Part shown: positions 1 through 37,319 of the stretch, one piece after another
Layout of the letters: each line of letters begins with the position of its first letter
Position numbering within the stretch: position 1 is the stretch's first letter
NCBI GenBank assembly: GCA_007125875.1
Contig: SLCI01000114.1
Span: 1-37,319, forward strand
Length of the DNA stretch: 37,319 bases
Direction: 5' to 3'
From: Kiritimatiellia bacterium
GTDB taxonomy: Bacteria > Verrucomicrobiota > Kiritimatiellia > SLAD01
The notes under the pieces: model-generated
The model's database searches: none
The model's input: only the letters and a program-made list of their open reading frames with translations
Told to the model about the DNA's origin: nothing
Made by a program: the position numbers and the translations under genes

Positions 1-190
1 CGGAGCTCTGCGACGCCGCGATCTTGCATAGGCAAATGTAAACCCTTATGCGGCCTCCGGTCTCGCGGAGCTCGACCCTCCACACGCGAGTCAAAGCATA
101 ATAGTCAATTTGAGGGCGGAGCTCTGCGACGCCGCGATAGGAATGGAAAATGGCCAAGCGCTGTGTGGCTTCCGGTCTCGCGGAGTGCGA
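1..190. repeat. Tandem REP doublets (REPIN/BIME-like), GGAG-type 23-bp REP units, 116-bp period; truncated by window start
   Basis: CGGAGCTCTGCGACGCCGCGAT at 1-22 and 117-138. TCCGGTCTCGCGGAG recurs at 56-70 and 171-185. 59-81 reverse-complements to GGAGGGTCGAGCTCCGCGAGACC, same register as TGAGGGCGGAGCTCTGCGACGCC (111-133). Confidence 0.75.
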
Positions 191-276
191 GAGGATCGAC
201 AAATGCGCAGAATGATGAATATTCTGGAAGTAGTGCCGTCTAATGTTGCAGATGGATACATAGAAAGGATTCGATC

Positions 277-990
277 ATGAGCTACCTTAAAAAGTTTTGC
301 GTGTTGGGTCTGGTATTTTCCCTTTCTCCGGCTTGGGCCAATGATGCGGGAGACCTGATCTTTTCTGGCGATCACCCGCGTCGAGCGCGCGTGGAGTTGC
401 TCTATGAAAATGTCGAGCGTCGAATCGATATCACGTCTGAAAACCCGGATCTAAGGCGCACATTTGACGCCGATGTCTTTGCCCTTCGCATTCAGAGCGC
501 GGTAACCCCGACCGCACGGCTGGATTTCGATATTGGAGCCATGAGTGCGGGTGGCGGCAATAATCAGTTGATGGGCGGTGTTGGATTGCGTTTCCTGGCC
601 TTCGAGGAAGGTGCTTGGCGCGGCGGAACGTTTGCCCAAGTTCGATATACCGAAGATTTGCGTGATCGTTTCGATTTGCGAGATGCCGAGAATCAAGATG
701 CTCGCTTTGATCTTGTCGAAGGCGATGCAGGCTTCTTGATTTCGTACCATTTTCCGGTTGCCGGACAGTTTCATATCACGCCCTACGGGGGGCCAGTGGC
801 TTCCGTTCTGCGGCTATCGGGTCGCACGGGTGAAGGCGAAACACGCGAGCGATTCCGTGCCCGGCAAGATCAGATTTTGGGCGTCGTCGCGGGTGTTGGA
901 TTTCAATTTGCCGATGCGACAGGGCTGCGGATTGAGTTCAGATATTTCGATGAGTTCAGCGTCTCGGCTGCCGCCGCACTGACCTTCTGA
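277..990 (+). CDS. Outer-membrane beta-barrel protein (small porin/OmpA-like barrel), exported
   Basis: Signal peptide MSYLKKFCVLGLVFSLSPAWA, alternating hydrophobic beta-strand pattern, C-terminal Phe (AALTF), RBS AAAGGA upstream. Confidence 0.75.
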   Translation: MSYLKKFCVLGLVFSLSPAWANDAGDLIFSGDHPRRARVELLYENVERRIDITSENPDLRRTFDADVFALRIQSAVTPTARLDFDIGAMSAGGGNNQLMGGVGLRFLAFEEGAWRGGTFAQVRYTEDLRDRFDLRDAENQDARFDLVEGDAGFLISYHFPVAGQFHITPYGGPVASVLRLSGRTGEGETRERFRARQDQILGVVAGVGFQFADATGLRIEFRYFDEFSVSAAAALTF

Positions 991-994
991 TCGA

Positions 995-1621
995 TCAGGC
1001 CTTAGCGCGATTATGCCGGCTGAGGATCTGGCCGTTTTGGACGAAATATAGATAACCGGATGCCACGGTAATCAGCGCAACGGCAATCGATACGGCGTAG
1101 GCGATGTATCCGAAGGCCAAATCGTAATTAGCGAGCATTGTGGCATCGCCACCCCGCAGGACATCATGGCGTATCGCCAATCCGAGTAAGATCACGATGA
1201 TGGCTATGATTTGCCAGACCGTCTTGTGCTTGCCCCACTTACCCGCTGAAATGACAATCCCCTTTTCGACTGCCAAGAGGCGGAGTCCTGTCACTAGAAA
1301 CTCCCTTGAGATGATGATGACGACAATGTAGGCAGGGACCAATCCAAGCTCAACAAAACTGACAAACGCGGCGCATACCATGACTTTGTCGGCCAATGGG
1401 TCCATCAGTTTGCCAAAGGCGGTTACGCCGTATGTGGTTCTGGCCAGATAGCCATCCAAATAGTCCGTGATACCCGCAATAATAAAGATGATCAGGGCTA
1501 GGCTTTTCGCAAAAGGAATCGTTTCGGGTAATGACAAAAGCCCCAAGAGAATGGCCGACATGAAGATTCGGCTAATGGTCAGCAAATTCGGTAAGTTCAT
1601 ACTGCGAATGGCACTCATCAC
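995..1621 (-). CDS. pgsA: CDP-diacylglycerol--glycerol-3-phosphate 3-phosphatidyltransferase
   Basis: MNLPNLLTISR start region and CDP-alcohol phosphotransferase motif TDYLDGYLAR...FGKLMDPLADK. True start may be the internal Met at ~1600. Confidence 0.95.
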   Translation of the reverse strand: MMSAIRSMNLPNLLTISRIFMSAILLGLLSLPETIPFAKSLALIIFIIAGITDYLDGYLARTTYGVTAFGKLMDPLADKVMVCAAFVSFVELGLVPAYIVVIIISREFLVTGLRLLAVEKGIVISAGKWGKHKTVWQIIAIIVILLGLAIRHDVLRGGDATMLANYDLAFGYIAYAVSIAVALITVASGYLYFVQNGQILSRHNRAKA

Positions 1622-2316
1622 TTGTCGAGGTAAGGTTCTGGCAACGCATCAATAAGCGGCAATGGCTGTCGTGGCCGAAGACGTTCGGTAGCCGCAGCAG
1701 GACGCTCCGCTGTGCGCGATGATTCTGCCACTGTTTGCTCGGCTACAGGGGACGTTTCTGGTTGTGGCAATGGATCTCGTCTCGCAATTAACCAGACAAT
1801 CAGCACCAGCATAATAATCGCGGACACTTTAAGTGCTTGTTGCAGCTCAATCTCTGGCCACTTCACTGAAGGGCGTTTGGCGACCAAGCGCTTCATACCC
1901 TCGAGGCTCAACCAGGCAGGCCATTGAATTTTACGCCAATCGATTTTCGCCCAAGCGGGCCATTTAAACTGAGGGCGCGGCAGTTTGGGTGTCCAAGCAG
2001 CACTCCCTCCCGACTTTTTATCGGACGCCGAGCGCGATGGCTGATTTTCATCAGGCAGGAGCGGGGCCTTCTCTTTCGGCGCATGACGCTCCATGTACTC
2101 ATCGACTAAAGGTCCCGAATCAAGCTCTAGATAGTCCGCATAAATGCGGATGAAACCTTTGGCGTAGGTCACCGCTGGAATCGCGCTAAAGTCGTCGCGT
2201 TCCATGGCCTCGATGTGCTGAATCTTGATACGCGTGCCCTTTGCCGCTTCTGATGCGGTTAGTTTGCGCTTCAAGCGAGCCGCTTTAAATTTTGCGCCCA
2301 GTGTATCCATAAACAT
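1618..2316 (-). CDS. rodZ: RodZ-like helix-turn-helix membrane protein
   Basis: N-terminal HTH (LGAKFKAARLKRKLT...IEAMERDDF...YAKGFIRIYADYLELD), single TM helix, ftsK-rodZ-pgsA synteny. Short C-terminus. Confidence 0.75.
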   Translation of the reverse strand: MFMDTLGAKFKAARLKRKLTASEAAKGTRIKIQHIEAMERDDFSAIPAVTYAKGFIRIYADYLELDSGPLVDEYMERHAPKEKAPLLPDENQPSRSASDKKSGGSAAWTPKLPRPQFKWPAWAKIDWRKIQWPAWLSLEGMKRLVAKRPSVKWPEIELQQALKVSAIIMLVLIVWLIARRDPLPQPETSPVAEQTVAESSRTAERPAAATERLRPRQPLPLIDALPEPYLDK

Positions 2317-2348
2317 TCCAAGGGTTGAGGAAGGCTACGCTTACCGCC

Positions 2349-4724
2349 TTACCGTTCTTCAACCATTTCATTTTGGGGAATCTCGCCGTCTAAATCGATC
2401 AGAATCTCACGTGGATCGGATCCCTGCGGGGGGCCAATGACCCCCTTCTCCTCCAGTTGGTCCATCAAGCGGGCCGCGCGCGTGTATCCAATCCGAAGCC
2501 TGCGCTGCAAAGAGGAGGTCGAAGCGCGACGTGTTTGACGAATGACTTCGATGGCGGCCTCCATCATTTCGTCATCCTCCTCCATCTCGGGCAACGTCGC
2601 ACTCTTATTTTCGATCTTCTCTTTGATCGCGCCCTCATACTGCGGACCGCCCTGTTCTTTGATGAATCGGACGATATCCCGGATCTCATCATCCGTCGTC
2701 ATCGTGCCCTGCGAGCGAATCAGTTTAGAGCTGCCGGGAGGCAAGAACAGCATGTCACCTTTTCCGAGCAATTTATCCGCGCCGCTGGCATCCAAAATAG
2801 TCCGCGAATCGTTCTTTTGCGCTACTTGGAAAGCAATACGCGCAGGGAAATTGGCCTTAATGGTACCCGTAATGACATTTACCGAGGGCCTTTGCGTGGC
2901 CAAAATCATATGGATACCCACCGCACGCGATAATTGCGCCAAACGGGCAATCGAGTTCTCTATTTCAGCCTGCGCGACCAACATTAAATCGGCCAATTCA
3001 TCCACAATAATCACGATGTAAGGCACTTTATCCGGTATCGCGTGCGGATCATTTTCGTCGACTTCTTCCTCTTCGCCGAACAGGTCCGGCTGTTTGACAA
3101 TTGGACGGCTATTGAAGGCCTTGATATTGCGGACTCCGACTTTTGCGAACAGCTTGTAACGTTTTTCCATTTCATTGATGGCCCAACGCAAGCCGAGCGA
3201 AACTTTTTTGGGGTCTGTGATGACGGGCACAACCAAATGCGGCAATCCCTCGTAGCCTGAGAACTCCACAATCTTGGGATCGATCAGCATCAAACGCATT
3301 TCGTCTGGACGGCGCGACATCAGCAGCCCCGCCAAGATCGAGTTCATACAGACGGTCTTGCCTGCCCCCGTTGCACCGGCAATCAACATATGTGGCATGT
3401 CGGCCAAGTCCGCGACCAACACATGCCCGCCCACATCTTTGCCCAAGGCCAATGGCAAGGCGCACTTATCGCTTTTCCAGGACGGGCTCTCCATGACCTC
3501 ACGCATGAATACCATGGTGGACTTGGAATTGGGGACTTCAATGCCGACCACGCCTTTGCCGGGGATCGGTGCCTGCACACGCACACTTTCCGCCTTCATT
3601 ACCAAGGCAATGTTATTGCTGAGACCCGAAATCTTTTCGAGGCGAACGCCGGGGGCTGGCAACAACTCGAATCGAGTCACCACAGGGCCTTGCTCCACAT
3701 TGGTTACTTTCGCCTCAATGCCAAACTCAGCGAGCGTTTCCTCCAATAGCGCAGAGCCAACCGAGTGATCCTCGGTATACTCAATGTCTTGATTGTTTTG
3801 GAGCGGCGTCAACAAGTCCAGCGGGGGTAATTTATAGCCCGACGGATCGCCTGAATCGGCAGCGGGTACCACGGCGAGAGCGGGCTCATCATCTTTCTTG
3901 GCCGCAGGCTTAGGTGTCGGCTTCCGCTCAACCTTGGCTGGTTTTACCTCGGGTTCGGCCGGAATGGGCGTGGGCACTGGTGTTGGCTCAGGTTCAGGAC
4001 GCTTTGTGCGCCTCAGCTTGGCCGCGGCTTCGGCTTCCTCACGTTTGAGCATAGCGGCTTCCAGACGAGTCCGGCGCGACTCGACCTGCTTAACCTCCTG
4101 CTCCAGCTCCTCCACACGATCTTTACGCTCGGCCAGGCGCTGATTGAACTGATCAATCAAGGCCACGACTGCGGCACCGACTCGCTTGGTAACTTCCCAT
4201 GGATGTACAGCCAGAACAATCGACAGCCCCATCAGCATAACGGCCACAGCCAGAATGCCCGTCCCGACCTGTCCCATCAGTCGTTCAAGGCCTTGCGTAC
4301 CAAGCAAGTACCCAACCAAACCGCCGCGGTTATCAACATTGAGATACTCCATGGCCATTTCCCAGCCACTGCTTTGTATCTGAATGAAAACCGCGAGCGC
4401 AGCGTAGATCGCCCAAATCCACGCCACGCGCGTCCATACCAATCCTTCGCGCCGGACCAGCAACATCACACCCAAGCCAGCAAAGACGGCAGGACAAAGA
4501 TAGCCCGTCACTCCGAAAGCAGCAAAAATGATGAACGAAAACCACGCTCCCGCTGGGCCGACATAATTGCGAGCGGGATCATTGGGAGGTTCGTGATTAA
4601 ACACGATGTCTTCAGGGACATACGAAATCACGCTGAGAAACATCAGGACGCAAAAGGCCAAGAGCAAAATGCCCCACGCTTCGCGCCATCCCGTTCGTCT
4701 GACTTCTGGAATCTTTTTCGCCAT
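2349..4724 (-). CDS. ftsK: DNA translocase FtsK/SpoIIIE
   Basis: N-terminal TM domain, Walker A GATGAGKT, IVDELADLM, ATQRPSV, gamma domain STSSLQRRLRIGYTRAARL. Start taken at MAKK (4724). Confidence 0.97.
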   Translation of the reverse strand: MAKKIPEVRRTGWREAWGILLLAFCVLMFLSVISYVPEDIVFNHEPPNDPARNYVGPAGAWFSFIIFAAFGVTGYLCPAVFAGLGVMLLVRREGLVWTRVAWIWAIYAALAVFIQIQSSGWEMAMEYLNVDNRGGLVGYLLGTQGLERLMGQVGTGILAVAVMLMGLSIVLAVHPWEVTKRVGAAVVALIDQFNQRLAERKDRVEELEQEVKQVESRRTRLEAAMLKREEAEAAAKLRRTKRPEPEPTPVPTPIPAEPEVKPAKVERKPTPKPAAKKDDEPALAVVPAADSGDPSGYKLPPLDLLTPLQNNQDIEYTEDHSVGSALLEETLAEFGIEAKVTNVEQGPVVTRFELLPAPGVRLEKISGLSNNIALVMKAESVRVQAPIPGKGVVGIEVPNSKSTMVFMREVMESPSWKSDKCALPLALGKDVGGHVLVADLADMPHMLIAGATGAGKTVCMNSILAGLLMSRRPDEMRLMLIDPKIVEFSGYEGLPHLVVPVITDPKKVSLGLRWAINEMEKRYKLFAKVGVRNIKAFNSRPIVKQPDLFGEEEEVDENDPHAIPDKVPYIVIIVDELADLMLVAQAEIENSIARLAQLSRAVGIHMILATQRPSVNVITGTIKANFPARIAFQVAQKNDSRTILDASGADKLLGKGDMLFLPPGSSKLIRSQGTMTTDDEIRDIVRFIKEQGGPQYEGAIKEKIENKSATLPEMEEDDEMMEAAIEVIRQTRRASTSSLQRRLRIGYTRAARLMDQLEEKGVIGPPQGSDPREILIDLDGEIPQNEMVEER

Positions 4725-4808
4725 AAGCCCTAACGCTATCAATTACTCGGCTTTCTGTGCAAGCCTCCCGATGCGCCTGTAACAATTCAGGAAAAGCACG
4801 AACCACCC

Positions 4809-4836
4809 TTTGCTCTATGGAATCCTGTGCTATAGT
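4809..4836 (+). promoter_or_regulatory. Putative sigma70 extended -10 promoter
   Basis: TGcTATAGT at 4828-4836, weak -35 (TTTGCT) 16 bp upstream, RBS CAGGAG and ATG at 4865 downstream. Confidence 0.5.
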
Positions 4837-4864
4837 CCATGCGTCTACAACACAGGAGTCAATT

Positions 4865-5254
4865 ATGGCGAGGAATACCACGCTGCTGGGCGCAGCACTG
4901 ATTGTTTTAGGAATAGCGGCCTACATTTTAACCGCGGCCGAGTCGATTACCGCACTCATTCCAATGTTCTTTGGCTTACCCTTGGTGGCCTTGGGTCAGT
5001 TAGGGCAAAAACAAGAGGACAAACGGAAGCACTACATGCATGCAGCGGCTGGAATCGCTTTGCTGGGATTCTTGGGCACTGTGGGCGCAATCCGGTTCGC
5101 CCTCTATCTAGTTTCCGTCGGGCCCGTCCACGTCGACAATCCACCTGCCGTGATCGCACGCAGCATCATGGCGGTGCTTTGCGGGATTTATCTCTATTAC
5201 AGCGTAAAATCCTTCCGCGCTGCCCGAAAAGCGCGCGAAGAGGTTACAGCCTAA
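4865..5254 (+). CDS. Small 4-TM membrane protein (TMEM14-like hypothetical)
   Basis: RBS CAGGAG before ATG 4865, four hydrophobic helices, SITALIP..FG and KHYMHAA motifs. Confidence 0.75.
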   Translation: MARNTTLLGAALIVLGIAAYILTAAESITALIPMFFGLPLVALGQLGQKQEDKRKHYMHAAAGIALLGFLGTVGAIRFALYLVSVGPVHVDNPPAVIARSIMAVLCGIYLYYSVKSFRAARKAREEVTA

Positions 5255-5257
5255 GCG

Positions 5258-5440
5258 TTATACTTTAAGCTCTTTGAGTTTTGCGCGGAGCTGCTTCTCA
5301 TTATAGCGACGGATCTGGGCTTCGGGTACACCGGCTGCGATTAAGCGCTGACGCTGTTCCAGTAAGCGGCGACGGCGGGCCGCACCGGTCTTCTTGGGAC
5401 GCAATAAATTCTTGTTCTTCGTCAATTTAACTCGTGACAT
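5258..5440 (-). CDS. Small, very basic hypothetical protein (60 aa)
   Basis: RBS GAGGA 6 nt before ATG, own promoter candidate, fills the gap without overlap, Lys/Arg-rich. Confidence 0.75.
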   Translation of the reverse strand: MSRVKLTKNKNLLRPKKTGAARRRRLLEQRQRLIAAGVPEAQIRRYNEKQLRAKLKELKV

Positions 5441-5511
5441 CTTCGTTCCTCGTTATGGCTGTAATGAAAATCGGCGGGAAACCGGATCAGGAATTCCTGC
5501 AATGGGCGCAT

Positions 5512-5540
5512 ACCTTAGTCAGCACCCCGCCTCTTGTAAA
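5512..5540 (-). promoter_or_regulatory. Putative sigma70 promoter of the small basic protein
   Basis: Minus strand TTTACA-17 bp-TAAGGT. Confidence 0.55.
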
Positions 5541-5566
5541 CCCCTAAAGCGCACGCTCCTAGGAAA

Positions 5567-6850
5567 CTACGCAGAAAGTTTGCGAATCAAAATACGGGAT
5601 TTGCGCCCGCTGGCCTCGTAGGCTGATTGCCGATCAAGCGGAAGGTCCGCCAAGTTCCCTACCGTAAAACCGCCCTTTTGTTGGAAATAGCTGAAGGCTT
5701 GAGTCGATAGGGCGAATAGACACTTGCAGCCTAATGACTTCGCTTTCGTGCACGCAAACTCAATCAACGCACCACCGATGCCCTGATTTTCATGCGCTTG
5801 TGAGACAAAGAGACATTGTAGTTCCGCACTTTCCTCGCTGGCAAACAAGCGCAGCCCCACACAGGCCACGACATTGCGATCGATCTCAAACACGTAAAAA
5901 TTGGCTAACTGATCCAGCACATCCTGCCGGGTACGAGGCACCAACTCCTCGGCCGCCACCGCCTCGCGAATCAGTGCCATGATCACGCTTACGTCACGCT
6001 TGCGGGCGGGCCTGATCGATTGGTACTCGTTGGCATAGATCATTGTCCCGACGCCCTCATTCGAGAATATCTCGCCCAACAAGGCCTCGTCTTGCAAACC
6101 GTTAATCATATGAACGCGCTGAACACCGTGCTGACATGCGTGCAAGCCATGCTCCAGTTTACTGCGCAAATCAGCGCTCAAAGAAGAAGACTGAGCACGC
6201 AGATAGCTCTCGGCTTCGGCTACAGAAAACTGCGCGCTGAGCGTCCCGCCCTCTGCGATCCCGTTATGCGTGGAGATATAAATCAGCTTCGCGGCTTTTA
6301 GGGTTTCGGCCACTTCGCGGGCGGCCTGATCGGAATTCACCCGAAACGTTTGTCCATTGCCATCGAAACCAACCGGCGGTATGACCGGTATGATGCCCTC
6401 CGCTAAGAGCGTTTTGAGAAATTGGGTATCCACACGCTCTACCTTACCGGTATGGGCAAAATCCTGCCCTTTTCGGATGCCAGCCGGATGAGCAACGATC
6501 GCATTGGTGATGGCCGCACGCACATCGGTCTCGGCCAAGCCTTCCAGAATGTTGTGGCCGAAACGACTTGAGGCCGCGATGGCTAACTCGAGGGTCTGGC
6601 TATCCGTGATCCCCATGCCCTCTAGATCGCTTACTGGACAGCTCAACTGATCGGCCAATCGCTGAATGCCGCAGCTCGCACCATGAACGATCACCACATT
6701 GATATTGAGGCTTCTGAGCACGGATATATCCAGCAACAGATTGCGGAAATTTTCATCCACCAACACCTTGCTGTCTATGCTCAGGACAAATAGCCGGTCC
6801 CGAAACCGCGCCATATAGCCCAAAATACCTCTTAAATCAGTCGCCTTCAT
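5567..6850 (-). CDS. argA: Amino-acid N-acetyltransferase (N-acetylglutamate synthase, AAK + GNAT domains)
   Basis: VVIVHGA, HTGKVERVD, GVQRVHMING...LLGEIFSNEGVGTMI, GNAT motif QGIGGAL, C-terminal YEASGRKSRIL. Start taken at MKATDLRG. Confidence 0.92.
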   Translation of the reverse strand: MKATDLRGILGYMARFRDRLFVLSIDSKVLVDENFRNLLLDISVLRSLNINVVIVHGASCGIQRLADQLSCPVSDLEGMGITDSQTLELAIAASSRFGHNILEGLAETDVRAAITNAIVAHPAGIRKGQDFAHTGKVERVDTQFLKTLLAEGIIPVIPPVGFDGNGQTFRVNSDQAAREVAETLKAAKLIYISTHNGIAEGGTLSAQFSVAEAESYLRAQSSSLSADLRSKLEHGLHACQHGVQRVHMINGLQDEALLGEIFSNEGVGTMIYANEYQSIRPARKRDVSVIMALIREAVAAEELVPRTRQDVLDQLANFYVFEIDRNVVACVGLRLFASEESAELQCLFVSQAHENQGIGGALIEFACTKAKSLGCKCLFALSTQAFSYFQQKGGFTVGNLADLPLDRQSAYEASGRKSRILIRKLSA

Positions 6851-7065
6851 AACGAGAGAAAGCGTTCCCCAAACCTCTCCGAATTGCAAGGCTATAGGGT
6901 GTGTTGATTATTCCGAATTGTGAGCTGAATCCGGCGGCACGCAAGCGGACGCCCTACTTAACGCCGATCAATAGAGATAACAGCAGCGACGCTTAGGCTT
7001 GGATGAATCCCTCCTCTCGGTTAGTCTTATTAGTGGTCATTTTACCTGCACATTTGGGAGTCCTT

Positions 7066-7749
7066 ATGAAATCTATGCTTCGCTATGGTCTGACAGTTTT
7101 CACGTTCGTATCTTTACTTCATTCAGAGGCGGCAGACCTCTACTTCCTGCGTCATGCCCAAACGATGGCGAATGTGACCCGCGAGTACACCGAGGAAAAT
7201 CAACGCGCCTTTTCCCCCATCGGCAAGGAACAAGTGGCTGGCGTTGTGGAAAAACTCGCCGAACATGAATTCGACATTGTACTGGTCAGCCCCGCCTATC
7301 GCACCTTGCATACAGTGTTACCGGTCTTGCATGACCGTGGCATGACGGCTGAAATCTGGCCGGAACTGTATGAATGCTGCTGGGACCGCGAAACGGAGGA
7401 AGAGGAGCCTCAGGTCACTCGGGGGGACCGCATTGAGTTGGATGAGGATACCGCAGCCTTCTTCACCTTCCGCGATGATGATGCCATGTACATGTTGAGT
7501 GTCGACACACCGGCCCGCGGTGAGTTGATGGTGGCGGATGCAGTCGCCCGTCTGCAGGAACGTTTTGCGGGAACAGACAAACGCATACTAATCGTGTCGC
7601 ATTATCATACGAGTGGCCGGATCATGCGCTCGCTGCTAGGCGACGCGGCACCCTGGCGCATTCAGCCCCGGAATGCCGAGCTTTCCCATCTGGAGGAAGT
7701 TGAGGATGGCCAGTGGGTGTTGCGCATGCTCAATGACGAGCCGCAATAG
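7066..7749 (+). CDS. Exported histidine phosphatase family protein
   Basis: RBS GGGAG before ATG 7066, signal peptide ending SEA, LYFLRHAQT (RHG-like), SPAYRT, ILIVSH, RNAELS. Confidence 0.85.
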   Translation: MKSMLRYGLTVFTFVSLLHSEAADLYFLRHAQTMANVTREYTEENQRAFSPIGKEQVAGVVEKLAEHEFDIVLVSPAYRTLHTVLPVLHDRGMTAEIWPELYECCWDRETEEEEPQVTRGDRIELDEDTAAFFTFRDDDAMYMLSVDTPARGELMVADAVARLQERFAGTDKRILIVSHYHTSGRIMRSLLGDAAPWRIQPRNAELSHLEEVEDGQWVLRMLNDEPQ

Positions 7750-7780
7750 AGCGGCTTAAATCTTTGCTCACCAAGATCTC

Positions 7781-7820
7781 CACGTCCTAACGGACGCGGC
7801 TACGACTCAATTGTAGCTGC
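7781..7820. repeat. GTAG-type REP hairpin between convergent genes (possible terminator role)
   Basis: 7781-7803 reverse-complements to GTAGCCGCGTCCGTTAGGACGTG (GTAG foot + CGCGTCC/GGACGTG stem). A second GTAGCTGC foot starts at 7813. Confidence 0.55.
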
Positions 7821-7854
7821 CGCCTGCCTGCCCGCGAGCCTGCGCTGACCATGA

Positions 7855-10695
7855 TCAGCGTCGCAAGACGTCTTTGAGATAGCGACCCGTGTGCGATTTC
7901 GGGTTCTTGGCTAACTCTTCCGGTGTACCGCATCCGACCACATGGCCGCCACCGGTGCCCCCTTCCGGCCCCAGGTCGATTAGGTAATCCGCGGTCTTGA
8001 TCACATCAAGATTGTGCTCAATCACAATCACGGTGTTGCCCGCGTCGCGCAAACGGGTCAGCACGCCCAGTAAGCGATGGATATCGGCAAAATGTAAGCC
8101 GGTGGTCGGCTCATCAAGCAGATACAGCGTGTTGCCAGTATCACGTCGACTGAGCTCGGCCGACAACTTCATGCGCTGCGCTTCGCCACCTGACAGGGTG
8201 GTGGCCGACTGGCCCAACGACAGATAACCCAAACCCACATCATCAAGACTTTTCAATTTGCGTGCGATTTTGGGAATGTGCTCAAAGAATTCCAGCGCTT
8301 CCTCGATCGTCATATCGAGCACCTCCGCGATGCTCTTGCCGTGATAATGGACTTCCAGCGTTTCCCGGTTGTAGCGTTTGCCGCCGCATTGTTCACACGT
8401 CACGTAGACATCGGGCAGAAAATGCATCTCGATCTTGATGATGCCGTCGCCCTTGCAGGCCTCGCAGCGTCCGCCCTTTACGTTGAAGCTGAAGCGGCCC
8501 GGCCCGTACCCGCGCATTTTTGCCGCGGGTAACTGCGAAAACAAATCACGGATGAGTGAAAAGGTACCGGTGTATGTCGCCGGATTACTGCGGGGCGTGC
8601 GCCCGATCGGTGACTGATCGATCACAATCACCTTGTCGACTTTTTTGAGTCCATCAATCGACTGATGCTGACCGGGACGGTCCTTGGATTTAAAGAAGTG
8701 CTGAAAGAGAGCCTTTCGCAAGATGTCATCGACCAATGTGCTCTTCCCACTACCCGACACACCGGTAACACAGACAAACAGGCCGAGCGGGAATTTGACC
8801 GTAACGTTTTGGAGATTATTCGCTGCCGCCCCTTTGATGGTAACAAAACCATTCTTCGGCTTGTTGCGTTTAGCTGGGACTTCGATTTGCTCCCGCCCAG
8901 TCAAATACTGAGCTGTCAACGATCGCTCGTTTTTCAACAAGCCATCCAACTCACCGGCATACACGACCTCTCCACCATGCACACCAGCGCGTGGTCCCAA
9001 GTCGATAATGTAGTCCGACTCTTGGATGGTCTGCTCATCATGTTCGACCACAACCACAGTGTTTCCCAAGTCCCTCAGGTTCTGCAACGTCTGCAAGAGG
9101 CGCTCATTGTCACGTTGATGCAGCCCAATACTGGGTTCATCCAGGACATACAAGACGCCCACTAGACCTGCGCCGATTTGGGTTGCGAGTCGAATTCGTT
9201 GTGCTTCGCCACCCGAAAGTGTCCCGCTTTCTCGGTCTAACGTAAGGTAGCCTAACCCCACATTGATCAGGAAACGCAGGCGCTCACGGATCTCCTTGAG
9301 AATCTCGTTAGCGATTTGGGCGTCTTGAGAGGACAACTGCAATGAATCAAAGAATTCATGCGCATCCGTGATCGACATTCGACAGACATCCACAATCGAG
9401 CGACCGCCCACATAGCAGGATAGCGACTCTGCCTTCAGACGCGCACCGTCACAGGCCTTACAATGCTGTCGACTCATATAGCCGTGCAGTCGCTGTCGCG
9501 TGAACTCGCTGTCTGTCTCCTCCAAGCGCCGCTCGAGATTGGGGATCACACCCTCAAACGGTTTTTCATAACGATGATGTGCCCCACCCCGCCAAAATCC
9601 GAATTCGATTTCCTCGTCTTCCGAGCCATACAAAAGCACCTGCTGAAACGCCTTTGGCAATTTGTTTAACGGCGTATTCATACTGACGCCGTAGTGTTTG
9701 GCGAGCGCGCGCAGCAAGCCCTTGTAGTAAATGATCAAACGACGCCCACCGCGGCGCCAGGCGTGCACCGCGCCGTCATCAAGCGAAAGAGAGGGATCGG
9801 GAATCACGAGTGATTCGTCGAACACGAGCATGGTGCCGAGCCCATGACAGACCGAACACGCGCCATATGGACTATTGAATGAGAAATGGCGCGGCGTCAG
9901 CGTGTCGAAACTCAGGCCACACGGAATACAGGCGTTCCGCTCCGAGTAGAGCGTCTCCTGCCACTCGTTTTTGCCCTTCTCGGTTAAGGCAATCAACACA
10001 CCGTCCGCCGTGTGTAAGGCGGTCTCGACCGAATCGGTGAGTCGCGACCGCACCTTTTCGTCAATCATCAGACGATCAACCACCACTTCGATCGTGTGCA
10101 CCTTCTTCTTGTCCAGTTTGGGTACGTCATCAACTTCGTAAATGCCGCCATCAACCCGAACACGCACATAGCCTTGCTTGCGCACCGAGGCCAGCACTTC
10201 TTCGTGCTCACCTTTGCGCCCTTGAACCATCGGCGCCAACAACATCAGGCGGGTTTTGGCCGGCAGACGAAGCAATTGATCAACGATTTCTTCGGCGCTT
10301 TGGCGCGTGATTGCTTGACCGCATTTGGGGCAATGTGCCTGACCGATATTGGCATACAGCAGACGCAGGTAGTCGTGAATCTCAGTCGTCGTTGCGACGA
10401 TTGAGCGCGGATTCGACCCGGCCATCCGTTGCTCGATCGAAATCGCGGGAGAGAGCCCCTCGATGTAATCCACATCGGGTTTCTGCATCTGATCCAGAAA
10501 CTGTCGGGCATAAGCCGAAAGACTCTCTACGTATTTGCGTTGCCCTTCGGCGTACAGCGTATCAAAGGCCAAGGAAGATTTGCCCGATCCGCTCAGGCCG
10601 GTAATCGTAGTCAATCGGTTGCGTGGAATCTCAACCGATATGTTCTTGAGGTTGTGTTCCCGAGCGCCTGCAACGACAATCCATTCCGTACTCAT
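7855..10695 (-). CDS. uvrA: Excinuclease ABC subunit A
   Basis: [23 protein letters not shown], two LSGGEAQR signatures, second Walker [10 protein letters not shown], zinc fingers. Confidence 0.98.
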
Positions 10696-11468
10696 AAACG
10701 ATATTCAGTCATCAATCGCTTCTCGGTTTCGCCTTCAACAATGGCAGCCCGGACTTCGACAAAAGGAACCAAGGAAGAATTGTGCAACTTTTTACGCAAA
10801 AGATTATCCATTTGGAAAATACCGGCGGAGTTATGCAACTCGACATCAATCCGTACAGGACGCTCTTCCCCCTTTTTGATATTCACGGCTTTCACCGCCA
10901 ACGCGGATACAGAGTGAATATTAACTTGGCCGGAATCAAAGGGAATCCGCGAGCGCCCTTCCGTCATATCCAAGGCATCGCCCAGCTTTACGCAACCTGC
11001 TTCAATCGTCAGACAACGCTGATCGGAATTATGCGCAATAATGGCATGCAGCACTTCAGCGACCATCGCCGTCAATTGCGGTTCAGGGTAAATGGAGGCT
11101 AGCAATTGCCGCGCCTTCGGATAGGCAATGATCAAACTGTAGCGTTCATGGTCATCGCGATGAATGGATATACCGACATCATGCAATGCGGAAGCCAATA
11201 CCACGATCACTTCGGCATCCTCCGTCGTCAAGCCGTGATCTTTCACCGCACTGGGAGTGACACCGCCGGAAATCAGCAACCGCAACACGCGCAGTGCCGC
11301 GTTCGTGATAATCCGAATGTGTACTTCGCCGTGATCGCTGATACCAAAACGATCCACAGCATTTACATTCGCGGATTTCCACAGTTGATTCAGCTCTGCA
11401 TCGGAATCAATCAATTCAAGTAATCGTTTGAGCTTGTCGTTATCCTTTACGGGAACTTTTAAAGACAT
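10692..11468 (-). CDS. HD-domain metal-dependent phosphohydrolase
   Basis: DHGEVH...LHDVG...AH...[20 protein letters not shown] before MSLKV (11468). 4-bp overlap with uvrA. Confidence 0.88.
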
Positions 11469-11492
11469 AATACCATCCTCAATAATCAATCA

Positions 11493-12929
11493 TCACGTCG
11501 GTGTATCTTTCGGAACGGCCAACGTACCATTATGGAACTCAATCACATGGCCTTTCTCAAGCAGCCAAGTGAGCGGTTGCAAGACCTCCCCCATCTGTTC
11601 AGGATGCTCACTGGTACCGGGCCGAATACCCTCCAATAACTCGGTCCGGCGACAACCGGGATGCGCTTTCAGCCAGATCAGGATTTCGCGAATCACCTCA
11701 ATTACGCGACTCGGATCAACGGGCTTTGGTTCTACGGCTGTCACGAAGAAAGAGCCGTCCGTTGTTTCGAACAAATGCAGCCCCATACGTCGAAATGCCC
11801 CTTTTAGGGCACGGACCAGGGTGACAGGGAAACGTTGTTCTCGCTGCCATGCAGCACGTAGAACACGAATGAAACGCTGATCGGACAAATCGCGACTGTT
11901 TTTACCCGAAATCACGCTACGATGAACGACTTTCACATTACGAGAAACGACCTGCTCAGCGACGTAGGCGCGCGCTGCAGCCAAGTCTATTGGCTCCGCG
12001 GGCTCTTCCGATTCTTCATTTTTCAAACGGTACACGGTATCTTGCCGACACTCGGTCTTCCATTGTTCCACCAGCTCCGGATCACGAATGGTTTCGATCT
12101 CCCGTCGATAAGCGTCAATCTGTATGTGGGGAAAACGGGTGCGATGCAGCTCGTCTAGCTTCTCATTGTAGCCGTGATAATTTGGTGGGCCCAACAACAC
12201 ACCACTCAGTCGGCAGCGCGCCACGCAGACGAAATTACCGGCTGGCGGCTCTTTCTCGACCGTCTCAGCATCGAATAGCTGGTTCAATGCTTCTTGAGCA
12301 ACGGCTTGCTCGGCCGCTCCGCGCGACGTGAACACATGTCCCGAAAGCCTCGATTCGTACCACTCCAAGACATAGACTCCACCGGTCTTTTTATTCGCCT
12401 CAATCTTCACCAGATGCCACTCCGGCTTGTTAAGAAACATGTGAGCCAATTCAGGCAATGGGAACGCATGTTTGGCTGCACGGATGTCGCTCGCCATTGT
12501 GGCTAACCGGTCTTGTTCCGGCAGGAACGCCACTTGCACGGGTAAAGGTGGTTCAGGCTTTCTGTGCGGTGGCCGGCCACCGCGATCTTGTGGTCGCCCA
12601 TCGTGTCGCGGCCCGCGATTCTGACGATCGGCAGTACGCGCATCGCCCCCGCGCCCTTCCGGACGGCGCTGTCCAGCACGCTGCGGCTGACGATCACCCG
12701 GCGATCTGCGCTCCCGGCGATCTCGACGATCCGCACCCCCAGGGCGACGATCGAAACGTCCCTGCTTTCGGCCCCGACGTTCGCTTGTTTCGCCGCTAAA
12801 ATCACCGTACGGATCCTTGGCCGGCGGTTTCCGTGCCCAAGCAGGAACGAAATTTAAATCCAGCACCAGCGAGGATACGCCAGGCTCACGCGGTCCACCG
12901 GACTGCTCTTTTTTATCTTCGTTCTGCAT
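11493..12929 (-). CDS. Hypothetical protein with Arg/Gly-rich disordered N-terminus and possible C-terminal winged helix
   Basis: 478-aa ORF co-oriented with HD and uvrA, protein-like composition. No family recognised with certainty. Confidence 0.8.
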   Translation of the reverse strand: MQNEDKKEQSGGPREPGVSSLVLDLNFVPAWARKPPAKDPYGDFSGETSERRGRKQGRFDRRPGGADRRDRRERRSPGDRQPQRAGQRRPEGRGGDARTADRQNRGPRHDGRPQDRGGRPPHRKPEPPLPVQVAFLPEQDRLATMASDIRAAKHAFPLPELAHMFLNKPEWHLVKIEANKKTGGVYVLEWYESRLSGHVFTSRGAAEQAVAQEALNQLFDAETVEKEPPAGNFVCVARCRLSGVLLGPPNYHGYNEKLDELHRTRFPHIQIDAYRREIETIRDPELVEQWKTECRQDTVYRLKNEESEEPAEPIDLAAARAYVAEQVVSRNVKVVHRSVISGKNSRDLSDQRFIRVLRAAWQREQRFPVTLVRALKGAFRRMGLHLFETTDGSFFVTAVEPKPVDPSRVIEVIREILIWLKAHPGCRRTELLEGIRPGTSEHPEQMGEVLQPLTWLLEKGHVIEFHNGTLAVPKDTPT

Positions 12930-13041
12930 AAGACACTCGTATTCTTCCTGTTTGGTCTGCTGGAGATTTGGTGTACTATAATCGACTCAGACAACAGATT
13001 GCACGCGATATCTACGTCGCACAGAATGGAACAAGCTAACG

Positions 13042-14775
13042 ATGAATAAAGCCGACTCACAGGCTCCGCAAGAAGCCGAGAAATACTCTTCAGCCATCAC
13101 GCTCTCCGATATGGAGATTTTCATCTTTCCTGAGCTGCTCTACAGCCTTTTGCTGGCCAACATCATGTCACCCCGCATCTGGGCTTGGCGCAGTCATCCA
13201 TGGTTTGATGGCCTCGAAAAGATGAATCCGTACCGTCGCATTCTGCGACTCAAGCAGTTCATCATGGACCAGTACGAGTTCAACCTTGATCTCGACACGT
13301 GGGGCTTAACCGACAAAGAGCGTGAGCTAGCACGTTTTCGCGGCATCGTGGACGAAGATACGCTACGTCAAAGTAATGCGCTGTTCGGTTACGAGGGCGA
13401 TAAGTATTATTTTGATATCGATATCCGCCGCCATTTCGGACTCGATAAGTACACCTCGGACATTATCCCCTACTGGAAGACCGAAACGATCGAAGCGATG
13501 GATGCCTTCCAGTTTCGAGAAGGCTATCGGCAAGGCGCGGGAGAATGCGTCTCACTTTCGACCTTGTATGCGGCCGCCCTCTTCGTCGTGGCAGGCATTC
13601 CACTAGAAGACATTTATCTGATTGCTACGCCGCTTCACTCACAGAACTTCGTGGATGTTAAAGAAGGGATTCTGACCAACAACCGTCGCATCGTCACCAA
13701 GAACATGTGGTTCAATGGCACCGAGCTTACATATAAAGCGCAGCGTGCGATCCGAAATGAGCAAATTACAATTGTGGCACATAACAGTGGCTACATCCAT
13801 TCGGTCTATCCCGAAGCCTCTATTGCCCCCGACGCATACAAGCAATTTCAACAGCGTCTGAATGCGTTTCTCGTAACGGAAATTAACGCTGAAATCATGG
13901 CCAACTTCTTGCGGCAGGAGAGCCAGTTGCAAAGCTGCTTCCAAGTGATGGGCCAATGCCATGGCAAGACTCGATATATTCCGGCCGAGCGCCTTTATGC
14001 CTATGAGCACAATAGTCCCTACCGAGTCAGCGATCATACGCGTGACAAGCTCATCTGCGAGATTGACGAGGACGAATTCTATCCTGACCCCATACCGGGC
14101 CGGGTCGCCATGCATATGTTCGAGGACTTCTTCAAGAAAAACAAAATTAATTTATCTAAGCCTGAAGATCTTGAACGGTTACGCTCCCAATTCGTCTGCA
14201 ATAATTCGCATAGCGATGAGATTTTGGAAAAATTGATCGATTTTTGCAGGATCGCGCCCAGATATCCGGATGCGGAGACGGCCAAGACATTCGTCACACG
14301 CCCACACATCGCGTTGACTCCCGACCTGGATCGACACGAAGTCATCGACTATCTGGAGTCCATTCGCTCTTCGCATCCGATCGCCGATTTAGCGTTCTAC
14401 GCCTATCGTGATATGAATCGCTGCGACTGGGGCCCTTTCCTGAAGGCCGCGCTAGAGCGTAACCCTGTTTGTATCGAGAGCACACAATCGCTCGATGATA
14501 AGGCAGTGATTGATCGGCTTACACAACTGGAAGAGCATTCGATTTATGATGGGCCGCGTCTCGCGCAACCTGACGAGGTGTGGAATTTTCAGCGCGGTGA
14601 TGGATTGGAGAAAGCATTGACACTGGCGACCATTTGGAAGAGCCGGCATCCGAACGACATCATTATTTTGAATGTATCGAATGACGTGGCCTCGTTGAAG
14701 TACGGCCATCAAGAGTCCACCTGGCCGACCAGCAAAGAACTGACGTACGAGGCCGTGTTGACCGGTGATGCATAA
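13042..14775 (+). CDS. Hypothetical protein, putative tandem transglutaminase-like (papain-fold) domains
   Basis: 577-aa ORF with GAGECVSLS (Cys169), PLHSQNFV (His199) and C-terminal QPDEVWNFQRGDGLEKA. CDS is secure; the fold call is inference. Confidence 0.8.
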   Translation: MNKADSQAPQEAEKYSSAITLSDMEIFIFPELLYSLLLANIMSPRIWAWRSHPWFDGLEKMNPYRRILRLKQFIMDQYEFNLDLDTWGLTDKERELARFRGIVDEDTLRQSNALFGYEGDKYYFDIDIRRHFGLDKYTSDIIPYWKTETIEAMDAFQFREGYRQGAGECVSLSTLYAAALFVVAGIPLEDIYLIATPLHSQNFVDVKEGILTNNRRIVTKNMWFNGTELTYKAQRAIRNEQITIVAHNSGYIHSVYPEASIAPDAYKQFQQRLNAFLVTEINAEIMANFLRQESQLQSCFQVMGQCHGKTRYIPAERLYAYEHNSPYRVSDHTRDKLICEIDEDEFYPDPIPGRVAMHMFEDFFKKNKINLSKPEDLERLRSQFVCNNSHSDEILEKLIDFCRIAPRYPDAETAKTFVTRPHIALTPDLDRHEVIDYLESIRSSHPIADLAFYAYRDMNRCDWGPFLKAALERNPVCIESTQSLDDKAVIDRLTQLEEHSIYDGPRLAQPDEVWNFQRGDGLEKALTLATIWKSRHPNDIIILNVSNDVASLKYGHQESTWPTSKELTYEAVLTGDA

Positions 14776-14811
14776 GATCGGCTTCCACTGCTTTTCGGTC
14801 CATTCTCCTCC

Positions 14812-14834
14812 GACATGACGGAGCACGTCCCTCC
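14812..14834 (-). repeat. GGAG-type REP unit
   Basis: Reverse complement GGAGGGACGTGCTCCGTCATGTC fits the GGAGGG-N5-CTCYG-N7 register of the units at 59-81 and 111-133. Confidence 0.6.
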
Positions 14835-14890
14835 GCAATGCTTCTGCAGTAACTGGCTTTGCTTAAGGTGTACCGGAGGGGCAACCTTCC

Positions 14891-15138
14891 TAGGCTGTCT
14901 CAAAACCAGCTCGTCCCACCTCACAATAGTTAAGTCGCGTCCCAGTGTGGTAGGGCGAATCCTCTGGATGAGCCGTGAGCATGATCCGAGCGTGGGCAGA
15001 TTCTGGTCTTGCACCTACTCCAGCGGCTCGGCGAGACCCGCCGGAGGACGGGCAGGCAGCCTCGCCTTACCGCTGTTTCATGGTATAGGTGAAGCGCACT
15101 CCAAAATCCAGGATGAGCCGGGGTTGTGAGACCCCCTC
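14891..15138. mobile_element. 248-bp MITE-like element (IS1182-like ends) carrying a GTAG REP doublet
   Basis: Imperfect TIRs TAGGCTGTCTCAAAACC / GAGGGGGTCTCACAACC (13/17), flanking TTCC direct repeats (14887-14890, 15139-15142), no transposase, second partial copy at 19318-19498. Confidence 0.7.
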
Positions 15139-15139
15139 T

Positions 15140-15169
15140 TCCGCCTCCGCCAAGGCTACGGCGGATAGG
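15140..15169. repeat. 30-bp palindromic element
   Basis: TCCGCC-TCCGCCAAGGCTAC-GGCGGA-TAGG. Interrupts a GGAG REP whose halves lie at 14875-14887 and 15170-15179. Confidence 0.6.
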
Positions 15170-15222
15170 CTGTGTTGCCCTGAGAATGTACAGAATCATT
15201 AAAGCAACTGGGATGAGAGCCA

Positions 15223-15726
15223 CTATAGTTTTTTTGCCTTCGCAAGTCCCAGTCGGCTTTGATGCAAATGGCTGATCGCCAAGGCCAGTGCATCGGCGGC
15301 GTCGTCGGGTGGCTCTTCGTCGAGCGATAGCAACACCTTGATCATGCGTGCAATTTGTTCCTTGTGGGCATTGCCATTGCCCACCACGGCCTGCTTCACG
15401 GATCTGGGGGAATACTCAAAGATTTCAAGCTTGTGCAAAGCGCATACGGCCAGCACAACTCCGCGCGCTTGCCCTAAGGTCACAGCGGTACGAACATTTT
15501 TGCTGAAAAAGATCCCTTCAATCGCAACGACATCGGGTTTATCCCGCAGGATAAATTGCTCCATCTCGCGGTATAGATGCGCCAACGATTCACTGTGCGA
15601 GCGCGAAGCAGGGTTCCGGATTCGATCCCAGCTAATACACTGGTAGGAAGAGCCGCGGGCTTCGACCACACCTACGCCGGAAGATCGTAGCGACGTATCA
15701 ACGCCCAATACGCGTTGATCAGGCAT
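15223..15726 (-). CDS. ruvC: Holliday junction resolvase RuvC
   Basis: VLGVDTS, VAIEGIFF, LGQARGV, VKQAVVGNGNAHKEQI, DAADALALAISH; directly downstream of yebC. Start taken at MPDQR. Confidence 0.95.
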   Translation of the reverse strand: MPDQRVLGVDTSLRSSGVGVVEARGSSYQCISWDRIRNPASRSHSESLAHLYREMEQFILRDKPDVVAIEGIFFSKNVRTAVTLGQARGVVLAVCALHKLEIFEYSPRSVKQAVVGNGNAHKEQIARMIKVLLSLDEEPPDDAADALALAISHLHQSRLGLAKAKKL

Positions 15727-16483
15727 CCTCGTCCTTTTCAATCGCCTCTAAGAGCTCATCGGAGATATCAAAATTTGAGTAGACGTTCTGAACATCATCC
15801 AAATCTTCGAGCATTTCGACAAAGCGCAGCAAGGCCTTCGCTTGCGCCAAATCCGTAACGGGCATGTAACTCTCCGGCAGTAGCGTGAGATCGGAATTTT
15901 GCACCGGGATCTCTTTCGACTCCAGCGCCCCTAACACTTCGGTGTAGGCTGAAGGATCCGTGATGATCTGGAAATAGTCGCCCTCGTTGGTCAACTCTTC
16001 TGCACCGCTTTCGAGGGCAAGTTCCAGCAGCTCATCCTCCTTCGCCGCCTCGGTCGAGACTTCGATCAAGCCCTTGCGATTAAAGGTACGCGTCACACTG
16101 CCCTGTCCAGCGAGGCTGCCGTTATTTTTTGTGAATGCATGCCGGATGTCAGCGGCTGAACGATTCCGGTTATCGGTTAAAGCTTGAGCAATAATGGCGA
16201 TGCCGCCAGCGGCATAGCCCTCATACATGATCTCCTCCATTTGCTCGCCTTCGAGCTCACCGGTGCCCTTCTTGATCGCCCGATCGATATTGTCTGCCGG
16301 CATGTTTACAGATCGAGCCTTCTGCACGAGCGTGCGCAAGGTGATGTTAGCGGCCGGATCACCACCGCCTTGACGCGCGGCAACGGTCATTTCCTTGGCG
16401 ATCTTGCTGAATACCTTACCGCGCTTTGCGTCCGCAGCCGCCTTCTTGTGCTTAATCGTTGACCATTTGCTATGTCCACTCAT
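15719..16483 (-). CDS. yebC: YebC/PmpR family protein
   Basis: MSGHSKWSTIKHKK, YEGY, LTDNRNRS, LEDLDDVQNVYSN. Confidence 0.97.
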   Translation of the reverse strand: MSGHSKWSTIKHKKAAADAKRGKVFSKIAKEMTVAARQGGGDPAANITLRTLVQKARSVNMPADNIDRAIKKGTGELEGEQMEEIMYEGYAAGGIAIIAQALTDNRNRSAADIRHAFTKNNGSLAGQGSVTRTFNRKGLIEVSTEAAKEDELLELALESGAEELTNEGDYFQIITDPSAYTEVLGALESKEIPVQNSDLTLLPESYMPVTDLAQAKALLRFVEMLEDLDDVQNVYSNFDISDELLEAIEKDEDA

Positions 16484-16510
16484 ATCCGACCTCTCTATCC
16501 CAGCAAGAGT

Positions 16511-16537
16511 CGAGGCAGATCGTACTGACCTGCCTCG
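16511..16537 (-). terminator. Intergenic stem-loop after the EF-G paralogue (weak terminator or mRNA stabiliser)
   Basis: Minus strand CGAGGCAGGTC-AGTAC-GATCTGCCTCG, 11-bp stem with one G-U. U-tract is poor. Confidence 0.45.
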
Positions 16538-16559
16538 CTCAGCGAATCATTGGATGTTC

Positions 16560-18593
16560 TTACTCGTCTTCTTCTTCATGCTGCTTGGCTTCAGCCATCA
16601 CCTTTTGCGCGATGTTCGCGGGTACAACCTCATAGCGGGCATAGGCCATCTCAAAACTACCGCGACCACCCGTCATACTGCGCAATTCAGAGGAGTAACG
16701 GAAGATCTCTGCTTGCGGCACCTCAGCGGTGACCACTTGCATACCGTCGCCACTCTCCACGCCCATGATGCGTCCACGCTTGTGATTCAAGTCGCCGGTA
16801 ATATCGCCCATGAACTGATCTGGAATCGTCACGGTCAGCTTCATAATGGGCTCGAGCAGCACGGGCTTGGCTTTACTCATACCGTCACGCAGTGCGCGCG
16901 CACCGGCAATCTTGAATGCCACTTCAGAGGAGTCCACATCATGATACGACCCATCGTAAACCGTAATCTTGACGTTCATTACAGGGTATCCTGCTACGGC
17001 ACCTCGTAAGAGCCCCTCCTGCAATCCTTTCTGTACCGCCGGCATAAAATTGCCGGGAATCACACCGCCGACAATCGCGTTTACAAACCACTCTTCATCG
17101 GACGGATCACGCGGGGCGACCCGCAGATACACTTCGCCATATTGGCCGCGACCACCGGATTGCTTCTTATGCTTGTGATGCCCTTCGCCTTGCGCGGTGA
17201 TGGTCTCACGATAAGCCACGCGCGGTGTGTGCAGCTCAACCTCGACATGATTACGTTCTTTCATACGCTCGACGGCCGCCTCCAATTGCTGGTCGCCTAA
17301 GCCAGAAAGGATCATCTCATGGGTTTCACTGTTGCGTTCCGTATGAATGGTCGGATCTTCGTCCGCCACACGATGCAAAGCGGTCGCCAACTTATCTTCG
17401 TCACCCTGTTTCTTGGCCGTGACAGAGTAGAAGGTGGTGGCGGAAGGGAATTCAATCGTATTGAAGTGAATCTCACTACCCACCGCGCAGAGTGAATCGT
17501 TCAACTCCGTCGCCTTCAATTTTGGAATCGCCACGATATCACCGGCATGTGCAACGTCGATCTCCTCCTGTTTCTTGCCGTTGATGATCATCAAGTGACC
17601 AACTTTTTCCTTCTGACCTTTCGTCGCATTATAAATTTCCTGACCTTTTTTAAGGCTCCCGCCATAAACACGTACGAAGGATACCTGCCCCGTGAACGGA
17701 TCATTCAGGGAACGCCAGACAAATCCTGAAAACGGCGCATCTGGATTCACATCAACGACCGAACCGTCCTTGTCCTTGACGGGGCGTTCCGGCGGTGAGG
17801 GCAGTAATAACGAGATGCCTTCCAGTAATTCCTCCAAGCCCAAATTAGTTTTAGACGAAACAGCAAAAACGGGGATCAAGTTGCCATCGTGCACGGCGCC
17901 ATGTAGGCCGGCAGCAATTTCTTCCGCTGATAAATCCTCGCCACCAAGATATTTTTCAATTAGGGCGTCGTCAGTTTCCGCGGCGTACTCAACCAGTGCC
18001 CCTTTCATTTCCTTGGCGCGATCAGCGATGTCCGCCGGGATTTCTTTAGCGGCCATGACGTCGATCACACTCTTGTGATCCAGCGTGGGAATAACGACCG
18101 GCACACATTGTGCGCCCCACAAGCCTTGGATGGCTTCCAAGGCCCCATAGAAATCGGCATTCTCTTTATCGATGCCGGTCACCACGATCGCACGCGGCAA
18201 TCCAGCCAGCTCGCAGTTTTTCCATGCACGGTGTGTACCAACCTGCACGCCAGAAACGGCATCAACGACAATCACTCCACCATCGGACACGGCCGTGGCT
18301 GATAAGACTTGGCCATAGAAATCAGCATATCCAGGGGTGTCCAGAGCAACCAACTCCATGTCGCGACCGCCCTTGGTCTTATAGACCAAATCGAAAGATG
18401 TCGCCCACATCGAGATCTGACGTGATTTTTCCTCGTCGGTCCAATCGGAAGCGCTGGTGCCGTTATCGGGAGAGCCTTGACGATCTGTAACCCCCAGCTT
18501 GAAGAGAATGGCATCGAGCAAAGCCGTCTTGCCCGAACCGGTATGCCCCAATAAAGCGAAATTGCGGACGTTGGTGATCTCGATATTCTTCAT
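16560..18593 (-). CDS. fusA2: Elongation factor G paralogue (EF-G2 / EF-G II type)
   Basis: Five-domain EF-G architecture (GHTGSGKT, KKQSGGRGQYG, DGSYHDVDSSEVAF, LLEPIM, LRSMTGGRG), outside the str operon, degenerate G2/G3/G4 motifs. Confidence 0.9.
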   Translation of the reverse strand: MKNIEITNVRNFALLGHTGSGKTALLDAILFKLGVTDRQGSPDNGTSASDWTDEEKSRQISMWATSFDLVYKTKGGRDMELVALDTPGYADFYGQVLSATAVSDGGVIVVDAVSGVQVGTHRAWKNCELAGLPRAIVVTGIDKENADFYGALEAIQGLWGAQCVPVVIPTLDHKSVIDVMAAKEIPADIADRAKEMKGALVEYAAETDDALIEKYLGGEDLSAEEIAAGLHGAVHDGNLIPVFAVSSKTNLGLEELLEGISLLLPSPPERPVKDKDGSVVDVNPDAPFSGFVWRSLNDPFTGQVSFVRVYGGSLKKGQEIYNATKGQKEKVGHLMIINGKKQEEIDVAHAGDIVAIPKLKATELNDSLCAVGSEIHFNTIEFPSATTFYSVTAKKQGDEDKLATALHRVADEDPTIHTERNSETHEMILSGLGDQQLEAAVERMKERNHVEVELHTPRVAYRETITAQGEGHHKHKKQSGGRGQYGEVYLRVAPRDPSDEEWFVNAIVGGVIPGNFMPAVQKGLQEGLLRGAVAGYPVMNVKITVYDGSYHDVDSSEVAFKIAGARALRDGMSKAKPVLLEPIMKLTVTIPDQFMGDITGDLNHKRGRIMGVESGDGMQVVTAEVPQAEIFRYSSELRSMTGGRGSFEMAYARYEVVPANIAQKVMAEAKQHEEEDE

Positions 18594-18695
18594 CAGCTGT
18601 GCCTCTCCCTCGTCATTATGGTACGTCTAATTACGCTTCAGCGGCGTACCGGTGAGAGTCCACAAGGAACGCCGACAAAAGCACGTGAAATGGTT

Positions 18696-18720
18696 GCTGT
18701 GACGATGATCACGTCACAGC
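18696..18720. promoter_or_regulatory. Inverted repeat / CRP-FNR-like operator upstream of the EF-G paralogue
   Basis: GCTGTGACG-ATGATCA-CGTCACAGC (perfect 9-bp arms), containing TGTGA-N6-TCACG. Confidence 0.4.
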
Positions 18721-19006
18721 GTCCGAGTGCCTCATTGATACGACACTTAAGGGCGTTTGACAACGAGAAAGCCGTTTATGAGCCTTCGGTCAACTATGAA
18801 GAAATGCATCAGGGAAAGCCCCATCGAGGTTCCTCGAGTGGACGGTTAGAGGGACCGGGGTCGGACCACAGGTTTCTCCAGAACATCAACGGTTTGCGAC
18901 TGCGAAACGGCATGATTATGGGCTTAGAGGCGCCTTTTGAGGGTGGTTTAAGGCTCTAAGGGCTGAGAATGTGACGAGCCGGACGGATGGGAATGGGCAC
19001 CAATGC

Positions 19007-19149
19007 TTTTCCAACGATTGGAAAACGGCCCGAAAATTTTTCCAACGATTGGAAAAAGTGCGGGAAAAAGTTCCAACGATTGGAAAACTCACCTAAAAAG
19101 TTTCCAATGATTGGAAAATGGCGAAAAGTTTCTCCCAATGATTGGAGAC
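19007..19149. repeat. Array of five palindromes TTCCAA(C/T)GATTGGAA at an exact 31-bp period
   Basis: CCAA cores start at 19011, 19042, 19073, 19104, 19135. Short variable linkers carry A-tracts. Confidence 0.9.
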
Positions 19150-19317
19150 GTATCTTTTGCGCTGCGGGCGGGGCATGTTTCGGCTGGCGGTTGTCTTCGC
19201 GGACAGTTAGCTGTTGGTTGGGATTGAGATGTCTCGACAGGCTCGACATGACTGCGTTTTTTGATGTCGCTCCATTGGCGCGGCTTGCTGAGCTTGCTCT
19301 CTGTTGCGTGATGGGAT

Positions 19318-19498
19318 CGGTAGGGCGAGGCTGCCTGCCCGTCCTCCGGCGGGTCTCGCCGAGCCGCTGGAGCAGGCGCAAGCACAGGGTCAGCACGGGT
19401 GCAGATCATGCTCACGGCTCATCCAGAGGATTCGCCCTACCAAATTTGGACGTGACCCACATTTTTTGCCGCACTGCGGATGGTTTTGAGACAGCCTC
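19318..19498. mobile_element. Inverted partial copy of the MITE/REP-doublet element
   Basis: Reverse-complement blocks match 14892-14908 (17/17), 14948-14986 (39/39) and 15018-15072 (54/55). Ends in TIR GGTTTTGAGACAGCCTC. Confidence 0.8.
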
Positions 19499-19641
19499 TC
19501 CCATCGAGCCGTTGGAAAGAGTGCGGGATGATGACCGAACCTGGCGCCGCGAAGCACCTGCTCGGCGGAAGCGGGTCGAGTAAGTGTGGAGATGAAGTGT
19601 TCCCGTGAAGCGGGCGGGTGGCCCCTGCCCCGCCAGCGTCT

Positions 19642-20733
19642 TTACAGCCACTGTTTCTTGTCGGCTTGCTTCAGCTTTTCGACCAGTTTCTTGACGTCTT
19701 GGGCCCGGTCTCGAGGACAGATCAAGGTGGCGTCATCCGCCTGGACGACAATCAAATCAGACACACCGATTAAGGCGGTTAGCCGCCCTTTCGAATAGAC
19801 GATATTCTGATTGGCATCGACTGTCTCACTATCCCCAATCGACACATTCCCCTCGGCATCGGCATCAAAGTGATTATCGAGCGCCGGCCAAGCGCCAACG
19901 TCATCCCAGGCAAACGTGCCGCGCACCATTAGGATATTGTCGGCCTTCTCCATCAGTGCGTAATCAATCGAGATCTTCTCAAGATCAGCATACGCATCGC
20001 GCAACGCATCCGAAAAAGCTTCCGTGTGTGCGACGGGCGTAAGGTCGTCAATTAGGCTTTTTAGTGGGAGCCGATGACGCTCCAAGGCGTTTTCGATGGC
20101 GCGGACCGACCAAATGAACATGCCGGAATTCCAGCAGAAACGGCCTGACTCCAAATACGTTTGTGCCGTTTCGGCATCGGGCTTCTCAACGAAGCGGATC
20201 GCCTTCAGGAACGTGACCGCTTCGATTTCGGCATCCACATCCGCCGCTTCAATGTAGCCGTAGCCTGTGCTGGGTTCGGTGGGCTGGATGCCGATCGTAA
20301 TCAGGACGTCGCGCTGCTGCGCAAGCAAAAGACTTTGCTTCAGCGTGTTGCGATAGATATCCAAATCACCGATGACATGATCAGCGGTCAGAATACAAAA
20401 GGATGCATCAGGATCTTTAGCTTTGACTAACGCTGCCCCTAACGCGGCGGCTGCTGCGGTATCGCGTCCAACCGGCTCACCAATAATGTTTTCCAGCGGT
20501 AGTTGAGGAGCAGCGGCTTGCGATGCCTCCACCAAGTCCTGATTGGTAATGACATACACGCGCTCTGGCGGGATGAGGCCTTCGAGCCGATCCACGGCCT
20601 GCGCCAGGAGCGTCGCATCGCCTACCAGTGAAAGCAATTGTTTGGGACGCTGGGTACGACTGAGCGGCCAAAACCGTTCACCACGTCCACCAGCCAAAAT
20701 TACTGCATACATTCGATCCATCATATTCCTCAC
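19642..20733 (-). CDS. manC: Mannose-1-phosphate guanylyltransferase
   Basis: VILAGGRGERFWPLSR..RPKQLL, EPVGRDTA, FVEKPD, WNSGMF, ISIDYALMEKA, WDDVGAW. No PMI domain. Start may be ATG 20724. Confidence 0.93.
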   Translation of the reverse strand: MRNMMDRMYAVILAGGRGERFWPLSRTQRPKQLLSLVGDATLLAQAVDRLEGLIPPERVYVITNQDLVEASQAAAPQLPLENIIGEPVGRDTAAAAALGAALVKAKDPDASFCILTADHVIGDLDIYRNTLKQSLLLAQQRDVLITIGIQPTEPSTGYGYIEAADVDAEIEAVTFLKAIRFVEKPDAETAQTYLESGRFCWNSGMFIWSVRAIENALERHRLPLKSLIDDLTPVAHTEAFSDALRDAYADLEKISIDYALMEKADNILMVRGTFAWDDVGAWPALDNHFDADAEGNVSIGDSETVDANQNIVYSKGRLTALIGVSDLIVVQADDATLICPRDRAQDVKKLVEKLKQADKKQWL

Positions 20734-21530
20734 TTTTTGACGGCACTAACCATTTCCGCCAGCCATTCCCCGACTTGCTTCAATGCGCTGGGCGAACGGC
20801 CCGCTTCATGCAGCCGCTGAACGATCGCACTGCCGACTACAATCGCATCCGCCCCGCGCGACGCGGTCTTGGCCTGTTTGGGATTCGAGATACCAAAGCC
20901 CAGCGCCAGCGGCACATCGGTCACAGAGCGAGCCCGCTTGAGCAAATCGGTCGCCTCCGAAGCCAGTTTGGTTTGCATTCCCGTGACGCCAGTCCGCGAG
21001 ACGGCGTAAACGAAGCCGCTGGCATGCCGAACAATGGACTGGATCCGTTGCGTCGACGTAGTCGGCGTGATCAGGGGAATATAGTTCAGCCCTGCCGAGT
21101 GCAATTGGTCTGCATAACTGCCGGTTTCTTCTGCGGGCAGATCCAAGATCAACATGCCGTCAATGCCGACCTTGCCCGCTCGACGAATCGCGCGCTCAAA
21201 GCCGGGCGCATACAGCAAATTCATGTAGCAGTAGCACATCACCGGGATCGCACTGGTCTCGCGCAACATTTTCACCATGTCAAAAATGCCGTTCAACGTG
21301 GTACCCGACTCCAAAGCACGCATCGCCGATTCTTGATTTACGCGCCCATCGGCTAAGGGATCAGAGAACGGGATGCCCAACTCCACAATGTCCACACCAG
21401 CGTTTTCCAGCAGCTTAATGTGCTTGAGCGTTTGTTCCAAATCCGGGTCACCGGCGGTGATATAGGCAATGAATCCCTTTTGTTTCTGCCTTTTTAAGTC
21501 TGTAAAGCATTGGTCAATTCGTGTCTGCAT
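20730..21530 (-). CDS. trpA: Tryptophan synthase alpha chain
   Basis: AYITAGDP, ELGIPFSDPLADG, VSRTGVTG, GFGIS, IVVGSAIV. Confidence 0.97.
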   Translation of the reverse strand: MQTRIDQCFTDLKRQKQKGFIAYITAGDPDLEQTLKHIKLLENAGVDIVELGIPFSDPLADGRVNQESAMRALESGTTLNGIFDMVKMLRETSAIPVMCYCYMNLLYAPGFERAIRRAGKVGIDGMLILDLPAEETGSYADQLHSAGLNYIPLITPTTSTQRIQSIVRHASGFVYAVSRTGVTGMQTKLASEATDLLKRARSVTDVPLALGFGISNPKQAKTASRGADAIVVGSAIVQRLHEAGRSPSALKQVGEWLAEMVSAVKK

Positions 21531-21534
21531 TGAT

Positions 21535-22329
21535 CTATTCTTTCCGATTCAATTCATAAATGCGACCTAACCCATACAAGGTGAGATCACGATCATAGTA
21601 AAGCGGTAATTCCATCCCCTTTAGCACCCAACGCGCGTATCCCCCCGTCGCACATAGCGTGACGCGTTGATAGCGGAGCCGACGCATCAAATGGAGGCAG
21701 ATCTCTTTTACCATACCACGGTAACCGTGCAATGCCCCTAATCGCATCGCCTGCTCGGTCGTTTTGCCCACGGCTTGGCGAATTGGCATCAATTCGACCG
21801 GGGGAAGCAATGAAGTCTTTTCGGCCAGATAGGACAGCATCAAATCGGGTCCCGGCGCAATGACACCACCGGTGTAGCCCTTACGCGGTTGAATAATGTC
21901 AAAGGTCGTGGCCGTACCGATATCAATCACAATGATCGGAATCTCATAGCGCGCGACGGCACCGGCCACATTGGCTAACCGATCTTGCCCAATACGCTCA
22001 GGTTGCGGGTATGTGATCGCTGCGCCTAACTGCAACTGGTGATTCACGAGCAACGGCTCTACGCCCGATAAACGATGTGTCAACTTCAGGAACTTATCGT
22101 TGACTTTCGGGACCACGGAAGCGACTACCACGCCGCGCGGGTTTTGCTGTGCGCGCCAACTCTTCAGTAAATCACGCAATGCCGCGCCATTCAGTTCGGC
22201 CGTCGGGATTCGTTCACGCTTCACAATCCGACCCGATGTATACCAGCCCAATGAAGTGCTGGAATTACCCACATCAATGACCCAAACGGGGAGCTGCGCC
22301 ATCCGAGCAGTGACAGGTCGCTTCCTCAT
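21535..22329 (-). CDS. coaX: Type III pantothenate kinase
   Basis: IDVGNS, ASVVP, IGQDR, IDIGTATTFD, GGVIAPG, ATGG. Confidence 0.95.
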   Translation of the reverse strand: MRKRPVTARMAQLPVWVIDVGNSSTSLGWYTSGRIVKRERIPTAELNGAALRDLLKSWRAQQNPRGVVVASVVPKVNDKFLKLTHRLSGVEPLLVNHQLQLGAAITYPQPERIGQDRLANVAGAVARYEIPIIVIDIGTATTFDIIQPRKGYTGGVIAPGPDLMLSYLAEKTSLLPPVELMPIRQAVGKTTEQAMRLGALHGYRGMVKEICLHLMRRLRYQRVTLCATGGYARWVLKGMELPLYYDRDLTLYGLGRIYELNRKE

Positions 22330-23198
22330 TGAACGGTTTCATCCCAATCCATCGCACAATCGAAGGCATCGATGGAGTGCGTCAATGCACCGATCGACAA
22401 CGCCGTAGGGCCCGCCTCCGCATAGGCGCGGACGGTATCCAAGGTGATGCCACCGGACACCTCAGTCTTAATCTGATCCCCACATCGTTGCACGCAGTCT
22501 CTGACTTGGTCAGGCGTCATGTTGTCCAGCAGGACCCAGTCGGGCCGTGCTGACAACACATCGTCGAGTTGTTCCGGATGATCAATTTCGATTTGGATCG
22601 GAATTTCGGGGAAGCGCGCGCGAGCCGCTTGGATAGCTCCTGCGATCGAGCGTCCTTCACCCGACATCCAGTACGCTAAGTGATTGTCTTTGATCATCAC
22701 GCGATCATAAAGCCCCATGCGATGATTCTGTCCCCCTCCACAGCGCACGGCATATTTATCGAGCAGCCGCCAACCGGGCGCCGTTTTGCGCGTATCGAGA
22801 ATCATGACGGGCAAGTCGTTGATCCGCTCGCGATAAGTGGCTGTGCGTGTCGCAATCCCGCTTAACCGCTGCACAAAATTCAGCGCCACGCGCTCGGCCG
22901 AAAGGAGTGCACGCGCCTTTCCGCGAACCTGCAGAATCTGTTCACCCGACGTAATGTGGGCGCCATCACCAGCACAAATCTTTACCGTAGCGAGCGGATC
23001 GAGCTGACGAAAGACAGCTGAGGCAATATGCACACCGCACAAAACGCCCTCCTCGCGGGCGATCAGAGAGGCCGCCGCTTTTGCGCTTTCGGGAACCAGC
23101 GACAGCGTAGTGACGTCGCCTGTCCCTAAATCCTCCGTCAACGCCATCTGAATCAAGCGCTCAGCCGCGCTAACACTTTGCTCGATACGTTCCATCAT
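22326..23198 (-). CDS. nadC: Nicotinate-nucleotide pyrophosphorylase (quinolinate phosphoribosyltransferase)
   Basis: ALTEDLGTGDVTT, DTRKT, NHRMGLYD, IKDNH, LLDNM, EVSGGI, IGALTHS. Start taken at the ATGA overlap with the upstream stop. Confidence 0.96.
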   Translation of the reverse strand: MMERIEQSVSAAERLIQMALTEDLGTGDVTTLSLVPESAKAAASLIAREEGVLCGVHIASAVFRQLDPLATVKICAGDGAHITSGEQILQVRGKARALLSAERVALNFVQRLSGIATRTATYRERINDLPVMILDTRKTAPGWRLLDKYAVRCGGGQNHRMGLYDRVMIKDNHLAYWMSGEGRSIAGAIQAARARFPEIPIQIEIDHPEQLDDVLSARPDWVLLDNMTPDQVRDCVQRCGDQIKTEVSGGITLDTVRAYAEAGPTALSIGALTHSIDAFDCAMDWDETVQ

Positions 23199-23536
23199 TC
23201 CGCCCTGGAGGGTGAAAGGTGATGCGCACTGACAGCAACCAACCCGCTGCTGCGATCGCGCCACCGTTGCATCAACCAAACGCCATCACCATCGAATTGC
23301 GTGGCAGGAACTTCTTCAAAAAAAAATTCCAGGCCGCGTCGATCAATCTCTCGAGCACTGCCCTGCGGTTGTTGTGCGGAAGCAATCATGATCTGAGCTG
23401 CAGTACGGCGCGCAGCATCTCCGCGCGATTCGGATCGGAGTGCACTAAAAACGGATTGGCCAGCTGCGATCCCCAGAAAGGCCAAAATAAATAAGGCCAC
23501 CAATACCTCAATCAGGCTAAAGCCATGCTGCTTCAT
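23195..23536 (-). CDS. Prepilin-type minor pseudopilin (GspI-like)
   Basis: Class III signal peptide MKQHG/FSLIEVLVAL, 4-bp overlap with gspG. Confidence 0.8.
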   Translation of the reverse strand: MKQHGFSLIEVLVALFILAFLGIAAGQSVFSALRSESRGDAARRTAAQIMIASAQQPQGSAREIDRRGLEFFFEEVPATQFDGDGVWLMQRWRDRSSGLVAVSAHHLSPSRAE

Positions 23537-23997
23537 AACTGCGCGCTAGAAATCTCGGCTGCTGTGCCGGTTCCGCCCGGTTGGCCATCGCTACCATACG
23601 AGATGATTTCGAATGGCTCCCCCGCTCGGCCCGGAGAGAGATAAATGAAAGGATTGCCCCACGGATCGTCCGGCACGCGCGCACGCCCTAAATAGCCGCC
23701 CGCCGGGAAATCACGCGGAACAGGAGAAATTGTGGGGCGCTCAACCAGCGCCTGTAGCCCCTGCGCCTGGGTGGGATAACGCCCGTGATCGATATAGAAC
23801 GACTGCAGCGCTTGCTCCAGCACGCTAATTTGTAGTTTGGCCGTATCCACGCGCGATTCAGACTGATGGCGAATCACATTAATGGTCACGATACTGGCCA
23901 AGCCCATCACAATAACCAGTACCACCAAAACTTCGATTAGGGTGAAGCCTCGGCGCTGTAAATCATCCCCAGCATTTATATGTTTCAGATCGCTCAC
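23533..23997 (-). CDS. gspG: Type II secretion major pseudopilin GspG
   Basis: RRG/FTLIEVLVV, GRYPT..QGLQALV, DPWGNPFIY, ISYGSDGQPGGTG. GTG start at 23997 with RBS GGAGA. Confidence 0.92.
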   Translation of the reverse strand: MSDLKHINAGDDLQRRGFTLIEVLVVLVIVMGLASIVTINVIRHQSESRVDTAKLQISVLEQALQSFYIDHGRYPTQAQGLQALVERPTISPVPRDFPAGGYLGRARVPDDPWGNPFIYLSPGRAGEPFEIISYGSDGQPGGTGTAAEISSAQL

Positions 23998-24014
23998 GTC
24001 GTCTCCATGTCTGA

Positions 24015-24959
24015 TCATCCAGCGGATGAACCTGAAAGAAACCAATCGACTGTCCGCTGTAACCCTTCATCAAACGGTACGCTGGGTTTCCAGCCAAGCA
24101 ACTCACGCGCGCGCTGCGAGTCGGCTTGCGAATCACGTACGTCGCCGGCCCGCGGCGCACTGTGAACCGGTTGTACGTCCGCCCCCATCAGCTTAGCGAT
24201 CCGGCCAGCCAATTCATTAATCGAGGTGCGATAGCCCCACGCAATATTGTAGACCCCACCCGCTGCTTCGTCCGGCGCATCTAAGCAACAGAGATTGCCG
24301 GCCACGACATCCTCGACAAAGGTAAAGTCGCGCGTCTGTTCTCCGTCACCATGGATGGTGGGTGCATTACCTTCTTTGAAAGCACGAACAAACAGTGGGA
24401 TGACCGCAGCATAGTCGGACGCTGGATCTTGTCGCGGGCCAAAAACATTAAAATAGCGTAGGGCATAGGTCTTCAGCCCATACAGCTGATGAAAGATACG
24501 CAGATAATGTTCACCCGCTAGTTTCGAAAAAGCATAAGGCGAAAGCGGGCGCGGCAACATATCCTCGCGCTTTGGCAACTCTTCGGTGTCCCCGTAAACC
24601 GAGGAAGATGAGCTGAACACCAGTCGCTCTACACCGGCATCTCGGGCAGCAAGCAATAAACGCAAGGTACCCGTCACATTGACTTCATTCGTTGACCAGG
24701 GATCTTCTACACTGCGCTGGACAGACGGTAACGCACCAAAGTGCAGTATATGGCGGACGCCGGACACCGCTTTCTTGACGGCTTCATCATCGCGCAAGTC
24801 ACCTTCGACCAATTCAACATCGGCTTGAATGTCTTTGAAGTTCTCGCGACGGCCCGTCGAGAAATTATCCAGTATGCGGACGCTTTGACCGCGCGCTAAC
24901 AATGCGCGCACAGCGGTTCCGCCAATAAAGCCTGCTCCACCTGTTACCAAACAATCCAC
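24015..24959 (-). CDS. NAD-dependent nucleotide-sugar epimerase/dehydratase (extended SDR, WbpP-like)
   Basis: VTGGAGFIG, SSSSVYG, YAFSK, LRYFNVFGPRQDP, GDGEQTRDF. GTG start with RBS GAGGGAG. Confidence 0.9.
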   Translation of the reverse strand: MDCLVTGGAGFIGGTAVRALLARGQSVRILDNFSTGRRENFKDIQADVELVEGDLRDDEAVKKAVSGVRHILHFGALPSVQRSVEDPWSTNEVNVTGTLRLLLAARDAGVERLVFSSSSSVYGDTEELPKREDMLPRPLSPYAFSKLAGEHYLRIFHQLYGLKTYALRYFNVFGPRQDPASDYAAVIPLFVRAFKEGNAPTIHGDGEQTRDFTFVEDVVAGNLCCLDAPDEAAGGVYNIAWGYRTSINELAGRIAKLMGADVQPVHSAPRAGDVRDSQADSQRARELLGWKPSVPFDEGLQRTVDWFLSGSSAG

Positions 24960-24989
24960 AAAACACTCCCTCTTCACTTAAACTGTTAT

Positions 24990-27515
24990 TTATCGTCCAA
25001 TCCGTAGCTCCGAATCGGGAAAGGCGAGCAAGGTGACCTGAGCCCATGCGCGCCACTCGGTATCATCTTCGCCGTCGGCCCGACCGCGCACGCCCAAGGC
25101 AAGTTTGGTGCAATCGAAGCGTCGCTGAACCATGTAGGATTGCTCTTCCAGGTCGCTCTCCTCAATGTCATAGCGCCAGTAGGCGCGGTAGGACCAGCGA
25201 CCGCGCGGGAATAAGACCACCTCGGGCTGCACGGTCTGGCGCCGATCGCGGTTATAGCGGTATTCGACCGAGAAACGACTACGGTCACGGGCATATAAAT
25301 GCAACTGCGTATTAAAGAGGCGCATTTCGTTCTCGTACCAATCGTAGGCCCCGTCGAAATCGACATGAATCCAATCGGCTAAACGCAAACGTGCATCAAA
25401 GAAGAAATCATCGAAATCATTCTCGTCCTCGTCTGGATCAATTCGGAAAATCGTAAATGTGTTGATGTCAATAAAGTCATGAATCCGCGTACGACGTCCT
25501 GCTTGCTGCATAGCTTCTTCTTCGTCCTCCACGTCAATGCTCAAGTCGAAATCATCCAGAATGCGTCGGGCATCTTGTGTCGGGCGCCCACCAGTGCGGC
25601 GGGTCTGCAATTTGTTACGAATACCGAAACGAATCTCATGTCGCTCATCCAGCGCATCAATTCGATCAAATTGGTAGAGATCGCCGGGCACTTCGGACGG
25701 TTCAGGAACCAACGTATAGCGAGCGTAAGGTTCAGCGATATGCCTGAGGCCGCTGCCCAAATAATTGGGACGCTCGTTGATCACGCGGAATGCTTTAAAG
25801 GAAGTGTCGATGCCAAACTCGAATAGGCTACGAAATACCGCGCCGCCATCGGATATTTCGACGCGCTCCGTTTCCTCAAATAGTACCACGCCATCTTCGT
25901 CGACCAAGGGGTCGCCATCCTCATCGAATAGCGGCTCGACGTCGATGAAAACGATTGGATCGGGTGTCGCCGAGTACCAGGTGCCACGATATGCGACGCT
26001 CGGCACAACGGACAGAAACCCGAAATGACGCATGGGATACAGCACGCGATGCAGCGAATCGACGCGAACGGAATCATAGTCTTCACGATCACCCTGTTCG
26101 GGGAAGACTCTCTCCAGATAACTACCACGATGTTCGCTCTCGTAAAAGAATCCGCTGGTGCCCAACTCGAAGCGATTGATGTCCAGTGAGAGTTCGGGCA
26201 AGCGATTGACGTTTTCAAAGAAGTCGTTAAGTCGGAAGTTAAACAACAGACCGGCGGTGTAGCGATTATCTCGTCGGATAAGCGCAACGCGGTTTTCCGG
26301 CTGAACCCCGCGACGAAATTCCCGGTCAAAGAAGTCCTCCAGAATAAAGGGGTCACTGACATAATTGACATCCGACATGAAGTAATTGCGATCGCCCACA
26401 GCTTGCCCATGCCGCAGCCCAATCCAATAGCGATCCGAATCGACCAACCCCTCGCGGACGCGACGCTGGCTTTCGGAGCGAATGGGCCGATCATCATTGA
26501 TGTAGTAGGCCTGAAAACGACCTTGCGCATTGTTTTCAGGCAAACGCCAGCGTACGCGCTGGCCAACACCAACACCACGCTTGGCACGATAGTCTAGCTG
26601 AGTGGAGGCTTTAACGTCCGGCGTTGGATACCAATTGTAGGCCGTGAGCACGAACGGCCCCATTCGGCTGCTGTATCCCGGCATGATCTCAAAGTTGCTG
26701 TCTCGTTCAAAATCCTTCTTGAGGTAGGGCGTATAAAAAATCGGCACGCCGTAAAGATGCGCAACCACGTGGCGCGCACGCAGCACAGAGCCGTCTGTGA
26801 TTGTCGCCTGGCGAGCGCGCAAGGTGAACTCTTGGCGTTGATCACCACTGCATGTAGTCAAACGGGCGCTGCGTAAATGAATGACATCACGCCCGACTTG
26901 TTGCGACTCTCGGGCGCTAATATAGAAGGGATCGGTGAACAAGAGGAAGTCGCCGAAATCGCCCTCTCGTGTTCGAAAATTATAGGCTAGTTCTTCCCCT
27001 TCCCATAATCGATCACCGCGCTGAAAGAATACATCGCCGCGTGCCTTCGCCTCTCGAGTCTCTGTATGGACTTCAATGTAGTCGGCACGAAGTTCGTCAC
27101 CGAACTGAGTCACCACCACGTTGCCGACCCCAATCATCAGCTGTCGATCGGCATCAAACTCGAGCCGATCGGCGGAGATGTCGATGCGATCCTCAGGGGG
27201 CTCAGGCACCGTTTCGACTTCGTCTGCTGGCTCCGCTGGCGCGGGTCGCTGGGCGGGTGCGGGGCGGGGCGCAGGCTCGCGCTCACGGGGTGCAGCAGTC
27301 TCAGGGGGCGTAGGGCTGGGCTCGCGCGGCGCTTCACGAACGGGTACTGGATCAGTAATGACCGGCACAGCACGTTCGGATCGATCGGTTCGATCACCTC
27401 GATCCCGACGAATATATTGGGCTTCAGCAACAGTCAGCGGGGTGAGTACACCCAATAGACATATCACGCGGATGATTCGAACAGATAAAGACATTTGCAC
27501 CTTGAGGAATCGCAT
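24990..27515 (-). CDS. lptD: LPS-assembly protein LptD
   Basis: Signal peptide, jellyroll IDISADRL...GNVVV, LTTC, GVPIFYTPY, PGYSSRMG, beta-barrel C-terminus with late Cys (RFDC). Start may be 27494. Confidence 0.88.
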   Translation of the reverse strand: MRFLKVQMSLSVRIIRVICLLGVLTPLTVAEAQYIRRDRGDRTDRSERAVPVITDPVPVREAPREPSPTPPETAAPREREPAPRPAPAQRPAPAEPADEVETVPEPPEDRIDISADRLEFDADRQLMIGVGNVVVTQFGDELRADYIEVHTETREAKARGDVFFQRGDRLWEGEELAYNFRTREGDFGDFLLFTDPFYISARESQQVGRDVIHLRSARLTTCSGDQRQEFTLRARQATITDGSVLRARHVVAHLYGVPIFYTPYLKKDFERDSNFEIMPGYSSRMGPFVLTAYNWYPTPDVKASTQLDYRAKRGVGVGQRVRWRLPENNAQGRFQAYYINDDRPIRSESQRRVREGLVDSDRYWIGLRHGQAVGDRNYFMSDVNYVSDPFILEDFFDREFRRGVQPENRVALIRRDNRYTAGLLFNFRLNDFFENVNRLPELSLDINRFELGTSGFFYESEHRGSYLERVFPEQGDREDYDSVRVDSLHRVLYPMRHFGFLSVVPSVAYRGTWYSATPDPIVFIDVEPLFDEDGDPLVDEDGVVLFEETERVEISDGGAVFRSLFEFGIDTSFKAFRVINERPNYLGSGLRHIAEPYARYTLVPEPSEVPGDLYQFDRIDALDERHEIRFGIRNKLQTRRTGGRPTQDARRILDDFDLSIDVEDEEEAMQQAGRRTRIHDFIDINTFTIFRIDPDEDENDFDDFFFDARLRLADWIHVDFDGAYDWYENEMRLFNTQLHLYARDRSRFSVEYRYNRDRRQTVQPEVVLFPRGRWSYRAYWRYDIEESDLEEQSYMVQRRFDCTKLALGVRGRADGEDDTEWRAWAQVTLLAFPDSELRIGR

Positions 27516-27530
27516 ACAATACCGGGGCGG

Positions 27531-27559
27531 AAACTACCATAGGCCCATAGTTCAGCCAA
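27531..27559 (-). promoter_or_regulatory. Putative internal sigma70 promoter for lptD
   Basis: Minus strand TTGGCT-17 bp-TAGTTT with extended TG. Confidence 0.4.
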
Positions 27560-28562
27560 GCGATATTATCGGATGGGCGACCAACTGCGCGAAGATATCG
27601 GCTGCGCTAAGGCCATAAAGACAGGCATGATCCTGTTCTTTGCGCAGGCACTGTCGGGAATGACACGGGACACAGGTCAGATCGGATCGTTGCACGACAT
27701 GGGTGCGCCTCCCGAAAGGTCCCGTGCGACGGGGATCGGTTGGCCCAAATAGCGCGAGTACGGGCACATCCAGCGCGGCGGCCATATGCATCGGGCCGGA
27801 ATCAACCGTGACCAGCAAATCCAGCGATTGAATGATGCTACCGAGTTCGACCAGATTGGTGGCACCACAGTGGTTGGTTACGGTATGCTTTGCAGCGAGT
27901 GATTGAACGAGTTGCTCCGATTCAGCTTTATCCGCCGGACTTCCCAAAAGATGCGCCGTCCCACCCCATTGTTTCTGAATCAGTGGAATCAGCTCCTCAA
28001 AGAGCGCGGGCTGGATATTTTTGGTCGGCCATCGCGAGCGCGACACAAAGCCGACATGTGGCCCTTCCCCCGACAGATTCAGCGCGGGAAAAGCAACGGG
28101 GAACGTTGGCTGCTCAGATATCGGTGCGGCGAAATGGCGGGCGATATCGAGCGCCTCATCGACCGCGTGACGGCGTTCGTTCCCTTTAGCATCAGGACGC
28201 TCTTGGTAGGCCCACCGAGCCCCCTCACGCGCATAGGTTGGGCCGATGCGCTGGCGCGTACGCGCCAACCGCGTGACCAAAGCACTTTTCAGCAGACCTT
28301 GGAAATCAAACACGTAGTCATAACGACGCTGTCGCAATTGCAGAATCCACTCGTGAGCCGAGCGCAGTGCGGCGCGACGGGGATAGACTAACACCTCATC
28401 CACATCGCTAAAACAGCCGACCAAATCGCGGTACTCCGGTTGGGTAATCCAGTCGATCTGCAGCCCGAGATGTTCTTTCAGCGCTCGCACAGCGGGCAAT
28501 GGATGGAAGATGTCCCCTAAAGAACTTAGCTTGACCACCAACGCTCGTGCCGGAGTGGACAT
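27552..28562 (-). CDS. Glycosyltransferase family 9 (LPS heptosyltransferase, WaaC/WaaF-like)
   Basis: VKLSSLGD, FDFQGLLKS, TVDSGPMHMAAALDVP..LFGPT. Confidence 0.9.
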   Translation of the reverse strand: MSTPARALVVKLSSLGDIFHPLPAVRALKEHLGLQIDWITQPEYRDLVGCFSDVDEVLVYPRRAALRSAHEWILQLRQRRYDYVFDFQGLLKSALVTRLARTRQRIGPTYAREGARWAYQERPDAKGNERRHAVDEALDIARHFAAPISEQPTFPVAFPALNLSGEGPHVGFVSRSRWPTKNIQPALFEELIPLIQKQWGGTAHLLGSPADKAESEQLVQSLAAKHTVTNHCGATNLVELGSIIQSLDLLVTVDSGPMHMAAALDVPVLALFGPTDPRRTGPFGRRTHVVQRSDLTCVPCHSRQCLRKEQDHACLYGLSAADIFAQLVAHPIISLG

Positions 28563-28568
28563 ATCCGC

Positions 28569-29516
28569 CTATGCCGATTGATTCGTCGCGGCCTCAATCA
28601 ACTTCAGCATGACCGCATTCTGTGCGTGCAAGCGATTCTCAGCCTGATCGAAAACGACAGATTGCGGTCCATCAATGACACCGGCTGTTTGCTCATAGCC
28701 GCGCATGGCCGGCAAACAGTTCATGAAGATGGCCTCGGGACCGGCCGCAGCCATGAGCGCTTCGTTGACCTGGTAGGGCGTAAATAGTTCTACGCGCTCC
28801 TGTAATTGGTCTTTGGGAATGTGATAACTCATCCAGGAGTCGGTATAGACGACGTCGGCCGCCTGCGCCGCCTCTTCAGCGTCGCTGGTCACGGTCACTT
28901 CTGTTCCTGCCGCTTTGGCCCAGCGCTGCGCAATTTCAACGACCTCGGGTTGAGGCGCGTACTCGGCGCCGGCCGGACAGCCAACGGCAACATTCATACC
29001 AGCCATGCTGCAGCCGATCATCAACGAATGCGTAACATTGTTATTGCTGTCACCGAAATAAGCCAACTTCAACCCACGCAGGTCGCCCTTCTTTTCACGA
29101 ATCGTCAGTAAATCAGCAAGGATTTGGCAAGGATGCGCTAAATCGGTTAGGGCATTGATAATCGGAACAGAGGCATGTTGTGCGAGCTCTTCGATGTCGC
29201 TGTGCTTGAAGAGCCGAGCCATGACGATATCAACATAGCGACTGAATGTTTTGGCGGTGTCATGCAAGGTTTCTTTGCCTGCGCCCATTGGTGAGGTGCT
29301 GGTATCGTAATAGATCGCGTGCCCGCCCATTCGCGTCATACCGGTCTCGAACGAGAGCCGGGTACGTAAGCTGGGTTTTTCAAAGATCATCAGTAGCGTG
29401 CGACGCTGCATCGCGTTGGCATACTGATCAGGCGCACGCTTAATGTCAGCGGCCAGCTCCAAGGTCGCCTCGATCAAGTCGGGCGTCCAATCATCTAAGG
29501 TCAGTAAGTGGCGCAT
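28569..29516 (-). CDS. argF: Ornithine carbamoyltransferase (atypical clade)
   Basis: FEKPSLRTR, HPCQILAD, QAENRLH; variant DSWMSYH and NCLP motifs. Confidence 0.9.
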   Translation of the reverse strand: MRHLLTLDDWTPDLIEATLELAADIKRAPDQYANAMQRRTLLMIFEKPSLRTRLSFETGMTRMGGHAIYYDTSTSPMGAGKETLHDTAKTFSRYVDIVMARLFKHSDIEELAQHASVPIINALTDLAHPCQILADLLTIREKKGDLRGLKLAYFGDSNNNVTHSLMIGCSMAGMNVAVGCPAGAEYAPQPEVVEIAQRWAKAAGTEVTVTSDAEEAAQAADVVYTDSWMSYHIPKDQLQERVELFTPYQVNEALMAAAGPEAIFMNCLPAMRGYEQTAGVIDGPQSVVFDQAENRLHAQNAVMLKLIEAATNQSA

Positions 29517-29533
29517 ACGTGAAAATGTCCTTT

Positions 29534-30613
29534 CTATGCCATTGATCCGGAGGCGACGCGACGATCCGTCCAGCAGATCTTATGAATAAACTTAATTTTT
29601 GAAGCGACCGCATCAACCAGAATTTCCGGCACCGTATCGAGCAGCCCCATGGTGCGACTCATTTCATTTAATGCGATGCCGAGCTGTTGATACTGCGTCA
29701 TCATACTACTCATGTCATCCAGATTAAACGCTTGCGGCGCTAGAAGCCCGATGTGCGTCGCGGTCTCCAAGGCGCTGACCATATCCAGAAACACCGCAAA
29801 GGTCTCCGCCCAATCTTCCCACGGATGCATGGATGCGTAGGCCGTGACAAAGGATCGCGGCCAATCTGGACGCGGACCACGCGAATGATAGAGGTCCAAC
29901 GCTTCGCTGTATGAGGGTTTAAACGGGTCGCCAAACTCACGCCTGAAAATCTCTTCGTTTTGCCCCTTGATCAAGACATCCCAATAGTAATGTCCGATCT
30001 CATGACGGAAATGGCCTATCAGCGTCCGATGCGCCTCGCCCATATCTACGCGCAGTCGCTCTCGTTCCACTTCATCAGCTTCACGAATATTAATGGTGAT
30101 TTTGCCATTTGCATGGCCCGTGTACACGCGCTCCTCATTCCCCATGTAGCGCCAAAAGTCCTGACTGGGAATAATGTCCGCCTTGAAGTCGAACGACAGC
30201 GGCGGATTGGTTCCTTCCATTGCCGTGCCGTGCGGCAAGCCCAGCAGCTCAAGGTCATAGAATAAACGACGCTTCGCCGCCTCAAGGCGATACCACTTGT
30301 CTAAATTGCCCGGTACCGACAAATCAGGAATGGTTTGATTGTAACGACAACAATCACAAAAGTTGGACGGCTCAATACCATTTTCCGGCACAACAATGCA
30401 GCGATTACACACATTGTACTCGGCATAATTCGCACATTTTTTAAGCAGAACTTTGCACGAAGGATTGGCGCACCGATACGTGCCATCACTTAAGGCATTC
30501 AGCGGCGTGATGGACTTACAGGACGGACAATAGCCCAGTTCTGCGCCGCATTTGATGCACTGGCTATTCTCAAAAAAGAGCGTTTGCCCGCAATTACATG
30601 AAAAGGTTCTCAT
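29534..30613 (-). CDS. Zinc-ribbon plus zinc-binding metallopeptidase (Peptidase_Mx type)
   Basis: Cys-rich N-terminus (CNCG..LFFEN..C..C), TGHANG, RTLIGHFRHEIGHYYW (HExxH), YASMHPWEDWAETF. Confidence 0.88.
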   Translation of the reverse strand: MRTFSCNCGQTLFFENSQCIKCGAELGYCPSCKSITPLNALSDGTYRCANPSCKVLLKKCANYAEYNVCNRCIVVPENGIEPSNFCDCCRYNQTIPDLSVPGNLDKWYRLEAAKRRLFYDLELLGLPHGTAMEGTNPPLSFDFKADIIPSQDFWRYMGNEERVYTGHANGKITINIREADEVERERLRVDMGEAHRTLIGHFRHEIGHYYWDVLIKGQNEEIFRREFGDPFKPSYSEALDLYHSRGPRPDWPRSFVTAYASMHPWEDWAETFAVFLDMVSALETATHIGLLAPQAFNLDDMSSMMTQYQQLGIALNEMSRTMGLLDTVPEILVDAVASKIKFIHKICWTDRRVASGSMA

Positions 30614-32340
30614 AACGACAAAATCTGCCAGCTACGGGCAGAAATTGCCAGTGTACCTGCCACCACTCGCTGCCCTGAATTGTACCACAGGTCTTTTCCA
30701 GCTGGCGAGGAGGGATATTGGATGTCCTTGTCGGACATGTTGAATAGCGCAAGTATCTTTTGCTTCTTGTGGGTGCGTATGAGACCAAGTAAACGAGGCC
30801 GCCCCGTTGCAAACCATTCAAATGCGCCGCGGCGCAATGCGATGTGATCATGCCGCAAGCGGATGGCTTGCTGGAAAAACGCAAACAACTCGTGATCCGG
30901 CGCGCGCGGCGTGGGGTGATCGAGCGGCTTGCCGCCGGGCCCATGCGACTCGGCCTCATAACGGATATCGTCCCAGAACATCGGTTGCCGATTGTCCGGA
31001 TCATTTGCGCCCCACATTCCGACCTCATCACCGTAGTAGATCATAGGTGCGCCGGGATAAATCATTTGAAAAATCACGAGCTGGCGCAGGGCCTGCCATG
31101 CTGCGGGTCCCGGACGCGCGGCACGAAAGGTCGGTGATTGCTTCACCCGCGCAACATGGAAGTAATCCTCCCAATCCTTAATCGGCAATTGACTATTCTC
31201 CAGCATCGAAACGATCCGCCCTACGTCGTGTGAACCAAGCAGATTCTGCAGGACTGGCGTGACAGGTTCGGGATACGCTGCACGCAAACGGTCCAGTCGC
31301 TTTTTGAAGGTAGACATTGGAAGCGGCTTTTCTTGCGGCCTGAAGTAGGCAGCTGATGGATAAAGCCACATATAGTTCATTACCGCATCGAATTGATCGC
31401 CTTGCACGTAGTCGCGCCCGTCCGCCACGATTTCCGCTGTCACGTAGGCTTCCGGATTGATCGATTTCACGTGTTTGCGCCAAGCCTGCCAAAATCCGTG
31501 AGGGACACAGAACGCAACGTCCAAGCGCCAACCATCGATGCCCTTGCTTAAGTCCCCATTGCCTTCCGGATCCATCCAGCGCTTGGTAATGTCGAACACG
31601 TATTGGCGTACCGGCGGGATCAAATCATCTTTGGTCCGATTGAATTCCGGTAACGAATGGTGTCCAAACCAACCATCATATACGGGGCTACCGTCCGGAT
31701 TCCATTTCTTGATCATATACCAATCGGCATAACGCGACGCGCGTCCATGCCTCAAAATGTCATCGAAGGCGAAGAATTCGCGACCGGTATGGTTGAAGAC
31801 ACCGTCGAGGATGATACGCATACCGCGGTTGTGCACTTCGCGGATCAAATCCAACAAACAGCGATCCGCCGCCGTCCAGATCCAGCTTGCGGGATCCTCC
31901 GTTTCTTTAGCTGCGGCCAGCGCTTTGAGGTCCCCTGCCCGATCCGGCCCGAAGGTGGGGTCAACGTGGTGAAAGGTTGCACCGTCATATTTATGCATCG
32001 AGCGCGCTGTAAATACGGGATTCAGATAGAGCGCATTCACGCCCAGCTCTTGCAGATAATCTAGCTTTTCAATGATCCCGACCAAGTCGCCACCGTAGCG
32101 ACGGGCAAAGATCGCATATTTTTGCCCATGATCCTTCACCCACGTATCCGGCGCATACCAGTCACGCCCCCACGGCGTCACCTTCCAACCCGGAACCTTG
32201 TAATCGGTGATGTCGGTGCGACGCGGATTGCTGGCGGGACACCCGTTACGGAAACGCTCAGGAAAAATTTGATACCAAACCGCATCCTGCGCCCAATCCG
32301 GAACAACGCATTTGATCTTTTGCTGTTTTAGTTTGCCCAT
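30610..32340 (-). CDS. Glycoside hydrolase family 13 (neopullulanase/cyclomaltodextrinase-like)
   Basis: WYQIFPERF, GGDL.GI.EKLDYL, LDGVFNH, GWRLDVA, AEI, SHD, YYGDEVG. No signal peptide. Confidence 0.93.
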   Translation of the reverse strand: MGKLKQQKIKCVVPDWAQDAVWYQIFPERFRNGCPASNPRRTDITDYKVPGWKVTPWGRDWYAPDTWVKDHGQKYAIFARRYGGDLVGIIEKLDYLQELGVNALYLNPVFTARSMHKYDGATFHHVDPTFGPDRAGDLKALAAAKETEDPASWIWTAADRCLLDLIREVHNRGMRIILDGVFNHTGREFFAFDDILRHGRASRYADWYMIKKWNPDGSPVYDGWFGHHSLPEFNRTKDDLIPPVRQYVFDITKRWMDPEGNGDLSKGIDGWRLDVAFCVPHGFWQAWRKHVKSINPEAYVTAEIVADGRDYVQGDQFDAVMNYMWLYPSAAYFRPQEKPLPMSTFKKRLDRLRAAYPEPVTPVLQNLLGSHDVGRIVSMLENSQLPIKDWEDYFHVARVKQSPTFRAARPGPAAWQALRQLVIFQMIYPGAPMIYYGDEVGMWGANDPDNRQPMFWDDIRYEAESHGPGGKPLDHPTPRAPDHELFAFFQQAIRLRHDHIALRRGAFEWFATGRPRLLGLIRTHKKQKILALFNMSDKDIQYPSSPAGKDLWYNSGQRVVAGTLAISARSWQILSL

Positions 32341-32389
32341 TTTGAGTCCTCCATCCCTTCTATGACCCTTATAAAGTCTATGTCCCCAT

Positions 32390-32806
32390 TCAGTGACCGA
32401 TTTCGGCCAGTTCCTGCGGATTCATATTGCGTTGGCGCGAGAAATTGAAGCCCCAGGTCGGTTCTCCTTCGACCGTCAGCCACACTTTTGTGCCATCTTC
32501 AGACCAGCGCAAGCGTTCGCCAAGATCAATACGTAGGTCGTCATTCAGGGGCGGTGAATAGTGGGCTGTTTGCCAGAACCAACCCTCTTTAACTTTCACA
32601 ACGAAATGATGCCGCATGTAGACGCTGCGATAAAGGCGGGCGGAACGCTGACAGTCAGGCGCGTCCAACTGTTGCACCAGCCACATGGGGGGAACAAAGA
32701 TACGCGCGGCAAACCATAGCGCAATCACCGCCAACAGCAGCAGGAGTACCCATCGCGGGACCCACAACCCATCCTGCCTTACGAGCTGGCTATAATTTCG
32801 CACCAT
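32390..32806 (-). CDS. Hypothetical membrane-anchored protein
   Basis: Abuts the rseP stop, one N-terminal TM helix followed by a beta-rich domain. Confidence 0.7.
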   Translation of the reverse strand: MVRNYSQLVRQDGLWVPRWVLLLLLAVIALWFAARIFVPPMWLVQQLDAPDCQRSARLYRSVYMRHHFVVKVKEGWFWQTAHYSPPLNDDLRIDLGERLRWSEDGTKVWLTVEGEPTWGFNFSRQRNMNPQELAEIGH

Positions 32807-34207
32807 CTAGTCTTGGCCAGGCTCAGGCTCGTCTTCAGGATCAGCTTCGTCGTCAACGACTTCCTCGGCTACGGGAGCCGAACTCGACCGTCCGACCCAA
32901 CCGAGACGGGTCACATCGCGGAAGGACAAATAGAGCATCGCAAAAATCAGCAAGAACCAACAGGCCGTCATCAGAGCTGTCTTGAATTTGGCGTTGATGC
33001 GACGACGCGTGATGACTTCATACAGAGAGAAGACGATGTGTCCCCCGTCCAGCACGGGGATCGGCATGAGATTCAAGATGGCCAGATTAACGTTCAGCAA
33101 ACAGGTAAACCAAAGCGCCATCGCGAAACTATTCTGGACCATGTCCCACAGACTTTTCAAAATGAATACCGGACCTGCCAGCGCACTGGCCGCCATCCCG
33201 GAGGTGGACGGCGTGACGAGTGCCCCCAAAACACGGAAGATGAGGGTAGAAAACTCGCGAATCAGCTCGGTCGGACGTGGATGAATGACCTCGTCGTAGT
33301 CCACGGCCCACGGATTGAATCGGATACCAATCATGGCCCGGTCCATCTCGTCATCATGTTCCGGCGTGACAGGAAACGTTAGATGCTCTCCGTCTCGACG
33401 CACGGTAATCGGAACGGTTTGCCCGCCGAGTTCCGATACAATCTTGCTCAGGTGAGTTGGACTGAAAATAGGTTGCTCGTTAATCTCGAGCACGCGATCA
33501 CCCGCCTGAAGTCCGGCTCGCTCAGCAGGTGAATCGGGGATCAACTGGAGCACTTCTGCATAGCTAATGCCGGCGATTCCCCAGACACTACGTAGCCCCA
33601 TGTGATCGTCCGTCGTATCGATGGTGGCTTCGAAAACGGTACCATCTTCACGCTCGACGGTGAGGTGAACGGTCTCAGACAGGGCCGCTTCGACCAAAAT
33701 GTCCTGCCAGTTGCCGACGGTCGAACCATTAACGGTAATGATCCGATCCCCTGGTCGAATGCCTTGCCGAAACTCTTCACTCTCCTCCATCACAAAACCG
33801 ACAATGGTATTGCGCTCACTCGGTTGGGAAGGTTTGCCAATAAAAAAGATGATCCAAGCTACTAAGAAGGCCAGGATGATATTACCTACAGCACCTGCCA
33901 GCGCGACGGGGATTTTTTTCCAAGGCGCCACATCTGGTAAGGGTTGCCCATCCTCGGACTCATAATTCTCTTCAATCTGAGGATCCATTTGCGGCAGCGC
34001 GACATACCCGCCAAACGGAATAATACCGACCTTATATAAGACCCCGTCTTTTTTCTTGCTCCAAATGGCCGGACCGAAACCGATCGCGAACGCGTCAATT
34101 TTCATGCCGTAGTAGCGAGCGACCAGAAAATGTCCGAGCTCATGAATAAAGATGGTCAGGCCGAATAACAGCATGACCACGATCAACGTGTAGAGTGCCA
34201 ACAACAT
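32807..34207 (-). CDS. rseP: RIP metalloprotease RseP (site-2 protease, two PDZ domains)
   Basis: IHELGHF, IPFGGYV, PDZ repeats, NLMPIPVLDGGH. Confidence 0.95.
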   Translation of the reverse strand: MLLALYTLIVVMLLFGLTIFIHELGHFLVARYYGMKIDAFAIGFGPAIWSKKKDGVLYKVGIIPFGGYVALPQMDPQIEENYESEDGQPLPDVAPWKKIPVALAGAVGNIILAFLVAWIIFFIGKPSQPSERNTIVGFVMEESEEFRQGIRPGDRIITVNGSTVGNWQDILVEAALSETVHLTVEREDGTVFEATIDTTDDHMGLRSVWGIAGISYAEVLQLIPDSPAERAGLQAGDRVLEINEQPIFSPTHLSKIVSELGGQTVPITVRRDGEHLTFPVTPEHDDEMDRAMIGIRFNPWAVDYDEVIHPRPTELIREFSTLIFRVLGALVTPSTSGMAASALAGPVFILKSLWDMVQNSFAMALWFTCLLNVNLAILNLMPIPVLDGGHIVFSLYEVITRRRINAKFKTALMTACWFLLIFAMLYLSFRDVTRLGWVGRSSSAPVAEEVVDDEADPEDEPEPGQD

Positions 34208-34238
34208 AGTGAAACCTAGCTTCCTTGGAGACGCGGCA

Positions 34239-35093
34239 TTACAGCATGCCTGCGAGCATCAAAAACAAATAGAGGACCGGGGCCGCAAAAATGAGGCTAT
34301 CCAGCACATCCATTACCCCGCCCATTCCTTTAAAGATTGAGCCGGAGTCTTTTACCTCTGCCGCCCGCTTCATCAGTGACTCAATGAGATCGCCAATAAT
34401 GCCAGTGACGGGCAACACGATACCCAGTATCGCCGCATGTGCAACTGTGAAAGTGACCGGACCGATTTGCCCGCTTGTTATCCACCAGAAGATCAAACTC
34501 GTGGCCAACCCACCCAGCACACCGCCTGCGCACCCTTCCCAAGTCTTGGCAGGTGATATGCGCGGGATCAATTTATGACGGCCGATGCTGCAGCCCGTAA
34601 AGTAGGCCGCCATATCTGTCACTTTCACGACCAGAATCATGTAAAAAAGCAGAAAGCGACCATCTCCCTGATCCACAGGCCACTGCATCAACAACTTGGT
34701 CAAAAAGTTGAGCAGAAACGAAACGTAAAGCAGGCCGAGAAACGTGCCACCCAATTGCTGTAGTGGTTTTGTCGACTGACGGTCAAAACAGGCGTGCATA
34801 AAGACCGCAAACACGACCAGGGCAAGTAGCGTGCCTTCCAGTTGACTCACTGAAGCGGGGAACAACTCGTAGTGATATTGCAAGCCGCTCAGCAAAATCA
34901 GCACCAGCCCCCCCACTATCCCAGTGGAGCGATAGGCTTTTATATCCGCATGCGCCAACAGCGCATAAAACTCCCACAACATTAATGTGGCCAGAACCGG
35001 AATGATTAAAAAGACCCCAAGCAGGGGCAGAAATAGTGCCCCGGTCAGCAGGGCAATCATCATGGCACCGTAGAGTACGCGCTGCTTGATCAT
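34239..35093 (-). CDS. cdsA: Phosphatidate cytidylyltransferase
   Basis: DMAAYFTG, ISPAKTWEG, GDLIESLMKR...KDSG..GMGGVMDVLDS. Confidence 0.95.
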   Translation of the reverse strand: MIKQRVLYGAMMIALLTGALFLPLLGVFLIIPVLATLMLWEFYALLAHADIKAYRSTGIVGGLVLILLSGLQYHYELFPASVSQLEGTLLALVVFAVFMHACFDRQSTKPLQQLGGTFLGLLYVSFLLNFLTKLLMQWPVDQGDGRFLLFYMILVVKVTDMAAYFTGCSIGRHKLIPRISPAKTWEGCAGGVLGGLATSLIFWWITSGQIGPVTFTVAHAAILGIVLPVTGIIGDLIESLMKRAAEVKDSGSIFKGMGGVMDVLDSLIFAAPVLYLFLMLAGML

Positions 35094-35806
35094 TTGATGT
35101 CCCCAAACCGACGATGACGATGAGCGTATTCATCGAGCGCCGCCTGTAAGTGTGGTTCACGAAAATCAGGCCATAAAACATCGGTCACATAAAGTTCTGC
35201 GTAGGACAATTGCCATAGCAAAAAATTACTCAATCGCATCTCACCGCTGGTCCGAATCATTAAGTCGGGATCCGGCACGTCGGGTGCGTAGAGGTGCTCC
35301 GATATCGTCTGCCCGGAAATATCTTCGGGCTTTAGCTCGCCCGACTGCACTTTACGTGCAATCTGCTGAGTCGCATCGACCAGCTCGGCACGTCCGCCAT
35401 AACTCAACGCCAAAATCAGATTGCCCGCGGTGTAGTCTTTCGTCGCAGCGATCACCTTGTTCAGCTTGCGCTGAATCAGTTTGGGCAGATCTGCTATCCG
35501 GCCAATCACTCGCAAACGCACTTGATTCTCATGAAGCTCGTGCTCGTTATTCTCAAGAAACAGGCGCAACAACTTCATTAGGCCACCGATTTCTTCACGT
35601 GGACGCACCCAATTTTCCACACTAAAGGCGTAGAGCGTCAGGTATTCCACGCCAGCATCACGACAGCCACGCACCACTGCGCGCACGGAATCCGCCCCCG
35701 TCTCATGTCCCTTGATGCGAGACAATCCTTTCTGTTTAGCCCAGCGGCCATTGCCATCCATAATGATGGCAACATGACGGGGAACGTTGGAAGGTGATTC
35801 ACTCAT
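35090..35806 (-). CDS. uppS: Undecaprenyl diphosphate synthase
   Basis: HVAIIMDGNGRWA, YAFSVENW, IRTSGEMRLSNFLLWQ, RRFG. Confidence 0.97.
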   Translation of the reverse strand: MSESPSNVPRHVAIIMDGNGRWAKQKGLSRIKGHETGADSVRAVVRGCRDAGVEYLTLYAFSVENWVRPREEIGGLMKLLRLFLENNEHELHENQVRLRVIGRIADLPKLIQRKLNKVIAATKDYTAGNLILALSYGGRAELVDATQQIARKVQSGELKPEDISGQTISEHLYAPDVPDPDLMIRTSGEMRLSNFLLWQLSYAELYVTDVLWPDFREPHLQAALDEYAHRHRRFGDIK

Positions 35807-37098
35807 GTCCGAAATTTACACACTGAATCGATCACAAAGGTACTATGGCGCTTGGGTCCAACCGAGACGATCCCTACCGGCACACCGGTCAACTCTTCCA
35901 AACGCGCCATGTAACGTTTGGCGGCATCAGGCAAATCCTCCAAGCGCTCAATCTCGGTCGTGTCAGACTGCCACCCGGGCATCTCCTCGTAAACAGGTCG
36001 GCAGCGCGCATAGGCCCGCACGGAAGCGGGCACCGTTTCGATCCGCTCGCCATCACACTCATACGCCACACAAATCGGGATCTTCGCCTGCTGATCAAGC
36101 ACATCCATCTTGGTCAACGCCCAGTAGTCGATGCCATTCACCATCGCGGCATAACGACCCACCACGGCATCGAACCAGCCGCAACGTCGCGGGCGCCCCG
36201 TGGTGGCACCGAATTCATTCCCGGCCTTACGTAAGGATTCGCCGGATTCGTCGTGCAGTTCGGTCGGAAACGGTCCCTCGCCCACCCGAGTCGTGTAGGC
36301 CTTGATTACGCCAATGACTTTCGCGATGCGATGCGGCGGAACCCCGCTACCGGTGCAGGCTCCGCCCGCACTGGCACTGGACGATGTAACAAAGGGATAG
36401 GTACCATAATCGAGATCCAGCATCACACCTTGCGCACCCTCAAAAAGGATCGCTTCTTCGCGCGCATCCGCGTCGTTCAGTAGCTTAATGGTATCTGCTA
36501 TATAGGGTTTCAGGCGCGCGGCCAGCGCGACGTAGCGCGCTACACATTCTTGTTCATCGACTTGAGGCGCATCTAACGCGGCCAAGACCTGATTATTCTC
36601 GCGCACCCGCGCGGCCACTAAATCCGCAAAATCCGGCTCCAGCATATCACCGATGCGCAATCCCACCCGGGATGCCTTGTCCGCATAGGTGGGACCAATG
36701 CCCCGCTTTGTGGTGCCGATTTTCTCTTTGTCGGCGGCGCGACCTTCGCGTGAAGAATCAATCAAACAGTGATACGGCATGATCATATGCGCACGATCAC
36801 TCACAAACAGACGACCGATCGTGATGATTCCTGAAGCCTCAACTTCGTCGATTTCTTTTTCCAAGGCGGCCGGGTCAATGACTACCCCATTACCAATCAC
36901 GCATTGGCAGCCGTCCCGTAAAATTCCGGAAGGCAAGAGATGCAGTACATAGCGCTGATCGCCAATTTCAACCGTATGACCTGCGTTGTTGCCGCCCTGA
37001 TAGCGCACAACCCACTGGTGATGAGGCGCAATGACATCGATGATCTTTCCCTTGCCCTCGTCACCCCATTGGGAACCAATCAAAACCGTATTTGCCAT
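35803..37098 (-). CDS. purA: Adenylosuccinate synthetase
   Basis: GSQWGDEGKGK, GGNNAGHT, FEGAQG, GTYPFVTSS, FGATTGRPRRCGW. RBS GGAGG upstream of ATG 37098. Confidence 0.98.
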   Translation of the reverse strand: MANTVLIGSQWGDEGKGKIIDVIAPHHQWVVRYQGGNNAGHTVEIGDQRYVLHLLPSGILRDGCQCVIGNGVVIDPAALEKEIDEVEASGIITIGRLFVSDRAHMIMPYHCLIDSSREGRAADKEKIGTTKRGIGPTYADKASRVGLRIGDMLEPDFADLVAARVRENNQVLAALDAPQVDEQECVARYVALAARLKPYIADTIKLLNDADAREEAILFEGAQGVMLDLDYGTYPFVTSSSASAGGACTGSGVPPHRIAKVIGVIKAYTTRVGEGPFPTELHDESGESLRKAGNEFGATTGRPRRCGWFDAVVGRYAAMVNGIDYWALTKMDVLDQQAKIPICVAYECDGERIETVPASVRAYARCRPVYEEMPGWQSDTTEIERLEDLPDAAKRYMARLEELTGVPVGIVSVGPKRHSTFVIDSVCKFRT

Positions 37099-37162
37099 GA
37101 CTTTCAGGACCTCCAGCGCAATCAGTGAAATCGACGACGAACAACACCCAACACCCGCGCAG

Positions 37163-37191
37163 AGCCTAGGCAAACGCTAGATAAGGGTCAA
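37163..37191 (-). promoter_or_regulatory. Putative sigma70 promoter of the purA-uppS-cdsA-rseP run
   Basis: Minus strand TTGACC-17 bp-TAGGCT, about 65 bp upstream of the purA start. Confidence 0.55.
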
Positions 37192-37319
37192 GCCTGCATG
37201 CCAAAGAGGCAGCGGATTCAGATCGTATACAGTCGCGTAGGCCCTTCACCACTGTGCGAAAGGCTGGCCGAAATAATGGACACGAGATCCAAAACCATAA
37301 AAGTTGATTTACTCCCACG

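Follow-up and report, generated by a model that had tools for sequence, protein, structure and literature searches.

Phased palindromic arrays in Kiritimatiellia as a probable undescribed family of dispersed repeats

The DNA analysed here, called the window, is a stretch of 37,319 nucleotides from a Kiritimatiellia bacterium. It contains an array of palindromes at a period of 31 bp. We argue that this array probably belongs to an undescribed, class-specific family of dispersed tandem arrays that resembles the REP, RPE and MIRU repeats. The repeat occurs genome-wide and class-wide. The arrays change by whole units, and close relatives differ in whether an orthologous site has one.

The unit is a 19-bp palindrome whose outer arms (TTCC...GGAA) do not vary, and a linker of 12-13 nt after it brings the recurrence to 31-32 bp. 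In the scenario we favor the family would act like REP/BIME, the Rickettsia palindromic elements and MIRUs. It would either propagate itself or drift neutrally, and it would be tolerated where it is harmless. Units would be gained and lost by slippage or by unequal recombination between the 31-bp repeats. A twofold-symmetric reader, meaning a dimeric protein on duplex DNA, may keep the palindrome uniform within each genome. One can also imagine that pairing of the arms in single-stranded DNA or RNA does so. Arrays inside genes mostly form a positively charged extension that separates the start codon from the hydrophobic core of a signal peptide. There is one argument against a repeat family of this kind. 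The outer arms and the 31-32 bp period are kept class-wide, which is longer than most selfish repeat families last, and such conservation would look like the binding site of a host protein. No transposase or other propagating enzyme was found.

The array in the window

Direct reading of the letters places five TTCCAAYGATTGGAA palindromes at 19007-19149, with unit starts at 19007, 19038, 19069, 19100 and 19131. The whole unit is 19 bp (kTTTCCAAYGATTGGAAAA). The array is assigned to the + strand, defined as the strand with the A-rich linkers. The core is exact in 4 of the 5 units. The fifth unit (TCTCCCAATGATTGGAGAC, 19131..19149, + strand) is degenerate, with 2 mismatches in its core (TCCCAATGATTGGAG). 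Tandem Repeats Finder reports 19007-19146 with a period of 31 and 4.5 copies. A scan of the window at up to 3 mismatches gave 11 core matches against 2.26 expected (sd 1.74), and 0 of 100 shuffles reached 11. Ten of these matches fall within the array and one lies outside it.

A preliminary description of this DNA had claimed five palindromes at an exact 31-bp period, and the reading, Tandem Repeats Finder and the shuffles all bear this out. It had also claimed linkers of constant length but varying sequence, which is what the window array has: every linker is 12 nt. The A-tracts are helically phased as proposed, since the A-runs of the genome's units lie at unit positions ~16-20 and ~27-31, in step with a helical repeat of roughly 10.3 bp. 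The claim that decay is polar holds for this copy but not in general, because the first unit is perfect in 27 of the genome's 28 arrays and the last in 26. A degenerate final unit such as the one in the window is unusual.

Two DNA runs from other samples have the same five units at this locus, and no unit-number variants were seen in them; these data are contigs, which drop rare variants. In run X2 one contig spans 18980-19290 with zero differences from the window.

The array lies in a 1-kb gap that is a mosaic of four repeat families, the array included. On one side is a gene for an EF-G-like GTPase (16560..18593, - strand), with its start codon 413 nt from the array. On the other is a ManC-like sugar-phosphate nucleotidyltransferase (19642..20733, - strand), with its stop codon 492 nt from the array. 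Both genes were identified from ORF calls and Pfam. They are on separate contigs in all 5 relatives searched. The three other families are given without a strand. Repeat family U (18857..18960, BLAST) has 3 other copies in the genome, and it lies ~45 nt before an array both here and on contig C184. Repeat family B (19210..19252, BLAST) has a 43-bp core with 45 further matches in the genome. Repeat family C (19318..19456, reading and BLAST) is ~140 bp long with inverted GGTAGGGCGA / TCGCCCTACC ends; it is REP-like and present in tens of copies. Other repeat families cluster with the arrays elsewhere too, and a second palindrome pair follows 7 of the 28 arrays of the genome.

A 198-aa ORF (18987..19583, + strand) has its ATG 20 nt ahead of the array and continues through the array and then through families B and C. 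Its peptide across the array is FPTIGK..FSNDWK..FQRLE..FPMIGK.., and its translation has no Pfam or NCBIfam match. This ORF is probably not a gene, and we infer that the window copy is a non-coding member of the family. Rfam covariance models gave only two chance-level matches over 18500-19700 (E about 0.7). It is true of the window, by Pfam, that no rep, par or cas gene is near the array, as had been noted. However, this is beside the point since the window array is only one of many.

Distribution in the genome and across the class

The genome of the window (G000, 89.5% complete) has 28 multi-unit arrays with 111 units and unique flanks. The spacing between units is 31 bp in 77 cases, 32 in 5 and 30 in 1. 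There are 19 isolated near-matches, each with 2 mismatches and each inside a called gene. Most arrays lie outside called genes, where the calls come from our own crude ORF model. The linkers are 12-13 nt with a fixed pattern of a GC-core plus an A-run, and some linkers are duplicated.

Three other genomes were measured without bias toward any spacing and gave 31 in 35 cases, 32 in 10, and five other values once each. The sharp peak at 31-32 bp that was predicted for a genome-wide check is therefore present in the genome of the window and in related genomes. The strict motif is found in 25 of 41 relatives, with zero matches for the reversed-pattern controls. A relaxed two-unit pattern occurs in 31 of the 66 sampled Kiritimatiellia genomes, their class being taken from record titles, with 0 to 1052 adjacent pairs per genome. 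G021 is the richest, at 1052 pairs. Families f1, f6, f7, f11, f18, f24, f27, f30 and f32 bear arrays; f13, f28 and f33 are array-free. In the other classes of the phylum 8 of 134 genomes have a single match and 0 of 134 have more. A broad scan across species found 141 loci, and all 141 are in MAGs labelled Kiritimatiellae, Verrucomicrobia or 'Lentisphaerae'-type. We searched for a described family that matches the element and found none in Rfam or the literature, so the suggestion that it matches no described repeat or regulator family holds for those searches.

A phage-borne element was considered and rejected. Two phased units occur at only 7 loci, on 6 of 2.9 million viral contigs, so the arrays are not carried by phages.

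Turnover of arrays

Orthologous sites show how the arrays change. One site in a nucleotidyltransferase gene is spanned by a single ORF in all 8 family members, and it has ~0-1, 2, 2, 3-4, 5, 5 and 6 units in seven of them and none in the eighth. The signal-peptide n-region of a LolA-like gene has 5 units in G000, 3 in G010, and 0 in both G003 and G007. An array that flanks a tRNA has 4 units in G000 and is reduced to one degenerate unit in G001. The array upstream of the EF-G orthologue is absent in the 4 relatives examined. Orthologous flanks of the array locus on C61 were not found in G001, G002 or G003 at E <= 1e-30. Neither a target-site duplication nor a clean pair of empty and filled sites was obtained between very close genomes.

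Motif variation between lineages

The outer arms TTCC/GGAA are invariant, while the inner arm positions differ symmetrically between lineages, even within a genus. The units of one genome share that genome's own variant. The congener G003 has TTCCATTGARTGGAA in 12 of the 12 arrays looked at, including the one at the orthologous ExbB-like N-terminus, and its period is still 31. Where G000 reads CCAAYGAYTGG, G003 reads CCATTGARTGG. Among 19 units taken as representatives, 12 have A-T as the sixth arm pair, 5 have T-G and 2 have C-G; in none is it unpaired.

The preliminary description proposed that the array is a landing pad for a dimeric DNA-binding protein. A conserved protein of this kind could serve nucleoid organisation, insulation or global regulation. 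One dimer would sit on each palindrome, and the three-turn spacing would place all dimers on one face. Several observations favor this. Of 349 units, 346 have a G:C centre in the 15-bp dyad that forms the core. Four genomes from different families all hold strictly to a period of 31-32 bp, and both arms shift together between lineages. Some genomes are symmetric even beside the centre, at positions that a hairpin would leave unpaired: T-S-A in 65 of 66 units in one MAG, and G-S-C around the centre in 19 of 31 units in a second. A raw excess of complementary pairs at the flanks vanished against shuffles of the 3' letters made inside each genome. The observed value is at or below the shuffle mean for all five position pairs, so the flanking positions do not covary within genomes. 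This lack of compensatory pairing also favors a protein on duplex DNA. The dyad symmetry and the symmetric lineage changes are compatible with a dimeric protein, as far as sequence can tell.

We nonetheless consider landing pads an unlikely explanation for the arrays. The centre-adjacent positions are asymmetric in G017 (ACA) and G226 (TGT). The arrays are patchy, with 35 of the 66 class genomes lacking the relaxed pattern and the rest having 1 to 1052 pairs. They come and go between close relatives, and they lie in all types of intergenic region and in coding regions, even in an enzyme gene. No candidate protein was found. The spacing peak and the dyad stand from that proposal, but instead of a single landing pad there is a family of sites that is dispersed, variable in copy number and patchy.

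Hairpins and transcripts

Another line of reasoning is that hairpins in the transcript act on mRNA stability, termination or early translation. The predicted fold of a single unit, at -6.7 kcal/mol, is a 9-bp stem closed by a 3-nt loop, and the whole array has z = -6.2 on the + strand and -3.8 on the - strand. Many arrays are in the first 200 nt of ORFs. The 22 arrays of the genome that have genes called on both sides comprise 10 convergent, 10 tandem and 2 divergent cases. The orientation of the array is that of the upstream gene in 17 of 24 cases in the genome. Where the sixth pair varies it does so by transitions, and one strand retains a G-U type pair.

All this is consistent with an RNA element, but we find one very unlikely. 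Any palindrome has hairpin potential. The strand that permits wobble pairing differs between G000 and G003 relative to the polarity of the linker. Within-genome covariation and an Rfam match are both lacking. Both orientations of the arrays occur, and some arrays are found between divergent genes. The stems are A/U-rich and weak for terminators. A terminator was rejected: the strand with the U-run faces the 3' end of a gene in 16 of 26 cases in the genome and the other strand does so in 17 of 24, so there is no preference of orientation.

It had also been suggested that the array is transcribed and processed into small RNAs. What supports this is the hairpin potential shared by all palindromes, and we do not uphold it. 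Three metatranscriptome runs contain parts of the window. In two of them there are contigs with pieces of the array in other flanks, and the 5' end of the EF-G-like gene is covered up to 18719. These data are contigs that give neither strand nor ends, DNA carry-over is possible, and uncovered stretches carry no information.

Arrays inside reading frames

The preliminary description argued that a period that is not a multiple of 3 cannot be coding. This does not hold as a general rule, since there are real genes that read through an array, taking three frames in succession. Since 31 is 30 + 1, successive units are read in successive frames, and an array therefore survives within a gene when its total length keeps the frame. 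The arrays are almost free of stops over all six frames. All 28 arrays in G000 have at least 1 open frame per strand, with means of 1.79 and 2.11 of 3 for the two strands. Shuffled arrays have a mean of 0.35 and a maximum of 0.71 over 500 shuffles.

About 1 in 7 arrays is inside an ORF. Most of these lie after the start codon and ahead of the hydrophobic core of a signal peptide; one lies in an enzyme gene. In-frame arrays are found in genes for nucleotidyltransferase, ExbB-like, LolA-like, membrane and giant secreted proteins. A set of 138 arrays, with one locus counted twice, was examined for those that directly precede a hydrophobic core: 19 are open back to an upstream start and 1 is closed. 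On one contig of G017 all 5 arrays lie between a Shine-Dalgarno sequence plus ATG and a signal-peptide core. The same start signals are found upstream of the array in three orthologues. In the ExbB-like array of G003 just one unit falls in the frame in which a TGA would stop translation, and that unit has CGA in its place. The encoded stretches are basic (17 K+R against 5 D+E in 59 residues, and 13 against 5 in 49). By our rough estimate, which is not a computed value, the share of arrays in signal-peptide n-regions (~1/7) exceeds random insertion plus tolerance, and a function there is possible.

One can imagine a phase-variation switch, as with the pentamer repeats of neisserial opa genes. 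The gain or loss of one 31-bp unit would shift the frame between the start codon and the signal peptide and turn secreted proteins on or off. The unit length is 1 modulo 3, the arrays come after the start codon and before the signal-peptide core, and unit number varies between orthologues. Like contingency loci the arrays have in-frame units of 31-32 nt, but their on and off frames are not both represented, with 19 configurations in frame and 1 out of frame in the assemblies. Orthologues with 2, 5 and 6 units are all in frame, one of them through a change of spacing from 32 to 31. Most arrays are outside genes, and the two DNA runs, weak evidence as contigs, show a constant number of units in the window. 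We therefore hold such a switch to be highly improbable.

It is also conceivable that the peptides FSNDWK, FQRLEK and FPTIGK are selected and that the DNA palindrome is a by-product. The stretches are strongly basic at the place where signal peptides carry positive charge. However, the DNA core is conserved in any of three frames and on both strands, and just as well in arrays that lie between convergent genes. The array-encoded peptide has no match among the Pfam and NCBIfam models. Selection on the protein is close to refuted since the conservation of the DNA is independent of frame.

A bolder scenario joins the two levels. A co-evolving twofold-symmetric protein would read and perhaps copy the 31-bp module. 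The host would use the module, open in six frames, to lengthen Sec signal peptides, and cytoplasmic loops that adjoin membrane helices, by modular segments of positive charge. We think it distinctly unlikely that both halves of this are right.

Implications

If a repeat family is the correct reading, Kiritimatiellia carry an undescribed one, and a single genome can hold as many as a thousand or so adjacent unit pairs. The arrays would break MAG assemblies. They would also mislead gene callers, since the true starts would lie upstream of the arrays. Sulfatases, lipoproteins and giant surface proteins would have gained basic stretches of 20-60 residues at their N-termini. Cases in nature where one DNA sequence is read in three frames one after another are rare, and this would be such a case. 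Switches of the motif within a genus could help find the reader of the palindrome. Variation in unit number could yield strain markers for an uncultured group, much as MIRU typing does in mycobacteria. If the module is in fact read at both levels, its spread would shape the secretome of a whole bacterial class.

Comparison with known systems

Like CRISPR, the arrays have partly palindromic repeats at a regular spacing, and the sequence that separates the repeats varies. However, the repeat is 19 bp, the 'spacer' is 12-13 nt with a fixed composition pattern, and there are dozens of short arrays per genome. Cas1 has no match in the genome of the window, at its 89.5% completeness. Iteron and centromere arrays such as sopC and parC are also phased tandem sites with dyad symmetry, but they occupy one or a few loci beside rep or par genes, whereas the 28 loci here have unrelated neighbors, such as the EF-G-like and ManC-like genes in the window.

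BOX elements are modular, with the structure boxA-(boxB)n-boxC. The arrays are like them in being dispersed, in their variable number of an internal tandem module and in bunching with other repeat families, as in the 1-kb gap of the window. Unlike BOX, the arrays have no conserved terminal modules: none were found flanking those in G000, and it is only in the 7 of 28 that a second palindrome pair follows. Pneumococcal BOX elements are named among the repeats in PMC10969869.

MIRUs are tandem units at some 40-50 dispersed loci between the genes of operons, and their ORF ends overlap adjacent genes, according to the relevant part of PMC3184786. The present arrays are dispersed tandem units too. 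The one on C224 forms a 51-aa ORF whose stop overlaps the next start. This is the sole coupled case seen here, and MIRU units, as that part has them, are 40-100 bp and not simple palindromes.

RPEs are palindromic repeats that lie in frame within unrelated protein-coding genes and add a peptide segment, as the pertinent part of PMC10969869 has it. The arrays resemble them in lying inside ORFs without breaking the frame, a likeness of behaviour; a relation in sequence is not expected. RPEs are single elements of Rickettsia, ~105-150 bp long in the portions of PMC10969869 and PMC3184786 that concern them, and not arrays of a 31-bp unit. The present arrays are also read in three frames in turn.

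REP/BIME elements have short palindromic units in high copy number, mostly extragenic and often clustered, as given in part of PMC3733652. Their sequence is species-specific, their number varies between relatives and they are sometimes inside genes. All of this resembles the arrays. In the same part of PMC3733652 one end of a REP unit carries a tetranucleotide tag, GTAG or CGTC, whereas the array units begin with k/T-TTTCC, end with GGAAAA and have neither tag at their ends. Family C, next to the array in the window, does carry GTAG. The units of a BIME alternate in order, while those of the arrays are in direct, strictly phased tandem order. The arrays also have no link to the Y1_Tnp genes of the REP/BIME-RAYT system, and a RAYT transposase was rejected as their partner. 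The genome of the window has five Y1_Tnp loci; none is flanked by units on both sides, and two have units within 1 kb on one side only. In G021, with its 1052 pairs, Y1_Tnp is not found at E <= 1e-5. G074 lacks arrays and has 31 matches to Y1_Tnp, which is present in many other array-free genomes. In further contrast to REP/BIME, the outer arms of the arrays are conserved over the whole class.

Sequence and setting of the array

Five 19-bp units, kTTTCCAAYGATTGGAAAA, can be read directly in the sequence at 19007-19149, with 12-nt linkers and a start-to-start distance of exactly 31 bp. Tandem Repeats Finder gives this array a period of 31 and 4.5 copies. A mismatch-tolerant scan found 11 motif matches in the window vs 2.26 expected, and 0 of 100 shuffles reached 11. 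The five units, counted on both strands, account for ten of these matches. The preliminary description of five palindromes at an exact 31-bp period is therefore borne out. Unit 5 has two mismatches in its core, and the description proposed that decay is polar. This is not general, as the first unit is perfect in 27 of the 28 arrays of this genome (G000) and the last in 26 of 28.

The array sits in a 1,048-bp gap between two minus-strand genes. The start of an EF-G-like gene (16560-18593) borders the gap on one side and the stop of a ManC-like nucleotidyltransferase gene (19642-20733) on the other. Next to the EF-G-like gene, at 15223-16483, are RuvC and YebC/TACO1-family genes, which are ordinary housekeeping neighbours. 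There is no GC-skew turn across the window. BLAST of the gap against its own genome shows that it is a mosaic in which three more repeat families adjoin the array: U (18857-18960), B (19210-19252) and C (19318-19456). The core of family B spans 43 bp and is TTGGGATTGAGATGTCTCGACAGGCTCGACATGACTGCG-like. It matches 45 more places in the genome, and several of these form tandem pairs 200-350 bp apart. Family C is about 140 bp long with inverted GGTAGGGCGA / TCGCCCTACC ends. These are GTAG-tagged and resemble a REP doublet. The genome holds tens of copies of family C, and a second one in the window is at 14892-15072. Family U is also found in G000 at C184:133-237 and C259:702-805, and in three other genomes (G001:C14, G003:C19 and G006:C51). 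It lies about 45 nt before an array at two loci of G000 and about 170 nt before an array of the local type in G003; in G006 it adjoins a Y1_Tnp gene.

Arrays across the genome

The genome is an 89.5% complete draft of 259 contigs and 2.37 Mb. When two mismatches at most are allowed, the motif is found 106 times on the forward and 110 times on the reverse strand, and the reversed control pattern 1 and 4 times. Clustering of the matches gives 28 arrays of 2-6 units each, 111 units in total. A first, stricter pattern gave spacings of 31 bp (77 times), 32 bp (five) and 30 bp (once). The flanks of one array bear no relation to those of another. A further 19 isolated near-matches are taken as chance-like because every one has two mismatches and lies inside a called gene. 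By our own crude ORF-based gene model (1,959 genes, 88.7% coding) the arrays are mostly intergenic. Among the 22 with called genes on both sides, 10 are convergent, 10 tandem and 2 divergent. The A-rich strand is co-directional with the upstream gene in 17 of 24 cases.

The linkers are not random. Most have a G+C-rich core of 6-7 nt and then an A-run, and the 13-nt linkers are similar to one another. A-runs thus recur in this genome about every 10-11 bp over two of every three helical turns, in agreement with the phased A-tracts noted before.

A second palindrome, ATAGCTTATAAGCTAT / TAATAGCTTATAAGCTATTA, occurs solely as pairs (32 sites, 16 pairs), usually 41 bp apart. All 16 pairs are intergenic and none is in the window; they are on contigs C17, C36, C56, C75, C100, C110, C113, C127, C179, C184, C196, C225, C235, C241 and C259 of G000. 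Seven of the 28 arrays are followed by such a pair, 44 bp past the last unit (38 bp once). The spacing of the pairs is fixed though the intervening sequence is unrelated. At C184:600-1100 there is a 351-bp tandem duplication that holds two ATAGC palindrome pairs with identical flanks.

Distribution over the class

Of 41 related genomes, 25 have the strict motif, among them 10 of the 11 other family members, with as many as 278 occurrences in one genome and 0 for reversed controls. Searching one genome per species for unit pairs spaced 30-32 bp gave at least 141 loci. Those listed carry, without exception, titles of Kiritimatiellae, Kiritimatiellales, Verrucomicrobia(ota), 'Lentisphaerae', 'Spartobacteria' or an unnamed MAG. 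We searched 200 genomes of the phylum with a relaxed pattern, two copies of TTCC-N7-GGAA at a distance of 30-32 bp. In the same class 31 of 66 genomes match, each with 1 to 1,052 pairs. In other classes 8 of 134 genomes have a single match and 0 of 134 have more than one. Viral contigs hold 7 array loci, on 6 of 2.9 million contigs. Array counts are lower bounds since most genomes are fragmented MAGs with contigs broken at repeats. Where arrays are called absent, the pattern in use did not find them, and motif variants such as that of G003 escape strict patterns.

The genome with the most arrays is G021 (5.3 Mb, another family), with 1,052 adjacent unit pairs. On one of its contigs, of 140 kb, arrays and single units number 26, roughly one every 5 kb; they occupy every intergenic type and are often 5-50 nt from stop codons. 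When three whole contigs from three other families were searched with no spacing condition, the distance between neighbouring motifs was 31 bp in 35 cases and 32 bp in 10; distances of 42, 62, 63, 83 and 126 occurred once each. The 31-32 bp period is therefore a property of the element family and not of the window locus.

Turnover between relatives

A nucleotidyltransferase gene other than the ManC-like one was found in 12/12 family genomes searched. In G000 this gene is on C51 and has a 5-unit array mid-gene that splits its Pfam match into two stretches. We compared eight orthologues over the stretch between the conserved NGDT and IAV(T) motifs. It is 72 nt with one near-unit in G003, 72 nt with 2 units in G009, 117 nt with 2 units in G007, 135 nt with no unit in G005, 165 nt with 5 units in each of G000 and G001, 195 nt with 6 units in G002 and 219 nt with 3-4 units in G010. 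The frame of G002 holds because its first spacing is 31 instead of 32. One ORF bridges both sides of the site in 8/8 orthologues, and the sole in-frame TAG, in G001, is upstream of the likely start.

Other sites tell of similar change. The N-terminus of an ExbB-like gene has 6 units in each of G000, G001 and G003. Between G000 and G001 its palindromes are identical and the linker cores differ at 4/5. In G003 two adjacent linkers are identical, which from sequence comparison points to a recent duplication. Changes in unit number would come about by slippage between units. A LolA-like gene has 5 units in G000, 3 in G010 and 0 in G003 and G007, whose proteins have ordinary short signal peptides. 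A tRNA-adjacent array of G000 corresponds to one degenerate unit in G001. The upstream regions of EF-G orthologues in four relatives have no array. The U element is followed by the window array in G000, but by only half a unit in G001.

The preliminary description favoured a landing pad for a dimeric DNA-binding protein. The spacing constraint it assumed stands, at 31-32 bp across the class. A dedicated site is less likely, the arrays being dispersed, variable in unit number, and gained or lost.

Conserved and variable positions

Across 45 MAGs, 346 of 349 units have G or C at the centre. The TTCC/GGAA outer arms never vary, partly because the searches required them, and the inner positions were left open in those searches. 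In G003, of the same genus as G000, TTCCATTGARTGGAA stands in place of TTCCAAYGAYTGGAA in 12/12 arrays examined and the period is still 31. Inner arms in other families are CCAAG-S-CTTGG, CCACA-S-TGTGG or CCATA-S-CGTGG. An alignment of 19 representative units from 16 genomes has hand-picked, related rows, so it describes a pattern and is no test of significance. The sixth arm pair is A-T in 12 of these units, T-G in 5, C-G in 2 and unpaired in 0. The whole-structure covariation score of the same hand-picked, related rows is 0.240 vs 0.108 shuffled, and 0/500 shuffles reach it. Within genomes there is no covariation at the four flanking positions and the two next to the centre: complementary pairs do not exceed the mean obtained by shuffling the 3' letters genome by genome.

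Units are uniform inside a genome, and both arms change jointly between genomes. Arm pairing, as hairpin or cruciform, together with homogenisation of units would produce this. A twofold-symmetric reader that co-evolves with its sites would produce it too.

Reading through the arrays

As 31 = 30 + 1, each successive unit is read one frame further on. The unit is stop-free in all frames on both strands, except for a TGA in one frame when Y = T. All 28 arrays of G000 have at least one open frame per strand (means 1.79 and 2.11 of 3), and mononucleotide shuffles have a mean of 0.35 and a maximum of 0.71 in 500. In the ExbB-like gene of G003, six of six units are of the G003 type. Just one of them is read in the frame in which a TGA would be a stop, and it has CGA.

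On a 102-kb contig of G017, 5/5 arrays are within ORFs of 3.9-9.7 kb, at the 5' end, and three of these genes are paralogues. A Shine-Dalgarno and ATG lie about 45-65 nt upstream. The units translate as FQ(T/S/A)LEK, FP(N/I)IGK and FSKHWK and lead directly into a hydrophobic signal-peptide core, with no in-frame start between. The same start-array-hydrophobic layout is found in three secreted or membrane proteins of G000: the ExbB-like protein (C154, 6 units), the LolA-like protein (C151, 5 units) and a membrane protein (C74, 4 units and then a hydrophobic segment).

We tallied 138 arrays, 110 from other genomes and 28 from G000, with L058 (G017:C9:12083) counted twice. In 20 a hydrophobic core follows within six residues and leads into a long ORF, and in 19 of these 20 the frame stays open from the core back across the array to a start upstream of it. 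Arrays are open in about 60-70% of frames anyway, and 19/20 by chance is unlikely (about 0.002 in a rough hand calculation). The repeat had been called non-coding because its period is no multiple of 3; arrays read through inside genes contradict this as a general rule. The encoded stretches are basic (17 K+R vs 5 D+E in 59 residues), and neither Pfam nor NCBIfam has a model that covers the peptide. Sulfatases, a lipoprotein and a Ser/Thr kinase, in its juxtamembrane part, are among the proteins that carry one. About 1/7 of copies are at the positively charged n-region of signal peptides.

The array at C224:7096-7251 of G000 is a 51-aa ORF between two genes. It begins with an ATG 4 nt past the stop of the upstream gene and ends in a TGA that shares bases with the following ATG (ATGA), a layout that resembles descriptions of MIRU. 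An ATG lies 20 nt upstream of the window copy, and the ORF there stays open for 198 codons; it extends into families B and C, has no Pfam or NCBIfam match and shows only a weakly hydrophobic stretch downstream. We regard this copy as non-coding; it may be what is left of a lost gene start.

Known systems and RNA

The preliminary description treated the array as undescribed, and no described family was found to claim it: Rfam has no match above chance level in 18500-19700, and literature searches on this class (Kiritimatiellae, Verrucomicrobia) turned up no such repeats. GTAG repeats are reported in the verrucomicrobium Opitutus terrae (PMC3733652); they are a different element. CRISPR was rejected, as Cas1 was not found in G000 (89.5% complete).

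RAYT/Y1 transposases were rejected as the partner of the arrays, as they show no relation to them over 67 class genomes. Y1_Tnp is present in 12/12 family genomes. None of the five matches in G000 has units on both sides. The RAYT-like gene at C249:2776-3384 is flanked by GCCGAGC...GCTCGGC palindromes, a different repeat family with at least 6 copies in G000. No Y1_Tnp was found at E <= 1e-5 in G021 (1,052 pairs), G083, G032 or G173, and G074 has 31 matches and no arrays.

A single unit folds as a 9-bp hairpin (-6.7 kcal/mol), and the array has z = -6.2 and -3.8 by strand. Folding is a necessary trait of any palindromic repeat. Contigs of two metatranscriptome runs hold array pieces of other loci; these give no strand or ends, and may be DNA carry-over.

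Nature of the arrays

We argue that a repeat family of the REP/BIME, RPE or MIRU kind fits the evidence better than a dedicated regulatory site. The arrays are dispersed and patchy, vary in unit number and are gained or lost between close relatives. They are uniform within genomes and different between them, cluster with other repeats, and are built not to stop translation wherever they land. Three features are unusual for elements of this kind: the strict three-turn phasing, the outer arms conserved across the class without a recognisable transposase, and the share of copies placed exactly at the n-region. These three features keep alive both the landing pad and a host function in secretion. 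Even so, the closest likeness of the arrays is to the REP/BIME, RPE and MIRU elements.
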